Assembly: GCA_965222075.1 (NCBI GenBank)
Contig: OZ244937.1
Span: forward strand, 4,320,001-4,384,000
Origin: Candidatus Latescibacterota bacterium
GTDB lineage: Bacteria; Latescibacterota; UBA2968; GCA-2709665
Reading direction: 5' to 3'
DNA length: 64,000 nt
Position numbers and translations under genes: made by a program. Numbering within the stretch: position 1 is the stretch's first letter; each line of letters opens with the position of its first letter. The notes below the pieces were generated by a model. It was not told the origin of the DNA and did not search any database. It worked only from the letters and a program-made list of their open reading frames with translations. Shown here one piece after another: positions 1 to 64,000 of the stretch.

Positions 1-54
1 AATTGCGGATTGTGGATTGCGGAATAAAGGCCTTTCAATCCGAAATCCGAAATT

Positions 55-996
55 TCAAAGCCGTTCCGCCACCCGCAGCGTCGCGCTCCGGGCCCGTGGG
101 TTCCGCTCCCGCTCCGCCTCCCCGGCCCGGATGCCTCTGGAGGTCAACACCGCTACCGTCCCGACCCGGCCGCATCCGCAAACCGGCAGGTCGGGGGGAC
201 AGATGCACCCTCGGGCCTCAGCTCGAAAGACCTGTTTAACCGTCCGGTCCTCCAGCGAATGATATGAAAGAACGGCAATACGCCCGCCCGGCTGAAGGAC
301 CTCAATAGCCCCCTTAAAAACCCCTTGAAGGTGGGCCAGTTCCTCATTCACCTCAATCCGGATGGCCTGAAAGATCCGGGCCAGGGTCTTCTTAAGGTGG
401 GGCCCCCGGACCACATCGGCGATCAGGTCGGCCAACTCCAGCGTCCGCGTCAGGCGTTCCCGTTCCCGGTATCGGCAGATGGCCCGGGCAATCCGGGCCG
501 CAGCCCGCTCCTCCCCGTAAACCCTGAAGATCCGCGTTAGCGCCTCCTGCGGATAGGTATTGATCACCTCCTGCGCGGAGCGGAGAGCGTCGGGTCCCAT
601 CCGCATATCTAAGGGGCCGTCCTGCCGGTAGCTGAACCCCCGTTCGGCCCGATTGATCTGATGCGAAGAAACCCCCAGGTCGAAAAGCACCCCACCAACC
701 CAGGAGACCCCCAAGTCAGCCAGGACCCGAGACAGTTCCCAGAAGGGCGCCTGCACTACCTCGGCCCGGCCCCCAAACCGGCGGAGGCGCCTTGAAGCCT
801 CTCGAACCGCATCCGGATCCCGGTCGATTCCGATCAGCCTCCCCGCCTCACCCATCCGCTCTAGCAGGCATTCCGCGTGGCCCCCTCCCCCCACCGTCCC
901 ATCCACGTAAGTTCCCTGCGGGTCGCAAACCATCCACGCGGTTGTCTCCGGCCTCAGAACCGGTATGTGAAACGCCGGGGCCTCCTGTCCCATCAT
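55..996 (-). CDS. rsmH: 16S rRNA m4C1402 methyltransferase RsmH (MraW)
   Basis: HIPVL, VDGTVGGGGH, DLGVSSHQ, LDMRM, FQAIRIEVN, YHSLEDR, NPRARSA motifs; directly downstream of mraZ. Confidence 0.97.
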   Translation of the reverse strand: MMGQEAPAFHIPVLRPETTAWMVCDPQGTYVDGTVGGGGHAECLLERMGEAGRLIGIDRDPDAVREASRRLRRFGGRAEVVQAPFWELSRVLADLGVSWVGGVLFDLGVSSHQINRAERGFSYRQDGPLDMRMGPDALRSAQEVINTYPQEALTRIFRVYGEERAAARIARAICRYRERERLTRTLELADLIADVVRGPHLKKTLARIFQAIRIEVNEELAHLQGVFKGAIEVLQPGGRIAVLSYHSLEDRTVKQVFRAEARGCICPPDLPVCGCGRVGTVAVLTSRGIRAGEAERERNPRARSATLRVAERL

Positions 997-1090
997 CCCT
1001 GTTTTTTGAAGTCTCTATAAGCTTTAGAATAAATATTCCACATCCGAACCGAATAAATATTCCACAAACTGAATATTCAACCCCTGAACC

Positions 1091-1546
1091 CTAAAGTACA
1101 TCTATCTCCTGCGCATTCTTTTCCAGCTCCTGATCGGCCTCGTCTATATAGTCGGCATACCGTTCCGGATTCCAGAACTCAATCCGATCTCCCACCCCAC
1201 TGATCGTGGCCCGGTCCGTAATGCCGGCCCTGTCAAGCAGCTTACGCGGGATCAACACCCGTCCCTGCCGGTCGATCCTGGCCTCTACGGCCCGCCCGGC
1301 CACCGAACGGATCAATTGCCGGGCCTGTTTTTGCCCGCCGTCCAGCGTCTGAAGCCTGCCCAGAAGGCGCTGCCAGCCCTTCGGATCGAAGCCGGCCAGG
1401 CATCCGTCGAACCATCGCGTAATCACGAAGGTCGTCACACCCATAGGCAGCGCCTTGCGACAGGCAGCGGGGACAATTAGACGCCCCTTGGGATCTACCG
1501 GAACGTCCTCGTATCCGCCTATGAATTGGGGAGTTTCATCAGACAT
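1091..1546 (-). CDS. mraZ: Division/cell wall cluster transcriptional repressor MraZ
   Basis: Two DxKGR/DxQGR AbrB-like motifs (DPKGRL, DRQGRV), GVGDRIEFW; first gene of the mraZ-rsmH unit. Confidence 0.97.
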   Translation of the reverse strand: MSDETPQFIGGYEDVPVDPKGRLIVPAACRKALPMGVTTFVITRWFDGCLAGFDPKGWQRLLGRLQTLDGGQKQARQLIRSVAGRAVEARIDRQGRVLIPRKLLDRAGITDRATISGVGDRIEFWNPERYADYIDEADQELEKNAQEIDVL

Positions 1547-1600
1547 TCAAAAATCTTGTTTTTATTTTAGTTATCTCCAAATTACCCTAATCACCCTAAT

Positions 1601-1638
1601 CCCCCACTTTCCCCCACTTTCCCCCACTTTCCCCCACT
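1601..1638 (-). promoter_or_regulatory. MraZ operator: four 10-bp direct repeats (GTGGGGGAAA on the minus strand)
   Basis: CCCCCACTTT x3 plus CCCCCACT, between the promoter and the mraZ start; matches the known GTGG(G) 10-bp-period MraZ boxes. Confidence 0.9.
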
Positions 1639-1639
1639 A

Positions 1640-1668
1640 AAGTTAGGGCCAAGGGAGGGAAAAGTCAA
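1640..1668 (-). promoter_or_regulatory. Sigma70-type promoter of mraZ
   Basis: Minus strand TTGACT (1668-1663), 17 nt, TAACTT (1645-1640). Confidence 0.75.
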
Positions 1669-1867
1669 GGATTTTCTAACCGTCTGTTTTGCTTTATCTC
1701 TAAAAAAAACAATATGGTGCTCAAAAGAGCATCAGTGTTTCCTCACCCACAACCGCGCTTGCCCCAAGGCCGTCTACGCTGTATCTTGTAGTGAAGCCCT
1801 CCTCCCCCCCAACCCGTCGGCTTTATGCCTGAGAAGGGAGCGACACAAATACCCGAGAAACCACCCG

Positions 1868-2266
1868 ATGAAACAGACGCCCGCCTTTATCCTCTCCCTG
1901 TGCAGCCTCCTGCTGTGGAATACCCTCGGTTGCAGCCGGAAGCCCGTCGCAGAATCCGGTCTCTCCGATCGGCAGTTTGCCGAACTCGCCGTGGAGGTCA
2001 TCCACCTCCATCGGCGCTATGCCGACCGGCCCGACAGCCTGACGCTCCAGAGAGAAGCCCTTTTCCAGCGTTACGGCATCTCCCCAGAAGCCCTCGAACG
2101 CTTTATTGCAAAACGCGAGCAGCACCCGGACGCCTGGAAGCAGGTGCTTCAAGTTATGGAAGAAAAACTCGGAGAAAGAGGGGAAGGCTCACAAACCGGA
2201 AGGAACTGCGGCGTTGGAAGATACCGGAAGGGAGAAGGCGATACGGCCAAAGTGAAAAGTGAGTGA
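1868..2266 (+). CDS. Putative lipoprotein, DUF4296-like
   Basis: Signal peptide with lipobox-like LGC; helical body with 'ALFQRYGISPEALERF...HPDAW' typical of DUF4296. Confidence 0.6.
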   Translation: MKQTPAFILSLCSLLLWNTLGCSRKPVAESGLSDRQFAELAVEVIHLHRRYADRPDSLTLQREALFQRYGISPEALERFIAKREQHPDAWKQVLQVMEEKLGERGEGSQTGRNCGVGRYRKGEGDTAKVKSE

Positions 2267-2397
2267 GGAATCAAAGGCAGGAAAAAGCAATTTAAACCAC
2301 AGAGGCGTAGAGGACGCAGAGGTAATCGTGGTTCGTAGTTCGTGGAATTTTACCGATCCCCAATCCTCGATTCTGGTCTTTCTCTGCGTCTACACCA

Positions 2398-2475
2398 CCC
2401 CGGACGATTGGCTCACGCCTGTCTCCGGCGGGCTGGCGCCCGCCTCCGGCTCACAGGATCATCTCCTCTCCCTGG
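2398..2475. repeat. Dispersed intergenic repeat, copy 1 (copy 2 at 39876-39980)
   Basis: Near-identical CCCCGGACGATTGGCT..CGCCTCCGGCTCAC..GGATC.TCTCCTCTCCCTGG at both sites. Confidence 0.85.
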
Positions 2476-2490
2476 TGAATGCTTTTATTT

Positions 2491-3792
2491 TTAATTAAAC
2501 CACCCGAATATGCGGCTGATATCGCCGAAGGTTACATAAAGCATCAGAAAAAGGAGAAAGGCAAGCCCGACCTGCTGGAGGACCTCCTTTTGCCGTATGG
2601 AAAGCGGGCGCCTGATCGCTGCTTCCACTGTCAAAATCATCAAATGGCCCCCGTCCAGCACCGGAATGGGGAGGAGGTTGAGTACCGCTAAGTTGATGGA
2701 AAGCAGGGCCATAAACCCCAAGAGCCTTTCCCAACCCTGCTGGGCCTTTTGCCCCGCCATCTGGGCGATGGCCACCGGACCGGCCAAGGCACGGCCCGAT
2801 ATCTTTCCCAGTATCAGATCCTTGATAAACTTATAGATGAGGGTGGTAAACTGCACCACATCCTGCCCGCTCCGCCCGATGGCCTTTACAAACCCCACCG
2901 GCATCCGCACCATCGACTCCATCGGCGGGCCGATGCCGATCAGGCCGACCGTCTCATCTCCCATCTGCTCCGCCCGGGACACAACCTGCGCCCACATCTC
3001 TACCCCATCCCGCACCCACCGGACCTCGATCTCCTGCCCCGGTCTGGCGGAGATCTTCTCCTTCATCTGCCACCACTGCGCCACCGGCTCCCCGTCTACG
3101 CCCACAATCCGGTCGCCGGGTTGGAGGCCTACCCCTTCGGCCGGATACCCTGACAACACCGATCCTGCCGTGGATGAAACGAACGGATCGATGCCCAGCG
3201 TCTGAACCGATCGATCCAGAAACACCTGCAGGGAGAGGGGGGTCCCATCGCGGATGACATCAAGCGAAACCGTCGAATTCCGGGCCCCCTCGAACGCGCG
3301 AATCAGCGCATCCCAGTTCTCCACCCGCACTCCCCCAACCGAGGCCACCCGGTCGCCTGGCTTCAGCCCCGCTTCCCGCAGCGGAGACGCGGCCTCAATC
3401 CGCCCGATCTGCGTGGTATTCAAAACGTATTCGCCCACGGTCAATCGGACCCCCAGGATAATGAGGAACCCGAGCAGGAAATTCATGGCCGGTCCGGCGG
3501 CAAGCACCGACATTTGCACCCACCTCGGCTTGGACTGGAACTCCCACGGCTCTCCCTTCACCTCTTCATGCCCGATGTCGGCCATCCCCGCCATCTTCAC
3601 GTACCCCCCGAAGGGAAGCCAGGAGATACAGTACTCCGTCTGTCCAAACGTAACGCCAAACGCCTTGGGCCCAATTCCCAGCGAAAACCGCTCGACCAGG
3701 ATTCCCGCCCTTTTGGCCACCCAGAAGTGTCCCAACTCGTGCACAAAAACGAGCACGCCTAAGACAAACAGAAAAGAAAGAAGCGTCGTCAA
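2491..3792 (-). CDS. rseP: RIP metalloprotease RseP (two PDZ domains)
   Basis: HELGH zinc motif, LPFGGYVKM, AGPAMN, NLLPIPVLDGGH; follows dxr. Confidence 0.96.
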   Translation of the reverse strand: MTTLLSFLFVLGVLVFVHELGHFWVAKRAGILVERFSLGIGPKAFGVTFGQTEYCISWLPFGGYVKMAGMADIGHEEVKGEPWEFQSKPRWVQMSVLAAGPAMNFLLGFLIILGVRLTVGEYVLNTTQIGRIEAASPLREAGLKPGDRVASVGGVRVENWDALIRAFEGARNSTVSLDVIRDGTPLSLQVFLDRSVQTLGIDPFVSSTAGSVLSGYPAEGVGLQPGDRIVGVDGEPVAQWWQMKEKISARPGQEIEVRWVRDGVEMWAQVVSRAEQMGDETVGLIGIGPPMESMVRMPVGFVKAIGRSGQDVVQFTTLIYKFIKDLILGKISGRALAGPVAIAQMAGQKAQQGWERLLGFMALLSINLAVLNLLPIPVLDGGHLMILTVEAAIRRPLSIRQKEVLQQVGLAFLLFLMLYVTFGDISRIFGWFN

Positions 3793-3826
3793 AGGGATTC
3801 AACTCCATCTTTGTCAGGTTAAACCT

Positions 3827-4981
3827 CTACCGCTCCAGCCTTCGAATAATCTCCCCCGCCTTTTCCCGCCCCCACCGGTCGGCTTCAAAGACCGCTTCTA
3901 AGTCCAACCCAAAACCGTTCCCGTGGGCATCCAGCACCCGGCGCACCACCCCGGGAACATCCAAAAAGCCGATGCGGCCTTCTAAAAAGGCGTAAACCCC
4001 GATCTCGTTGGCCGCATTGAGCACCGCTGGCGCCGTCCCACCCGCTTTCACTGCCTCATAAGACAGGGCCAGACAGGGAAAGCGTTCAAAATCGGGCGGG
4101 TAAAAACGCAACTCGCCCACCTGTGTCAGGTCCAGAGGACACACCCGCGTGCACAGCTTCTCGGGATGGGTCAGGGCCTGCTGGATCGGCAATCGCATAT
4201 CGGGCGTGCTTAAGTGCGCAGTCAGGCCGCCATCTACAAACTCAATCAGACAGTGGACAATCGACTGCGGGTGGATCACCACATCGATCTTAGAGACCGG
4301 CAGTCCCAAAAACCAGTGGGCCTCAATCACCTCGAAACCCTTGTTCATCAGCGTCGCCGAGTCCACCGTGATCTTTGGGCCCATCTTCCACGTCGGGTGG
4401 TTCAGCGCCTCCTGGGGGGTAACCCGGGCCATCTGATCCAGAGAAGAATCAAAAAAAGGCCCTCCGGACGCAGGCAGGAGAATCCGCTTCACCTCCTGCT
4501 TGGGCGTCCCCTGCAAACTCTGCCACAGCGGCGTCAACTCACTGTCTAAGGGCGCCAGCTTCACCCCCTGCTGCGCCGCCAGTTCGGTCACAATGCGGCC
4601 GGCAACCACTAAGGTCTCCTTGTTGGCAATCGCAACATCCTTGCCCGCCTGCACCGCCGCCAGGGTTGGCCTCAACCCCACACCGGCCACCAGACCGTTC
4701 ACCACCAGGTCGACATCCGGGTCCGTCGCTAAGTCCAGAAGGCCCTCCGGACCGCCCAGGACCTCAATCTCCAGCGGCTTTAACCGGGAGGCGGCCTCCT
4801 GCGCGTCTCCGCTTACACACACCCGCCGGGGCCGGAATCGCATCGCCTGGTCACAGAGCAGGTCCAGGTTGCGCCCGGCGCTGAGGCTGACCACCTCAAA
4901 CCGGTCGGACAGTCCTTCGAGAACATCTAAGGTGTTGGTGCCAATAGAGCCGGTAGATCCCAGAAGCGCAACCCGTCTCAT
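3827..4981 (-). CDS. dxr: 1-deoxy-D-xylulose-5-phosphate reductoisomerase
   Basis: LGSTGSIG, ANKE, PLDSE, HPTWKMGPKITVDSATLMNKGFEVIEA, NAANE. Confidence 0.97.
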   Translation of the reverse strand: MRRVALLGSTGSIGTNTLDVLEGLSDRFEVVSLSAGRNLDLLCDQAMRFRPRRVCVSGDAQEAASRLKPLEIEVLGGPEGLLDLATDPDVDLVVNGLVAGVGLRPTLAAVQAGKDVAIANKETLVVAGRIVTELAAQQGVKLAPLDSELTPLWQSLQGTPKQEVKRILLPASGGPFFDSSLDQMARVTPQEALNHPTWKMGPKITVDSATLMNKGFEVIEAHWFLGLPVSKIDVVIHPQSIVHCLIEFVDGGLTAHLSTPDMRLPIQQALTHPEKLCTRVCPLDLTQVGELRFYPPDFERFPCLALSYEAVKAGGTAPAVLNAANEIGVYAFLEGRIGFLDVPGVVRRVLDAHGNGFGLDLEAVFEADRWGREKAGEIIRRLER

Positions 4982-4996
4982 CGCATATCTCGGCCG

Positions 4997-5830
4997 TTAG
5001 ATCGCCTGCAGGAGTGAGAGATAGAGATAGACCAGAGGATAAACAGAGAGGAAGCTGTCGAAGCGGTCCAGAACACCGCCGTGACCGGGAATTATCCCTG
5101 AGGCATCTTTAACCTCCGCATCGCGTTTCACCATCGATTCGACCAAGTCGCCCAGAAGTGCGCCGCCCCCCACCACCAGGCCCAACCCCAGTCCCTCCCA
5201 GAAACAGAGCAGCCCAAAGGCCTGGACCCCGGCCGGGACCGTGACCAGCGCGCCCGCCAGCCCTCCCACAAACCCCGCCCCCGTCTTCCCCGGACTGAGG
5301 TGCGGGAAGGGGTGACGCCGCCCCAGAAAGCGCCCACAGAAATAGGCCGCGATATCGGCCGCCCAGATGCCTATCAGGATCAAAACAGCAAGCGCTGCGG
5401 CCCCACCTTCAGACATCTCAGCCTTTGAAAAGTTCCGTACCAGCAGCGCAAAGCTGCCCAAGAACCCAACATAGAGCACCCCCATCAGGGTCGCCCCTGC
5501 ATCGCCCAGCCGGAATCCCCCTGTGTCGCCCCTTCCCAGGGCCAGGACCAGCAGACAAAGCACCAGCCCGGCGAGGGGAAAAAGCAGGGACGCGCTCCCA
5601 AATTCGTAGACCCACACACACCAAGCCAAAGAGGCCGCAACCCCAAACCGTGTCCAGGGGTGCAGCCCCTTCTGCTCCTGCATCCGATAATATTCCCATG
5701 TACCCGCCCCCACTACCCCGGAAAGACCCACCAATAGGGGGAACCCCCCAACCCAGAACAGAACCAGCAGCACAGGCCCGAAAACCGCCGCCGCCAGCAC
5801 CCGTTGGGTCAGATTGGATCGTGCCACCAA
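4997..5830 (-). CDS. cdsA: Phosphatidate cytidylyltransferase
   Basis: SPGKT, GDLVESMVKRDAEVKDASGIIPGHGGVLDRFDS; start moved to TTG 5830 / GTG 5827 after a GGAGAGG RBS (the ORF-track extension overlaps uppS). Confidence 0.93.
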   Translation of the reverse strand: MVARSNLTQRVLAAAVFGPVLLVLFWVGGFPLLVGLSGVVGAGTWEYYRMQEQKGLHPWTRFGVAASLAWCVWVYEFGSASLLFPLAGLVLCLLVLALGRGDTGGFRLGDAGATLMGVLYVGFLGSFALLVRNFSKAEMSEGGAAALAVLILIGIWAADIAAYFCGRFLGRRHPFPHLSPGKTGAGFVGGLAGALVTVPAGVQAFGLLCFWEGLGLGLVVGGGALLGDLVESMVKRDAEVKDASGIIPGHGGVLDRFDSFLSVYPLVYLYLSLLQAI

Positions 5831-5904
5831 AGCCTCTCCTGCCCTCCAGAGCGTCGCAGGGGCGTGGTTTCCGCGCCCCGGTTTCCGCGCCCCCAATGCG
5901 GCCC

Positions 5905-6723
5905 CTACGCCGTAGACAGACCCACCTTTTTCAACTTCCCGTTCCCCACCCTCGCCTCTTTTCCAGAACGGACCTGAGCGCTGGTTTGCCCGAACCGCCG
6001 CTCCCGGGACTGATAGCTCCGGATGGCCTCGTAGAGATGCTCCCGGCGGAAATCGGGCCACAACACAGGCGTAAACCAGAGTTCGGTGTAGGCACATTGC
6101 CAGAGCATGAAATTGCTCAGCCGCATCTCCCCACTGGTCCGAATCAACAGGTCGGGATCCGGCAGATTCGCCGTATAAAGCGCCCGAGAAAAGCAGGCGT
6201 CGTCGACCTGGTCGCACCGGAGCCTGCCCCCCTCAACCTCTGCCGCAATCTGCCGGACGGCATGAACGATATCGCTTCGACCGTCGTAGCTAAGCGCTAA
6301 GTTAAGGATCAGGCCGGTATTCTCGACCGTCTCTGAAATCGCAAACATCAGCGCCCTGAGCGCCTGTTTTGCCAGCCGGTCCGTCGCTCCCGTGGCCACC
6401 AGCCGGACCCTGTTCTCCTGGAGTTCGTCCAGCTCCTCCACCGAGGCGTCTCGAAGGAGCTGCATCAGCGAAAGCACCTCCGTCCAGGGCCGGCTCCAGT
6501 TGTCGGTACCGAACGTGAACAGGGTCAGAATGTCGACCTTCAGTTCTCCACAGGCCCGAACGATGTCGCGAACAACATCCCGCGCCGACCGGTGGCCTTT
6601 ACTGCGGTGGAGGCCCCGCTGCTGCGCCCACCGGCCGTTCCCATCCATAATAATGGCGATATGCCGGGGCAGGTTGCCCTGCGCCTTCAACGCATCCTGG
6701 ATTTCCGCGTCCTGGGGGTCCAA
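5905..6723 (-). CDS. uppS: Undecaprenyl diphosphate synthase (isoprenyl transferase)
   Basis: HIAIIMDGNGRWA, DPDLLIRTSGEMRLSNFMLWQ, RERRFG. Confidence 0.97.
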   Translation of the reverse strand: MDPQDAEIQDALKAQGNLPRHIAIIMDGNGRWAQQRGLHRSKGHRSARDVVRDIVRACGELKVDILTLFTFGTDNWSRPWTEVLSLMQLLRDASVEELDELQENRVRLVATGATDRLAKQALRALMFAISETVENTGLILNLALSYDGRSDIVHAVRQIAAEVEGGRLRCDQVDDACFSRALYTANLPDPDLLIRTSGEMRLSNFMLWQCAYTELWFTPVLWPDFRREHLYEAIRSYQSRERRFGQTSAQVRSGKEARVGNGKLKKVGLSTA

Positions 6724-6848
6724 GTTCCCTCTCCGAGCAAAGAGTCATTGCCTTCGATTTCGTATCTTAAAAAGGTGTAGCTATTTAATTTATGGTTCGG
6801 TATGGGCAAAGTCAAGCGAACTTTTCCGCCCACCCGTCCCTGATTCCC

Positions 6849-6877
6849 TTGACATCTTGCCACAGAGGGCCTATTAT
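6849..6877 (+). promoter_or_regulatory. Sigma70-type promoter
   Basis: TTGACA, 17 nt, TATTAT upstream of the AAGGAG RBS of the ygfA-like gene. Confidence 0.75.
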
Positions 6878-6906
6878 CCCTTCGAATCTGGAAAAGGAGA
6901 GGCGCC

Positions 6907-7485
6907 ATGCACCCCCAAAAGCAGGACATCCGCCGGCGCATCCTGAAGCAGCGTTTCGCACTGACGCCCTCGCAGGTTCAGGAGGTGGGAGACGCCGTGA
7001 GGAACCGCCTGGTGGAAACGAACCTCTACGGGCGCGCCCGGTGTCTTGGTTGCTACGTATCGGTCAAAAACGAAGTGGACACCCATCGGCTCATCCAGGT
7101 CGCCCTGGAGGGAGGAAAACGCGTGGGCGTGCCAGTCACGCGCAAAAAGCGACCCCTGGTCCATCTGGAGATCCACACGCTCTTCTGCTTGCGGTCCGGC
7201 CCCTTCGGCCTGCTGGAACCGGCCGAAGGCGACCGGATCGAGATTCCGCCCGGCGACTTCGACCTGATTCTCGTACCCGGCGTTGCGTTCGACCGCCGGG
7301 GCAACCGGATCGGCTTTGGCGCAGGCTACTACGACCGCTTCCTTGCCCGCACATCCGCGCCAAAAGTGGGACTTGCCTACGCCTTCCAGGTCCTGGACCG
7401 CTTGCCCGCGGCCCTCCACGACATCCGTCTCGACTACCTGGTTACGGAAACGGCAATCCACACCTGCGGCTCACCTTACTTATGA
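6907..7485 (+). CDS. ygfA: 5-formyltetrahydrofolate cyclo-ligase
   Basis: KQDIRR N-terminus, EVDT, DLILVPGVAFDRRGNRIGFGAGYYDRFL. Confidence 0.95.
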   Translation: MHPQKQDIRRRILKQRFALTPSQVQEVGDAVRNRLVETNLYGRARCLGCYVSVKNEVDTHRLIQVALEGGKRVGVPVTRKKRPLVHLEIHTLFCLRSGPFGLLEPAEGDRIEIPPGDFDLILVPGVAFDRRGNRIGFGAGYYDRFLARTSAPKVGLAYAFQVLDRLPAALHDIRLDYLVTETAIHTCGSPYL

Positions 7486-8318
7486 ACGCCCCCACAGACC
7501 ATCCCCAAGATCGCCCGCCCGGCCAGTCCCCCGCGCAGGTCCTCTCCCCCGCGCAGGTGCGGGAAATTCTGGCTGTCCATCGAACTTGGGTGGAATCGGG
7601 TGGCGCGGACGGGCAGCGGGCCGAACTTGCGGGCGTCAACCTGAGCCGGGCCGAACTCCAGGGCGCTGTTCTCAGGCAGGCCGACCTGCACGAAGCCACC
7701 TTGAGCGGTGCCAGGCTTCAGGAAGCCGATCTGGCCGGCGCCAACCTCCAGCGGTCCAAGCTCTACCAGGCCAACTTCCGGGGTGCGAACCTCGAAAGCG
7801 CCGACCTGGCCGGCGCCAGCCTCCAGAACGCCGTCTTCCAGAATGCCAGCCTGAAAAACGCCGACCTCGCCCCGGCCGATCTGGGACTGGCCGACCTGAA
7901 TGGGGCCAATCTCACCGGGGCGCAGCTGCGAGAAGCCAACCTGGCCGGCGCAAATCTCCGCGAGGCCGACCTCACGGGGGCCGACCTGCGCAAGGCCCGA
8001 CTCCAGGAAGCCAACCTCTTGAAAACCGACCTGGCCGGCGCCAACCTCCAGGGAGCCAACCTGCAAGGCGCCAACCTCCAGAACACCAATCTTGGAAACG
8101 CAGTCCTCCAGAGCGCCAACCTTCAAAATGCCGACCTCGTCCAGGCCAACCTGGAGGGCGCAAACTTCCGCAAAGCCAGGCTCCAGAACGTCGACCTGTA
8201 CAAAGCCAACTTCCAGGACGCCGACTTTCGGGGTGCCGACCTGAGGAACGCCGTCGGCTTCAGCAGAAAACATATCGACATGGCGCGAACAGATGAAAAG
8301 ACCAAACTCCGGGATTAA
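7482..8318 (+). CDS. Pentapeptide repeat protein
   Basis: Long run of A(D/N)LxG pentapeptides after 'HRTWVESGGADGQRAEL'; ATG 7482 overlaps the ygfA stop (ATGA). Confidence 0.92.
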   Translation: MNAPTDHPQDRPPGQSPAQVLSPAQVREILAVHRTWVESGGADGQRAELAGVNLSRAELQGAVLRQADLHEATLSGARLQEADLAGANLQRSKLYQANFRGANLESADLAGASLQNAVFQNASLKNADLAPADLGLADLNGANLTGAQLREANLAGANLREADLTGADLRKARLQEANLLKTDLAGANLQGANLQGANLQNTNLGNAVLQSANLQNADLVQANLEGANFRKARLQNVDLYKANFQDADFRGADLRNAVGFSRKHIDMARTDEKTKLRD

Positions 8319-8367
8319 TCTCCCCCTACCCGCCATCCGAAAGAGGTCTCAAATGGTCTGACAAAAA

Positions 8368-8667
8368 TTGTTGAAGAAGCTTGGAAAGAGTGGCGGAAAA
8401 TCTACCTCAGCGGCCGAGTTATTGGAGACGCTGAAAACATGTGGTCTGGAGGTACCAGAGGGTTTGCCCGAAGTGATCGTCCGGCGGGCAGGTGAAACCC
8501 TTGATCCCCTCTGCGAAATTCTGCTGGACGGACTGAAACCCAAGCGCCCGCCTGTGAAAAAGGGGAAGAAGCGAAAGGTATCCCAGGAGAAGAAGCGGTC
8601 GGATTATAGCGCCTACTTTTTCAGACAGCACAGGCGGGTCGGGGGGATTGAGCTCGTAACATCATAG
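8368..8667 (+). CDS. Hypothetical protein or degraded gene fragment
   Basis: 99-aa ORF with TTG start and no clear RBS; no family recognised. Confidence 0.3.
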   Translation: MLKKLGKSGGKSTSAAELLETLKTCGLEVPEGLPEVIVRRAGETLDPLCEILLDGLKPKRPPVKKGKKRKVSQEKKRSDYSAYFFRQHRRVGGIELVTS

Positions 8668-8713
8668 GATCTGGAATAACAGATGTTGAAGAAATCAAAA
8701 CCAAACAAACCCC

Positions 8714-8742
8714 TTGACTCTCCGGGAAGTTACCAATATGTT
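8714..8742 (+). promoter_or_regulatory. Sigma70-type promoter
   Basis: TTGACT, 17 nt, TATGTT upstream of the geranylgeranyl reductase gene. Confidence 0.55.
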
Positions 8743-8761
8743 TGAAGGTCATTTTGTCTGC

Positions 8762-8795
8762 TCCATCTATGTTCATCTGTGTTCATCTGTGGTTG
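8762..8795. repeat. ATCTGTGTTCATCTGTGG-type short intergenic repeat (related copy at 14223-14254)
   Basis: CATCTATGTTCATCTGTGTTCATCTGTGGTT versus ATCTGCGTTCATCTGCGTTCACCCGTGGTT; both lie just before a start codon. Confidence 0.7.
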
Positions 8796-8816
8796 CTTCG
8801 GTCAGAACAGAACCTC

Positions 8817-10055
8817 ATGCAAATCTCAAACAACGAAATCTACGACCTCATCATCGTAGGTGGAGGACCTGCCGGCGCCACCGCAGCCCTTTATGCCAGA
8901 CGCCACGGCCTGAAAACCCTCCTCCTGGACAGGGCCAGATTCCCCCGCGACAAAATCTGCGGCGACGCCCTCTCCGGCAAGGCAGTCACCGTCCTTCGGG
9001 ACCTGGGCCTTGTCAATAAAGTCAGCGATCTGCCCGGCGCCGTGGTCCACACCGTCACCTTTGGAAGCCCGGACCACACGGAGGCCGACGTCGACCTCAC
9101 CCGGTCCAACCGCCGGGACCTCCTCACCGGCTTTGTCATCCGCCGTCATATCTTCGACGCGTTTCTCTTCAGTGAAGCCCGAAACGTTGTCGATACCTGC
9201 ATCGAATCGTTCAACGTCCGCGACCTGATCGTGGAAAACGGACAGGTCTGCGGCGTTCGGGGCAAGCAGGCGGGCCGCCCGGAAACCGTCGACTTCAGGG
9301 GCCGCATCGTCCTGGGCGCGGACGGCTTCAACTCCATCGTCGCCAGAAAGACCGGGCTTTACAAACACGAACCGCGCCACTGGATCGTGGCCCTGCGCTG
9401 CTACTATCAGAACATCAAGGGGCTCACCGACCAGATCGAACTGCACTATGTTGACGCCATCATCCCCGGCTACTTCTGGATCTTCCCATTAGAAAACGGA
9501 TGCGCCAATGTCGGCATCGGCATGGTACACAAGTACCTCAAACGGCAAAACGTCGACCTGAAGATCGCCCTGGACCAGACCATCCACAGCCCCCACTTTA
9601 GAGGCCGTTTTGCAGACGCAGTCCCCCTGGAAGCGCCCGTGGGCTGGAACCTGCCGGTGGGCAGCAAACACCGCAAAACCTACGGCAGCGGCTTCATGCT
9701 CATCGGAGACTCCGCCGGTCTCATCGACCCCTTCACCGGAGAAGGCATCGGCAACGCCATGTACGCCGCCCGGTATGCCGTCCAATGCGCCAAAGAGGCC
9801 TACGACGCGGGCGACTTCAGCGAGAAATTCCTCTCCCGCTACGACACCCGCCTCTGGGACGACATCGGCGACGAGTTAAAAGTCAGCGCCCGGCTGCAGC
9901 AGGTCGGCCGCCTCCGCTTCCTGGTCAACTTTGTCATCCGAAAAGCCGAAAAAAGTCAGGAAGTCCGCGACATCCTCTGTGGCATGATGGCCAACGAAGC
10001 CCCCAAAAAACAGCTCGCCAACCCCCTCTTCTACCTCAAGCTCTTACTTGTGTGA
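8817..10055 (+). CDS. Geranylgeranyl reductase family FAD-dependent oxidoreductase
   Basis: YDLIIVGGGPAG, FPRDKICGD, GADG, GYFWIFP, GDSAGLIDPFTGEGI. Confidence 0.92.
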   Translation: MQISNNEIYDLIIVGGGPAGATAALYARRHGLKTLLLDRARFPRDKICGDALSGKAVTVLRDLGLVNKVSDLPGAVVHTVTFGSPDHTEADVDLTRSNRRDLLTGFVIRRHIFDAFLFSEARNVVDTCIESFNVRDLIVENGQVCGVRGKQAGRPETVDFRGRIVLGADGFNSIVARKTGLYKHEPRHWIVALRCYYQNIKGLTDQIELHYVDAIIPGYFWIFPLENGCANVGIGMVHKYLKRQNVDLKIALDQTIHSPHFRGRFADAVPLEAPVGWNLPVGSKHRKTYGSGFMLIGDSAGLIDPFTGEGIGNAMYAARYAVQCAKEAYDAGDFSEKFLSRYDTRLWDDIGDELKVSARLQQVGRLRFLVNFVIRKAEKSQEVRDILCGMMANEAPKKQLANPLFYLKLLLV

Positions 10056-10099
10056 ACGTGGAGATATCCCACGTAAACACCACGGCCCCGGAGGTTATG

Positions 10100-10582
10100 T
10101 ATGTGTCCAAACAGTTCACCGCTCCCGGAAAGACCTGCTGCCGTTGACCTTTCAGTTTGCCGTGGCCGGACGGGAGATCGCTTATGTCGGGGGGGACTTT
10201 GAACTGCAAAAAGAGAACGATCCCCGCACCCTGTTTTACAGGGGAACCATCCTAGGAACCGCCGCTGGAAATCCGGCTCAAGGCCGCCGGCAAAACGGTA
10301 GGCGGAGAGGGGAAGGCGAATTTTCGGGATATATCACAGGACGTTTTCCACATCGAGGCCGAAAAGGACGGCCAGCGCAGTGTGATCAAGTCCAACGAAA
10401 TGGCCTGGAACCTCTCCACGTTCGATACCGGTGGGGAAGCGGCCGTTCCCGATGGGATCAGGGCGTTTATCTATACGGAGCGCGGGGTGTATCGTCCGGG
10501 AGATGAAATCAATCTTTCGGTGATCGCCCGGAACGAAGACCACACGTTTCCGGACGACCATCCGGCCGGTGGAAGTGGATGA
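10100..10582 (+). pseudogene. Fragment of a bacterial alpha-2-macroglobulin gene (MG2 region)
   Basis: 'WNLSTFDTGG...RAFIYTERGVYRPGDEINLSVIARN' is the A2M MG1/MG2 signature; the intact protein is over 1500 aa, here only frameshifted scraps remain. Confidence 0.75.
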
Positions 10583-10586
10583 CCAG

Positions 10587-10907
10587 CTATTCGGGTCCGG
10601 GAAAGAAATCCGCCCCCTGCATAATCATATCCTGCTGCTTCACAACCAGCCCCTCGACCCTGGGAAGGTAGTCGTTGGTCCACCGGGGGTCGTTGCGCAC
10701 GGCCTGGCGGGCCTTGTCAAAATGGGCGTAATCTTCGTACGCCCAGATGTGGATCACCTGGTTGAGGGGCCCAATGTCCGTATAGTACCAGCCAGCCAGC
10801 TTGACCCCGTGGTCTTGACGGATTTTGAGCGCCACCTCTCGAACCGCAGCCATATACTCGGGCACCGAGCTCGGCTTCAAATCGTAAATCCTCAAATCGT
10901 AAATCAT
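10587..10907 (-). CDS. NIPSNAP family protein
   Basis: MIYDLRIYDLKP...GPLNQVIHIWAYED; ATG 10907 after AGGAGG. Confidence 0.93.
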   Translation of the reverse strand: MIYDLRIYDLKPSSVPEYMAAVREVALKIRQDHGVKLAGWYYTDIGPLNQVIHIWAYEDYAHFDKARQAVRNDPRWTNDYLPRVEGLVVKQQDMIMQGADFFPGPE

Positions 10908-11010
10908 CAAACACCTCCTGAACTGTTGGTGCCAAAAAAACAGAGCGTAAGAGCCCCTCCGGACGCTTACGCTCTTTGATTTTGAAGTTTCGTACTGCTC
11001 ACTCTGGCAC

Positions 11011-12318
11011 TTACCTCTCCTCCATCGGCACATAATCCCGCTCGTCGGCCCCGATGTAGACCTGTCGCGGGCGGGTGATCTTCTGCTCCTTGTCCTGGAG
11101 CATCTCCCGCCACTGCGCCAGCCATCCCGACGTCCGGCCAATGGCAAACATCACCGTCATCATATCCGTGGGTAGCCCCATCGCCTGGTAGATGATCCCC
11201 GAATAGAAATCAACGTTCGGATAGAGCTTGCGGGAGACAAAAAACGTGTCTTCCAGCGCAATCCTTTCCAGCTCCAGCGCAATATCGATCAGTGGATTTT
11301 TTCCGGTCGCCTCGAACACGTCGTGGGCAGTCTGCTTGATAATCTGGGCCCTCGGGTCGTAATTCTTATACACCCGGTGTCCGAAACCCTGCAGCAGGAC
11401 TTCTCTGTTCTTCACCCGCTTGATATAGGCCGGCACGTTCTCCTTGGATTCGATCTCGGCCAACATCTTCAGCACCGCCTCGTTCGCCCCACCGTGTAAA
11501 GGTCCATAAAGCGAACCCGCCGAACCCGCCATCGCCGAATAAGGGTCGGCACGCCCGCTGCCAATACCACGCATCGTACTCGTACTGCAGTTCTGCTCAT
11601 GGTCGGCATGCAGAATAAACAGCACCTCCAGCGCCCGTTCCGTAACCGGATTGGCTGTATAGGCCTTCTCCGGTGAACCGAACAACATATTCAGAAAATT
11701 AGCACAATAACCCTGGCTGCTGTCCGGTGCGACATAAGGGAGTCCCCGGCTGCGCCGGTACACCAGAGCCCCAACCGTCGCCACATTCCCGACCAACCGA
11801 CGGATGTGCACATCCCAGGCCTTCTCATCGGAAATATCCCGTGCATTGGCGTAAAATGTAGACAGACTACCCAGCATCCCGACCAGCATCCCCACCGTAT
11901 GAGAGCCTTCTTGAAACCCATCCATCAGCTTCAGGATGTTCTCGTCAAGCACCGTATGTTCCATCACCGCCCTTACCCACTCATCACACTGCTGGGCTGT
12001 GGGCAATTCTCCGTATAAAAGCAAATAGGCCGTCTCCAAGTAGCTGCCCTGCTCCGCGAGCTGCTCGATCGGGTACCCACGATACCGCAAAATTCCTTTC
12101 TCCCCATCAATAAAGGTAACCGTACTTTGACACGAGGCCGTATTGAGGTACGCCGGGTCGTAGCCCAGAAGCCCAAAATCGTTCTCCGAATGCTTGATCT
12201 GTCTCAGGTCTGCCGTTCGAATCGCCGAGCCATATTCGGGATAGGTCCCGTGAAAAATCGGGACCTCGTAGGTCTTACCTGTTCGATTGTCGATAATCGT
12301 GAGCGAATCCTTGCCCAT
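11011..12318 (-). CDS. gltA: Citrate synthase
   Basis: GILRYRGYPIEQLA, LHADHEQNCST, GPLHGGANE, GFGHRVYKNYDPRA, LYPNVDFYSG. Confidence 0.97.
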   Translation of the reverse strand: MGKDSLTIIDNRTGKTYEVPIFHGTYPEYGSAIRTADLRQIKHSENDFGLLGYDPAYLNTASCQSTVTFIDGEKGILRYRGYPIEQLAEQGSYLETAYLLLYGELPTAQQCDEWVRAVMEHTVLDENILKLMDGFQEGSHTVGMLVGMLGSLSTFYANARDISDEKAWDVHIRRLVGNVATVGALVYRRSRGLPYVAPDSSQGYCANFLNMLFGSPEKAYTANPVTERALEVLFILHADHEQNCSTSTMRGIGSGRADPYSAMAGSAGSLYGPLHGGANEAVLKMLAEIESKENVPAYIKRVKNREVLLQGFGHRVYKNYDPRAQIIKQTAHDVFEATGKNPLIDIALELERIALEDTFFVSRKLYPNVDFYSGIIYQAMGLPTDMMTVMFAIGRTSGWLAQWREMLQDKEQKITRPRQVYIGADERDYVPMEER

Positions 12319-12377
12319 AAACAGCTCCTTTCGCTATAATCTTTGAAACAGACTTTGAAACAGACTTTTCGCTTTCG

Positions 12378-13088
12378 TCAGGCTCGAACCACGTAAATTA
12401 CGCTCTCCAAGGGCCTGCCGGACGGATCGTAATCACACGCCTCCCGGAGCTCAACCCCTCCGAAAACCTCCCGAAGCGCCTTCTTGTACGGTTGACTGAG
12501 CGTGTGAGACCAGACCCCCAGCACCCCCCCGGACCTCAACCGGGTCCTGAGGATGCCCAGCATCGACAGGCTGTATGCACGGCGGTTCTCGCCCCGCACA
12601 ACCCAGTCCGGCCCATTGTCGATATCGATTGCAATCCCGTGGTAGCTCCGGGGGTTGCCGTGTACATAATCGCAAAAGTCCCCCACCACCACCCGGGTGC
12701 GCGGATCGTCCAGAATCTCGCCGTTGCCCAGGTACGTCCGGTTCCACGCCACAATCTGGGGCTCCAGCTCAATCACGCAGACCGTCCGGACGCCGGGATA
12801 GGTGAGCGCCTGACGCAGGGCGAACCCCATCCCGAGCCCCCCGATCAGGAGGTCCATGTTCCGGCGGGTAGCCACCCCCTCCAGCACCACATCCATCAGC
12901 ACCCGGCATGAGGGGGCATTATAAGTCGCCATCAGGAACACCCCGTTGAAAACGAGTTCGTAATGGGTCTCTCCCTCCCCCTTACGCGCCGCAAGCTGAA
13001 GCTCCCCGGCACGGGTGGTCAACCGTTCCACAACCCGCCGTTCATCCCGTTCCATGGGGTATCCCTGAGCAATATCCGAATGCACCAA
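12378..13088 (-). CDS. Spermidine synthase-like SAM-dependent transferase
   Basis: LIGGLGMGF, VIELEP, DIDNGP motifs. Confidence 0.85.
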   Translation of the reverse strand: MVHSDIAQGYPMERDERRVVERLTTRAGELQLAARKGEGETHYELVFNGVFLMATYNAPSCRVLMDVVLEGVATRRNMDLLIGGLGMGFALRQALTYPGVRTVCVIELEPQIVAWNRTYLGNGEILDDPRTRVVVGDFCDYVHGNPRSYHGIAIDIDNGPDWVVRGENRRAYSLSMLGILRTRLRSGGVLGVWSHTLSQPYKKALREVFGGVELREACDYDPSGRPLESVIYVVRA

Positions 13089-13292
13089 CTCCCCTCAGCG
13101 TCCATTGGAATTCCCATCCAGATAGCATAGAATAAGATAGAATTAGAATTAAAAATCTCCAAATAATTTCGGAAGCGCCCTACGACCTTCAACATCGATT
13201 TTTTAAGCCGCTAATTTTCTTGACTTTTCGTCTCCCTTCCCCTTAGATTAAGGCGTGTGCGCCCCCCACATCCAACCGAACGAAAGGAACAC

Positions 13293-14162
13293 ATGCCTTC
13301 CCCGGCAGACCCAATATCCAGTACGTTTTCCTGCCTTTCCGAGGCCGTCGGTATCGAGCTGATCAATCCTCACATCCCCCGGGGTCGGATCCATTCTGTC
13401 CTCTTCGACTTCGACGGTACCATCTCCCTCATACGGGAAGGCTGGCGGGACATCATGGTCCCTATGATGGTCGAAATCCTCGCAGAGCTCAACACCGGCG
13501 AGACCCGGGCGGCGCTCACCGCCGTCGTGACCGGATTTGTAGACCGCCTCACCGGCCAGCAGACCATTTACCAGATGCTCCGACTCTGTGAACAGATCCG
13601 GAAGCGGGGCGGATCGCCCGCTTCTCCCTTAGACTACAAACACTGCTACCACGACCGGCTCCTGCAGCACATCGAAGGCCGTCTCGCCGGCCTCGAATCG
13701 GGCGCGGTTGCCTCCGAAGATCTCATGCTCCCCGGCACCCTCGACCTCCTCGAAAACCTCCAACACCGGGGATTGGTCCTCTACTTAGCCAGTGGCACCG
13801 ATGTCGACTACGTCCGCAGCGAAGCCGACCTCCTTGGCGTTGCCCCATACTTCCAGGGCCGGATCTTCGGCGCGCTGGATCAGTACCGAAATTTCTCCAA
13901 GGCTATGCTCATCCAGGACATCCTTCGTGCCCACAACCTGAAAGGCGGCGAACTCCTCGGCTTTGGAGACGGATACGTCGAAATCGAAAACGTCAAGGAA
14001 GCCGGAGGCATCGCCGTCGGCGTCGCCTCCGACGAGGTCCGCCGGGAAGGCGTCAACGCCCGGAAGCGCGAACGTCTCGTCCGGGCCGGCGCAGACCTCG
14101 TCATCCCCGAGTACAGGGAACAGGACCGTCTTGTCGCCTATCTCTGTAACGATCACCCCTAA
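13293..14162 (+). CDS. HAD family hydrolase
   Basis: FDFDGTISLIREGW, LASGT, FGDGYVE; ATG 13293 after AAGGA; TTGACT..TAGATT promoter at 13220-13249. Confidence 0.9.
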   Translation: MPSPADPISSTFSCLSEAVGIELINPHIPRGRIHSVLFDFDGTISLIREGWRDIMVPMMVEILAELNTGETRAALTAVVTGFVDRLTGQQTIYQMLRLCEQIRKRGGSPASPLDYKHCYHDRLLQHIEGRLAGLESGAVASEDLMLPGTLDLLENLQHRGLVLYLASGTDVDYVRSEADLLGVAPYFQGRIFGALDQYRNFSKAMLIQDILRAHNLKGGELLGFGDGYVEIENVKEAGGIAVGVASDEVRREGVNARKRERLVRAGADLVIPEYREQDRLVAYLCNDHP

Positions 14163-14258
14163 ATGGTCCTCTCGCTAAATCTTGCGAATGTCCAGGCTCC
14201 AGCCACCGTACTACGGGGTTCCTATCTGCGTTCATCTGCGTTCACCCGTGGTTTCACA

Positions 14259-15302
14259 ATGACCCTCGAAGACCTCCAGACCCTCCTCCACAAATTCGCC
14301 GATCTCTCCATCCTCGTCGTGGGCGACTACTTCCTGGACCGCTACCTCATCATCGACCCCGACCTGGCTGAGATCTCCCTTGAAACGGGCCTCGAAGCCC
14401 GTCAGGTCACCCAAATCCGAAACAGCCCGGGCGCCGCCGGCACCGTCACCTCCAACCTCTGCGCCCTCGGCGTGGGCCGGGTCCGGGCGCTGGGGATCAT
14501 CGGCGGCGACGGCCAGGGCCACGACCTCAAGGCCGGCCTGAGGGCCACCGGCGTGGACATCTGGGATCTCATCGAGGTCTCCGGCCGGTTTACCCCCACC
14601 TACACCAAGCCCCTGCTCAAGACCACCGGCGGTGAAATGGAACGGCTCGACATTAAAAACAGGACGCCCGTGCCCCCCAACCTGGAAACCCAGCTCATCA
14701 ACGCCCTCCGAAAAGCCGTCCCCCACGTGCAGGGAATCATCGTTCTCGATCAGGTGCAGGAACGCAACTGCGGCGTCATCACCGACCGCGTCCGGGAGGA
14801 ACTCGCCCACCTGGGCCGGACCTGTCCCCAGGATATCTTCTTCGCCGACTCCCGCACCCGCATTGGGGAATTTCGGAACGTCATCGTCAAATCCAACCGT
14901 GAAGAAGCCGTTCGGGCGTCCCTCGCCCACCATACCGGACCGGTGGACCGGACCCTGCTAAAAACCTGTGCCTGCACCTTCTCGAAGCGCACTGGCCGTC
15001 CCGTCTACATCACTCTCGGCCCCCACGGCATCCTCTGTGCCGAGGCCGGGGGCCTCCACCACATCCCCGGCATCCCCGTACCCGATCCCATCGACATCGT
15101 AGGCGCCGGAGACAGCGTCTCTGCAGGCGTCGTTTCCGCCCTCTGCGCCGGCGCATCTTTCGCTGAGGCCGCCCTCCTCGGCGTCCTCGTCTCCTCCATC
15201 ACCATCCAGCAGCTTGGCACCACCGGCACCGCCTCACCCGACCAGATCCTCCAGCGCTTTGCCCAGACCTACCCCCACGGCTGGCCCGCCCCCACCGCAT
15301 AA
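14259..15302 (+). CDS. PfkB family carbohydrate kinase (RfaE/HldE kinase-like)
   Basis: VVGDYFLDRY, PGAAG, DIVGAGDSV. Confidence 0.9.
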   Translation: MTLEDLQTLLHKFADLSILVVGDYFLDRYLIIDPDLAEISLETGLEARQVTQIRNSPGAAGTVTSNLCALGVGRVRALGIIGGDGQGHDLKAGLRATGVDIWDLIEVSGRFTPTYTKPLLKTTGGEMERLDIKNRTPVPPNLETQLINALRKAVPHVQGIIVLDQVQERNCGVITDRVREELAHLGRTCPQDIFFADSRTRIGEFRNVIVKSNREEAVRASLAHHTGPVDRTLLKTCACTFSKRTGRPVYITLGPHGILCAEAGGLHHIPGIPVPDPIDIVGAGDSVSAGVVSALCAGASFAEAALLGVLVSSITIQQLGTTGTASPDQILQRFAQTYPHGWPAPTA

Positions 15303-15364
15303 ATCCAACCGCCAAAAACAGTGTCCAAACGAGCATTATCTTCTGCTGTCTGCCGTCTTACCCC

Positions 15365-15393
15365 TTGACCAACCGCCCCTATAGGGCTATACT
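15365..15393 (+). promoter_or_regulatory. Sigma70-type promoter of the mcrB-like gene
   Basis: TTGACC, 17 nt, TATACT. Confidence 0.7.
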
Positions 15394-15439
15394 TCTTTTA
15401 TCAGGACAGACTACCGAGAACCCTCCCCGGAGAACGATT

Positions 15440-17269
15440 ATGCACAGGGTCCTGGTTGTAGACGACGATCCCGCCCTGCTCACCTTTGCCGGGTTTACCG
15501 CCAACGACTTCCACGCGTGCAACACCACCCGCATGGGCGCCGAACACCTCCAGCGGCGCATGGAGGCCCTCAAAGACCGGCTTGCTCCCGCTGTTGCAGA
15601 ATGCGATCCCGACCTGGTGCCGGTCGTCTCGCCCATCTACACCACCAGCGGCTTCCGCCCCAACCGGGACCGTCCCCGGGACCACGCCTGCCTCTACTTC
15701 GTCGACCGCCGCCTCAAAAAAAGCTCCTTCCCCCGACTCCCTCAGCTTGGTCTCTACCTCCACAAGACCTCCCTCTCGGTCGGCTTCTATGCCGGCTGGT
15801 GGCCCCGCCCCGCCCTCCGCCATCTCCTCTCCGACACCTGCAAGTTTCACAGGCTCGTCCCCCGCAGGGGCTACCGCATCCTCGCCGGCGACATCATCCT
15901 CGCTTCCCCAAACCGTTCCCTGCCCTGGTCTCCCGCAAGGTTGAAAGGGGTTGACCGTCCCATCTTCGTCGGTCGCATCTTCTCTCCCGACAGCCCCGAG
16001 ATCGCTGCCCCTGAAATCTGCGACCGAATCCTCGACATCTTCCAGGACCTCCACCCCCTCTACAGGGTCTTTACCGAGGCCCGCACCAGCCGATCCCTCG
16101 CTCCGGCCGTCTACCGCCCCGAACCGCCCGATCCCGACCTCGTCCGCGAATCCCTCGCCCCCAAAGGGGCCGACCTCCTCCTCGACCTCTACCGCTACAT
16201 GCAAACCCGGAGGTTCCAGATCGAGCAGGACATGCTCTTTAACCTCTACCTTTGCCTCAAGGCCAAACCCTTCCTCATCCTTGCCGGCATCTCGGGGACT
16301 GGAAAAAGCACCGTCATCCGCCTCTTGGCCGAGGCCGTCAACGGCACCGAAAACGGGCGCGCGAAAGGCTACCGGCTCATCCCCGTCCGCCCCGACTGGC
16401 ACGAAACCCGGGACCTGCTCGGCTTTGAAAACCTCCTTACCGGAACCTACCGCACCGGCGCCCTTCTCAGGGCCATGCAGGAGGCCGCAGCCGAACCCGA
16501 CCGCCCCTACTTCGTCTGCTTCGACGAAATGAACCTCGCCCGCGTGGAACACTACTTCTCCGACTTCCTCAGCGTCATGGAAACCGAGCGGCGCACCCCC
16601 CAAGGCGACCGCACCACCGACCCGATCGAACTCGCCCAGGGCCGCGACGAAATCGAAACCGAAGACCTTGGCACCCTCCCCGCCCGCCTCTCCATCCCCC
16701 CCAACCTCTTTATCACCGGCACCGTCAACATGGACGAAACCACCTACACCTTTAGCCCCAAAGTCCTCGACCGGGCCAACACAATCGCCTTCGACCGGGT
16801 CAACTTCGACCTCCACACCGAGGGTCCCGAACCCAAAATCGACTCCGGCGCCCTCCAAGCCCTCGGCCTGACCCTCTGCGACCGGCCCTACCGCCACCTC
16901 GGTGACGTCCAGGCCCGGCCCGACGTCACCGCATGGAACCGTCCCATCGGTCAGGTCAACGCCCTCCTCGCCCCCGAAGACCTCCACTTCGGCTACCGCA
17001 TCCGCGACGAAATCCTCATCTACATGGCCTATGCCCTCGACCTCATCGAAGCCCTCCCGGAGGCCGCGCGCGTCTTCACCCCAGACAACGCCTTCGACTA
17101 CCAGATCCTCCAGAAAATTCTCCCCCGCCTCACCGGCGTGGGAGAAGAAGCCGCCGACATTCTCGACGCCCTCATCGACTTCTGCGGCAATACCTACCCC
17201 CGCTCTGTGAATAAACTCCAGCGCATGCGCCGCCGCCTCGACCGGACCGGATTTACGAGCTTCTGGTAA
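15440..17269 (+). CDS. McrB-family AAA+ GTPase with an atypical N-terminal domain
   Basis: PFLILAGISGTGKS, VRPDW, DEMNLARVEHYFSDFLS, GTVNMDETT..FSPKVLDRAN, HFGYR, QKILPRL, GFTSFW. Confidence 0.93.
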   Translation: MHRVLVVDDDPALLTFAGFTANDFHACNTTRMGAEHLQRRMEALKDRLAPAVAECDPDLVPVVSPIYTTSGFRPNRDRPRDHACLYFVDRRLKKSSFPRLPQLGLYLHKTSLSVGFYAGWWPRPALRHLLSDTCKFHRLVPRRGYRILAGDIILASPNRSLPWSPARLKGVDRPIFVGRIFSPDSPEIAAPEICDRILDIFQDLHPLYRVFTEARTSRSLAPAVYRPEPPDPDLVRESLAPKGADLLLDLYRYMQTRRFQIEQDMLFNLYLCLKAKPFLILAGISGTGKSTVIRLLAEAVNGTENGRAKGYRLIPVRPDWHETRDLLGFENLLTGTYRTGALLRAMQEAAAEPDRPYFVCFDEMNLARVEHYFSDFLSVMETERRTPQGDRTTDPIELAQGRDEIETEDLGTLPARLSIPPNLFITGTVNMDETTYTFSPKVLDRANTIAFDRVNFDLHTEGPEPKIDSGALQALGLTLCDRPYRHLGDVQARPDVTAWNRPIGQVNALLAPEDLHFGYRIRDEILIYMAYALDLIEALPEAARVFTPDNAFDYQILQKILPRLTGVGEEAADILDALIDFCGNTYPRSVNKLQRMRRRLDRTGFTSFW

Positions 17270-17346
17270 TAAAAAATCCGGACAGGCCGGATGAAAAAGA
17301 TTCGTCTTGGAGGCGTCGGGTTGGGCCAATTTTCAATTCCCATACC

Positions 17347-18498
17347 CTACCAGTCCGCCACGCTGCCGTCAGACGCGTAGTAGAATTCTCCGCCCAACTC
17401 TTCCTCATAGATCCCGCAGTCCTGTTCGGCCTCCTTCTTGTCGATCTCAAAGCCCAGACCGGGCGTCGCGGGCAAATCGATGTGGCCGTCCCTCACCTCC
17501 CAGTCCTCCTTCAGCAGCCCGCCGCCCAGACTCTGATCGACCTGTTCCTGGATTAGAAAGTTCGGAACCACGGCGTCCACCTGAAGCGAGGCTGAAAACG
17601 CCACTGGCCCGATAGCGCAGTGGGGCAGGATGTGCATGTAGTAAACCTCGCCCATGTTCGCCACCTTCTTAAGCTCCGTAATCCCGCCAACGTGCGACGT
17701 ATCGGGCTGAAGGTAGGCAACTGCCTGCTTCTCGAAAATCTCGCGGAATCCCCAGCGGGTCAGCAGGCGCTCCCCGGTCGCAATTGGAAACGGTGCCCGG
17801 TCTGAGACCAGCTTCAATGCGTCCACGTTCTCCTGCGGCACCGGCTCCTCCACAAACATCGGCCGCATCCCTTTCAGTTCGTGGCAAATCTCAACCGCAA
17901 GCGCCGGCGTCATCTTCCCGTGGAAATCAAACGCCAGCTCCACATCCGGCCCCACCCACTCCCGCATCAAGTACGCCCGCTCCACAAACGCGTCGATCAC
18001 GGCCGGCGGCTCGTGCCCCCGCCACTTGCCCCCCGGGCCGGACTTGAACGCCTTGTAGCCCCCTTTGCGCTGAAGCTGGTCGAGACGCGCCTTTGCGGCG
18101 GCCTTCCCTTCGTCAGTCAGGCTTCCAATGCCCCAGTGCGCGTACACCCGGATACGCTCCCGAACCGCGCCCCCCAGCAGCTGGTGCACCGGCGCGCCAT
18201 AATGCTTCCCCGCAATATCCCACAGCGCCTGGTCGATACCGGACAGCGCGGTCATCAGCACCGGCCCGCCCCGGAAGAAGGCCGACCGGTAAATGTGTTG
18301 CCAGTGGTGTTCTATCCGCAGTGGATCCTTCCCGATGAGGTAGTCGGCAAGTTCCTCCACCGCCGCAGCGGTGCTCTTCGGCTTGCCCTCCAGCGTCGTC
18401 TCCCCCCACCCCACCAGACCCGTATCGGTCGTAATTTTGACAAGCCGTACCCGTCTGCGGGGAAAGAACTGATCGATTCTGGCAATCTTCAATGCCAT
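17347..18498 (-). CDS. Galactonate dehydratase-like mandelate racemase/enolase superfamily enzyme
   Basis: GLVGWGE, SGIDQALWDI, DFHGK, FVEEP, ATGERL, PHCAIGP; DgoD-like C-terminus DGSVADW. Confidence 0.9.
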   Translation of the reverse strand: MALKIARIDQFFPRRRVRLVKITTDTGLVGWGETTLEGKPKSTAAAVEELADYLIGKDPLRIEHHWQHIYRSAFFRGGPVLMTALSGIDQALWDIAGKHYGAPVHQLLGGAVRERIRVYAHWGIGSLTDEGKAAAKARLDQLQRKGGYKAFKSGPGGKWRGHEPPAVIDAFVERAYLMREWVGPDVELAFDFHGKMTPALAVEICHELKGMRPMFVEEPVPQENVDALKLVSDRAPFPIATGERLLTRWGFREIFEKQAVAYLQPDTSHVGGITELKKVANMGEVYYMHILPHCAIGPVAFSASLQVDAVVPNFLIQEQVDQSLGGGLLKEDWEVRDGHIDLPATPGLGFEIDKKEAEQDCGIYEEELGGEFYYASDGSVADW

Positions 18499-18537
18499 AC
18501 CCCCCTTTCCGGATCATTCCGCTTGGATCAAGCAACC

Positions 18538-19917
18538 TCAAAACACCCGTACAACCGCCCCTCGCTCCTCCTCCAGACGCGCTTGAACCTGCTCGGGCGT
18601 AATGGTGTTCTCGGGCCATTCCTCCGGCGGCACGTGGGAAAGCCGGAGCAGAATCCGCGCGAGTTGGCCCACATACTCCTTGAGTTCTCTCACATTCAGC
18701 TTGTCCGCCGTATCGCCCCCCTCGTGGTGGAACTCGGCGTCCGCATGCCTGCTGTGAAACCGCCAGCGCCACAGAAACGCCGCATCCAGCCCCGTCTGCA
18801 GAAAAGGAAAGTGGTCAGAGGAGGGATCGATCTGGGCCATTACATGGCACTTCAGCCCCTCGTTCATCGTATCGAGCTGCTCCTGAACCAGGTCCCTCAA
18901 GTGGGGAAAGCCGAGTACGATCCCCTTAATCGGCCCGGTCGACAACTCGTCTAAGTTGATCGCCAGCCTCGGCGGCGTCTCCGGCCCGTAGTGGCGCGCC
19001 ACATAAGCTGACGCCCCCTGGAGCTTCTGCTCCTCAGCGCTGAACGTCACGAACCGGACCGTTCTGCCCGGCGCGCACCCGGTCTCCGCGCGCAGCTGCG
19101 CAAGCACCCGTGCCGTCTCCATCACAGCGATCGTACCCGACGCATTGTCGTTTCCGCCTGGCGCTCCGTAAACGGTATCGTGGTGTCCCCCCAGCACCAG
19201 ATGCTCCTCGGGCCAGCACGCACCCGAAAGCTCGCCCACCACATTGGCCGAAGGCGCCGTGTAAAACCTACTTTCAACCCCAACCTCCAGTTCCCGGTCT
19301 TCCAGCGCAAACCGCTGCAGCAGCGCCCCGTGTTCCCAAGACGTCACCACCGTCGGCAGCGGGTGCTCCTGAAGGCCCGGGTCCCGCCAGTCGCTGGCGC
19401 TGTGGTACTCCATGCGGCGCCCGTCTTTCTTCTCGATCACCACCCCCACCAGGGCCCCGGCCTCCGCCAGCAACCGGAGACGACAGGCGTGGTGGACCGG
19501 CGTCGTAAACGGCTCGAACGCCAGGAACATCACGGCAACCGAGCCCGCCAGCCGATCCCGGACCTGCTCGATCTCCCGGGGCGTCCCGTACCCCACGTCC
19601 ACAATTGCCCCCCGCACGTCGAACGGCGGACAGCGGTTGAAGGGCAGCACGTCAACCGGGAAATCGCCGGGGGCAACCCGGGCCTCCGCCCGGCTCCATG
19701 CCCAGGTGTCCACCTGGTACTCCTCCAGGGCAACACGGTCCAGCTCCTCAGCCTCCAGTTGACCCTGGATATAAGCAATCGCCTCTTTCTCCGCCTCGGA
19801 AGACGACCAGCGAGGCCCGATATTCTCGCACAACTCGCACACGTGCGCCTCAATATGAGACCCGGTTATTGCCTCGCCCATCATCCACCGATCCAGTGTT
19901 CGCCAGTCCAGATTCAT
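18538..19917 (-). CDS. M28 family peptidase (PA-like insert)
   Basis: GGHHDTV, GNDNASG, SAEEQ, NLD, SDH, H(H)xxxD metal ligands. Confidence 0.9.
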   Translation of the reverse strand: MNLDWRTLDRWMMGEAITGSHIEAHVCELCENIGPRWSSSEAEKEAIAYIQGQLEAEELDRVALEEYQVDTWAWSRAEARVAPGDFPVDVLPFNRCPPFDVRGAIVDVGYGTPREIEQVRDRLAGSVAVMFLAFEPFTTPVHHACRLRLLAEAGALVGVVIEKKDGRRMEYHSASDWRDPGLQEHPLPTVVTSWEHGALLQRFALEDRELEVGVESRFYTAPSANVVGELSGACWPEEHLVLGGHHDTVYGAPGGNDNASGTIAVMETARVLAQLRAETGCAPGRTVRFVTFSAEEQKLQGASAYVARHYGPETPPRLAINLDELSTGPIKGIVLGFPHLRDLVQEQLDTMNEGLKCHVMAQIDPSSDHFPFLQTGLDAAFLWRWRFHSRHADAEFHHEGGDTADKLNVRELKEYVGQLARILLRLSHVPPEEWPENTITPEQVQARLEEERGAVVRVF

Positions 19918-20356
19918 ACCGCCCCCTCTTGAATTTGCAGAGACGGACCCCTATTCATCCTCCCTCTGCTTAACCTCCACAATAGCAAAAGAGGTGAAAT
20001 CTTCTTCTTAGATTTTTGCAGGCCAAACACCTGCAATATAATGTAAAAACCCTGGATGTCAACGACCATATCGGGAAAATTCGGACAACGGTTATAACGC
20101 TTGGCGTTGAACGCATTCCGTTATATATTTTACATGAACGTGATGTGTGACTTCAAAAGAAGACAGCGAGTAATTTGACCTCACACAAAGGCACGAAGAC
20201 ACAAAGGGGGCTATCAGCTATCAGCCCCCGCACATCCGCCCCAAGGCAAGATCGCTGCATGGCTTGTTTTGCTGACTGCTGACCACTGATCCTGAAGTCA
20301 CACATGGCGTTTTACATGAATAGCGAGTTAACCAAAAGTTGCTCCCCCCCCAAAAA

Positions 20357-22018
20357 ATGACATTCGTCCCCTTCAAAATCACCGCCGCCGGCCTTGTCGC
20401 CGCCAACAGCGCCGTCCGCCTCGTCCTCTCTCCTCTGGGCAACCCTCCCCCGTTGGGCGATGACACGCTACTTGAAGAGACCGAATACAACCTTCTTGTT
20501 CGCAAACGGCGCGGCCGGGGAGGCCTCCGGCTCGAAATCGACGGTCAGAACGCCGAAGAGGTCGGTTTTCTCCGCGGCAAAAACGCCCTCTGGGGCCGCC
20601 TCAACACCGGTGACCGCCCCGGCCGCATCCGGTTGCGCGTCACCTTCGATGATCGGGAAGCCCTCTGCACGGAAATCGACGTCCGCCCCACCAAACTCGA
20701 CTATGAAACCCACTTCCAGGCCATGCGGGCCGACCTGGAAGCCATCTGCCGAGGCCTCGCCTATGCACCGCCCCGGGCCGCGCGGGTCGGTGCCCAAACC
20801 GGCAAAGGGAAAAGCACCCCGCTCGACTTCCTCCAGGCCGCACAGGCCCGCCTCTGCCGCCTCTGCCACACCCTCTGGAGTATCCTCAAACATCCCGACC
20901 GGAGGCTCGTCTCCCACCGCACGGTGCGGCCCGTCTCCCTCGCCCGGGGGCACGACCCCGCTTCGACCGCCTACCTCCTCCGCAATCCCTCTGTCTGGAC
21001 CCCCCTTCCCGACGGCCCCACACGCTTGGTTCCGCTCACCTCCGGAAACCGCCGCATCGGTTACACCGCCCTGGAAGAAACCGACCGCCATCCCAGCACC
21101 CACACTCCGGCCAACCGCCACCTCGTCGCCGTTTTGGACCACCTCTGCTGTCGGGCCCGTTCTATCCACCGCACCCTCGGCCAGGACGCCGGCCCCTACC
21201 CCGACCTCTGCCGCCGCATCCAGACCCGGCTGGGCCGCATGCTTCGCTCCACCCCGCTCCAGGGCGTCCCCCCGGCTGCGCCATCCCATCCCATCCCCAC
21301 CCACCTCGACGTCCGCTATACCACCGCCTTCGCCCTTTGTCGGGAACTGATGCAGGCCCTCGCCTCCTGCGCGGGCGGCCCCTTCAACCTCGCCTACCGC
21401 GACACCCCCACCCTCTACGAATACTGGACCTGGTTCACCCTCACCCGGGCCTTCCTCCACCTCGGCTTCTCCCCGGCTCCCAACAGCGCGGACCGCCTCT
21501 TCCGGCTCTCGGCCCGCGGCCTCACCGTCCGCCCGCTTCAGGGCGACGCCTCCGCCATCGATCTCCTCGCCGGAGACCGCAGGGTCCGCATCCTCTACAA
21601 CCCCACCTACACCGTCCGGGGAGGCCGCTCCGTCACCCACGACCTGCGGCCCGACATCGTCGTCGAAATCTGTCATCCGGGCGGACGCCGGCAGCTCCAC
21701 GCCTTCGACGCCAAATACCGCAGGAAATGGCATGCAGAGGGTGAGGGAGGCTTCTGGATCCCCACCCGCGAGGACATCGACAAAATGCACGCCTACCGAG
21801 ACGCCATCGGACAGGTCTCTCCAGAGGGATTCCAGCGCGTCCTCCAGAATGCCGTCGTCCTCTTTCCCGCCCCCGCAGACCCCCGCTATCGCACCCACCG
21901 CTTCTACGCAAGCCTCGACCACGGCATCGGCGGCCTTCCCCTTTTGCCCGGAGATCCAGAGACCGTAGCGCAACTTCAAGCCGACCTCCGGAACCGCCTC
22001 CTCAGCCAACACCCCTGA
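20357..22018 (+). CDS. McrC-like DUF2357 + PD-(D/E)XK nuclease
   Basis: TKLDY..F..M, T.ANR, LYEYW, LRPDIV, FDAKYR, DIDKMHAYRDAI, IGGLPLLPG. Confidence 0.9.
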   Translation: MTFVPFKITAAGLVAANSAVRLVLSPLGNPPPLGDDTLLEETEYNLLVRKRRGRGGLRLEIDGQNAEEVGFLRGKNALWGRLNTGDRPGRIRLRVTFDDREALCTEIDVRPTKLDYETHFQAMRADLEAICRGLAYAPPRAARVGAQTGKGKSTPLDFLQAAQARLCRLCHTLWSILKHPDRRLVSHRTVRPVSLARGHDPASTAYLLRNPSVWTPLPDGPTRLVPLTSGNRRIGYTALEETDRHPSTHTPANRHLVAVLDHLCCRARSIHRTLGQDAGPYPDLCRRIQTRLGRMLRSTPLQGVPPAAPSHPIPTHLDVRYTTAFALCRELMQALASCAGGPFNLAYRDTPTLYEYWTWFTLTRAFLHLGFSPAPNSADRLFRLSARGLTVRPLQGDASAIDLLAGDRRVRILYNPTYTVRGGRSVTHDLRPDIVVEICHPGGRRQLHAFDAKYRRKWHAEGEGGFWIPTREDIDKMHAYRDAIGQVSPEGFQRVLQNAVVLFPAPADPRYRTHRFYASLDHGIGGLPLLPGDPETVAQLQADLRNRLLSQHP

Positions 22019-22051
22019 AAAAAAGGGCCGGTCCTGAAGACCGATCCACCG

Positions 22052-22080
22052 TTGTAAAATACCTCGTGGTAGGTTATATT
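22052..22080 (+). promoter_or_regulatory. Sigma70-type promoter
   Basis: TTGTAA, 17 nt, TATATT upstream of the 22138 ORF. Confidence 0.6.
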
Positions 22081-22137
22081 TTATGCATCTCCGGATTTTC
22101 CCGTGTACGATAACGTAGCACTTCATTCCGCAATCCC

Positions 22138-22401
22138 ATGACCGACGCCCAGCTCCTTCAGGAATTTGAAGCCCTCGCCGAACGCCTCGACATCCAGGTC
22201 TCCCGCGAAGACCTGGAAGGCAGGTCAGGCGGCCTCTGCATCTTTCGGGGAGAACGCCTCCTTATCCTCGGCTGCAGCCTTGACGTCCGCACCCAGGTCG
22301 AGGTCTTCGCCCGCGAACTCGCCCGACTCCCCCTGGATGATCTCTACATTCTCCCCCGCGTCCGGGACCGCATCGACGCCTACCGGGAAACGCGGGTGTA
22401 G
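22138..22401 (+). CDS. Small conserved hypothetical protein
   Basis: 87 aa, local codon bias, 'LAERLDIQV..E....GGLC' pattern and its own promoter. Confidence 0.75.
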   Translation: MTDAQLLQEFEALAERLDIQVSREDLEGRSGGLCIFRGERLLILGCSLDVRTQVEVFARELARLPLDDLYILPRVRDRIDAYRETRV

Positions 22402-22480
22402 CCCTCACTCGCTGCGCTTGGCGCCCCTCTACTCCACCAAACACCGGCAAAAATAATCTTTCAGATACCCGGGTACAGCT

Positions 22481-22845
22481 GTTCTTTTGCTCCTGGCCTT
22501 TTTCTTGCTCGCCCAAGAAAAAGGCCGAAAAAGAAGGGCGCCTGCCTGCGCGGCGCACCGCGCTGCAGGCAGGCCGCTCAGGCGCCGCGGGGGCTGCTTT
22601 TCCGCGAATAGCCCCTGTGGTGGAAGCAGAAGCTTCTGCCCTGCGGACCTTTGGGGCGTTTCTGGGCGATGGTGCTGGAGGGAACCGCGCGGAAAAGCCC
22701 CTTCCCCCCGCCCCGAAGGCGCTGGAGGCGAGACGCGTGAGCGGACGTGTACGGACGGCGAACGTTACAGGCTTAAAATCCCCAGCGGTCTTCGCGCGGC
22801 TGCAAAAGCGTCGGTCGGCGAGGGTCTTCAGTAGAAGACCCTACT
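22481..22845. repeat. Multi-hairpin intergenic element (MITE/REP composite or ncRNA)
   Basis: Inverted repeats GGCCTTTTTCTTG/CAAGAAAAAGGCC, GCCTGCCTGC/GCAGGCAGGC, GCTTTTCCGCG/CGCGGAAAAGC, AGGGTCTTC/GAAGACCCT. Confidence 0.65.
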
Positions 22846-22874
22846 GCGTTAGGTATATAAGTCACTTTAAGAAA

Positions 22875-24896
22875 TTACAACAACACCCGCGGAAATGTGC
22901 GCACCCACCGATCCTGGTGGTGGGGCATGCTGTTGAGGGTGATGTTCAGGTCGATGGTGATGTGGAAAGCGGTTTCGGTGGTGCGGAGGTTGCAGACGGC
23001 ATCCACGGTGATGACCCCGTCGGTGCGGACGATGCGGCGGAGGTGTTTGCCGGTCGCCACGACGTCGGCGGGGTTGCGGTTGCTGGCCCAGACTTCGAGC
23101 TGTCGGGTGTTGGTGATTTCGGTGGTTTCGCTGACGCGATCCGTTGCGCGGGTGAGGGTTTTCAGGCCGACTCTGTCGCCGAGGATGTCGTGGACGATTT
23201 CCCAGACCGGCTCGCCGGGGGAGAGACCGTAGGGTTGGGTGACGGGTTCGGAGGGTTCGAATTTCATCTCGTCCGACGGTTGTTTGAGGGGGACAACAGG
23301 GAGGATCAGACGGGAGGGATGGGCTTCGTTGTGGTAGACGTCATTCGTGCCCGGATAGGGAGTGGGCCAGAGGTTGGGGAAGTCTGCGCTGGAGACAGAG
23401 AGGCGGATGCGGTGGCCGGGGTCGAAGCGCCAGGCGGTGCAGTCCAGGACGACCGTGAGTTCGTAAATCTCGCCCGGTTTGAGGGGCGTGGGGTCGGTGA
23501 GGGATTCGTGGCGGGTGGCGTTGAGGACGCCGGAGCAGACGAGGGCGCTGACGCCGTTGGGGGCAACGTCGCAGAGGCGGGCGACGAAGGCCATAACCGG
23601 GGCGGTGGAACTGACATGGAGGACGGCGCGGGGCATGCCCAGGATTTCGAGGGGGACATCCAGGGGCTCGGTAGTGTAGGTGAGGGCGTGGATCTCGTCG
23701 GGGCGCTGATCTGTGGGCATACCGAAGGGGACGCCGCCCGACCAAAGGCCGCCGCAGGTGCCGAGGGTGGGGTGGTAGTCGAAGGCTTCGGAGGCTTCGG
23801 AGGCGGAAGGGGCGTGGGCGTCTAAGACGCCCTCATCGGAGAGGTAGAGCGTGCGTTTGCTGCTGTCGGGGACGGGAAAGGTGGACTCGGTGCGCCAGTA
23901 GCCGCCGGTGTAGAGGCGGTCGGCCCTGGGGTCGTCGTATTGCTGCATGTAGACACACACGGACGGCTCGTCCATGACGCCGTTTTCCTCCCCTTTGAGC
24001 CAGTGGTCGCACCAGCGGATGACTTCGCGGATGTAGTCGATTCCAGGGCCGGGAACCGCGACATCGGGGCGGGAATGGTTCCAGGGACCGATGAGGACTT
24101 TTTTGGGCACGGTGAGGTTTTCAAAGGTGCGCAGGGGGGGATTGGGGTAGCCGTCGCGCCAGCCGCCGATCATGAAGACAGAACACCGGATCTGATTGTA
24201 ACGGCCCCGGATGCTTCCCGGGCGCCAGTAGTCGCCGTCGGTCGGGTGTTCCAGCCAGGAGAGGAGGTAAGGGACGTTGTTTTCAAGGTGTTCCTCCCAG
24301 ATGCGCGCCCACGCATCGCCGCTGTATTCGGGGTAGGGGGGCATGGCGTTCATGCCGATCATGGAGGCGCCGTATGCGCCGATGTCGTAGTAGCAGCGCC
24401 AGCAGCCGCCCCGGTAGTGGCAGTCGTCGGTGAAGCGGTCGTCGGTGAAGTACATAGGGATAATGGTGGTGAGATGGGGAGGGTGGAGGGCGGCGACCTG
24501 GACGGCGGTAAAACCGCCGTAGGAGGCGCCGAACATGGCGGTCTTGCCGGTAGACCAGGACTGCTGTGCGATCCATTCAATTGCTTCGACGCAGTCCTGC
24601 TGTTCTCGCGGGGTGTATTCGTCGGTGTTGACGCCCTCGCTACTGCCTGTGCCTCGACAGTCGATGCGCGCGCCGATGAAGCCGTGCTGCGCAAAGGTGT
24701 TGTGATAGCCCGAATAGGGGGCGGAATCGTCTTTTCGGTAAGGGATGTATTCCAGGATAAGCGGGCGGGGGGCATGCTGCCAGTCGTCGGCGTCGGGGAC
24801 GTGCATGTCCATAGCCAGGTGGACGCTGTTGGCGGTGGGGACCATGATGTTTTTGATGAAGCGGACGCCGTCTTTTGGGGAGAGTTCGATGGGCAC
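22875..24896 (-). CDS. CocE/NonD family hydrolase
   Basis: YIPYRKD, DCRGTGSSEG, GASYGG nucleophile elbow, GGWRDGY, GPWNH; GTG 24896 after GGAG. Confidence 0.93.
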   Translation of the reverse strand: MPIELSPKDGVRFIKNIMVPTANSVHLAMDMHVPDADDWQHAPRPLILEYIPYRKDDSAPYSGYHNTFAQHGFIGARIDCRGTGSSEGVNTDEYTPREQQDCVEAIEWIAQQSWSTGKTAMFGASYGGFTAVQVAALHPPHLTTIIPMYFTDDRFTDDCHYRGGCWRCYYDIGAYGASMIGMNAMPPYPEYSGDAWARIWEEHLENNVPYLLSWLEHPTDGDYWRPGSIRGRYNQIRCSVFMIGGWRDGYPNPPLRTFENLTVPKKVLIGPWNHSRPDVAVPGPGIDYIREVIRWCDHWLKGEENGVMDEPSVCVYMQQYDDPRADRLYTGGYWRTESTFPVPDSSKRTLYLSDEGVLDAHAPSASEASEAFDYHPTLGTCGGLWSGGVPFGMPTDQRPDEIHALTYTTEPLDVPLEILGMPRAVLHVSSTAPVMAFVARLCDVAPNGVSALVCSGVLNATRHESLTDPTPLKPGEIYELTVVLDCTAWRFDPGHRIRLSVSSADFPNLWPTPYPGTNDVYHNEAHPSRLILPVVPLKQPSDEMKFEPSEPVTQPYGLSPGEPVWEIVHDILGDRVGLKTLTRATDRVSETTEITNTRQLEVWASNRNPADVVATGKHLRRIVRTDGVITVDAVCNLRTTETAFHITIDLNITLNSMPHHQDRWVRTFPRVLL

Positions 24897-24913
24897 GGTA
24901 TTTTCTCCGGACC

Positions 24914-24948
24914 TAACCTCCCGGCCCCTCCCCGCGTCGGGGAGAGGC
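24914..24948. repeat. CCCCTC(T)CCC...GGGAGAGG hairpin repeat family (also about 44869-44927, 50325-50380, 55397-55429)
   Basis: Similar pyrimidine/purine-run hairpins in four spacers. Confidence 0.55.
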
Positions 24949-25221
24949 ATGGCGGTCGGGTGGGCGATGGTCGCTACAGAAAGACAGCAAAGGCGCGGAC
25001 AATAAGTAAATTGGAAATGACGCCGGATGCAAGCCTTTTTCAAGCACGCCGGTGTCTTCCGGAGGATTGCCGGGTCGGGAGGTCCAGCAATTTGAGCGCT
25101 GTGGAAAGCATCGGGCGCAATCACTTTCTGCTTTGATCATATGATGAATAACGATATCTTGAGGTGAGTCTGAAAATAAAGCCCGTGGGGCTTTGAGAAC
25201 CGGAGAATCGCTGGAGATTTT

Positions 25222-26328
25222 GTGATGAACGATCCGTTTCTTTTTACCCGGCTTGTCCGCAGCCTGCCGACGACGGTGCCGTTCGTAGGGCCCGAGACGC
25301 TGGCGCGGCGAAGCGGACGGGCTTTCAAGGTCCGATTGGGGGCGAATGAAAGCGCGTTCGGGATTTCGCCCAAGGCACACGAGGCGATGCGGGAGACGAT
25401 CAAGCGGGTGTCGTGGTACAACGATCCGGACAACTACGAGATTCGAGCGGCGGTGGCGGCATTCCATGGGATGCCTTTCGAGAATGTGGGCATCGGGAGC
25501 GGGATCGACGATCTGCTGGGGCTGGTGGTGCGGATTTTTATGGAGCAGGGGGAGACTGCGGTGACGTCGCTGGGGGCGTACCCGACGTTCAATTACCATG
25601 TGACGGGGTTCGGCGGGCGATTGCATTTTGTGCCTTATCGGGACGACCGGAACGACTTAGAGGCCCTGGCCGATGCCGCAGCAGAGACCGAGGCGCGGCT
25701 GGTGTACCTGTCCAATCCGGACAATCCGGCGGGGACGTGGCACGTTTCCAGAGACCTTGAGGCGTTTGCGGACCGGCTGCCTGAAGGGTGTATTCTGATT
25801 TTAGACGAGGCTTATGTGGAGTTTGCAACGGGTGAAGCGGTTCTCCCGCTGGATCTGGTGGACCCGCGCGTGATCCGGATGCGCACCTTTTCCAAGGCGC
25901 ATGGAATGGCCGGAGCGCGCATCGGGTACGCGATTGCAGCGGCAGAGATCGTCAACGCGTTTGAGAGGGTGCGGCACCACTTCGGGGTGAACCGGATCGC
26001 GCAGGCAGGCGCGCTGGCTTCACTTGGGGACCCGGACTTTGTAGAGCGCGTGGTGGAGGCCGTGGCAGAGGGGAGGCGGGACTACGAGGCGCTGGGGCGC
26101 GAACTGGGGTTGCCCACGCTGCCGTCGGCGACCAACTTTGTTTCGTTCGACGCAGGGGACGCAGACCGGGCGAAGTGGATGATGGATACGCTGCTGGAGC
26201 GGGGCGCGTTTGTGCGGAAGCCGGGCGCGCCGCCGTTGGACCGCTGTTTCCGGGTGACGGTGGGGACGGCGCCGGAGCGGGAGGCGTTTGCGGAGATTTT
26301 GAGAGAAGTGGTTGAGATTGAAGGTTGA
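25222..26328 (+). CDS. PLP-dependent aminotransferase class I/II (HisC-like)
   Basis: LGANE, SNPDNPAG, LDEAY, RTFSKAHGMAGARIGY, SATNF. Confidence 0.92.
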   Translation: MMNDPFLFTRLVRSLPTTVPFVGPETLARRSGRAFKVRLGANESAFGISPKAHEAMRETIKRVSWYNDPDNYEIRAAVAAFHGMPFENVGIGSGIDDLLGLVVRIFMEQGETAVTSLGAYPTFNYHVTGFGGRLHFVPYRDDRNDLEALADAAAETEARLVYLSNPDNPAGTWHVSRDLEAFADRLPEGCILILDEAYVEFATGEAVLPLDLVDPRVIRMRTFSKAHGMAGARIGYAIAAAEIVNAFERVRHHFGVNRIAQAGALASLGDPDFVERVVEAVAEGRRDYEALGRELGLPTLPSATNFVSFDAGDADRAKWMMDTLLERGAFVRKPGAPPLDRCFRVTVGTAPEREAFAEILREVVEIEG

Positions 26329-26342
26329 AAAGGAGGTGTGGG

Positions 26343-26435
26343 ATGGCGCTGATGGCCGGGGAGACGCTCAATTTTGAGGTTACCGTGGTGGATGTGCGCG
26401 ATGCAACCGACGAGGAACTGGAGCACGACCCTTAA
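26343..26435 (+). pseudogene. 30-aa ORF matching the SlyD (FKBP PPIase) C-terminal strand
   Basis: MALMAGETLNFEVTVVDVRDATDEELEHDP versus the SlyD pattern LAGKTLNFDVEVVAVREATEEELAH; preceded by AGGAGGTG. Confidence 0.75.
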
Positions 26436-26447
26436 CAGGTTTTGTTG

Positions 26448-27974
26448 ATGCGACCAACCTATGACGTCATCGTCGTTGGGGGCGGCGGTAGCGGGCTGGC
26501 GGCGGCGGTGAGCGCGGCGGAGCACGGCGCGTCTGTGCTGCTCTTAGAGAAGCAGTCTCAACTGGGCGGCACAACCGGGATTGCCGTGGGGTCGTTCAGC
26601 GCCAACCGCACGCGGTTGCAGCAACAGGCCGGCATCCGGGACGATGTGGACGCCCACGCCGAGGACGCGGGCAAGTTTGCGCCGGCCGACATCGAGGGCC
26701 GAAACGCGGAGATGCTGCGCCGGTTCTTCTTAAGCCACAGCGCGGAGACGCTGCACTGGTTGATGGGGATGGGGCTGCGCTTTCGGGGGCCGAATCCGGA
26801 GCCGCCCAACCGGGTACCGCGCATGCACAATGTGGTGCCCGGCGCCAAAGCCTACATCGCCACGCTTCAGGCCCGGCTGCTGCGTGAAGGGGGCACGACT
26901 CTCTGCGACGCGCCGGTTGAAGCGCTCCTCAAGGACGACTCGGGCGTGACCGGCGTTGTGGCCAGTGTAAAGGGCGCGCGTACCGAGTTCGGGGCCGTGC
27001 GCGGCGTGGTGCTTGCCGCGGGGGATTATGCCAATGCTCCGGAGCTGATCGGGCGGTTCAAGGGGGACCGATTCACCCAGATCGAAGGGATCAATCCCCA
27101 CGCCGGAGGGGACGGGCACGTGCTTGCCGAACAGGCCGGGGCCAGGCTGATTAACATGGATATTACCTACGGTCCGGAGATCCGGTTTGTCGCCCCGGAG
27201 GGGCAGTCGTTTCAACAGCTCCTGCCAACCCGTGGACCATTTGCCTCCCTGGTGGGAAAGCTGGCGCCCTTTGTGCCGCAGTTTGTGATGGCTATGATGA
27301 TCAGGCGCCTGCTGGTGACGTGGCAGCACCCGGAGGACGCGCTGTTTGACGACGGGGCGATCCTGGTGAACGCAAACGGCGAACGGTTCTGCGACGAGAC
27401 CACCTGGCCGGACCGGGAGATTGCAGTTGCACAGCAGCCGGACAAGGTGTGCTATATCCTGCTCGACGAACGGATCATCGAGCGTTACAGCCGGTGGCCG
27501 CACTACATCTCAACGGCGCCGAAGATCGCCTATGCTTATGTTGCGGACTACCTGAAGCTCCGGCCGGATGTGACCACAGCGGGTCCGTTGAAGACGGTGG
27601 CCGACCGGCGCGGTATTCCTGCAGCCGCGCTTCGGTTTACCGTTGAGGCCTGCAACCGGGAGCGGGCAGGCACAGGTCAGCCCCCGCTTAAAGGCGATCG
27701 CTGGGTGCTCTTCGGACCGGCGAAGGCTTATTTTACCACCACCGAGGGGAGTGCGGCGATCAACCAGGCGTTTCAGGTGCTGGACGAGAACGACCGGCCG
27801 ATTCCGGGGCTTTATGCGGTCGGGCAGAATGGACTTGGAGGACAAATTCTCTGGAGCCACGGGCTTCACATCGCCTGGGCGATGACGAGCGGGCGGCTGG
27901 TGGGGAAGATGCTGGGGACGAGGGGGTTCAGTAGCAGTAACAGGGGTAGGAAGCTGCCTGCTGCTGCCTTTTAG
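26448..27974 (+). CDS. FAD-binding oxidoreductase (fumarate reductase / 3-ketosteroid dehydrogenase flavoprotein family)
   Basis: YDVIVVGGGGSG, LEK..LGGTT, VVLAAGDY, GAILVNANGERF, PIPGLYAVG. Confidence 0.88.
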   Translation: MRPTYDVIVVGGGGSGLAAAVSAAEHGASVLLLEKQSQLGGTTGIAVGSFSANRTRLQQQAGIRDDVDAHAEDAGKFAPADIEGRNAEMLRRFFLSHSAETLHWLMGMGLRFRGPNPEPPNRVPRMHNVVPGAKAYIATLQARLLREGGTTLCDAPVEALLKDDSGVTGVVASVKGARTEFGAVRGVVLAAGDYANAPELIGRFKGDRFTQIEGINPHAGGDGHVLAEQAGARLINMDITYGPEIRFVAPEGQSFQQLLPTRGPFASLVGKLAPFVPQFVMAMMIRRLLVTWQHPEDALFDDGAILVNANGERFCDETTWPDREIAVAQQPDKVCYILLDERIIERYSRWPHYISTAPKIAYAYVADYLKLRPDVTTAGPLKTVADRRGIPAAALRFTVEACNRERAGTGQPPLKGDRWVLFGPAKAYFTTTEGSAAINQAFQVLDENDRPIPGLYAVGQNGLGGQILWSHGLHIAWAMTSGRLVGKMLGTRGFSSSNRGRKLPAAAF

Positions 27975-27982
27975 GAGGCCTT

Positions 27983-28831
27983 TTGTTGATCACTCGATAT
28001 CCGCTGAGTATCCAATTCAAGGCAGGGCGGGAGGTGATGGAGCGGTTCGGGATGATGACCGAGGCGCCCACGCGGCTTGTTCTTGAGGCTGCCGATGCCG
28101 TGGCGGATCGGGTTGTAAGCGCGCACGCGCCGTACAGCACGGGGTGCGCCCGTTTGAGTATTGCCGATCTGGACGATGCGGTTCGAGAGGTGTCGATCGA
28201 TCAGCTCGGGCGGTATATTGAGGCGGTTGCGGCGCTATTTCCAAACCTCAAGAAGGTGAATATGCACGGTTCGCCCCGCCGGTGGGTCAGCAGAAGTCGA
28301 ACGCTGGTGGGCGATTACGATCGGCTGATTGACGGGGTGCGCCACCTGGCAGGAATTGCAGGCCGGTACGGTCTGGAGCTGGTCTTGGAGAACAACCGGG
28401 CATACTGGGAAGGGGTGCCCGGGCGTGTGCCGGCGGACCGGGTGAATCGGGAGGCACAGAACGAGTACTTCGGAACGGCGCCGGAGGAGTGGATGCAGAT
28501 CCAGGCGGATGTGGATCGGTCGAATGTGTTCCTCTGTCTGGACCCGAGCCACGCATGCACGTACGCCCACACCTTTGTGGAGGTGGAGAAGCGGCGGGAG
28601 AGGATGATGGCCTTTCTGAACGCGGGAGAGGCGCTGCGGCACGTGCACTGGAACGGGAACGATCTGGAATCTGTGAAGGGACGGCAGGATAGGCACCTGT
28701 GTATTGGCGCCGATACGCTGCCACCGGCGTTTCACCGGGCGATTAAGGGGCTGGACGCTACGCTCCTGCTGGAGCATTTTTACTCGGTGGAAGAACTGGA
28801 GGCCGAGTTGGGGTTTATCGAGAGGTTGTAA
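27983..28831 (+). CDS. Sugar phosphate isomerase/epimerase (TIM barrel)
   Basis: VLENN, CLDPSHA, HVHW, DRH, LLEH; AGGAGG RBS. Confidence 0.8.
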   Translation: MLITRYPLSIQFKAGREVMERFGMMTEAPTRLVLEAADAVADRVVSAHAPYSTGCARLSIADLDDAVREVSIDQLGRYIEAVAALFPNLKKVNMHGSPRRWVSRSRTLVGDYDRLIDGVRHLAGIAGRYGLELVLENNRAYWEGVPGRVPADRVNREAQNEYFGTAPEEWMQIQADVDRSNVFLCLDPSHACTYAHTFVEVEKRRERMMAFLNAGEALRHVHWNGNDLESVKGRQDRHLCIGADTLPPAFHRAIKGLDATLLLEHFYSVEELEAELGFIERL

Positions 28832-28902
28832 TAGAGAGAACTGCGACCGGGTAATTTACAGGCGGCGGCCGCCGTTTCTGTTTTTTAAGCTGGAATCCGT
28901 AG

Positions 28903-29730
28903 CTACGCTTTCAGATTCGGCTCTCTGGGCAGCAGTCGCTGGGGCTGTACGATCTGACGGCGTTGGGGGGTGAGGCGCTCCAGGAGCTCCGGGGAGGGCT
29001 GGTACCCGTGGCGGAAGTTGCCCCAGGAAGGTCCGTAACGGTAGACCACAGTCCGCCGGACGCCCGGGTTGACCCGCTTTGCGGAGCCGTGGGAGATCCC
29101 GTCTAAGAACAACAGCGCATCTCCGGCCGCCATGTGCACCTGGATCGCACCCTCAAGCCCTTCCACCGAAGAACCCTTTCCCATCCGGTGCCTGTCGTAG
29201 TGCGGGTGCTTGAAATTGGATTTGTGGCTGCCCGGAATCAGCATGGTGCCGCCGTCGCCGGGGCCGATGTCGGTCAGCGCGGCGAGGATGTTGACCTGCC
29301 CGCACATGAACCGGCCGCCGTGATACCGGAACTGGCCGCGCATGGTGGGAGGGTGGCCGCCGGAGTGCAGGCCGATGGCCTCTCCCGGTTCCCGGAAGTT
29401 GGCGAAGTTCTCGTCAATGAAGAGGGGGCCGTGGTGGAAATCGAAGGTTCCTTCTCCTCCCACGAAGTATTTCACTTTGTCGATCCAGGCGGGGTGATCG
29501 ATCAGCTTTTCAAAAGGCTCGCCTGCCTCGTAGATCTGCTGGAGGTTGAGGCCGGATGTGCCGTCGCCGTAGTGGTGCGCCTGGATATGGCCATACCATT
29601 CGCCGGGTCTCAGGGGAGGTATGGCGTCCAAACATGCGTTGAGGTCCGCAACCTCCCCTGGCGTCAGCGCCTGCTTTAGAACCAGGTACCCCCGCAGATC
29701 GAACAGGTAGATATCGAGATCGGATACCAT
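28903..29730 (-). CDS. Phytanoyl-CoA dioxygenase (PhyH) family Fe/2OG enzyme
   Basis: FDLRGYLVL, ALTDIGPGDGGTMLIPGSHK, AGDALLF..ISHGS, RR.VVYRY. Confidence 0.9.
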   Translation of the reverse strand: MVSDLDIYLFDLRGYLVLKQALTPGEVADLNACLDAIPPLRPGEWYGHIQAHHYGDGTSGLNLQQIYEAGEPFEKLIDHPAWIDKVKYFVGGEGTFDFHHGPLFIDENFANFREPGEAIGLHSGGHPPTMRGQFRYHGGRFMCGQVNILAALTDIGPGDGGTMLIPGSHKSNFKHPHYDRHRMGKGSSVEGLEGAIQVHMAAGDALLFLDGISHGSAKRVNPGVRRTVVYRYGPSWGNFRHGYQPSPELLERLTPQRRQIVQPQRLLPREPNLKA

Positions 29731-29861
29731 AAACGAATCCTTATTCAGGCATAGGGTAGACTGCCTTGCAAAAACGTCTGGTGATTGCATAAGTATAAAA
29801 TTGCCTGAGGACCGCGTCAAGCCAATTCCCATTGTGCGAGGATGACGGCTCGCGGGTCTGC

Positions 29862-29890
29862 TTGACATTCCCTGCGGATTCGCTTATTCT
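29862..29890 (+). promoter_or_regulatory. Sigma70-type promoter
   Basis: TTGACA, 17 nt, TATTCT heading the 29.9-37.4 kb plus-strand cluster. Confidence 0.7.
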
Positions 29891-29950
29891 GGGCTTCCGA
29901 TCGTGCTCTAATGCGGTGTTTTTTTGGTTCTTGTTCTTTTGGAGGTGGCG

Positions 29951-30982
29951 ATGAACTCGCCTGGCGCACAGCAGGCCGACCCGCCGTTCTACCGGGATAA
30001 GATGCGGATGCTGGTTTATCTGGATGGCGATGGCAGGGAGCAGGCGATTGCAGAGGCCGGGGACTGGCCAAAACGGCGGGCGCACATTCTGGCCAATATG
30101 CAGCTTGTGATGGGGCCGCTGCCCGACCGGTCGCGTCTTGCGCCGCTCGATATGGAGGTGCTCGAGACGGAGGAACTGCCTGGGGTGGTGCGGAAGAGGG
30201 TGAGGTTTGTTTCGGAGCCGGGGGACCGGGTACCGGCCTATTTGCTGATTCCCAAGGGGCTGGAGGGGAAGGTGCCGGCGATGCTCTGTTTGCACCAGAC
30301 GACAGAGATCGGCAAGGGGGAGCCGGCGGGCCTGGGGGGCAAGCCGAATCTGCACTATGCGCTGGAACTGGCCAAACGGGGGTACGTGACGCTGGTGCCG
30401 GACTATCCGAATTTCGGGGATTATGAATTTGACCCGTACGAACAGAGCTATATGAGCGCGACGATGAAGGGAATCTGGAACCACATGCGGGCGGTGGACC
30501 TGCTGCAGTCGCTGCCAGAGGTGGATGCGGAGCGCATCGGCTGCATCGGGCATTCGCTGGGGGGGCACAATACGATGTACGCCGCCGCCTTCGATACGCG
30601 GATTCGGGTGATGGTTTCCAGCTGTGGGTTCAATTCGTTTGCCAAGTATTACGGTGGAGATCTGACGGGGTGGAGCCACAAGGGGTATATGCCGCGTATT
30701 GTCGATGTGTACGGGAAGGATCCGAAGCGGATGCCGTTCGATTTTACCGAGGTGGTGGCCGTGCTGGCGCCCCGGGCGGTTTTTGTGAATGCGCCGGTGA
30801 ACGACGGCAATTTTGAGGTGTCGGGGGTGCGGGATTGTATCGAGGCGGCAGTGCCGGTTTACGAGATGCTGGTGGCGGGGGATCAGCTGGTGGCGGTGTA
30901 CCCGGATGCGGGACACGATTTTCCGCCGGATGTGCGGGAACAGGCATATGCGTTTGTCGATGGGGTGCTGAAGAGGCGGTAG
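29951..30982 (+). CDS. Alpha/beta hydrolase (dienelactone hydrolase / acetyl xylan esterase-like)
   Basis: VPAYLLIP, LCLHQT, GHSLGG, LAPR, GHDFP. Confidence 0.9.
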   Translation: MNSPGAQQADPPFYRDKMRMLVYLDGDGREQAIAEAGDWPKRRAHILANMQLVMGPLPDRSRLAPLDMEVLETEELPGVVRKRVRFVSEPGDRVPAYLLIPKGLEGKVPAMLCLHQTTEIGKGEPAGLGGKPNLHYALELAKRGYVTLVPDYPNFGDYEFDPYEQSYMSATMKGIWNHMRAVDLLQSLPEVDAERIGCIGHSLGGHNTMYAAAFDTRIRVMVSSCGFNSFAKYYGGDLTGWSHKGYMPRIVDVYGKDPKRMPFDFTEVVAVLAPRAVFVNAPVNDGNFEVSGVRDCIEAAVPVYEMLVAGDQLVAVYPDAGHDFPPDVREQAYAFVDGVLKRR

Positions 30983-31019
30983 GGGGATTTTGCGGATGGC
31001 TCCTTCAGGAGGAGTAGGG

Positions 31020-33143
31020 ATGGATTGGAAAATACTGGCGCCGAAGGGGAATTTTCAGACGGTTGAGGAAGCGGCCCGGGGGGAACAGGAGGTGGACTGG
31101 ATGGCGGAGGAGGGGGCCGAACAGGAGGCCTGTACGCTGGCGTTTGCGGCGGTGGAGGCTGCGGAATTTCTGTCGAAGATCCCCGATGTTCAGGCAGAGG
31201 TCGATGCGTTTGAAGGGGTGTTTCCGGAGGCGCCGTTTATCGCGGTTCTGGGGCCCTCCGCTTTTGCGGAGGCGCGCGAAAGGGTCAGCGTTGGAGAGGC
31301 AGCGCTTCTGGAGGTGGAACAGTCTTTTGTGATCAAGACGGTGAGGGAGCAGAATGCCTGCGGGTATCTTGTGCTGGGGAGCGACAGGGCCGGGGCGCTG
31401 TACGGCGTTTATGAGTTGCTTGAGCAAATGGGGTCTCGGTGGCTGGGACCCGCTGAGTATGACACCCATATTCCCGAGGCGCTTCCCGGTCCGCTTCCGG
31501 ACCTGGATATGAGCCGGTCGCCTTCGTTTGTCACGCGGGGGTTTCATGGGAATGAGGACCGGGGAGGAAAGACTTTCCTGCTGTGGATGGTCCGAAACAA
31601 ACTGAATCTGTGGTTCTCTGCCGAATCTGACAAGCCGTTTTGTCGCAAGCTGTGTTTGAAATTCGAAGCCGGTGGACACAGTATTTTTCACCGGTATGTA
31701 CCGCCATCCAGGTATTTTGCCGATTACCCCGAATGGTATGCGCTTTCGGGAGGAGAACGGAAAGGCGAAATTAACCGGGGTGTGGGGTATAATATCTGTT
31801 TTTCCAATGAGGATGTGAGAAAGACCCTGGCTGAAAATCTGGTGGAAGACCTGATTTCGGGAGAAAATCAATGGACGGATACGATCCGGGTCTGGCCTCT
31901 TGACAACGGGATATGGTGTGAGTGCGAGGATTGTCAAAAGCTGGGGAATCCCACCGACCAGACCCTGCTGCTCGCCCACGACTGCCGCCAGGCCATTCTC
32001 AAGGCAAGGAGAGAAGGACGTTTGAATCGGGAGGTTCGCGTTGGTATTCCGGCATATCACGAAACGCTTCCGATTCCGACAAAAGCGCTACCGCGGGATT
32101 TCGATCACGGGGGTACGGTGGTGACCTTCTTTACGATTGAGAGGTGCTTTGCCCATCCTCTGGACGATCCTTCCTGTACCGAGATCAATGCGGGGCTGGC
32201 CGCGCTTTTGAAGGACTGGACGGAGAATCCCGACTGCCTGTTCAAGGGCGATATGTCCATCGGTGAATATTATAACGTTTCAAGCTTTGTCTCGCTTGCG
32301 ATTCCCTTTTCTAAGACGATGGCGGTGGATATCCCGTTTTATTATCACACGGGCGCGCGGCATATGAACTATATGCACGTGCCGACGGCCGACTGGGGGA
32401 CGCTTTCTCTGACGAATACGCAGTTCGCCGCTCAGTTGTGGGATCACGGGCTGGACTGTCAGGCATTTGTTGAAGATTATCTGAATTTCCGGTATAAAAG
32501 CCAGGCGGAAGAGATGGGACGGTTCTACGATATTCTGGAACAGGCAATGTTGAACTGCAAGCCTTTGAAACACTATGCCGGGCTTGAGAAGCCGAGGCAC
32601 TGTTTGTTTCAGATCCTGAGAGAGAAGGGGAGTTCCGAATCTCCACTGACGATTTTTACCAGCGAACACCTGCCCTATGCGCCCTCGTACAGGCTTAAGA
32701 ACGACGGGCCTTCGCTCTTGGAGACGGTCCAGAAACTGGATGAGGCCGAGCGGATTCTCGATCAGGTGTTCTTAGACGCAACGGACCCCACGGTGGCTCA
32801 CCGGCTCGCCGACGATGTCCGGAGGTTCCGGTACACCCGGCATATCGTCCGGTTTCTTTACCGGTTGATCCGGGTTCGACTTTTTGAGAATCAGGACGAT
32901 GCGGTTCGCGCCAAGCTGGAGGCCCGGGCGCTGCGGGATATTGGAGAGACGCTGCGCCGGGAGGATCTGGTGATGCGGTTCCAGCAGGGGGACCACCCGC
33001 ACAACCGGTACGAGAACGGGTTGACGGCGACCTGGTTTGCCAGGGCATATGCACAGGTGATGGCGGCTTACGGGCTGGAGACACCGGATACGCCGGGGGG
33101 AGAACTGGCAGGGGAGAAGGGACGGGATGTGTATAATCCTTAG
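31020..33143 (+). CDS. DUF4838 domain-containing protein (GH67/GH20-like N-terminus)
   Basis: GALYGVYELLE.MG.RW, PSF..RG, GGHS, YF..YPEWYAL, ICFSN, WCECEDC. Confidence 0.8.
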   Translation: MDWKILAPKGNFQTVEEAARGEQEVDWMAEEGAEQEACTLAFAAVEAAEFLSKIPDVQAEVDAFEGVFPEAPFIAVLGPSAFAEARERVSVGEAALLEVEQSFVIKTVREQNACGYLVLGSDRAGALYGVYELLEQMGSRWLGPAEYDTHIPEALPGPLPDLDMSRSPSFVTRGFHGNEDRGGKTFLLWMVRNKLNLWFSAESDKPFCRKLCLKFEAGGHSIFHRYVPPSRYFADYPEWYALSGGERKGEINRGVGYNICFSNEDVRKTLAENLVEDLISGENQWTDTIRVWPLDNGIWCECEDCQKLGNPTDQTLLLAHDCRQAILKARREGRLNREVRVGIPAYHETLPIPTKALPRDFDHGGTVVTFFTIERCFAHPLDDPSCTEINAGLAALLKDWTENPDCLFKGDMSIGEYYNVSSFVSLAIPFSKTMAVDIPFYYHTGARHMNYMHVPTADWGTLSLTNTQFAAQLWDHGLDCQAFVEDYLNFRYKSQAEEMGRFYDILEQAMLNCKPLKHYAGLEKPRHCLFQILREKGSSESPLTIFTSEHLPYAPSYRLKNDGPSLLETVQKLDEAERILDQVFLDATDPTVAHRLADDVRRFRYTRHIVRFLYRLIRVRLFENQDDAVRAKLEARALRDIGETLRREDLVMRFQQGDHPHNRYENGLTATWFARAYAQVMAAYGLETPDTPGGELAGEKGRDVYNP

Positions 33144-33160
33144 GGAGGGTTACAAAGGAG

Positions 33161-34117
33161 ATGGATATGAGACTGATGGATCAGCTGAACTGGAAGGATG
33201 TGACGTCGGAGAATCTGAATTTTTACAGGGCCGTGGGGGTGGAGTGTTTGATTGTTCACCTGCCGGTGGAGATGGCCGATGGGAAGGACCATACGGAGGA
33301 TTTTCAGCGGTTGAAGCAGTTTGTGGCGGACCACGGGCTGGAGCTGGCGGTGCTGCATTCCCATTATGTTCCCCGGGACAAGATCGTGATGGGGCTGCCA
33401 GGGCGGGACGAGCAGATCGAGGTGTGGAAGCAGGTGCTGCGGGCGATTGGGGGGGCGGGGGTTTCGAGGACGGCGACGACGTTTTACGCGATCAGCCATT
33501 TTCGGTCGGTCGCGACGACCGGCCGGGGTGGGGCCACGTACAGTACGTTCGATTACGAGGCGCTGATGAAAGATCCGCCCTACGTTCCGGACAAGGTGAT
33601 CGGCGCGGAAGCGCTGTTTGAGCATATCGGGTATTTTCTGAAGCGCGTGGTTCCCGTAGCGGAAGAGGCCGGGGTGCGGATTGCGCTGCATCCGGACGAT
33701 CCGCCGATTCCGGACCCGCTGGGAGGCGCGGCCCGGATTGTGGGGAGCCTGGACAATTACGAGCGGATTTTTGGGATGGTGCCCAGCCGGTCCAACGGGA
33801 TGCTGTTCTGCCAGGGGTGCGTGGCCGAGATGGGGGAGGATGTGATCAAGGCGATCCACAGGATCGGGTCGCAGGATAAGATCGTGTTCGTGCATTTCCG
33901 GGATATCCGGGGGATGCCCTACAAGTTCCAGGAGGTGTTTATCGACGAGGGGGACAACGATATGCTGCGGGCGATGGAGGCCTATAAGGCGGTGGGCTAC
34001 GACGGGCCGATTATGCTGGACCACACCCCCGGCATCCCGGCCGATCCGACGGGCAGGGCGGGGCATGCGTATGCGAACGGGTATATTAAGGCGCTGATTC
34101 AGGCGGTATATCGGTAA
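33161..34117 (+). CDS. uxuA: Mannonate dehydratase family protein
   Basis: VVPVAEEAGVRIALHPDDPP, FCQG, FVHFRD, FIDEGD, DHTP. Confidence 0.88.
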   Translation: MDMRLMDQLNWKDVTSENLNFYRAVGVECLIVHLPVEMADGKDHTEDFQRLKQFVADHGLELAVLHSHYVPRDKIVMGLPGRDEQIEVWKQVLRAIGGAGVSRTATTFYAISHFRSVATTGRGGATYSTFDYEALMKDPPYVPDKVIGAEALFEHIGYFLKRVVPVAEEAGVRIALHPDDPPIPDPLGGAARIVGSLDNYERIFGMVPSRSNGMLFCQGCVAEMGEDVIKAIHRIGSQDKIVFVHFRDIRGMPYKFQEVFIDEGDNDMLRAMEAYKAVGYDGPIMLDHTPGIPADPTGRAGHAYANGYIKALIQAVYR

Positions 34118-34130
34118 AAGGACAGGAGGG

Positions 34131-35381
34131 ATGAACATAAGCAAGCTTGCATTACACGGCGGGGAGCCGGTTCGCACGGCGCCGCCTCCGGAGTGGCCGG
34201 TTTACGATGAGCGGGAGGCGGAAGCGGCCGCCCGGGTGGCCCAAAGCGGGAAGTGGCAGTACGGGGTGGGGACGGAGGGGACCAGGCTGGAAGCGGAGTT
34301 TGCCGATTGGATTGGGGCGGCGCACGCGATCGGGACGATTAACGGTACGGAGACGATGACGATTGCGCTGAAGGCGGCGGGGGTGGGGCCGGGGGACGAG
34401 GTAATCATGCCCACGACGACGTTCGTGGCCTGCCCGCTGTCGGTGCTGCTGGCGGGAGCAGTGCCGGTGCCGGTGGATATCGATCCGGCGAATCTGTCGA
34501 TGCATCCTCAGGCGACGGAGGCGGCGATTACCGAGCGGACACGGGCGCTGATGCCGGTGCACTTAGCAGGTATTCCGGCCGATATGGACGCGATGATGGC
34601 GCTCGCGCAGCAGCACAACCTGATGGTGCTGGAGGATACGGCGCAGGCACAGGGAGCGGAGTGGAAGGGGAAGAAGGTGGGGACGATCGGGCATGCGGGG
34701 TCGTTCAGTTTTCACACGGCCAAGACGATGGTGTCGGGCGACGGGGGGATGATTACGACGGACGATGCGGCGCTGGCCGATCTGTGCCGGTCCTACCGGC
34801 AGTTTGGAAGCCCCCAGGCCGGGGCGGCGCATGCGTACACGGTGACGGGCGGAAATTACCGGATGAGCGAGTTCGTAGCGGCGGTGCTGAGGGTGCAGTT
34901 GTCGCGGGTGGATGAGCTAATCGACCGGCGGATTGAGAACGCGGCGCATCTGACAGCACGGCTGGGCGATGTGCCGGGGCTGCATCCGTATGCGCTGGAC
35001 GAACGGATTACGCGGTGCAGTTATCTGAGCTACAGCATGAACTACACTGCTGCGGAACTGGCGGGGGTGCACCGGGATGTGTTTTTAAAGGCGCTGAGGG
35101 CCGAGGGGATTTCCGTTCGGACGGGGTATACGACGCTGGTGCACGAGATGGCACTGTGCAACGGGGAGAATTTGCGCGAGGAGGATCTGCAGCGGTTTAC
35201 AGGGCGAAATATTGAAGCAGCGAAGGAGGGGCGTTTTCCCCATGCCGAACACGCGCGTGCGAATACGACGATGTGGATGGTGCAGAACTGGCTGCTGGGA
35301 GATCGGGAGGTGGTGGACGATGTGGTGCGGGCGGTGTATAAGGTGGTGGAGAATATCGGAGCGCTGTTGGGGGAAGCGTGA
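34131..35381 (+). CDS. DegT/DnrJ/EryC1/StrS family PLP aminotransferase
   Basis: LALHGGEP, GVGPGDEVI, VHLAG, EDTAQA, FSFHTAK, GNYRMSE. Confidence 0.93.
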   Translation: MNISKLALHGGEPVRTAPPPEWPVYDEREAEAAARVAQSGKWQYGVGTEGTRLEAEFADWIGAAHAIGTINGTETMTIALKAAGVGPGDEVIMPTTTFVACPLSVLLAGAVPVPVDIDPANLSMHPQATEAAITERTRALMPVHLAGIPADMDAMMALAQQHNLMVLEDTAQAQGAEWKGKKVGTIGHAGSFSFHTAKTMVSGDGGMITTDDAALADLCRSYRQFGSPQAGAAHAYTVTGGNYRMSEFVAAVLRVQLSRVDELIDRRIENAAHLTARLGDVPGLHPYALDERITRCSYLSYSMNYTAAELAGVHRDVFLKALRAEGISVRTGYTTLVHEMALCNGENLREEDLQRFTGRNIEAAKEGRFPHAEHARANTTMWMVQNWLLGDREVVDDVVRAVYKVVENIGALLGEA

Positions 35382-35431
35382 GGCGACAGCAGGGGCGGGG
35401 GTTTCCCGCCCTTTGTGATAAGGAGAGAACA

Positions 35432-37426
35432 GTGGCCGAAATTCCAGGAGACGAACGCGAAATCCAGGATGCGGATGTTCTCAATGCCCTGGACCTGACA
35501 CGGCGGGATCTGGGGGGGGTGCGTCGGACGCTGGACGCAGGCGATCTGGCTTCTGCTAAAGGAGCGCTGGTGGAGCACTTCCGCGTTCGGCAGCGGCCCC
35601 GGTGGTTTTTCGATGCGCGAACCGGGAGGCGAAAAGATGTGCCGTCTTCGTGGAGTGGGCCGGATGCGGCGGCGGTGCGGCGTGCGGACCATGTGCTGAA
35701 GAACCGGTTCCATCTGACCGGGGACAAGCTGTGGGACTTCGGGAAGGATCTGAAGTGGTATATCAAAGAGATGCGGGGGCTGGCCTCACCACCGTCGATT
35801 TTCAAGCGGTGCAACTGGATGCGGGACCTGGCCACGGCCTATGCCCGGACCGGGCGTTCGGTGTACGCGGCCAAGTTCGCGGCGTTGGTGGACCGCTGGC
35901 TTTTGGACTGGCCGCTGGTGGTGGACCGGGATTTCGGGCCCAGGAAAGCGATCTTTTCCAGGCCAGATGGGCATAAGGCGATGCCTACGGCCTTCCGGGT
36001 AGTTTCCTGGCTGGACTGTCTGTACGGGGGGATTGTTTTCGCACCCGAGGTCTCGGTGGAAACGGCGTTCGGGCTGATCCGATCGATCTGGTTTACGGCC
36101 TTGCAGTACCGGCGTTACGAGACGAGCCCGTACGTGTCGGCGAACCACCACCTGTGGGAGCGGGGAACAGCGCCGTTTGTGTTTGGGATGATGCTGCCCG
36201 AGTTTCCCGAGGTGGTCAAGCTGGTTGAGCAGGGGCGACCGGTGATCGCAAAGCATGTGAAGCACAGTTTTCTGTCGGATGGAGGCTACGAGGAGCGGTC
36301 CACGGGGTACACGATTGCTTCTTTCAGCATGTTTACCAGGCCGCTGAAACTGGCCACACTGAACCGGGTTTCCCTGTTGAATGCAGAGGAAAAGGCCCGG
36401 CTGAAGCGGTGTGCGGAAAATATGGCGCTGATCACGCTGCCCACGGGAGCGCCGCCCGATATCGGCGACGGCAGGCCGGTGGTGTCGTCCAACGCCCGTT
36501 CGATGGGGATTTCCGAGGGGCTGTTTAAAAGCCGGGTGGCTGCGGATGTGGTGAACCGGCTTGGTTTGAAGCGGTACGTGGACCCCGAAGACCGCGAGGC
36601 GCTAAAGGGGGTGAAACCGCAGAAGCTGCCGCTGGTGGTGCACCAACCGGCGTCGGGCTATTTTGTGGCGCGGGATGCGTGGACGCCCCGGGCATCCGGG
36701 ATGGCGCTGTCAACGCCGGGGCCGGGATTGCCGAATCACGCGCACGACGATGCGCTGTCGCTACAGCTTGTGGTGCGCGGAGAGGAGATGGTGGGGACGC
36801 CGATGACGGAGCTGTACTCTTATCTGAATAAGGAGGAGATTCGTAAGAAGCCGATTCGAGGGCATTTTTACGCGATGACGTCGCACAACGTGGTGCTGGT
36901 GGGGGGAGAACCTGCCCGGTCGATAGCGGAGCTGACGGAGAGATGGGGACCCGAGCCGACGCCGGTGAGGACAGAGGTCGAGGAGGACGACGGCGGGGTG
37001 CGGGTGATGAGTTCCCACAAGGGGTATGAAGACGTGAGGCTGTCGCGGCAGGTGAATTTCCAGTACCGCAAGGGGTGGACGGTCGTGGACCGGGTCAAGG
37101 GGGGCGAAGGAAAGCCGCACGTTGCCCGGTGGCATTTCGAGTACGGGGTGGAGGTGGAGGAGACGGAAGACGGGTTTGTAGCGACGCGGAGAAAGGTGCG
37201 TCTGGGCGTTTGTGTGAACGCCGACGGAAGGGTGAAGACGCGGCTTTATCGGGACAACCGGTGGCTGGGCAGGAATCCGTTGCGCCGGGGAGAGGTAGCG
37301 CCGTGGGTGCTGGATGTGGGGTTTGGAGGGACGGGGGATGATGCGCTCGAGACGCGGTTTGAGATTTTGAAGGGGAGCCGGAGGGGTATTGAGGCCCTCA
37401 TCATTGGTGTACGTTTGGTTCTCTGA
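35432..37426 (+). CDS. Heparinase II/III family protein
   Basis: ANHHLWE, DGGYEERS.GY, PDIGDG, SGYFVAR, HAHDDALS, SHNVV; GTG 35432 after AAGGAG. Confidence 0.85.
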   Translation: MAEIPGDEREIQDADVLNALDLTRRDLGGVRRTLDAGDLASAKGALVEHFRVRQRPRWFFDARTGRRKDVPSSWSGPDAAAVRRADHVLKNRFHLTGDKLWDFGKDLKWYIKEMRGLASPPSIFKRCNWMRDLATAYARTGRSVYAAKFAALVDRWLLDWPLVVDRDFGPRKAIFSRPDGHKAMPTAFRVVSWLDCLYGGIVFAPEVSVETAFGLIRSIWFTALQYRRYETSPYVSANHHLWERGTAPFVFGMMLPEFPEVVKLVEQGRPVIAKHVKHSFLSDGGYEERSTGYTIASFSMFTRPLKLATLNRVSLLNAEEKARLKRCAENMALITLPTGAPPDIGDGRPVVSSNARSMGISEGLFKSRVAADVVNRLGLKRYVDPEDREALKGVKPQKLPLVVHQPASGYFVARDAWTPRASGMALSTPGPGLPNHAHDDALSLQLVVRGEEMVGTPMTELYSYLNKEEIRKKPIRGHFYAMTSHNVVLVGGEPARSIAELTERWGPEPTPVRTEVEEDDGGVRVMSSHKGYEDVRLSRQVNFQYRKGWTVVDRVKGGEGKPHVARWHFEYGVEVEETEDGFVATRRKVRLGVCVNADGRVKTRLYRDNRWLGRNPLRRGEVAPWVLDVGFGGTGDDALETRFEILKGSRRGIEALIIGVRLVL

Positions 37427-38183
37427 ATCTGAACAGGAGGATGCCCGCGGCGATGGCGACGTTGAGGGAGTTGACGCCACCGGCCATGGGGATGGTGAGG
37501 GTGCTGTCTACCAGGGTGCTGAGGGTGGGGTCGACGCCGAAGGTTTCGTTGCCAAGGAGGAGGGCGAAGCGGTCCGGGCGGCCGACTTCGTAGAAAGGGG
37601 CGCCTTCGAGGTGCGCGGAAAGGACCCTGACGCTGCGGGCGTGGAGGTGCTGAATGAGGGAGGAGAGGTCTGTGTTGCGGAAGACAGGCAGGCGAAAGAT
37701 GGCGCCCCGGGAGGCGCGGACGACCTTGGGGTTGTAGAGTTCGACAGAGCCTTTGGAGAGGAACAGGGCGCCCACGCCGGCGGCTTCGGCGGTGCGCTGG
37801 ATGAGGCCCAGGTTGCCGGGGTCGCGGATGCGGTCGAGGAGGAGGCAGGCGGAGACATCATCCAGGATGCGGTTTCGGTCCCAGGTGGGCATGCGCACAA
37901 CGCCCAGGACGCCTTCGGGCTGCCGGGTCTCGCCCATGTGCTTGAGGGCGCGGCGGTCGGTCTGCTGGATAAAGATGCTGCGCTCTGCTGCTGCCTGGAA
38001 GATCTGCTTCAGGCGGTCGTCAGTTTTCAGGGCCTCCCGGTCGAAGACGATCTGCTCCACCGGGGCGCCGGAGAAGAGGGCCTCCTGGGTGAGGCGAATG
38101 CCTTCGACCAAGAATTTTTGCTCGGCCTCCCGTGCCTTGCGGTGTTTGAGGGCGGTGATTTTTCGGGCGTTTTTGACGGGCAT
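37401..38183 (-). CDS. TrmH/SpoU family RNA methyltransferase
   Basis: FLVEG, DPGNLG, NPKVVRAS.G, GNE..G, IPM.G..NSLNVA. Confidence 0.93.
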   Translation of the reverse strand: MPVKNARKITALKHRKAREAEQKFLVEGIRLTQEALFSGAPVEQIVFDREALKTDDRLKQIFQAAAERSIFIQQTDRRALKHMGETRQPEGVLGVVRMPTWDRNRILDDVSACLLLDRIRDPGNLGLIQRTAEAAGVGALFLSKGSVELYNPKVVRASRGAIFRLPVFRNTDLSSLIQHLHARSVRVLSAHLEGAPFYEVGRPDRFALLLGNETFGVDPTLSTLVDSTLTIPMAGGVNSLNVAIAAGILLFRFREPNVHQ

Positions 38184-38201
38184 GAGAGAAGCAGTGTTCC
38201 A

Positions 38202-38226
38202 AGGGGCACGGTTGCCGTGCCCCTAC
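38202..38226. repeat. GTAG-type REP palindrome (copies also at 55374-55393 and 63190-63214)
   Basis: GGGGCACG(G..)GCCGTGCCC(C/G)TAC at three intergenic sites. Confidence 0.75.
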
Positions 38227-38387
38227 TCGTCGGGCTGGTCGGTGGTTTCCCGGTGGGTAATGGATTCCTTCAGGGCATGGAGTTCGGTCCAGATGTCCCG
38301 CTCGCGGCGGGAGAGGCCGATGAAGTAGACGAGGACGGCCGCCCAGATGACGGTGTAGGCGGCGGCCAAGTATTCGAGGTATTGCAT
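38223..38387 (-). CDS. ccmD: Heme exporter protein CcmD
   Basis: MQYLEYLAAAYTVIW.. single TM helix plus charged tail, after ccmC, GGAGG RBS. Confidence 0.85.
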   Translation of the reverse strand: MQYLEYLAAAYTVIWAAVLVYFIGLSRRERDIWTELHALKESITHRETTDQPDE

Positions 38388-38404
38388 GGGGCCTCCAAAG
38401 TCGA

Positions 38405-39121
38405 TCAGAGGTTCGAGCGGCGACCGAGCAGGGTTTTTCGGTTCAGGATTTCGGCTTTCAGGGATTCGAGTTCGTGCCGGGCGAATTCGAGCGAGATGCG
38501 TTTGGCCAGAATGGCGGTGAAGAGCACCAAGAAGGTGGCTGTGCAAAAGAGGAAGACGGCCAGCATGTCGGGGGGCAGCCCGATCTTTTCGGCCCGGATG
38601 ACCTGGGGGTGGTGGGTGCGCCAGAGTTGGGTTGAGTAGTGGATGAGGGGGGCGTCCAAGAACCCGACGATGCCCAGGACGGCCCGGAATTTGGCGCTTT
38701 GCAGGGCGTCTTCGCTGTAGCTTTTGAGCATCATGTAGGCCACGAAGATCAGCCAGAGGACCAGGGTGAGGGTCAGCTGCGCATCCCAGACCCACCAGGT
38801 GCCCCAGATCGGTTTGGCCCACAGGGGCCCTGAGAGCAGGACCAGGGTGCAGAAGAGGAGGCCAACCTCGGCGGAGCAGGAGGCCCAGATGTCCCAGCGT
38901 TTGTCTTTGCGCCAGAGGTAGAGGATGCTGAAGAGGAAGACGAGAGTGAAGCCGGCATACATCGCAAAGGCCGAGGGTACGTGGAAGTACATAATTTTCT
39001 GGGCCAGGCCCATCTGTTTTTCCACGCTGGCGTAGACGAGGGCCATGTAGGGGGCGACGAGCATGCCGATAAGGGCCAGGACGCCCAGAGCCGAGGACCA
39101 GAGGTAGGGGCGTTTCTCCAT
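38405..39121 (-). CDS. ccmC: Heme exporter protein CcmC
   Basis: YFHVPSA, WAKPIWGTWWVWD (WWD domain), LWRTHHP. Confidence 0.93.
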   Translation of the reverse strand: MEKRPYLWSSALGVLALIGMLVAPYMALVYASVEKQMGLAQKIMYFHVPSAFAMYAGFTLVFLFSILYLWRKDKRWDIWASCSAEVGLLFCTLVLLSGPLWAKPIWGTWWVWDAQLTLTLVLWLIFVAYMMLKSYSEDALQSAKFRAVLGIVGFLDAPLIHYSTQLWRTHHPQVIRAEKIGLPPDMLAVFLFCTATFLVLFTAILAKRISLEFARHELESLKAEILNRKTLLGRRSNL

Positions 39122-39127
39122 ATGTAC

Positions 39128-39808
39128 TTATTCCTCCACCACGTAGTCAAACAGGAGCAGACAGGCCGTGACGAAGAGGACCGCAAACGCAGCGCCGAGT
39201 TTGAGCCAGTTTGCGATTGCCGAGAGGGGCTCGCCCGCCAGCACGGCCCGAAAGGATTCGACGGCTGCGAGGAGGGCGGGGACGAGTATGGGGAGGGTGA
39301 GCATGGGCAGGAGCGCCTCTTTGAGCCGGGTGTTGATGGACATGGCGGCAAAGAGGGTACCCACGGCCGCGAATCCAACCGTGCCCAGGAAGAGCGGCAG
39401 CAGTAGCCGGGGCAGGTGCTCCCAGACGGCGATGTTGAGGAAGACGACGAGCAGGGGAAGGATCAGGGCCTCCACAACGGCCATGGTGAGCAGGTTGGCC
39501 AGGGCCTTGCCCAGGTAGATCGCCCCTCGGTCGGCCGGGGAGAGGAGCAGACCCATGAGACAGTCGTTTTCTCGCTCCATCGTAAAGGAGCGGGTGAGAC
39601 CGAGCAGCCCGGCGAAGATGACGGCGATCCAGAAGATGCCGGGGGCCGCGGACTGCATGGCGGCCGAGCCGGGCTTGAGGGCGAAGTTGAAGACAAGCAC
39701 CACCAGAAAGGCGAAGAAGCACATGGCAGACAGGCGCTCTTTGGTGCGGACTTCGGTCTTCAGGTCTTTCCAGAGAACGGCGGCGACTTGGTAGAGGAAG
39801 AGAGACAT
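39128..39808 (-). CDS. ccmB: Heme exporter protein CcmB
   Basis: KDL..E.R, APGIFW, RSF..E.EN..L.GL, LLP.L..P. Confidence 0.92.
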   Translation of the reverse strand: MSLFLYQVAAVLWKDLKTEVRTKERLSAMCFFAFLVVLVFNFALKPGSAAMQSAAPGIFWIAVIFAGLLGLTRSFTMERENDCLMGLLLSPADRGAIYLGKALANLLTMAVVEALILPLLVVFLNIAVWEHLPRLLLPLFLGTVGFAAVGTLFAAMSINTRLKEALLPMLTLPILVPALLAAVESFRAVLAGEPLSAIANWLKLGAAFAVLFVTACLLLFDYVVEE

Positions 39809-39875
39809 GGCGTTATAGATTGAGAAAATTTGTGAAATTCGGCTCTGTGGAAAACGCTTGGGATTGCGGATCACC

Positions 39876-39980
39876 CCCCGGACGATTGGCTAACGCCTGT
39901 CTGCGTGCAACGCACAGGCAGGCCTGCCTCCGGCGGGCTGGCGTCCGCCTCCGGCTCACCGGATCGTCTCCTCTCCCTGG
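39876..39980. repeat. Dispersed intergenic repeat, copy 2, with a 27-bp palindromic insert
   Basis: Matches 2398-2475 plus the extra CCTGTCTGCGTGCAACGCACAGGCAGG (39896-39922). Confidence 0.85.
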
Positions 39981-40003
39981 AGTAAAGGTTTTTCAATCCG
40001 CAA

Positions 40004-40726
40004 TTATTCTGGCCCCTGTATCGTCTGTTCGTAGAGCGTTTCCAGTTCCTCCGGCGACAGGTCGGCGGTGTTGCCCTGCGCCCCGATCCGGCCGTGGTTC
40101 AGGATCACGAACCGGTCGGACATGGCCGCTCCCTGCTGGAGGTCGTGGGTAACCAGGATGATGGTTCGGCCCTCCCGGCGCAGGTCCTGGAGCATCCGGC
40201 CGAGCATGGATCGCGCGGAGGTGTCCAGGCCGGTAAAGGGCTCGTCGAGCAGGAGGATGGCGGGGCGGTGGAGGGTGGACCGCGCAATGGCAAGGCGCTG
40301 TTTCATCCCCCGCGAGAATCCCCTGACCCGGTCGGTTTGACGGTCCCGAAGGCCGACGGCGTCTAAGGCTGCGTCGATGCGGTCGTTCAGATTTTTCAGG
40401 CCGTACATGCGACCGTAGAAGATGAGGTTTTCCCGTGCGGTCAGGTCCTCGTAGAGAAGGGTCTGATGGGAAATGAAGCCGATGCCCGACCGTGCCTTTT
40501 CCGGATCCTGGCGGGTGTCGATACCCCAAACGGTGATCCGGCCCCCGGTCGGTTTGCCCAGGGTTGCGACAAGCCGCAGGAGGGTGGTTTTGCCCGCCCC
40601 GTTGGGGCCGAAGAGGGCGAGCGAGGTTCCCTCCGGGACTTTCAGGTCGATGCTCTGAAGGGCGGTGAGGTGCCCAAAGCGTTTGGTGACCCCTTGCAGC
40701 GCAATAGCCGGTGCGGTTGCCTCCAC
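40004..40726 (-). CDS. ccmA: Heme exporter ATP-binding protein CcmA
   Basis: GPNGAGKTT, FSRGMKQR, LLLDEP; upstream of ccmBC. Confidence 0.92.
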   Translation of the reverse strand: MEATAPAIALQGVTKRFGHLTALQSIDLKVPEGTSLALFGPNGAGKTTLLRLVATLGKPTGGRITVWGIDTRQDPEKARSGIGFISHQTLLYEDLTARENLIFYGRMYGLKNLNDRIDAALDAVGLRDRQTDRVRGFSRGMKQRLAIARSTLHRPAILLLDEPFTGLDTSARSMLGRMLQDLRREGRTIILVTHDLQQGAAMSDRFVILNHGRIGAQGNTADLSPEELETLYEQTIQGPE

Positions 40727-40731
40727 GGCGG

Positions 40732-41859
40732 CTAAGCCCCTGTGCTGCCAAGGGCCCGGGTGAGGCGGACGATTTCCGCCTTGAGGGCGTTTCGGCGGGC
40801 CCGATAGTCGGCTTCCGAGAGTTCGCCGTCGGCAAAGCGGTCGTCCAAATCGGCGATCTGTTCCAGCATCGCAGTTCGGCGAACCTCCAGGCCCGTGCCG
40901 CCCTGCCCGGAGAGGTCAGTGGGGATTTCCGCCTTTTGCCGGGGACGGAAGAAGACGGCTAAGAGGGCGAAGGCGACCGCGAGCGCGCCGGTCCCCCATA
41001 TAAGCGTCTCCCGCGAGATCCATTCTTCCAAGAGGGCAGGCGATCCGATCTGAAGGACAATCCGGTCGCCCGGTTTCAGGGCGGTTGCGGAGAACCTCCG
41101 GAAATTTCGTCCGTCGGAAACCGAGGCCTCGCCCAGGTCCTGGAGGGAGGATTCGGAGATGGGGGTGTCGGACGGGGCGATCAGGATGTCCACGGAACCG
41201 GTGGGGTAGTGGACCTCCTGCACCAGGCGTTGAGCCAGCGGCATCGGGTGGACAAACATGAGCTGGCTTCCACCGGGCTGTACGGGACGGGGGTCAATCA
41301 GGATCGGGCCGTGGGTGTGCAGGTTCTGCGGCCCTCTGAGGATGTCGGTAACGCCCTCAGGCAGGGAGACTTCCAGGCCGTGGCCGTTTCCGGTGATGTA
41401 GGTGCGGTCCCCGCTGTTTTGCACGATGAGGATCTGGGAAACTTCACCCGCCGCCGCGTCAACGATCATGTGGTGCGAAGTGAGGGCGATGGCGGTGTCG
41501 GCACCGGTGGTTTCGTAGACGGAGATTTCGACCGACTCGCCGCTCCCACCGTCCACGGGATGGAGGTAATCCACGCTGGCATAGGCGGCCGAGAGGATGA
41601 GATGCTCATCCCCGGCAGGGAGAGGCGCGTCGAAGCGGAACCGCCCGTCTGCATCGGTGGTGTCTTGAGCGGTGACGGCGGTTTGGGCACCGTGCCGGAT
41701 GAGGGTGACGGGGCAGTCGGGTACGGGGCGCGACAGGGTGCGGTTGAAGACGCGGCCTGGAATAGATCCGGCAACGGCAGGGGACGAGAAGACGAGCGTG
41801 AGGGCGACTAAGGGAACGAGCGGACAGGAGGTTCGGAGGGGGGATCTGCGGGCGCGCAT
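40732..41859 (-). CDS. Exported beta-sandwich protein with TM helix and CcmI-like C-terminal helix
   Basis: Signal peptide, 'TTDADGRFRF' carboxypeptidase-regulatory-like motif, TM helix, 'IADLDDRFADGELSEADY..R..LK'. Confidence 0.7.
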   Translation of the reverse strand: MRARRSPLRTSCPLVPLVALTLVFSSPAVAGSIPGRVFNRTLSRPVPDCPVTLIRHGAQTAVTAQDTTDADGRFRFDAPLPAGDEHLILSAAYASVDYLHPVDGGSGESVEISVYETTGADTAIALTSHHMIVDAAAGEVSQILIVQNSGDRTYITGNGHGLEVSLPEGVTDILRGPQNLHTHGPILIDPRPVQPGGSQLMFVHPMPLAQRLVQEVHYPTGSVDILIAPSDTPISESSLQDLGEASVSDGRNFRRFSATALKPGDRIVLQIGSPALLEEWISRETLIWGTGALAVAFALLAVFFRPRQKAEIPTDLSGQGGTGLEVRRTAMLEQIADLDDRFADGELSEADYRARRNALKAEIVRLTRALGSTGA

Positions 41860-41864
41860 GGACC

Positions 41865-42296
41865 TTATCCACGGTTGAGGGGTGTGCCGCACCGGGGGCA
41901 GAACCGGGCATTGCCGGGGGGAACGGTTTTGCAGTTCGGACAGGCAGCTTTTTTGCCTTTTGGGGAGCGCCGGAGGGCCGCGATTTCCTGCTCGATGCGG
42001 TCTTCGACGGCCTCTGCCCGGCCGTTCGTCCCGTCGATGGCTTTCAGGAGTTCGACGGCCTGAGATTCGTAACGCGCCCGGGTCTGGCGGTAGTCGTCCT
42101 CTTCTACTTTGCCCATGCGATAGTCAAAGTCGAGTTCCTGGATGGATTCGTAGAGGGTCTCCCGGTCTTCCAGGAGTTGACGGCGACGGTTTTCCTTACG
42201 GGAGGCCCGGTCGATTTCCCCGCGGGCCGCGAAGAGGGGGCGGAAAACGAAGATGAGTACGACCCCTGCGACCAGGATATAGGCGGCGGCAATCAC
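41865..42296 (-). CDS. CcmI-N-like membrane protein with C-terminal zinc ribbon
   Basis: TM helix + 'ELDFDYRMGKVEEDDY' + CPNC..ARFCPRCG; GTG overlaps the ccmH stop. Confidence 0.8.
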   Translation of the reverse strand: MIAAAYILVAGVVLIFVFRPLFAARGEIDRASRKENRRRQLLEDRETLYESIQELDFDYRMGKVEEDDYRQTRARYESQAVELLKAIDGTNGRAEAVEDRIEQEIAALRRSPKGKKAACPNCKTVPPGNARFCPRCGTPLNRG

Positions 42297-42838
42297 GTTT
42301 CGCGTTCCTTGAGCTCGCGTTCCAGTTTTGCCCGGTAGGCGTCGTCTACCCCGGCTTCCGACGGCTGCACCGGTGCAGGCCCCTGTTTCCCCTGAGACCA
42401 GTTTCGGATGACGGTCCAGACGAAGAGGGTGCCCAGGGCCAGGACGAGGAAGGGCATGACCCAGGCGGTGAGATTGAAGCCCTCTGCGGGGGGGCTGGAA
42501 AACGCCTCCTGGCCGAACTCTTTGACAAATCCGGCGACGATGGTTTGTTTGTCCTGGCCCGCTTTTAGGGCGTCGGCAATGCGGATGCGGTTTTTGTCCG
42601 CCCAGCCACAGGCGCATTCGTGCAGGGGACGGCGCGGACAGGAGCCGCAGAGGCAGGCCAGTTCCCTGGCAACGTCTTTGACCAGAGCGTCGGTGACTTC
42701 GGCGGCTGTCGGGGCAATGGCAAAGAACAGGCAGAGCGCGAGGAGCGGGGTACAGACGGCAGAATGGACGATGGACGACGGACGAAACCAGATGGCTTTA
42801 GGGGTTTGACCTTGGTCCGTGGTCTGCGGTCTTTTCAC
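42293..42838 (-). CDS. ccmH: Cytochrome c biogenesis protein CcmH/CcmL-like
   Basis: ELACLCGSC, I...L..G, FV.EFG, PP..GFNL.AW..P; the true start is probably downstream of the repeat-rich first ~25 codons. Confidence 0.82.
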   Translation of the reverse strand: MKRPQTTDQGQTPKAIWFRPSSIVHSAVCTPLLALCLFFAIAPTAAEVTDALVKDVARELACLCGSCPRRPLHECACGWADKNRIRIADALKAGQDKQTIVAGFVKEFGQEAFSSPPAEGFNLTAWVMPFLVLALGTLFVWTVIRNWSQGKQGPAPVQPSEAGVDDAYRAKLERELKERET

Positions 42839-44835
42839 GCGGTGGCCTCCTGTCGCGCTTCCTCGTGTATGCCGCTGATACGCCCGCGTCGGAGTTTCTC
42901 ACGTCTGTCGGGCCACATGGCAACGATCGTTCCGAGGGTAAGCACACAGGTCCCGATCCAGACCCACATGACGAGGGGGTTGACGTAGGCCCGGAAGAAG
43001 GCCGTGCCCTCCTGGTTCTGGCCTTCGTAGAGGACGTAGAGGTCCTCGCGGGGGGTGGACCGGATGGCGACTTCGGTGGTGCGCTGCTGGTCCTGGCGTT
43101 TGTAGTAGACGTGCTGCTCGGGCCACATGGTGCCCAGACGCCTGTCACCGCGATAGACGCCTAGCTGGGTCTGGATGACGACGGTGAGCGGGTTCTGGCT
43201 TTCCGAGGTGCCTTCGTAGACAAGCCGGTAGGTCCCCACGTCCATGGATTCCTCGTATTTCAGCCCGGCTTCGGTTTCTTTGTTGAAGGCGTTTCCGGTG
43301 AATCCGACGAAGAGGAGGACGACGCCGAAGTGGACGATGTAGCCGCCATATCGGCGCCGGTTGCGTCCGGTGAGGGTCCACAGGGCCGTGAGATAGGACT
43401 CTCCCGAGTTGCTGCGCCGGGCCCGGGCGCCCCGGTGGAACTCGGTGATAATGGTGCCAACCACAAAGCCGCACAATGTGAAGGAGATAAGGGCGTAGAC
43501 GTCGTGTGCCCCAAGGACAAAGGCCGCGGCCCCGCAGAGGAGACCGAAGATGCTGGACGCGGTAAAGTGCCGTTTGAGGCTCTTGCCCGAGGTCTTCCGC
43601 CAGGCCAGGAGGGGGCCGATGCCTGTAAGGGCGAGGAGCAGCAGGCCGATGGGGACCATGACGGCGTTGAAGAAGGGGGGGCCGACGGTGATTTTGGAGC
43701 CGGTGACGGCCTCGGAGATCACGGGGAACATGACGCCCCAGAAGATGGCGAAGGTGGAGGTGAGGAAGAGCAGGTTGTTGAGCAGGAAGCCCCCTTCACG
43801 TGAGACGGGAGATTCGTATTCGTTGCGGCTTTTGAGCAGGCCCAACCGGGTCTTCAGGAAGTAGGCGGAAAAGAGGATGATGGCAACGACGAACCCGAAA
43901 AACATCGGTCCGGTGGGGGACTGGGCGAAGGCGTGGACCGAGGAGACGACGCCGCTGCGGGTCAAAAACGTGCCGTAGATGCAGAGGGTGAAGGTGAGGA
44001 TGATGAGGATCATGTTCCAGACTTTGAGCATGCCTTTCTTTTCCTGGATCATGACCGAGTGGAGGAAGGCGGTGCCGGTGAGCCAGGGGAGGAGGGCCGC
44101 GTTTTCCACCGGGTCCCAGCCCCAGTAGCCGCCCCATCCGAGGACCACGTAGGCCCACTTGCCGCCCAGGAGTTGGCCGGTGCCCAGGAAGACCCAGGGG
44201 AGAATCGTCCAGCGCCTTGTGGTGCGGATCCAGTCTTCGTTGGGTTGCCGGCTGATGAGGGCGGCCATTGCAAAGGCATAGGGGACCACAAAGCCGACGT
44301 ATCCCAGGTAGAGCATAGGGGGATGAATCTGCATGTACGGATGGACCAGGAGCGGGTTCATGCCCTGTCCGTCGGCCGGCATGAATCCGAGCAGTTTGAA
44401 GGGGTTCTCGTAGATCGCGATCAGGCCCATAAAGAAGACCTGTACGGCCGCCAGGACCGCAGTGGCGTACGAGGCCAGGGGCCCCCGAAACCGCCGGCTC
44501 ATCCGCACGGCAAAGAAGCTGTATCCGGAGAGGACAAAGGCCCAGAGGAGGAGGGAGCCCTCCATGCCGGACCAGAGGGCGGTGAATTTGTAGGGGGTAG
44601 GCAGGTCGCGGCTGGCGTGGGTGGCCACGTAGTGGACGTCGAAGCGGTCGTTTAGAAAGAGGTATTCGAGAATGGCAAAGGCCAGCAGGAGGAGTCCGAA
44701 ACTGGCATAGACCGCACGTTCGGCGCTCAAGGTGAGGTCTATGCGTCGGGTTCGCCCCGCAAGCGCGGCGGCTGCGACGCCGTAGAGGGACGTGATAAGG
44801 GTAAGCCAGATGAAGAAGTTGCCGAGGTCGGCCAT
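42835..44835 (-). CDS. ccmF: Heme lyase CcmF/NrfE
   Basis: W.GMEGSLLLW, GMNPLL, IHPPMLYLGY, WGGYWGWDPVENA, GTFLTRSG..SVHAF. Confidence 0.96.
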   Translation of the reverse strand: MADLGNFFIWLTLITSLYGVAAAALAGRTRRIDLTLSAERAVYASFGLLLLAFAILEYLFLNDRFDVHYVATHASRDLPTPYKFTALWSGMEGSLLLWAFVLSGYSFFAVRMSRRFRGPLASYATAVLAAVQVFFMGLIAIYENPFKLLGFMPADGQGMNPLLVHPYMQIHPPMLYLGYVGFVVPYAFAMAALISRQPNEDWIRTTRRWTILPWVFLGTGQLLGGKWAYVVLGWGGYWGWDPVENAALLPWLTGTAFLHSVMIQEKKGMLKVWNMILIILTFTLCIYGTFLTRSGVVSSVHAFAQSPTGPMFFGFVVAIILFSAYFLKTRLGLLKSRNEYESPVSREGGFLLNNLLFLTSTFAIFWGVMFPVISEAVTGSKITVGPPFFNAVMVPIGLLLLALTGIGPLLAWRKTSGKSLKRHFTASSIFGLLCGAAAFVLGAHDVYALISFTLCGFVVGTIITEFHRGARARRSNSGESYLTALWTLTGRNRRRYGGYIVHFGVVLLFVGFTGNAFNKETEAGLKYEESMDVGTYRLVYEGTSESQNPLTVVIQTQLGVYRGDRRLGTMWPEQHVYYKRQDQQRTTEVAIRSTPREDLYVLYEGQNQEGTAFFRAYVNPLVMWVWIGTCVLTLGTIVAMWPDRREKLRRGRISGIHEEARQEATA

Positions 44836-44952
44836 TGAAAGTCCTTAAGGCGTGAAACGTGAAACGTGCCACCCCACCTCACCTCCCAAATCTGGAAGCC
44901 GGGGTTCCAGGGAGGGGTAGAGGGGTTGTTTGCCGTTTGCCGTTTCACGGTG

Positions 44953-45414
44953 TTATTTTTTATACCCCTTCTTCATCTCTTCAAAGCTCTGGCCTTCGTA
45001 TTTGGAGGGACACTTGGCCAGGAGGGTTTCGGCGTGGAAGACGCCGTCGGACCCGGTCTTGCCCTCCAGAACGACATCGGATTCATCCCTGAAGGTGTCG
45101 GGGACGATGCCTTTGTAGCGGACTACCCTCGGTTCTGAGAAGGCGTCCGGGGCGCCACCGACCGGTTCCCAGATCCGGAATGCCACGGCCAGGGTGCGGT
45201 CGTCGGTCTGGATGGAGCCGGGGACGACTTTTCCGGCGAGCTTGATCCGCCTGTCCACAAACTCCGTCTCCCGGGCCTCCAGTTCGGTTACGGTAAAGTA
45301 GTACATGGCCGATTTCTGGAAGCCGGATACGACGAGGTAGAGCAGGCAAAGGACAATGACGGTGAATCCCGCCACGAATTTGACTTTTTTGCGAGCCATA
45401 TTTTGTTCCTTCAT
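44953..45414 (-). CDS. ccmE: Heme chaperone CcmE (CxxxY variant)
   Basis: GKVVPGS, YKGIVPDTF, V.LEG, LLAKCPSKY. Confidence 0.93.
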   Translation of the reverse strand: MKEQNMARKKVKFVAGFTVIVLCLLYLVVSGFQKSAMYYFTVTELEARETEFVDRRIKLAGKVVPGSIQTDDRTLAVAFRIWEPVGGAPDAFSEPRVVRYKGIVPDTFRDESDVVLEGKTGSDGVFHAETLLAKCPSKYEGQSFEEMKKGYKK

Positions 45415-45448
45415 GGGTCCTGATTTTGAGTCTGATCCAAGGTCTGTT

Positions 45449-45625
45449 CTATTGGATCAATAAGGGCTTAAAGATAACCAAAAAGGACCTATGTGACAAC
45501 TCAAATCCCGCCCCTTCGGGAGCGCATACCACCACCGTGGGCCGGTCGGCGACGCGGGCGGAGTCGAGATCAACCGCTGTGACCTTCCCGGAGGCCTGTT
45601 CCAGCCCCTCCCGGTCGAAGACCAT
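45449..45625 (-). pseudogene. Small ORF resembling a SpoU/TrmH fragment
   Basis: MVFDREGLEQ...DL....DRPTVVVCAPEGAGF; shares CTCCCGGTCGAAGAC with the intact TrmH gene near 38034-38048. Confidence 0.35.
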
Positions 45626-45659
45626 CTCTCCCCGTTTTGGCTTTCGGCGGTTTCCCTGC

Positions 45660-47156
45660 CTATTGGTTTTCGGTTTTACCCTCTGTGGGAGTGAGTTCGA
45701 TGCGGGTGACCGGACCAAGGGTGGAGAGGGGTTTGTCGAGTTTTTTCTCGTTGCCCACGACGACGATCGCGACTTTATCGGGGTGCATGTATTCCCGCGC
45801 GACCCGGAGGGCGTCGTCCTTTGTGACGGCCTGGGTGCGGACGATATAGGATTCTAAGTAGTCGTCCGGGAAGCCGTAGTATTTGTAGTAGACCTTCTGA
45901 TCGACGATGGCCGAGCTGGAGGCGTAGTTGAAGACGTCGGAGTTGATGAGGCGGTTTTTAGAGAATTCGAACTCCTCATCCAGGATGGGGCCTTCGCGCA
46001 TCTTCCGGGTGATGTCGAGCATGGCAGCGATCGCTTCGACGGTGGTTTGGGCCTTGGTCTGGCAGGAGATATAAAAGGGCCCCTTGGCGGGTCCCCGGGT
46101 AACGCCGCCGCCAACCGAATAGGCGAGCCCCCGGGCGCTGCGGATCTCTTTGCCGAGGCGAGAGGTGAAGGTACCCACGCCGTAGATCCGGTTCATGATC
46201 CGGATGGCGTACCAATCCGGGTTGAGGTTGTCGATGCCGAGGTGGCCGATGTAGATAGAGGACTGGTTCACGTCTTTTTCGATATAGTAGACGCCCGGTT
46301 CGGGGTCACGAACTCTGGGGACTTCGGGAAAGTCGATCTCCGCGCGTTCCCAGCCCTGGAAGGCCTCGCGGATTCTGGCGACGATGTCGTCGGCCTTAAA
46401 GTCTCCAGAGACGGCGAGTATTGTGTTATTAGGGTGGAAGTATTTGCTGTGGAAGGCGACCATGTCGTTCCGGGTGATGCTTTGCACGGTTTCGATTGTG
46501 GAGTGCCGGCCCCAGGGGCTGTCTTTGCCGTAGATCACCTTGTAGAACTCACGGGAGGCGACCGCGCGGGGGTTGTCGTTGCGGCGGCGGATGCCTTCGG
46601 CCGTCCGGCGTTTGGCCAGGTCGATTTTGTCCTGCGGAAAGGTGGGGTTCGTGAGCAGATCGGCAAAGATTTCCAGGCCCGTGTCGATGTGCTTGGCCAG
46701 TACGGAGAGGGAGGCCGTGCCGTGGGACTGGCCGATGCCGACTTCGACTGAGCCGGCGATGAAGGCGAGTTCTTCGTCGAGTTGATCCCCCGGTCGTGTG
46801 GGGGTGCCCCCGGTGCGCATGACGCGACCGGTGAGGCCGGCGAGTCCGACCTTGTCGGGCGGTTCGTAAATGGTGCCGGTGCGGATGTAGGCCTTGACGT
46901 TGAAGAGGGGAAGTTCGTTGTCCTCTAAGATGTAGAGGACCATGCCGTTTTCCAGCGTGACGATTTCGGGTTGCGGCGGGTTGAAGGTGAGCGGTTCGGG
47001 TGGAGGCAACTCCGAGGGGTGCTGCTGGGCTGTGAGCGGTGAAAAGGATCCCAGGCAGAGGGCGTACAAGAGTCCGGTCTGGATGGCGAGGTGCCGGACA
47101 GAGGATTTATGCACACTCAGAAGAAAAGAGAGATAGGGTTTCATTATTGTCCTCAT
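45660..47156 (-). CDS. M16 family peptidase, non-catalytic subunit
   Basis: TLENG..Y, GLA.L....M..GG, YFHPNN..L..SGD, SRL.KEIR..RGLAY; lacks HxxEH. Confidence 0.9.
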   Translation of the reverse strand: MRTIMKPYLSFLLSVHKSSVRHLAIQTGLLYALCLGSFSPLTAQQHPSELPPPEPLTFNPPQPEIVTLENGMVLYILEDNELPLFNVKAYIRTGTIYEPPDKVGLAGLTGRVMRTGGTPTRPGDQLDEELAFIAGSVEVGIGQSHGTASLSVLAKHIDTGLEIFADLLTNPTFPQDKIDLAKRRTAEGIRRRNDNPRAVASREFYKVIYGKDSPWGRHSTIETVQSITRNDMVAFHSKYFHPNNTILAVSGDFKADDIVARIREAFQGWERAEIDFPEVPRVRDPEPGVYYIEKDVNQSSIYIGHLGIDNLNPDWYAIRIMNRIYGVGTFTSRLGKEIRSARGLAYSVGGGVTRGPAKGPFYISCQTKAQTTVEAIAAMLDITRKMREGPILDEEFEFSKNRLINSDVFNYASSSAIVDQKVYYKYYGFPDDYLESYIVRTQAVTKDDALRVAREYMHPDKVAIVVVGNEKKLDKPLSTLGPVTRIELTPTEGKTENQ

Positions 47157-47168
47157 CTATGTGGAGAC

Positions 47169-48830
47169 CTAAGGCGTTGGGGGTTCGGCTTTGGGTTTTT
47201 TGACCAGGGTGGCGACGGTGCGGTTGGTGGGGACAAAGTAGGTTTTGGCCACGCGCATGACGTCTTGGGGGGTCAGGGTGGCGACAATTTTGGCGTGTGT
47301 GGCGAGGTAGCGCCAGTCGCCGAACAGGGTTTCATAAAGGGCCAAGCTCTGGGCCAGCCCGCCGTTGGATGCGAGTTCCCGGATAAAGTCAGCCTCCAGG
47401 TTGTTGATGACTTTCTGGAATTCCTTTTCGCCGATCGGTTCGGTTTTGAGACGGTCGAGTTCCTCATAGATGACCTTTTCGAGTTCTTCGGTCGTATGGG
47501 GATGAATGGGGTTGGCTTCGATGAGGAAGAGGTTGTCGTACCGGGGGCCGGGAATGCTGTTGTAGGTACTAACGCTGGTGGCGATTCGGTCCTCTTTGAT
47601 GAGCCGTTTGTAGAGCCTGGAGCTGCGGCCCGTGTCGGTGAGGATGTCGTCGATGAGGTCGAAAACGTAGTCGTCCCTCTGGGGGGCGGTCGGCTTGTGG
47701 AAGGCGATCATGACCTGCGGTTCGGCGTCGAACTCGATCACAACCCGGCGTTCGCCCTCCTGTTTCGGCTCGCGGGTGAGGATGCGGGGCGGGGGCGGGC
47801 CCGAGGGGATCTTTCCAAAGTATTTTTCGACCATTTCTATAGCATCGGGGGTGTGGAAATCACCGACGAGGACGCCGACCATGTTGTTGGGAACATAGTA
47901 GGTCTTTTGGAAGGCTTCGGCGTCGGTGGCGGTGAAGTTGGTGATGTCGGACATCCAGCCGATGTTGGGCAGGCCGTAGGGATGGGCCTGGAAGGCGGAC
48001 GTAACGAGGGCTTCGTAGAGCTTGCCGCCGGGTCTGTTTTCGTAGCGCATGCGGCGCTCTTCGGCGACGACGTCGCGCTCAAGATAGAATTCGCGCATGA
48101 CGGGGTCGCGCAGGCGCTCGGATTCCATCAGGGCCCATAACTCCAGGCGGTTGGCGGGCAGGTCTGTGATGTAGATGGTGTAGTCTTTGCCCGTGGCGGC
48201 GTTGATGCCCGGGCTGCCGTTGGCGATGAGGATCTGGGTGAATTCGTCCCGGACGATATGGTTCTTGTGTTCATTTTGCAGGCGTTTAAGCTCGGCCTGG
48301 GATTCCAGCATCCGGATGTAGGTGCCCAAGTGGGCGGGCGCGTCTTTGCCCTGGCGGTTGCTTTCGGTTTTGAGCGCGGCAATTGAACGTTCGAGTTGGG
48401 CGATTTTATCGGGACGCTTTGCAGGCTTTTCGGATGCGGATTTTTGGAGGTTGCGCTCCAGTCCCCCCAGGATTTCCATTTCCGCCTGCGGGATCTCGGC
48501 CCGGACGCGGTTAAAGGCGGCCGCAGCGCGTTCGATCTCGACAAGGATCGATTTTTCCTTACTGTAGTCCACTGTGCCGATGCGACGGGTACCTTTAAAG
48601 GCCATGTGCTCGAACATGTGGGCGATGCCAGTGATGCCGGTGCGCTCGTCCACGCCTCCAACTTTGACCATGATGCGGCCGGAAAAGACGGGGGCCTGAC
48701 GCCGCTCGACAAAGAGGAAGCGCATGCCGTTTTTCAAGCTGTGTTCAACAACCCGGCTCTCCAGATCCTGGGCCGTAAGCTGTAAGGGGAAAAGGGTGAA
48801 GGTGAAGAGTGCGGCAATGAGGCGATTCAT
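47169..48830 (-). CDS. M16 family peptidase, catalytic subunit
   Basis: TGIAHMFEHMAFKGT, INAAT, ERDVV.EERR, HPY, YYVPNN, SSRLYK.L; signal peptide. Confidence 0.93.
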   Translation of the reverse strand: MNRLIAALFTFTLFPLQLTAQDLESRVVEHSLKNGMRFLFVERRQAPVFSGRIMVKVGGVDERTGITGIAHMFEHMAFKGTRRIGTVDYSKEKSILVEIERAAAAFNRVRAEIPQAEMEILGGLERNLQKSASEKPAKRPDKIAQLERSIAALKTESNRQGKDAPAHLGTYIRMLESQAELKRLQNEHKNHIVRDEFTQILIANGSPGINAATGKDYTIYITDLPANRLELWALMESERLRDPVMREFYLERDVVAEERRMRYENRPGGKLYEALVTSAFQAHPYGLPNIGWMSDITNFTATDAEAFQKTYYVPNNMVGVLVGDFHTPDAIEMVEKYFGKIPSGPPPPRILTREPKQEGERRVVIEFDAEPQVMIAFHKPTAPQRDDYVFDLIDDILTDTGRSSRLYKRLIKEDRIATSVSTYNSIPGPRYDNLFLIEANPIHPHTTEELEKVIYEELDRLKTEPIGEKEFQKVINNLEADFIRELASNGGLAQSLALYETLFGDWRYLATHAKIVATLTPQDVMRVAKTYFVPTNRTVATLVKKPKAEPPTP

Positions 48831-48918
48831 GGAATAGCTCTCCTTCTCCTGGCTGGTTACAGGTGTTCAGCAGTGATTAAGGGTATGGATGACAATATAC
48901 CAATAGCTCGGGGAAAAT

Positions 48919-50151
48919 TCAATCCCTCACACAGTCCTCCGGTTGGATTTGACCGAGACGGTCGATGACGTCTTTGGGCTGGATGCGGTTTTTGAAGAAG
49001 AAGACATGGCCGGGGATGTCTTTGAAGTCGCCTTCCTGCACGTTGAGATCGCGGGAGACGGCGATGACGAGGTCTCTCCGGTCCGCGCGGCGGAGTTTGT
49101 CCAGCTTGCGGCGGAGGTAGTCGGGGTGCCAGAAGCCGACGATTTCTAAGAGGGCGGTGCGGCCGTCGGGGTGGTGGAAGGCAAAGTCGGGGATGAAGAC
49201 GGTGTCTTTGAGGTTGACAATTTCGGTTTCGCGCTCTAAGACCCAGTCGGTTTTCGCCTTTTCAAAGCGGCCTGCGAAGGTCTCTTCTAAGAGCGAGTCG
49301 TAGACGGTCTGGTCTTTGTAGTGGGAGACGAGGGTGTGGTTTTCGTCTAAGACGAACAGCCCCTTCCGGCCGTCGGTAAGGGCGATTTCGGCTTCCATTT
49401 TCCAGCGGATACACAAGAGCAGGGCCGGGAGGAAGACGGCCATTTTGATGCCGTATTTCTGGGAGAGGCGGAACATGCTCACCGGGCCGTCCAAGACGAT
49501 TTCGTAGCCGGCGTCCCGGTCGCCTCTGATGTCGTGGATGAGGCGGAAGAATTTGATGAATTTGAAGAGCTGCTTGTAGCGGACCGGGAGGTTGCGGTGG
49601 ACGGAGAGACGCATGCGGGCGCAGCGGTAGAACATGGCCTGGGCCAGGGCGACGTTGTAGCGGTTGAGGAGCCAGTCGGGGGTGGGAGGATCGAAGACGT
49701 CAAAGACGTGGTTGTCGGCCAGGTCGGCGTAGAGGCTGCCGGCGACTTCATCGACCGAGACCTGGTGCTGGAGGGCAATTTGGTCCAGGATGTGGGCCCG
49801 GGTGACGGGGTAGATGAGATCGGGTTCGCGGACGACGGGGTGATTTTCACGGGCGAGGACGAAGACCTGCGCGCGTAGCTCGACGGGATCGATGAGGCTG
49901 GCGATGCGAAACTCGCAGCGGTCGTCTTCAAGGAGCTTGGCCAAGCCGCGCTGAATGCGGTAGTCGGTGGCTTCACCGGCCCGGGCGTCCAACGCGGCGT
50001 GGAGTTCGCGCCGCGTTTTGTTCCGGTGGGATTTAAAGATGTCGATGAGGTCCTGCGCGAGGTCGATCATCCGATCGGAATCGGCGTCGACGTAGCGGGG
50101 GTTGATGTAAGGTCCGCGGGTGCGGGTGAGAAGAAGGTCGGAGGTGAGCAT
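48919..50151 (-). CDS. DUF790 family nuclease (Bax1-like)
   Basis: MLTSDLL, LYADL, RYNVALAQ, LDGP.S.F, YDSLLE..F, FIPDF.F, EIVGFW.P.YL. Confidence 0.92.
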   Translation of the reverse strand: MLTSDLLLTRTRGPYINPRYVDADSDRMIDLAQDLIDIFKSHRNKTRRELHAALDARAGEATDYRIQRGLAKLLEDDRCEFRIASLIDPVELRAQVFVLARENHPVVREPDLIYPVTRAHILDQIALQHQVSVDEVAGSLYADLADNHVFDVFDPPTPDWLLNRYNVALAQAMFYRCARMRLSVHRNLPVRYKQLFKFIKFFRLIHDIRGDRDAGYEIVLDGPVSMFRLSQKYGIKMAVFLPALLLCIRWKMEAEIALTDGRKGLFVLDENHTLVSHYKDQTVYDSLLEETFAGRFEKAKTDWVLERETEIVNLKDTVFIPDFAFHHPDGRTALLEIVGFWHPDYLRRKLDKLRRADRRDLVIAVSRDLNVQEGDFKDIPGHVFFFKNRIQPKDVIDRLGQIQPEDCVRD

Positions 50152-50175
50152 GGCGTTTTTTGAAATTTTTCAATT

Positions 50176-50290
50176 TGGCCCTTTGGAAGACCGTACCGGC
50201 ATTACCCCGGGGACACCGGAGGGCTTCGAGTTAGCTTCGGTGCACCTATCCTCCACGTTCACGGGCGGAGCAAGTTTCATCTCGAAAAAC
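50176..50290 (+). ncRNA. Candidate structured RNA/DNA element, copy A
   Basis: Two adjacent stems with covariation against copy B (58181-58295); conserved loop CCTATCCTCCAC. Confidence 0.5.
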
Positions 50291-50381
50291 CGTTGCAGGG
50301 CCAGAAAACCCTTCGGTTCAACGCATCCCCTCCTTCTCCCCTTCTCCCACGTGCGGAAGAAGGGGTTGGGGAATGAGGGAC

Positions 50382-51371
50382 TTATCCCGAAAACCCCAGT
50401 TCCACCCCATCTTCAACGTCCACGGTAACGCGCAAAACGCCGGGCCTTAACAAGGTTGCGGGGCGTGATTTACCGTTTACACTGACCACCGGGTTCCGGC
50501 ACCAGGGGGCAGGAACCTCAGTGTCGAGGGTGAGGGTGCGGCAGGTGACGCGGTCGGACAGGCCGTTGAGGGTGAGTCGGTAGCGCTTTTCTTCGGGTGT
50601 ATCGGCGAGGGTTTCGATTTGGGTGTGTCGGCGGGTGAGGTGATAGAAGAGGGCCTCTTCGGGTACGGCGCACCAGACGTCGCCGCCTTCGGAAAGGACC
50701 GTTTCAAACCGTCTGCGGAGCTGGGCCTCGGAGCAGTCTTTGCTGGGGTGGACCGGCTCTTCTAAGGGGCAGTGGCAGTAGTCGATGATCCAGCCGCCGT
50801 CCTCCTGGGCGTGGCGGATGTTCCGGTAAGGGTCGAACTCGCTGTAGAAGGGCTCGTAGTAGTGGTCGTGGAGGGCGGTGCGGTTGAGCCAGAAGAGTTC
50901 CTCGCCGGGGCGGTTGAGGGCGTCGGTGAGGCTCATGGCGCCCACGTAGCCGTATTCCCGGCAGGCGGCTAAGATGTGGCCGGCCATGTTGGTATTGTTG
51001 CCGGGAGAGCAGTAGAGGTCCACGGGGCCGTCGATGGCCTCCTCTAAGACCTCCCTGGCCTGGCGCAGTTCGCGGTCGACCATGTCGGGGGCGATGTTCT
51101 GGTGGCTCCACGAGTGGTTGCCCACACCCCAGCCCCGGGCGATGAGGTCCCCCATCTCTTCCCCGTTCATGTGCCGGAATCCGTTATAGCTGGAGTTGCC
51201 GATGTTCCGGACCTCTCCGATGTGCCCGGCAACGGCCTCCACGTGGCCGGGGATGCCGTATTCCTCGTGGATGGGGACCGCGAATTTGTGCAGCTCGATG
51301 AGCGCCTCGTCGTAGGTGATGGAGTAGACCCAGCGTTTGCCGTGTTTCCAGTCGCAGACGGTGAGGGGCAT
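50382..51371 (-). CDS. Polysaccharide deacetylase (NodB) family protein
   Basis: SITYDE, GWGVGNHSWSH, EL..A. Confidence 0.8.
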   Translation of the reverse strand: MPLTVCDWKHGKRWVYSITYDEALIELHKFAVPIHEEYGIPGHVEAVAGHIGEVRNIGNSSYNGFRHMNGEEMGDLIARGWGVGNHSWSHQNIAPDMVDRELRQAREVLEEAIDGPVDLYCSPGNNTNMAGHILAACREYGYVGAMSLTDALNRPGEELFWLNRTALHDHYYEPFYSEFDPYRNIRHAQEDGGWIIDYCHCPLEEPVHPSKDCSEAQLRRRFETVLSEGGDVWCAVPEEALFYHLTRRHTQIETLADTPEEKRYRLTLNGLSDRVTCRTLTLDTEVPAPWCRNPVVSVNGKSRPATLLRPGVLRVTVDVEDGVELGFSG

Positions 51372-51410
51372 GGTATGGTCCTTTTGTCAGATGTTAGGGG
51401 CGATCCCCGG

Positions 51411-52181
51411 TTATACGACACCTTTGACGGCCGTCATAAAATTGTTGAAGGTGGTGCTGTAGCCCAGCTTCCATTCGAAGATGTGCACCCCGTAGCGGGT
51501 GGCCAGGCGCTCGTCAAAGGTGTCGGGCCGCTCCACGCCCACGGTTCCATCGCGTATGAGGATGCAGCGGTGGCCCCGCCCGAGCATGGCGGCCGCGCCG
51601 CCTTCGGAATTAAGCACACACATGTCGGCGGCAAAGCCGGTGTAGATGAGGGTTTCGATATTGTGGGTCTTGAGGTATTCGTCTAAAGTATCGGTGTAGA
51701 AGACCAGGGGTTCGTCGCCGACGGGGGAGACGATTTGGGCGCGTTTCATCTTTGCCAGCGGGGAACGGACCATATAGTCCGGTCCGTGTGCGCGGTCCAG
51801 CATCTCTTTCTGGCGGCTGGTGGGCCTCCAGGTTTTAGACTCGCCGCGTCGGGAAGGGATGTGGGGGTACTGCTCGTCCATCCAGTCGGTTTCGACATGA
51901 ACGATAGGCATCTCGATTTCACGGGCGGCGTCCATGGCCGGGCGGATGATTTCACCCATGATGCGACAGGCTTCGGCCGTGGCCTGGGGCCAGCCCATGT
52001 CCACGCAGTAGTCCATGTCCAGAGGGGGGCCGTCCGGGCAGCCGATGTTCCAGCAGTGCATGCCCACAAGCGCGGTCTGCGCCACGGGCAGGTCGAAGGT
52101 GACCTGCTCGTAGCCGGGGCTGTCGATGGGACGGGCGCGGTAGTAGCGGGCGTTGAACTTGAGCGTTGGGGAACCGGACAT
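51411..52181 (-). CDS. Isochorismatase / cysteine hydrolase family protein
   Basis: QTALV, AAR....PIVH, IETLIYTGFAADMCV, LIRD.T. Confidence 0.8.
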   Translation of the reverse strand: MSGSPTLKFNARYYRARPIDSPGYEQVTFDLPVAQTALVGMHCWNIGCPDGPPLDMDYCVDMGWPQATAEACRIMGEIIRPAMDAAREIEMPIVHVETDWMDEQYPHIPSRRGESKTWRPTSRQKEMLDRAHGPDYMVRSPLAKMKRAQIVSPVGDEPLVFYTDTLDEYLKTHNIETLIYTGFAADMCVLNSEGGAAAMLGRGHRCILIRDGTVGVERPDTFDERLATRYGVHIFEWKLGYSTTFNNFMTAVKGVV

Positions 52182-52230
52182 CGTTGCGAGAGCTCCTCTA
52201 TGCGAGAGAGACGTTCTTTGTTTGTCGTTT

Positions 52231-54099
52231 TCAGCGCATCGGTCCTCTACCGTCCATGACGATTTCGACCGGGTCGGAAAGGAGGATGAGGTCCTCGATG
52301 TCGAACTGTTTGAGGAGTCCGAAGCAGAAGAGGACAGGGTTCTGGATGTAGTCTACGGGCCAGTCGATGAGCCTGCGGAGGGTGTCGGGGACGTTCACGC
52401 GCAGGCTTCCGAGGCCTTGGGGGTGGAGGGCCGCGGCGCAAAGGGCGATGAGGCCGGTAGAGAGACCCTGGGCGACAAAGTCGACCGCATCCGTTTCGGC
52501 GTAGGAGCGGATCCAGTTCAGGAGGGCGAGGAGCTGGGCGGTGCAGATGCCAAGGGGGCGGTCGCCTGCGGAGGCGACGCATTCCATGAAGAGGTAATGG
52601 TAGGCCCCGCCGGCGATGATCTGTTCGCCGAAGGCAAAGAGGTCGGCGGTGAATACCCGTTTGCCTGCATTCAGGGCGTTCTGCACTGCTGCGCTACTGT
52701 TTGCACGTCCTTCATCGGAGAGGATGAGCAGGGACGATCTCGATCTGCCCGCCCGGAACTCGGTGACGGGGACGTTCCAGCGGTCCATTTTCAGGATATG
52801 GTGTTTGATCTGTACACCGCCTGCAAGCTGAGGTTTGCGGGCGATTTTTGATTTTACGGAATATTTCGACGAGAGTCGCAGGACCTCCTTCAGGCGTTTT
52901 CGGTCCTGCGTTTTTGTTTTGGGCGAGGACCGCTTGACGGGCAGGTTGTGTGCAAGACCGCGGGCGATGGAGAGGAAGGTGGGGTTGTCGGGCGGGAGGC
53001 CGACGTTGAGTTCCCACTCGGAGAGGATCTCGCCGTCGCAGGGGATGTCTTCGGTCGGAATGTCCAGGCCCCAGGCGTTGTTAAGGAATTTGTAGAGCTG
53101 CTCCCGGATGTCTTTTTCGTAGTTGTGCGTGCCGGGGTCTTCGTTGGCGTAGAAGCCGATGCGGTCTTCCACGTCGAGACATTTGTAGACTTTCCGGGCG
53201 GGGATGTAGAGGCAGGGACGCATGAATTCCGGGCGGAAGATGCTGTCGTTGACGCTGTGGATAAGCAGGGAGGGCCGGGGCGCGAACATGGCGGTGAGGG
53301 TGTCGAAGTCGGCCACGGTGCAGAGGTCAACCGGGGTCTGCTCTAAGTCCCCGTGGTCCTGCCAGCGTAGCGTCGCCCGGTGCCAGATGGGGGAGTGGCC
53401 GGACACGGGGAGGATCGCTCCGATGCGTTCGTCTATGGCGGAGAGCACGGCGGTCTGCCAGCCGCCGCCGGAGAGGCCGGTCATGGCCACGCGCTCGGGG
53501 TCTGCATGTTTGTGCGCGGAGAGGACGTCTAAGCCGCGTTTCATGGCCAGGTACATAGGGCCCACGCCGGCAACACCGCACAAGTCGATGTGCGCCTGCT
53601 GCATGTGAAAGGCCGAGCCCTGCAATTCACCCATACCGATGAATTCGGTGTTGAGGGCAAGCATGCCCCGTTTGGCGAGGTTGATGCAGCGGGCCTGCTT
53701 ATAGTCCATGGCCTTGCCACCCCGATGGTGACCGTTCGGGTTCAGGACGGCGGGGACTTTGCCCTTGAGGTTGGTGGGCTCATACAAAAGCGCGGGGATC
53801 CACATGCCCGGGTAGCCTTCATAGCGGAGCTTCCGGATGCGGTAGCCTCTGCCCGTTTCTATAACGCCGTGCCACTGGACGACGGGCGGGGCGCTGTTGA
53901 TGCATGGGTGGTGGCCGAGCAGGTAGACTTTTTCCAGAAGGTCTTTGCGGATTTTCGCGGTCCGCTTCTGCCATTCGGCAGGCGTTCGAGGGGTTTTGAG
54001 CCGGGGGAGTTTCTCCCGGTAATAGTCCATCATGGTGCGGGTGTGCCGCTTGCCGAGGAGTTTGCGCGAGAGGGCGTGAGCGATTTGTTTAGGTGACAT
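52231..54099 (-). CDS. Alpha/beta hydrolase (acetyl xylan esterase-like, two-domain)
   Basis: IPALLYEP, LNPNGH, GLSGGG, FAPRP, GTHNY. Confidence 0.85.
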   Translation of the reverse strand: MSPKQIAHALSRKLLGKRHTRTMMDYYREKLPRLKTPRTPAEWQKRTAKIRKDLLEKVYLLGHHPCINSAPPVVQWHGVIETGRGYRIRKLRYEGYPGMWIPALLYEPTNLKGKVPAVLNPNGHHRGGKAMDYKQARCINLAKRGMLALNTEFIGMGELQGSAFHMQQAHIDLCGVAGVGPMYLAMKRGLDVLSAHKHADPERVAMTGLSGGGWQTAVLSAIDERIGAILPVSGHSPIWHRATLRWQDHGDLEQTPVDLCTVADFDTLTAMFAPRPSLLIHSVNDSIFRPEFMRPCLYIPARKVYKCLDVEDRIGFYANEDPGTHNYEKDIREQLYKFLNNAWGLDIPTEDIPCDGEILSEWELNVGLPPDNPTFLSIARGLAHNLPVKRSSPKTKTQDRKRLKEVLRLSSKYSVKSKIARKPQLAGGVQIKHHILKMDRWNVPVTEFRAGRSRSSLLILSDEGRANSSAAVQNALNAGKRVFTADLFAFGEQIIAGGAYHYLFMECVASAGDRPLGICTAQLLALLNWIRSYAETDAVDFVAQGLSTGLIALCAAALHPQGLGSLRVNVPDTLRRLIDWPVDYIQNPVLFCFGLLKQFDIEDLILLSDPVEIVMDGRGPMR

Positions 54100-54133
54100 T
54101 TTTTAGCTCCTTGCTGGTGCGATAGTGGCCGGG

Positions 54134-54287
54134 ACCACCCGACCATAGCTCGATATATTCGTCGATTCGCCTCCACCCTCGCAAGGTTGAAGTACCCCAC
54201 ACAGAAGTCGGCACGATCGGACAGCGCAAGCCTTTCCCGAAGTGCCGGGAGGCGTGGCCGGTCAATGTTGTCGAAAATTTGCGGCAT
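54134..54287 (-). pseudogene. Frameshifted N-terminal relic of a PLD-domain SNF2-type helicase
   Basis: MPQIFDNID..L...L..SDRADFCVGYFNL, then after one extra base RGWRRIDEYIELWSGG. Confidence 0.75.
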
Positions 54288-54298
54288 AGCAAAGGCCC

Positions 54299-55354
54299 TC
54301 AGTTCAGGGTATAGGTTTCGTAGGGGCGTTCGCAGGGGTTGCCCCGGCTGACGTGCATGAGGCCGTCCTCCGGTTCGATGATGACCGAGAACGTGGTAGC
54401 CCAGTAGCCGGTGGTCGGGTGGTCGTTGGGGTGTCGGCAGATGGAGGTGGGGTGGCCCTCGTGGTCGCACAGGGCGGCCTTGAGGTTTTTGAGGGCCAGG
54501 GGCCGTTCCATTTCTCCGAAGAGCTTTTGGATTCTAATTTTGCGCGGGCCGGACTGGATAAGTTCGGAGAAGTCGTCGTTGATGGGCAGCAGGTCCGGGT
54601 GCTCACAGTGGTTGGCGTGGGTGACCAGGCCTGTGCCGTCGCCCTGGAGGACATGGACGTCGTCTACGGTGACTTCCAGATCGGCAGGCCCCTGGGGCGT
54701 GGCCAGGATGATGTTGGCGGGGATCGCACGAGTGGCCCGGCGCACGGCCTGCACAGCGTCGGAGAGGGAATCGGTTTCGTAGATGGCGCGCACCGTGAAG
54801 TAGTGCGGGACCCCCAGGGGGCGGCTGGGAGCCGGCAGGGTGTTCAGGCAGAGGCCGATTCCGGCGCTGTTGAGGCCGATGTAGGCGATGAGGCCGGCCT
54901 GGGTGATGTTCATAAGGGTGGGTTTGCCCGCAGGGCGGCGGGTGAGCACGACGGTAAAGGGGTCCAGGCCCGGGTCGTTGTCCCAGTTCTGGCCCACGAC
55001 CGCCCGCTGGCCTGCGGGTGAGGTGATCGAAAAGGAGGTGCAGCCGGCGTCCCCGTCGGGCCGGAGCTGGTTGCGCACCTGGAGGAGCATCAGGTCTTCA
55101 AGCAGGATGCCGGAACTTTCGGCCATGCCGCGCAGCTCATCGAGCATGTGCGGGGCGTAGGACTCGACGTAGGAAAGGCTGCTGCGGGCGACGGACAGGG
55201 CGTTCTCTTGAGAGACGGGCATGGTCTTGTTGACGCGGTTGAGGGCGATTTCCACAAATCCCCGGACCTCCTCGCGGGCAGCTTCACCGATCTGGCGACC
55301 CATCTCGAAGGGGGCGCCGCTGACTTCGATTTCACGGTAGTGGGTGTCTGACAT
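54299..55354 (-). CDS. C45 family peptidase (Ntn hydrolase / acyltransferase)
   Basis: G..FEMG.QIG, GCTS nucleophile, GQNWD, GLNSAG, THANH, SICRH. Confidence 0.92.
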   Translation of the reverse strand: MSDTHYREIEVSGAPFEMGRQIGEAAREEVRGFVEIALNRVNKTMPVSQENALSVARSSLSYVESYAPHMLDELRGMAESSGILLEDLMLLQVRNQLRPDGDAGCTSFSITSPAGQRAVVGQNWDNDPGLDPFTVVLTRRPAGKPTLMNITQAGLIAYIGLNSAGIGLCLNTLPAPSRPLGVPHYFTVRAIYETDSLSDAVQAVRRATRAIPANIILATPQGPADLEVTVDDVHVLQGDGTGLVTHANHCEHPDLLPINDDFSELIQSGPRKIRIQKLFGEMERPLALKNLKAALCDHEGHPTSICRHPNDHPTTGYWATTFSVIIEPEDGLMHVSRGNPCERPYETYTLN

Positions 55355-55424
55355 TTGTATCTCCTGGAGTAATGGGGCACGCCGTGCCCCTACATTCTTC
55401 CCTCGTCGGGAAGGGAGAGGGGGG

Positions 55425-56672
55425 TTAGGTCCGATTTTTATCCGCCACCTCCCGCACAATCTGCGCTGCCAGATCGCAGTGTTCCGGTTCATACTTCTCG
55501 CAGAAAGAAGACCAGCGGATGAAGGTTTCCAAGAAGTCCCTGGCGGTCGGACAGGTATCGGCGCTGTAGCGGTATTTCCGGGAGGCCGGAGGCTGTGAAT
55601 AGGGGTAGACCTCCTTTTGCGCCTTTTCCGACAGGAAGGGGAGGGCGGCGGGCATGAGGTAGTACCTGCCGGTGCCCGCGCCGGGGATGCCGGCGTCGGC
55701 GACCTGTTTGGCGAATGCGTCCGCGTTGCAGGTGAAGGCGTCGGGGGCGATGCTGAAGCCGGCCATCCAGCAGGAGTAGACGTCCATGTAATCCGGAATG
55801 GGCAGGGGGGTAATGCCCGGGACCTCGGCGAGTTTTTCCGAGAGGAGGCGGACCATGCGGTCGCGCCGGGCGATGTTGGGCCGGATGATTTCGAGCTGGG
55901 CCAGGGTGATGGCGGCGGTGGAGAGGGTCATGCGGTGGGCGTAGCCGTTGACCGCGTGGATGCGTCCGAAGCCTTCCCTCATCTGGCCGCCTCTGCTCTG
56001 GCCGACGAAGCGGATGCGTTCATTCAGTTCGTCGTCGTTTGTAACCACGCAGCCGCCCACATCCGAGCCCAGGGTTTTTTCGGCGTCGAAGGAGAAGGCA
56101 CCCGCAGTGCTGAGAGAACCGGCGAGGCGGCCCCTGTACTCGCCGAAGACGGCCTGGCAGGTGTCTTCGTAGACGATGAAGCCGTGTTTGTCGGCTAAGG
56201 CGTTGATGGGGTCCATGTCGCAGAGGGTGCCGGTTTTGTGGACGACCAGAACCGCGCGGGTGCGGTCGGTGATGCAGGGTTCGACCGTTTCTGCGCTGAG
56301 GATGAGGGTGCCGGGTTCGGTGTCTGCGAAAACGGGGATGTAGTTCTCCCTGATCAGGCCCTGCACGGTGCCGTAGTCGGTGACCGGGCTGACGATGATT
56401 TCATCGCCCGGTTCGAAGTCGAAGGCCGCCGCGAGCACGGCTAAGGCCGGGGTGCAGCCGGGCGTGGCGATGCAGTGTTTGACGCCCATCTCACCGGCGA
56501 AGGTCTCTTCGAAGCGGCGGACCATATTGCTGGTCAGGCCAGAGTCCACGACCTCCTGGAGGTATTTCAGGCAGTTGGGACCCATCGTGCGCGGAAAGGG
56601 CTGAGGCAGGCTGCCTTTGAGTTCTTCAGATGCCTCTGCGCCGTATTTTGCGCGTTCGACTCTGGTGGCCAT
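55425..56672 (-). CDS. DegT/DnrJ/EryC1/StrS family PLP aminotransferase
   Basis: EPGDEII, PVFAD, VH..G..CDM, EDTCQA, FSF..EK. Confidence 0.9.
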   Translation of the reverse strand: MATRVERAKYGAEASEELKGSLPQPFPRTMGPNCLKYLQEVVDSGLTSNMVRRFEETFAGEMGVKHCIATPGCTPALAVLAAAFDFEPGDEIIVSPVTDYGTVQGLIRENYIPVFADTEPGTLILSAETVEPCITDRTRAVLVVHKTGTLCDMDPINALADKHGFIVYEDTCQAVFGEYRGRLAGSLSTAGAFSFDAEKTLGSDVGGCVVTNDDELNERIRFVGQSRGGQMREGFGRIHAVNGYAHRMTLSTAAITLAQLEIIRPNIARRDRMVRLLSEKLAEVPGITPLPIPDYMDVYSCWMAGFSIAPDAFTCNADAFAKQVADAGIPGAGTGRYYLMPAALPFLSEKAQKEVYPYSQPPASRKYRYSADTCPTARDFLETFIRWSSFCEKYEPEHCDLAAQIVREVADKNRT

Positions 56673-56709
56673 GCAATTTTCCTTTCTAAAATCCGGATTC
56701 AGGCCCTAA

Positions 56710-56757
56710 AAATTTCGGATCTCGGATTGAAGCGCTTTTACTCCGCAATCCGCAATT
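56710..56757. repeat. ATTTCGGA/TCCGCAAT heptamer-hairpin repeat (inverted copy at 1-56)
   Basis: AAATTTCGGATCTCGGATTGAA..CTTT..TCCGCAATCCGCAATT matches the reverse complement of positions 1-56. Confidence 0.75.
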
Positions 56758-56761
56758 GTGC

Positions 56762-57307
56762 TCAATCGTCGGGCCACCCCGGCCAGGGGCAGTGGTTTCT
56801 GATGTAGCGGCCGTTTTGAAATTCGGTGAAAAAATGGGAGATGAGCGGGTGTGAGACCTGCTCTCCAGAATCGTCTTCCAAAAGGCTGGTCTGGGCGGCA
56901 TAGGTGATCTGGTTGGAGCCGTGGACCAGGACGTGGTACCAGGGCTGGCTGCGGTCGGGCTGGCTCCGGTTGGACAGGTACCAGGCATCGTCCGCCTGGC
57001 AGGTCGGGTCGAAGCCGACCACAACGCCCCGGTAGTCATACCGGCTGTGCCAGACGAGTTGGCCCGGTTCAAAGCGGGGTTCGACACCCACCGGCTCTCC
57101 GGGAGACGGACCGCTACCCTGACGCGCCTTGAGCAGGTCCCGGACCTTCTGCATCTGGTGTTCGTCTGGGGGATCGGGAAGCCGGGCGAGTTCCGCTTCC
57201 AGAGACGGGCCGAAGGCGGCTAAGGCCTCTGAGACGGCTTCTTGGACGGTTTCCGATTCGTCGTCGAGCAGGATCAAGAGGTGGGGGAGTTGCTTGGGAT
57301 CGGGCAT
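56762..57307 (-). CDS. HspQ/YccV-like protein with an extra N-terminal helical domain
   Basis: F.PGQLV.H.RY.YRGVVV..DP, QPWYHVLV, TYAAQ.SL, HPLI..FF. Confidence 0.88.
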   Translation of the reverse strand: MPDPKQLPHLLILLDDESETVQEAVSEALAAFGPSLEAELARLPDPPDEHQMQKVRDLLKARQGSGPSPGEPVGVEPRFEPGQLVWHSRYDYRGVVVGFDPTCQADDAWYLSNRSQPDRSQPWYHVLVHGSNQITYAAQTSLLEDDSGEQVSHPLISHFFTEFQNGRYIRNHCPWPGWPDD

Positions 57308-57396
57308 GGGCAGGTTCTCCGGGCTACTCGAACTGTCGCCTGAATTCGGTGAACTGCTGGCGGATTTTAATGTCGTTCAGGATATGGATTACTTTC

Positions 57397-58152
57397 TCAG
57401 GGTTGTTTTTTTAGCTGCCGGTACATGTCACGAGAGAAGATGTGTGGCTGGATATCCCGGTTCTGTCCTTCGACCATGCCCTGCACGAATTCTGCGGTCT
57501 TGCTCACAGCCGCCTCGACAAGCACCTGCCCCTGCTTGGCAGTCGCCTCCAGCGGCTGTTTGTCTTCCTGGTCCTGCAGGGCGTCGTGCCGGATATAGTC
57601 GGGAAACAGGACCAGGGCCATGGCGGTCTCGTACTCCTGCGCGTGGCCGGGAACTCTTCCCTTGCAGTGCTGCTCGGCGATCTCCCGGCTGAGGTCCCAG
57701 TAGGAGTGGAACTGGACGTTGACCTCGGGGTCGGCCGATTGAAAGTAGAGCTGCCACTGCCGGAGGATGCCGTTCATCGGGGCTTCATTTCCCCCATGGC
57801 CGTTCAGGATGAGGACGTTTTTGACGCCGTGCCGCACCAGGCTTTCCACCGCATCAAAGAGCACGGCCAGCCACGACCCCGGCTTGGCGGTGATCGTGCC
57901 CTTGTGGACCATGTGATGCTCGGAGATACCGACGGCCATCGGCACGCTCACAACAACCTGGGGGTAGAGGCGTTTGGCGGCCTCACAGGCGACGTAGGTG
58001 GCCGCGGCGATGTCGTACTCCATCGCCAGGTGTTCCAAGTGCTGCTCGTTGCTCCCGGTGGGGATAATCGCAGCCAGGAATTTCCCCACTTCCAGGGCTT
58101 CCCTGAACTCACGCCGCGTCAGTTTACCCAGCATCACTTCCTGGTCAGGCAT
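57397..58152 (-). CDS. Creatininase family amidohydrolase
   Basis: PTGSNEQH, GISEHH, LNGHGGN, GHA.E.ET. Confidence 0.92.
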   Translation of the reverse strand: MPDQEVMLGKLTRREFREALEVGKFLAAIIPTGSNEQHLEHLAMEYDIAAATYVACEAAKRLYPQVVVSVPMAVGISEHHMVHKGTITAKPGSWLAVLFDAVESLVRHGVKNVLILNGHGGNEAPMNGILRQWQLYFQSADPEVNVQFHSYWDLSREIAEQHCKGRVPGHAQEYETAMALVLFPDYIRHDALQDQEDKQPLEATAKQGQVLVEAAVSKTAEFVQGMVEGQNRDIQPHIFSRDMYRQLKKQP

Positions 58153-58180
58153 GGGGAGTCTCCTTTAAAAATGTTTAAAT

Positions 58181-58295
58181 TTGGCCTTGTGGAAATCCAA
58201 AACGCCGTGTCCCGAAGGTACGCCAGAGGGCTTCGAGTTGGCGACAGTGGCCCTATCCTCCACCGTTCACGGGTGTAGCCGAAAGACTCGAAACA
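58181..58295 (+). ncRNA. Candidate structured RNA/DNA element, copy B
   Basis: Homologous to 50176-50290 (AATTTGGCC..GAGGGCTTCGAGTT..CCTATCCTCCAC..GTTCACGGG..CTCGAAA). Confidence 0.5.
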
Positions 58296-58353
58296 AGACC
58301 AGGAAAGCAACCACCGATGAATCGTGACCGATGAATTGTGACTCGTAGCTGGT

Positions 58354-59649
58354 TTAAACCCCCGCCTTGAGCCGGGCGAAGCTGACACGATCGCTCAGTT
58401 GCATCAGGGCGAAGTAGGTGGTGATTTCGGTTCGGGAAGTGTCAAGGCTGGCCACGGCGTTTCGGTACCAGGTCCAGGTTTCGTCGTCTCGGGGACCCAG
58501 TTTGCAGATGGCGTCGTTGAAGTCCGCGATTTCGGAATCGGATTTCTCGTCCTGTTTTTCGATCCAGGCGAGGATGTCGGCATCCGTGGGACAGTCCCGG
58601 AGGGTATCTGTAAAGGCATCCACGGAGATGCCGAGGAATCTGAGGATGTAGCGGTCGATGCCGGAGTCACTGCCGTACCAGAAGTCTCCCAAAGTGTCGC
58701 TTAAGAAAGCCCGGCCCTTGTCAATCATACGGGCCAGGCCGGCGATGCCGGCGGCAGAGGTGTCATAGGGGCTTCGAGGCAGATGGCGCGTGAGGTCGAC
58801 GGTGTTGAAGCTCTTTTCGTCGTCTAAGTCGAGCAGGTCGAACCATGTGGTGACGTCGGTGCGGCCCGGGGCGGCGTTGTTGAGGGCCTTTTCAAAGATG
58901 GCGTGCTGTTCGTCGTTTTCGGGGCCTTTGCCGGAGATCCGGACGTTGAAGACGGCGATCTCGCCGGGGGTGCGGGAACTGTTCTCCTGCACCCAGGCGG
59001 TCAGTTCGAGGTCGTTGGGGTTGCTGTAGGCGGCCTCCTGGTAGTCGTCGGCAGAGATGCCTAAGAACTCGGTAATGGCCTCGTCTATGGGGCAGTTGTA
59101 GATGTATTCTCCCAGGCGGCCGGCTTTGTCGGCCCGGGCCTTGTCGGCCATGCGCGCCAGACCGTAGACGCCGGCCACGTCCCTGCAATACGGGGTGCGG
59201 GGCGCCCGCTGCGTGAGGTCGGCATCTCTGAAGCTGGCCCAGTCGTCTAATTCGATGGACTGGAAGACGGTTTTGATGTCGGTGCGTTTGGGGGCGTATT
59301 TTTCGAGCCGGTCCCGGAGGCGCTGCTTTCCGGCCTCGTCATCCGGTTCGCGGCCCAGGTGATGACGGTTGAAGGCCTCAACCTCCTCGTCGGTCCTGTC
59401 CGAGATTTTCCGCACCCATCGGCCGAGGGTCTCGTCATCGTAGCGGTCGGCAGCGTCGGCGAAGTCGGCGGCGGAGATGCCGAGAAAGTCTAAGAGGATT
59501 TTGTCCAGGCCGGAGTCTTCGCCGTAGACGAATTCACCTAAGGTTTCCTCATTGTAGGCACAGGCCTTGTCGGCCATACGGGCGAGGTTGACAATACCGG
59601 CGATGCAGGTGTTGGACGGCTGGCGGGGAGGTTGTTTCGTGAGGTCCAT
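58354..59649 (-). CDS. Triple tandem DUF5069-domain protein
   Basis: Three repeats of DLT...PR.P....G...LARM.DK......LG...Y....D.....FLGIS. Confidence 0.85.
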   Translation of the reverse strand: MDLTKQPPRQPSNTCIAGIVNLARMADKACAYNEETLGEFVYGEDSGLDKILLDFLGISAADFADAADRYDDETLGRWVRKISDRTDEEVEAFNRHHLGREPDDEAGKQRLRDRLEKYAPKRTDIKTVFQSIELDDWASFRDADLTQRAPRTPYCRDVAGVYGLARMADKARADKAGRLGEYIYNCPIDEAITEFLGISADDYQEAAYSNPNDLELTAWVQENSSRTPGEIAVFNVRISGKGPENDEQHAIFEKALNNAAPGRTDVTTWFDLLDLDDEKSFNTVDLTRHLPRSPYDTSAAGIAGLARMIDKGRAFLSDTLGDFWYGSDSGIDRYILRFLGISVDAFTDTLRDCPTDADILAWIEKQDEKSDSEIADFNDAICKLGPRDDETWTWYRNAVASLDTSRTEITTYFALMQLSDRVSFARLKAGV

Positions 59650-59663
59650 GGAGAGATCCTTTC

Positions 59664-59876
59664 TCATAGGCTTTGCTGTGTTACCATTCTCTCACAGCCT
59701 TCGTCAATCGAGCGTGCTATCTCCTTGAGATCTTCTTTATCTATTGCACCAGCAAATCGCAGCAACTGTTTTCCAGGTACACCTCGGAGTTCGGTATTCA
59801 CCAGGGACCGAGCGAACTCCAGAACACGCTTTTGCTCTGTCTCGCCCAGTTCGTACCAGACGTAAGGACCGACCAA
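59664..59876 (-). CDS. Small DUF2281-like putative antitoxin (possibly truncated)
   Basis: 'QKRVLEFARSL...GVPGKQLLRFAGAI..EDL.EI..SI.EGCE'; lower GC; TTGACA-17-TACCTT promoter at 59908-59880. Confidence 0.6.
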   Translation of the reverse strand: MVGPYVWYELGETEQKRVLEFARSLVNTELRGVPGKQLLRFAGAIDKEDLKEIARSIDEGCERMVTQQSL

Positions 59877-60086
59877 AACAAGGTACTGAAACGGCCATGT
59901 TCTGTCAAGCGGATCGGAGATGCCCCGGTCTGAGGGGTCGATGGTAGAATGTTCAGCGGGGATCGTAGCGCATGAAAGAGAAGTAGGCGCAGGCGAAGAG
60001 GAGGGCGCAGAGGGCCAGCAGGATGGTCAGGCCAATCCAGGCCCTGCGGATGCTTTGCCCTCTGTCCTTTGCCCTTTCACACGTTT

Positions 60087-61487
60087 TTAGAACAACCCCT
60101 CCTGCGCCCCATCGTACGCATCGTGGCGGCGGCGGCGTTTGGAGATGGTGTCTTCGACGGTGTTTTTGGAGATGACTTCGTAGAGGACGGCCTGTTTGCC
60201 TTCGCGGCGGCGGAGGATGCGGCCGAGGCGCTGGACGTGTTCGCGGATGGAGCCGGTGCCGGAGAGGACGATGGCCACGTTGGCCTCGGGGATGTTGACG
60301 CCTTCGTTGAGGACGCGAGAGGTAATGAGGGCGAGGACGTCGCCCCGGTTGAAGGCCTGGAGGATGTCCCTGCGCTCGCGGGTGCGAGTCTGGTGGGTGA
60401 TGGCAGGGATGAGGAATTCCTCCGAGATGGTGTAGACGGTCTCGTTGTCGTTGGTGAAGATGAGGATGCGGTCGCGGGGGTGGCGCTTGAGGAGGTCTTC
60501 GAGGACGCGCAGCTTGGCCGCCGTGCCCAGGGCGAGTTTGCGGTAGCGGCGGTAGGCGAGCATGGCCCGGCGGCCGGCGCTGGAGCGGGCGGAGAGGCGG
60601 ACGAAATTCTGCCAGCCGTTTGTGGTGCCGAGTTTGAGGTTTTTGCTGTCCAGAAATTTGGTGAATTCGGCGCGGGCGGCCTCGTAGTGTCCGCGCTCTT
60701 CGGCGACCATGTCGACCTGGATGCGTTCGGTGCCGTATTCGGAGAGGTAGTCTCCGGAGAGCTCCCGGATGCCCTTTTCATAGACGGTGGGGCCGACGAG
60801 GCCGGACAGGAGGAGATGCCTCCCGTCGGGGCGCTCCAGGGTGGCGGTGAGGCCGAGGCGATAGGGGGCGATGGCCATTTCGGCGCTGTGGCTGTAGATC
60901 TGGCCCGGGAGGTGGTGGATTTCGTCGAAGATGAGCATGCCAAAGCGGTTGCCGTAGCGGTCCATGTGCATGTAGGCGCTGTCGTAGGTGGTAACGGTGA
61001 GGTCGTCGATTTCGTGGTAGCCGCCGCCGAGGATGCCGACCTCCCGGCCGAAGGCGTCGGTGAGGAGGTCGTACCACTGGTTCATCAGGTCGATGGTGGG
61101 GGCTACGATGAGGGTGCTGCGGGCAATGTCGGCGAGAGCCATGAGGGCCAGGTGGGACTTTCCGGAGCCGGTGGGGAGGACGACGACGCCCCTGCGACCG
61201 CCGGCGCGCCAGGCCTGGAGGGCCTCGGCCTGGTAAGGATGGGGGGGGTGCTGGGACCTGAGGTCGAGCTTGAGGCGGTTGTAGCGGGGAACGATGTTCC
61301 GGATGTCGACCCCCTGGGCCTGGAGGGTTTCCACGATTTCCCGGTAGCGGTGGGCCAGCGCCCGCCAGCGCCCGACCCGGCTGTCCCAGACAAAGGGGCC
61401 GGGAGGTTCGAAGTCATCCTCGACATCCAGGAGGACGAGGGTGCCTTCGTCAAAGGCGAGCCGTATTTCAGGGTTGGAATCGGACAT
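60087..61487 (-). CDS. XPB/Rad25-like SF2 DNA helicase
   Basis: HPYQ.EAL, LPTGSGKS, DEIHH, LGLTAT, VLNEGVNIPEA, QRLGRILR. Confidence 0.93.
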   Translation of the reverse strand: MSDSNPEIRLAFDEGTLVLLDVEDDFEPPGPFVWDSRVGRWRALAHRYREIVETLQAQGVDIRNIVPRYNRLKLDLRSQHPPHPYQAEALQAWRAGGRRGVVVLPTGSGKSHLALMALADIARSTLIVAPTIDLMNQWYDLLTDAFGREVGILGGGYHEIDDLTVTTYDSAYMHMDRYGNRFGMLIFDEIHHLPGQIYSHSAEMAIAPYRLGLTATLERPDGRHLLLSGLVGPTVYEKGIRELSGDYLSEYGTERIQVDMVAEERGHYEAARAEFTKFLDSKNLKLGTTNGWQNFVRLSARSSAGRRAMLAYRRYRKLALGTAAKLRVLEDLLKRHPRDRILIFTNDNETVYTISEEFLIPAITHQTRTRERRDILQAFNRGDVLALITSRVLNEGVNIPEANVAIVLSGTGSIREHVQRLGRILRRREGKQAVLYEVISKNTVEDTISKRRRRHDAYDGAQEGLF

Positions 61488-61697
61488 GGAAAATTCAAGA
61501 AAATTTTCAATTCGGGAGGGGGAGAAAGGAGGCCGCAAGGTACTTAACGGCGCCGGGACACCCGGCCTGTCGAGGGAAGAAACAAGAGGTGGTAGACCTG
61601 CTGTCAAGAGCGGTCTACGAACGGGTGTTCGGCCGGTACGAGCGTCTGGTACCCCCATTCCAGGGGGTGCTGGAACGCCGGTTCAGGGAGCAGAACA

Positions 61698-62498
61698 CTA
61701 CACCAGTTCTTTGAGGCGTTCGAGGCATTTCGCGTAGCCGACGGAGCCTTCATCCCCTTCGTACTCGATGCACCAGACGCCGGGGTAACCGGCGTTTTCG
61801 AGGGTTTGAACCGCTCTGGGGATGTCGATTTCTCCTTCGCCCAGGACCCTGCCCCGGTAGTCGTCCAGGACGCCGGTACCGTCCTTGATATGGGTGTGAC
61901 GGGCGTGGGGAGCGACGGTTTCGTAAAACTGGGCGACGGTGTCTAAGTCGTGACCGGCAAAGCGGTAGTTCATGGTATCCATGGCGGCGGCCACGTAAGG
62001 GGAATCAATTTCCTTGAGGATGTGGACCTGGCGATCCCCATCGTTTGTAAGGGGGCTGTGGTTGTCCACGGCGAGGACGATTCGGTCGCGCTCGATGAAG
62101 TCGAGGCAACGTTTGAGGCCTTTGAGAGTGGCTTCCATAGATTTCTCGTAAGGCGGCTCGTCCTGGGGAAAACAACTGGATTCGGTGCGGACGACCGAGG
62201 CGCCCAGGATTTTGGCCAGCCAGCTGATGCGTTCCATTCGCCGGACCTGGCGCTGAATTTCTTCCGCGTCAGGCTGGGCGAAGTTGTTTCCGGCGCCAAG
62301 CGCGCAGATCCGGATGCCGGCAGCCTCGGCCTGTTCGCGGACCTGTTCGGCGCGGGCCTCGGGGCTTTCTTCCCCCGCAGGCCAGACGTCCCCGGGCATG
62401 AGCTCGACCGCGTCGAAGCCGGTTTGAGCTGCGAATTCGAAAAAGTCATCCAGGGTCTTAAGGTCGGGCAGGTTGTAGTGAATAAGTCCGTAGGCCAT
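61698..62498 (-). CDS. Sugar phosphate isomerase/epimerase (TIM barrel)
   Basis: GFDAVEL, LAVDNH, DTMN, HTHIKD, LGEGEID, CIEYEG. Confidence 0.9.
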   Translation of the reverse strand: MAYGLIHYNLPDLKTLDDFFEFAAQTGFDAVELMPGDVWPAGEESPEARAEQVREQAEAAGIRICALGAGNNFAQPDAEEIQRQVRRMERISWLAKILGASVVRTESSCFPQDEPPYEKSMEATLKGLKRCLDFIERDRIVLAVDNHSPLTNDGDRQVHILKEIDSPYVAAAMDTMNYRFAGHDLDTVAQFYETVAPHARHTHIKDGTGVLDDYRGRVLGEGEIDIPRAVQTLENAGYPGVWCIEYEGDEGSVGYAKCLERLKELV

Positions 62499-62531
62499 TG
62501 TTGTTCTCCACAGAAAAGAAGGTCTGAAGGA

Positions 62532-63157
62532 TCACCGGGTGTTCATTCGGATGAGGAAGTCGCGGGTGTCTAAGTGGGCGACCGATTCTTTCAGGAAGGT
62601 CTGCAGGAGTCCATCCGGGCTTAAGTCGGAGGTGTCGATTTCGAATTTACGCTTAATCCAGGAGGAGCGGAATTCCTGCTGGAACTGCGCGAGGATCTCC
62701 TGGATGTCCCCTTTCGGGACGACGGGATAGTCGTGCGGGGTCTCTTCCATCCGCTTTTCGATGACATCCGGGCGGGCCGTGAGGTGGACGAGAATGGTGT
62801 CGGGCGGCTGACCTCCCAGGCCCTCGGGGTTTCGGCGATTCGGCCGATGTCGGGATAATAGTAGCGGGGACCGTAGATGTATTCTTCGATGTGAAAGCCC
62901 CCCAAGAGGATGTGCTCGTATTTGTTGATGAGGCGGACATGGTAGGCGAGTTGAAAGCGCTGGTAGCGTTCTTTGAGGATCTGGGGGAGGCTGCGCATGG
63001 TCTCCTGATCCTCTTTTGACTTGAGCATCTGGCAGTCGGGGATGGAAAAGTGGTCGTCTAAGTGGTGGTGGATGCCCCGGTCATGCCCCCACGCCATGAG
63101 GCCCTGGAAGAGGATGGTCTTGCCGGTGTACTCGCAGCCGATGGCGACGATGCGCAT
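62532..63157 (-). pseudogene. P-loop nucleotide-kinase-like protein with a single frameshift
   Basis: MRIVAIGCEYTGKT...PRAWEVS, frame change near 62805-62812, then PDTILVHLTARPDVIEKRM...FRSSWIKRKFEIDTS. Confidence 0.75.
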
Positions 63158-63616
63158 GGGTATGTCTCCTGTGGTGAAGATGGATTGTTGGGGCACGGCA
63201 TGCCGTGCCCGTACGGTGCCCATCTACGGTTTGTTCGGTTGGGATGGGGTTATGTCTACCTTGATCTGAGCCGTGAATGAAGAATTGAGACAAAGAAGGG
63301 GCAGGCGAATACCAGGCGGCGGCGGACGGCAGACGGCGGATTTCTCGGCGCGGAGATTCGGGCGAATCGATCATAAGTCACACTCGCTTTTTTGTGTATG
63401 GCCCTTATATTGATGGTAAGATAATACACAGCGCCGAGAGATACAAGGGAATGTTTAGGGTAAAAGGTGGAAGGGGCGATACCGCAAGGTCGTGGGCCGG
63501 TATCGCCTTATCTTTATTCCCCTTTACCAGCAGTAGACCGTTGAGGTCTCGCAGATTCTCATCCAGACGGAGAAGACGTACCGCTAATTGTGATAGGGAC
63601 ATTTGTTTGAAAACCC

Positions 63617-63645
63617 TTGACAGTGTATGAGCGCTATGTTATCTT
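63617..63645 (+). promoter_or_regulatory. Sigma70-type promoter of tRNA-Asp
   Basis: TTGACA, 17 nt, TATCTT. Confidence 0.75.
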
Positions 63646-63691
63646 TAGGCCGTTGCTGGAGTTCGGCTTTGGCCGATTGCAGCACCTGTGC

Positions 63692-63770
63692 GGGGTAGTA
63701 GCTCAGTTTTGGTTAGAGTGTCGGCCTGTCACGCCGAAGGTCGCGGGTTCGAGCCCCGTCTACCCCGCCA
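63692..63770 (+). tRNA. tRNA-Asp (GTC)
   Basis: Acceptor stem GGGGTAG/CTACCCC, D-arm GCTCAG..GGTTAGAGT, anticodon loop CTGTCAC, GGTTCGAGCCC T-arm, encoded CCA. Confidence 0.97.
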
Positions 63771-64000
63771 ATAAATCACGGAGGGCCACGGAATCCCGCC
63801 CTGCCGCTGCCCTGCTACACAGTAGGGTCATGGAACCTCCGCTCTGCCCCCACCCCGATGGACGGAGGGCTACGGAGTTTCTGCTGCTCGACGCTTTGAT
63901 TTTTAGGTGTCGGGTATTTTTTTGAGTGTATGTGGGCAGGGATTGCGTGATCCGATCGCGTGTACGTTACCACCCATTTCGCAGCGTTAGGGGTGGGTAT

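What the first reader, a model, noticed from the sequence alone, without database searches (positions are those of the whole stretch)
50176..58295. Two copies of an unrecognised two-hairpin element with covarying stems and an invariant anti-SD-like loop
Seen: copies at about 50176-50290 and 58181-58295 share AATTTGGCC..GAGGGCTTCGAGTT..GTG..CCTATCCTCCAC(C)GTTCACGGG..CTCGAAA. Stem 1 is GCCCTTTGG/CCGGAGGGC versus GCCTTGTGG/CCAGAGGGC around a variable interior. Stem 2 is TTCGAG/CTCGAA, enclosing GCTTCG/CGGAGC versus GGCGACA/TGTAGCC (different sequence, pairing kept), then GTG/CAC closing the conserved loop. G-U pairs favour the plus strand. Each copy lies about 25-30 nt upstream of, and antisense to, a minus-strand start (Bax1, creatininase). 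The loop is anti-Shine-Dalgarno-like (CCTCC) on plus and GGAGGA (CsrA-site-like) on minus. I cannot match it to any riboswitch, ribozyme or IS end I know. Inference: a new cis-regulatory or small RNA family, or the guide/end RNA of a non-autonomous mobile element with one variable and one constant loop. This is the best candidate for an undescribed system here.
Basis: partly seen in the sequence, partly recalled or inferred. Interest (0 to 1): 0.7.

Follow-up and report, generated by a model that had tools for sequence, protein, structure and literature searches.

The report
Mosaic intergenic repeat family, not riboswitch
The two look-alike stretches are members of a many-copy, mix-and-match non-coding repeat that sits between genes in a few related Latescibacterota genomes, an ordinary kind of bacterial dispersed repeat rather than a newly found two-hairpin regulatory RNA, though its conserved blocks are kept by selection.

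Summary
The two copies are real: 79% identical, each 25-29 nt from a minus-strand start codon. They are not a pair. nhmmer finds 29 copies of their 5' half in this 5.36-Mb genome, plus 5 weaker fragments, one of them in the window at 39818-39855. A covariance model finds 55 copies in a sister-genus genome, but matches in only 5 of 22 family genomes.

The element is modular:
- an A/T-rich palindromic block;
- a shared 45-nt module;
- a tail that pairs with the 5' end as a closing stem or terminal inverted repeat.

Several changes are uncompensated, folding energies equal those of shuffles, and RNAalifold gives -2.4 kcal/mol.

Copies lie in every orientation relative to neighbouring genes and come and go between relatives. 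There is no Rfam match and no linked recombinase.

Family-conserved columns evolve about three times slower than neighbouring synonymous sites, so some cis function is likely.

This scan noted similar mosaic repeats in other Latescibacterota genomes.

The parts
50157..50310 (+). Copy A, long form: A/T block, shared module, optional 'type-1' module and tail
   Evidence: Covariance model R1 matches 50169-50310 at 137.4 bits. nhmmer matches it at E 4.5e-43. Sequence.
50174..50182 (+). Copy A, 5' strand of the closing stem / terminal inverted repeat (P1)
   Evidence: It pairs with 50297-50305 over 9 bp, one of them G-U. The stem is kept in the MFE and centroid folds of both strands.
50297..50305 (+). 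Copy A, 3' strand of P1, in the tail
50216..50289 (+). Copy A, optional 'type-1' module.
   Evidence: Alignments A2 and A3. At the orthologous locus this module is missing in a same-genus genome and in a related strain.
58163..58308 (+). Copy B, long form
   Evidence: R1 matches 58175-58308 at 103.9 bits. Sequence. A positional orthologue sits beside the creatininase gene of a sister genus.
58180..58190 (+). Copy B, 5' strand of P1
   Evidence: It pairs with 58293-58303 over 11 positions: 2 G-U and 1 C-A mismatch.
58293..58303 (+). Copy B, 3' strand of P1
39818..39855 (+). Third, partial family member: the A/T block and the start of the shared module only. It abuts a minus-strand start codon (CAT at 39806-39808).
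   Evidence: nhmmer hit at genome position 4359825. Sequence. Exact pattern match at 39836-39850.
48919..50151 (-). DUF790 gene whose start abuts the A/T end of copy A
   Evidence: Pfam PF05626, E 7.8e-124. ORF.
57397..58152 (-). Creatininase-family gene whose start abuts the A/T end of copy B
   Evidence: Pfam PF02633, E 2e-40. ORF.
58311..58334 (-). Terminator-like hairpin between the upstream gene (stop at 58354) and copy B. It is not part of the repeat.
   Evidence: Consensus scan. One such site was found against 0.6 expected, so this is weak.

Best explanation
The two stretches are long-form copies of a lineage-restricted, non-coding, modular dispersed repeat that occupies intergenic spacers. 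It resembles ERIC, Correia and other MITE-type elements and the mosaic BIME/RIME repeats.

Shown:
- A full copy has four parts: an A/T-rich, roughly palindromic block; a shared 45-nt module; an optional 75-nt module; and a tail.
- The tail is complementary to the first 9-12 nt after the A/T block, so the ends form a terminal inverted repeat or closing stem.
- Short copies (68 nt between the stem halves) lack the optional module. Other copies carry a different 3' extension.
- Copies are gained, lost, truncated and swapped between related genomes.

Inferred:
- The family spread as a non-autonomous element, or by recombination between copies. No partner enzyme was identified.
- Retained copies are kept because, as part of operon transcripts or as DNA, they act in cis on the neighbouring genes.
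- The most likely action is as a hairpin that sets mRNA processing or stability. Where the A/T end faces a start codon, the copy also supplies an A/U-rich leader upstream of the ribosome-binding site.

The classification is well supported. The cis mechanism is a best guess, at about one chance in three.
For: Copy number and modularity:
- 29 hits to the shared 5' module at E<1e-4 in the genome.
- R1 matches at E<=1e-3: 23 in G000, 55 in G004, 4 in G001, 3 in G005 and 2 in G008.
- Long and short forms align over the same ends.
- One copy is a hybrid of the two 3' modules (L098).

Terminal stem:
- The core is 76% paired in 38 short copies, against 28-54% when the partner is slid.
- It is 75% paired in 38 long copies.
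- A second tail variant pairs in a shifted register.
- The stem is kept in divergent copies L062, L129, L130 and L131, while the inner helix is lost in L130 and L131.
- It is the only helix in the centroid folds.

Turnover:
- The orthologue of copy A in G001 and in a related strain lacks the optional module and tail.
- G004 has no element at the DUF790 locus.
- G001 carries a different inverted-repeat insert at the creatininase locus, and G002 has an unrelated spacer there.
- At least 9 of 29 G000 copies share flanking genes with a G004 copy. One such pair has a different 3' module in each genome.

Orientation of the 38 long copies relative to neighbouring genes: 15 antisense within an operon, 8 sense within an operon, 6 convergent, 3 divergent and 6 unclear.

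Distribution:
- 5 of 22 family genomes carry it, with 0 of 15 in genus g2.
- One record in 185,579 species genomes matches an exact pattern.
- Three metagenome stretches match.

In-situ constraint:
- Orthologous pairs differ at 18 of 179 family-conserved columns against 33 of 87 variable ones (Fisher 2e-7).
- For short copies the figures are 18 of 191 against 35 of 154 (9e-4).
- For copy B, 6 of 57 conserved columns differ, against 31 of 94 four-fold sites of the adjacent gene.

Known MITEs act through promoters, IHF sites and RNase cleavage at their inverted repeats (PMC10969869, passages read).
Against: - No target-site duplication was seen, and conserved sequence runs beyond the inverted repeat on both sides. 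A cut-and-paste MITE mechanism is therefore not shown.
- No autonomous partner was found in this genome. Only three transposase families were looked for.
- A third of the copies are positionally conserved between genera, which is more stable than typical young MITEs.
- Transcription of any copy is not shown. The only RNA runs gave short contigs that cannot show strand or ends.
- The constraint on about 57 columns is more than a simple stability hairpin needs.
- Copy B was replaced in G001 without loss of the gene, so any cis role is dispensable.
- Gene conversion between copies, rather than selection, could contribute to the low divergence of conserved columns.
Confidence: 0.6

Rival explanations
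1. A family of small regulatory RNAs, or a cis-regulatory leader, transcribed from the plus (model) strand. An invariant CCUCC-containing loop would pair with Shine-Dalgarno sequences.
For: - The CCTATCCTCC block is among the best-conserved columns.
- The conserved blocks are under in-situ constraint.
- The consensus has G-U pairs on this strand in the outer part of P1 and in a 5-bp hairpin, GUGCY/GGUAC.
- There is no Rfam match, so it would be new.
Against: - No sigma-70-like promoter or intrinsic terminator frames either copy. The tRNA genes of this genome have clear TTGACA-N17-TAnAnT promoters.
- Copies lie in all orientations relative to genes. Only 11 of 38 long copies have a same-strand gene start downstream.
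- The consensus fold is -2.43 kcal/mol.
- Folding z-scores run from -0.8 to +0.3.
Related sequences can give such values without any structure.
- Subfamily changes are uncompensated.
- The inner helix is lost in divergent homologues.
- Wobble and mismatch counts do not pick a strand.
Confidence: 0.1
2. A mobile promoter or 5'-leader cassette. Read on the opposite strand, the element would deliver a promoter and an A/U-rich leader to the gene whose start codon abuts the A/T block.
For: - In G000, 23 of 29 copies have an ORF of 60 aa or more starting within 32 nt on the opposite strand. With coding-potential-scored gene calls the figure is 19 of 29.
- Five of six partial copies also abut a start codon.
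- The abutted genes are functionally unrelated.
- A terminator-like hairpin lies upstream of copy B.
- Correia and other MITEs carry promoters (PMC10969869).
Against: - No sigma-70-like promoter was found on either strand.
- Among the 38 long copies (29 from G004), the A/T end faces a same-strand stop codon in 15 copies and an opposite-strand start in 18, with no call in 5.
- The same genes lack the element in relatives.
- Tight spacing to genes on both sides is expected for anything that fills a short spacer.
Confidence: 0.12
3. A DNA-level site family: binding platforms for an abundant DNA-binding or nucleoid-organising protein. The bendable A/T palindrome and the conserved GC-rich boxes would be read as double-stranded DNA.
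For: - Function appears independent of orientation.
- Equal T-G and C-A counts at variable stem positions fit a strand-neutral inverted repeat.
- Many conserved positions lack pairing partners.
- 28 of 29 G000 copies lie between 2.27 and 5.34 Mb, around the skew-inferred origin at about 4.2 Mb (dnaA at 4.04 Mb) and away from the terminus at about 1.36 Mb.
- REP/BIME and Correia elements bind gyrase or IHF (recalled; IHF in PMC10969869).
Against: - No candidate protein was identified.
- About 90 conserved positions is long for a binding site.
- In G004 only 35 of 55 copies lie in the half of the chromosome nearer dnaA (my count).
- The regional bias may simply reflect where long spacers exist.
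Confidence: 0.13
4. The guide or end RNA of an IS110-type (bridge RNA) or IS200/605-type (omega RNA) element that has lost its recombinase.
For: - One constant and one variable region in the two copies.
- The copies are dispersed.
Against: - PF01548 (IS110 DEDD) and PF07282 (TnpB zinc ribbon) have no match in the genome, while the controls ring.
- The two Y1_Tnp matches have unrelated flanks.
- None of the 25 abutting genes scanned is a recombinase.
Confidence: 0.03

Closest known systems
ERIC / IRU (enterobacterial repetitive intergenic consensus) elements
   Same: - Non-coding, imperfectly palindromic, about 70-150 nt.
- Tens to hundreds of intergenic copies.
- Occur in either orientation relative to transcription.
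- Have short and long forms that differ by internal segments.
- Copy number differs strongly between related taxa.
- Can alter the stability of the host mRNA.

Sources: copy numbers and the RNase E effect come from PMC10969869 (passages read). The palindrome and insertion variants are recalled from Hulton 1991 and Wilson & Sharp 2006, which I did not read.
   Different: - No sequence relationship was tested or expected, since the phylum differs.
- Here a third of the copies are positionally conserved between genera.
- Conserved columns are under measurable in-situ constraint.
- The conserved sequence extends beyond the inverted repeat.
Correia (CREE/NEMIS) and other prokaryotic MITEs
   Same: - Small non-autonomous repeats with terminal inverted repeats that form an RNA hairpin when co-transcribed.
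- Often lie just upstream of genes.
- Can carry promoters or IHF sites.
- Are polymorphic between strains (PMC10969869).
   Different: - No target-site duplication was seen.
- No sigma-70-like promoter.
- No parent IS was identified.
BIME (REP mosaics, E. coli) and RIME (Rhizobium) intergenic mosaic elements
   Same: - Built from a small set of modules combined in different ways.
- Strictly extragenic.
- Hairpin-forming.

These points are recalled. Reviews PMC3184786 and PMC2229807 were seen only as a search listing and abstracts.
   Different: - The modules here are longer (45-75 nt) than REP units.
- No RAYT-type Y1 transposase is flanked by them.
- No GTAG or CGTC head was examined.
Mosaic intergenic repeats noted earlier in this scan in other Latescibacterota genomes (e1-3065524, e1-1532576, e1-781941, e1-1114884)
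   Same: Many-copy, modular, hairpin-bearing intergenic repeats of Latescibacterota that come and go between related genomes and match no described RNA family (notes listed; unchecked AI notes).
   Different: A look-up by sequence with copy B found no look-alike stretch in other windows. These are therefore probably different families of the same kind.

Membership tests
MITE (miniature inverted-repeat transposable element) | Small, non-coding, many dispersed copies | tested here: met
   Copies span 68-143 nt between the stem halves, with single-base indels that rule out coding. There are 29 copies in G000 and 55 in G004.
MITE (miniature inverted-repeat transposable element) | Terminal inverted repeats at the element's ends | tested here: inconclusive
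   A 9-12 nt imperfect inverted repeat (P1) encloses the short and long forms. Conserved sequence continues outside it on both sides: the A/T block, the GAAAAGC tail and the 3' extension of short copies.
MITE (miniature inverted-repeat transposable element) | Target-site duplication flanking each copy | tested here: not met
   By inspection, no copy-specific direct repeat flanks the copies. The filled and empty sites compared are too diverged to define exact junctions.
MITE (miniature inverted-repeat transposable element) | Presence/absence polymorphism between related genomes | tested here: met
MITE (miniature inverted-repeat transposable element) | A parent IS with the same ends in the genome or in relatives | tested here: inconclusive
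   Only Y1_Tnp, the TnpB zinc ribbon and IS110 DEDD were searched, and only in G000. The flanks of the Y1 genes are unrelated. G004 was not searched for transposases.
REP/BIME with RAYT | Short (20-40 nt) palindromic units, with a single-copy Y1 (RAYT) gene flanked by them | tested here: not met
   The two Y1_Tnp matches (one intact, one with a stop) are flanked by other hairpins. nhmmer finds no significant match to the family in their flanks (best E 0.073 in +-700 nt).
Any Rfam RNA family (riboswitch, ribozyme, sRNA, omega/HEARO-type RNA) | Match to a curated covariance model | tested here: not met
   At gathering thresholds, the window gives only a tRNA and 20 loci with copies give nothing. 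At E up to 10, copy A's region gives only miRNA chance hits outside the element, and copy B's region gives none.
Structured regulatory RNA (generic) | Helices supported by compensatory changes and a stable consensus fold | tested here: not met
   The consensus energy is -2.43 kcal/mol. The percentage paired is 76.8-80.9%, against 76.0-79.6% in shuffles. Folding z-scores are near 0. Only the closing stem persists in divergent copies.
IS110 bridge RNA / IS200-605 omega RNA | Adjacent DEDD recombinase or TnpB/IscB gene | tested here: not met
   PF01548 and PF07282 have no match in the genome. None of the neighbours scanned is a recombinase.
Integron attC site | Conserved core sites at the two ends, and uniform orientation behind cassette ORFs | tested here: not met
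   Orientation relative to genes is mixed. By inspection the ends do not fit the attC core pattern; the pattern is recalled and no model was run.

The most novel reading that the evidence does not exclude
The repeat is not selfish DNA. It would be a host-domesticated module with about 57 selectively constrained positions that works independently of orientation at some 30-55 intergenic sites per genome. Two forms of this reading remain open:
- an undescribed protein-binding or chromosome-organising site family, largely excluded from the terminus-proximal 40% of the chromosome;
- an RNA element recognised mainly by sequence. The optional module would bring a second partner (CCAGAGGGC) that competes with the tail for the same 5' strand, so the element could act as a switch.
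Probability: 0.2. Interest if true: 0.6.

Novelty: new member of a known kind. Interest (0 to 1): 0.3.

Why it matters
It removes a false lead. What looked like the best candidate for a new riboswitch-like or guide RNA in this window is one of many copies of a dispersed repeat.

It also adds a documented case in an uncultured, sponge-associated Latescibacterota lineage of a modular intergenic repeat whose conserved blocks evolve about three times slower than neighbouring synonymous sites. Such repeats may be recruited for gene-proximal functions.

Annotators of these genomes should mask or label the family, so that it is not repeatedly reported as a novel RNA.

Tried and rejected
- **Bacteroidota-type promoter.** I asked whether the conserved AAATTTG box could be a -7 promoter element (motif recalled). 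I rejected this because the upstream regions of the 47 tRNA genes show classic TTGACA-N17-TAnAnT promoters.
- **Sigma-54 and ECF promoters, IHF, attC and nucleoid-occlusion sites.** I compared these only by eye against recalled consensus patterns. Nothing fitted, and these comparisons are not tests.
- **RNA evidence.** Two metatranscriptome runs held 9-12% of the sampled words. They gave contigs of 150-450 nt at depth 1-5, among them 58014-58183 and 58206-58466, and none over copy A. Contigs show no strand, ends or level, and DNA carry-over cannot be excluded, so nothing is concluded.
- **Pseudoknot.** Pairing between GUGGAAG of the shared module and CCUCCAC of the optional module shows no compensating changes in the copies where either side varies (my inspection).
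- **Hairpin GCAGGC/GCCUGC in short copies.** It is broken without compensation in the GCATG variants.
- **Candidate long-range helix GCUGCC/GGCGGC in the 3' extension of short copies.** Only 51-52% of cells are paired in the best registers, so I left it open.
- **Mutual-information scan of all column pairs of A3.** It was dominated by subfamily signal and yielded no clean helix.
- **Wobble type against operon direction.** Short copies show a weak trend: same-strand operons G-U 7 and C-A 2, opposite-strand operons 4 and 8. Long copies show none. The numbers are too small and the copies are kin.
- **Orientation relative to replication.** 17 of 29 copies are co-oriented with the leading strand (my count), which is not notable.
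- **First gene caller.** It took the longest ORFs and mis-called the window. I replaced it with a hexamer-scored caller. That caller still overran the element with the longest start in 6 of 29 rows.

Full report
**The observation.** The two stretches are present as described. They align at 79% mean column identity over 181 columns. Copy A begins 25 nt from the ATG of a minus-strand DUF790 gene (48919-50151). Copy B begins 29 nt from the ATG of a minus-strand creatininase-family gene (57397-58152). Rfam gives nothing for either copy. At gathering thresholds the window yields only a tRNA at 63692-63767. At E up to 10, copy A's region yields only microRNA chance hits that lie outside the element, and copy B's region yields none.

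**They are not a pair.** The window's genome is a single 5.36-Mb contig with 59% G+C.
- A profile of the two copies finds seven full-length matches, the two window copies included, and many partial matches to the 5' half.
- A profile of that 5' half finds 34 matches at E<=1, of which 29 are at E<1e-4.
- One weaker, partial copy lies in the window at 39818-39855.
- Twenty loci carrying copies also give no Rfam match.

**Anatomy, read on the strand of the finding.** A full copy has these parts in order:
- an A/T-rich, roughly palindromic block (consensus near TTGAAAAAATTTCGAAATT);
- a shared module that begins GGCCYTGTGGAAG and ends GTGCTCCGGGTAC;

One G004 copy (L098) is a hybrid of the two 3' modules.

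The first 9-12 nt after the A/T block (TTYGGCCYTGTG) are complementary to the tail (TGCARGRCCRGA). This closing stem (P1) encloses 35 nt in short copies and 105-119 nt in long ones. A second tail variant pairs with the same 5' strand in a shifted register.

**Is it a structured RNA with covarying stems?** On 38 long copies aligned to a covariance model (7 from G000, 29 from G004, 1 from G001 and 1 from G005):
The complementarity therefore lies in the consensus, and covariation adds little. Shuffles reach the covariation score in 6 of 500 trials and the percentage paired in 20 of 500, values that related sequences can reach without any structure.
- The central pair of stem 1 is unpaired in 36 of 38 copies, and the inner stem of hairpin 2 is 64.5% paired.
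- A subfamily with CCG for GAG and CAC for GGC shows no compensating change.
- My alternative, P1 plus a 5-bp hairpin, fares no better statistically: 80.9% against 79.6%, with shuffles reaching the covariation score in 82 of 500 trials.
- RNAalifold gives a consensus energy of -2.43 kcal/mol.
- The two window copies fold no better than dinucleotide shuffles on either strand (z = -0.82, +0.09, +0.30, +0.01). Only the closing stem survives in the centroid structures.
- In divergent homologues from genus g5 and from three metagenome contigs, the closing stem is kept, with WC replacements such as TT/AA for CC/GG. The outer helix of hairpin 2 is lost in two of these.
- This alignment was fitted to a model containing P1 and that outer helix, so it leans towards them.

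**Which strand folds?** The consensus has G-U pairs on the plus (model) strand at the outer end of P1 and in the small hairpin. Transitions at a G-U pair always restore a Watson-Crick pair, so these are not informative. At the variable core positions of P1 in 38 short copies, T-G and C-A cells are equal at 18 each. Sorting copies by the direction of the surrounding operon gives a weak trend in short copies only.

**Context.** The genes that abut the A/T end in G000 are functionally unrelated. They include DHDPS, amidohydrolases, two sulfatases, aminotransferases, a sigma-54 activator, PhyH, Omp85, HAD and others.
- In G000, 23 of 29 copies have an ORF of 60 aa or more starting within 32 nt on the opposite strand.
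- With a hexamer-scored gene caller, the A/T end faces a gene start in 19 of 29 copies and a stop in 10. In 6 rows the called ORF overran the element.
- Over the 38 long copies the arrangements are: antisense within an operon 15, sense within an operon 8, convergent 6, divergent 3 and unclear 6.
- Where a same-strand gene precedes the element, its stop codon is often part of the A/T block.
- The copies essentially fill short spacers, so closeness to start codons is not specific.
- Neither region holds a sigma-70-like promoter on either strand. The only terminator-like site is a hairpin outside copy B. By contrast, tRNA genes of this genome show textbook promoters.

**Distribution and turnover.**
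- BLAST finds the long form in 5 of 41 relatives.
- The covariance model finds the family in 5 of 22 genomes of the family: genera g1, g4 and g5, with 0 of 15 in g2 and 0 of 2 in g3. Counts at E<=1e-3 are 23 in G000, 4 in G001, 55 in G004, 3 in G005 and 2 in G008.
- An exact 33-position pattern occurs in only one record among one genome each of 185,579 species. That record's title names a Candidatus Latescibacterota MAG.
- A 22-position pattern of the shared module occurs in three metagenome stretches. Records of, or very near, the window's own genome may be left out of both scans.
- At least 9 of 29 G000 copies have a G004 copy beside orthologous genes (64-95% protein identity). At one such locus, matched by flank DNA only, G000 has the long form and G004 the short form with the other extension.
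- The orthologue of copy A in the same-genus genome G001, and in a related strain seen in a DNA run, keeps the 5' half but lacks the optional module and tail.
- Another G001 orthologue keeps the optional module but lacks the 5' half.
- G004 has no element at the DUF790 locus.
- At the creatininase locus, G001 has a different insert bounded by a 16-nt inverted repeat, and G002 has an unrelated spacer.

**No partner enzyme was found.** PF01548 (IS110) and PF07282 (TnpB zinc ribbon) have no match in the genome, while the control genomes ring. The two Y1 transposase matches are flanked by unrelated hairpins.

**Selection.** Orthologous copies in G000 and G004 have diverged in place.
- Three long pairs differ at 18 of 179 columns that are at least 85% conserved among the other copies, against 33 of 87 columns that are under 60% conserved (Fisher 2e-7).
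- Four short pairs differ at 18 of 191 against 35 of 154 (9e-4).
- For copy B, 6 of 57 conserved columns differ, while 31 of 94 four-fold degenerate sites of the adjacent creatininase gene differ.

The blocks conserved across the family are therefore also constrained at resident loci. Gene conversion between copies cannot be excluded as a contributor.

**Reading.** The evidence fits a lineage-specific, modular dispersed intergenic repeat of the ERIC, Correia, other MITE-type and BIME/RIME kind. These classes are known to affect neighbouring genes through promoters, IHF sites or RNase cleavage at their inverted repeats (PMC10969869, passages read). Two searches of the held literature returned no paper whose title or abstract describes such a repeat in Latescibacteria.

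I commit to the classification at about 0.8. For mechanism, my best guess at about one in three is a cis effect of the co-transcribed closing hairpin and A/U-rich arm on processing, stability or translation of the adjacent cistrons. Rival readings keep smaller shares: an sRNA family with an anti-SD loop, a mobile promoter or leader, and a DNA-binding platform.

Earlier notes of this scan describe comparable mosaic repeats in other Latescibacterota genomes. A look-up by sequence found no look-alike of copy B. Those notes also supplied the label 'sponge-associated Latescibacterota' for this genome. One search's record title and the run labels are consistent with that label.

Noticed in passing
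L121:2262-2400 (G001), and G000 genome-wide, e.g. C1:2693855-2694019: A second repeat family. The 16-nt motif AGAAGCTGTCTTAAAA occurs 67 times in G000 at up to 2 mismatches. Five occurrences form inverted pairs 165-300 bp apart, which looks MITE-like. One such pair lies next to a long-form copy. In G001 such an insert replaces copy B at the creatininase locus.
   Followed up: partly
G000 whole chromosome: 28 of 29 copies lie between 2.27 and 5.34 Mb, around the skew-inferred origin at about 4.2 Mb (dnaA at 4.04 Mb). Only one copy lies in the 2.3 Mb around the skew-inferred terminus at about 1.36 Mb. In G004 only one of the 55 copies lies between 6.61 and 8.08 Mb.
   Followed up: partly
window 58311-58345, and G004 loci L033, L036, L043: A motif of the type ACCACCGATGAAY, repeated in tandem, follows the tail of several copies. 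On the minus strand it forms the terminator-like hairpin found by the scan.
   Followed up: no
L128:1440-1490 (G004, DUF790 locus): Four tandem copies of the heptamer GCGGAAT occupy the place where G000 has copy A. The downstream hairpin CCCCTTCTCCC...GGGAGAAGGGG is conserved in G000, G001 and G004.
   Followed up: no
G000 C1:2071937-2072296 and C1:3018501-3018743: One intact IS200-like Y1 transposase gene (open frame 156 aa) with its own flanking hairpins, and one broken copy with an in-frame TAG.
   Followed up: partly
G000 C1:4141227 and C1:4150341: Two short-form copies 9 kb apart match the shared-module profile with identical scores and read nearly alike over the element. Each lies upstream of a same-strand gene, which points to a recent local duplication.
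   Followed up: no
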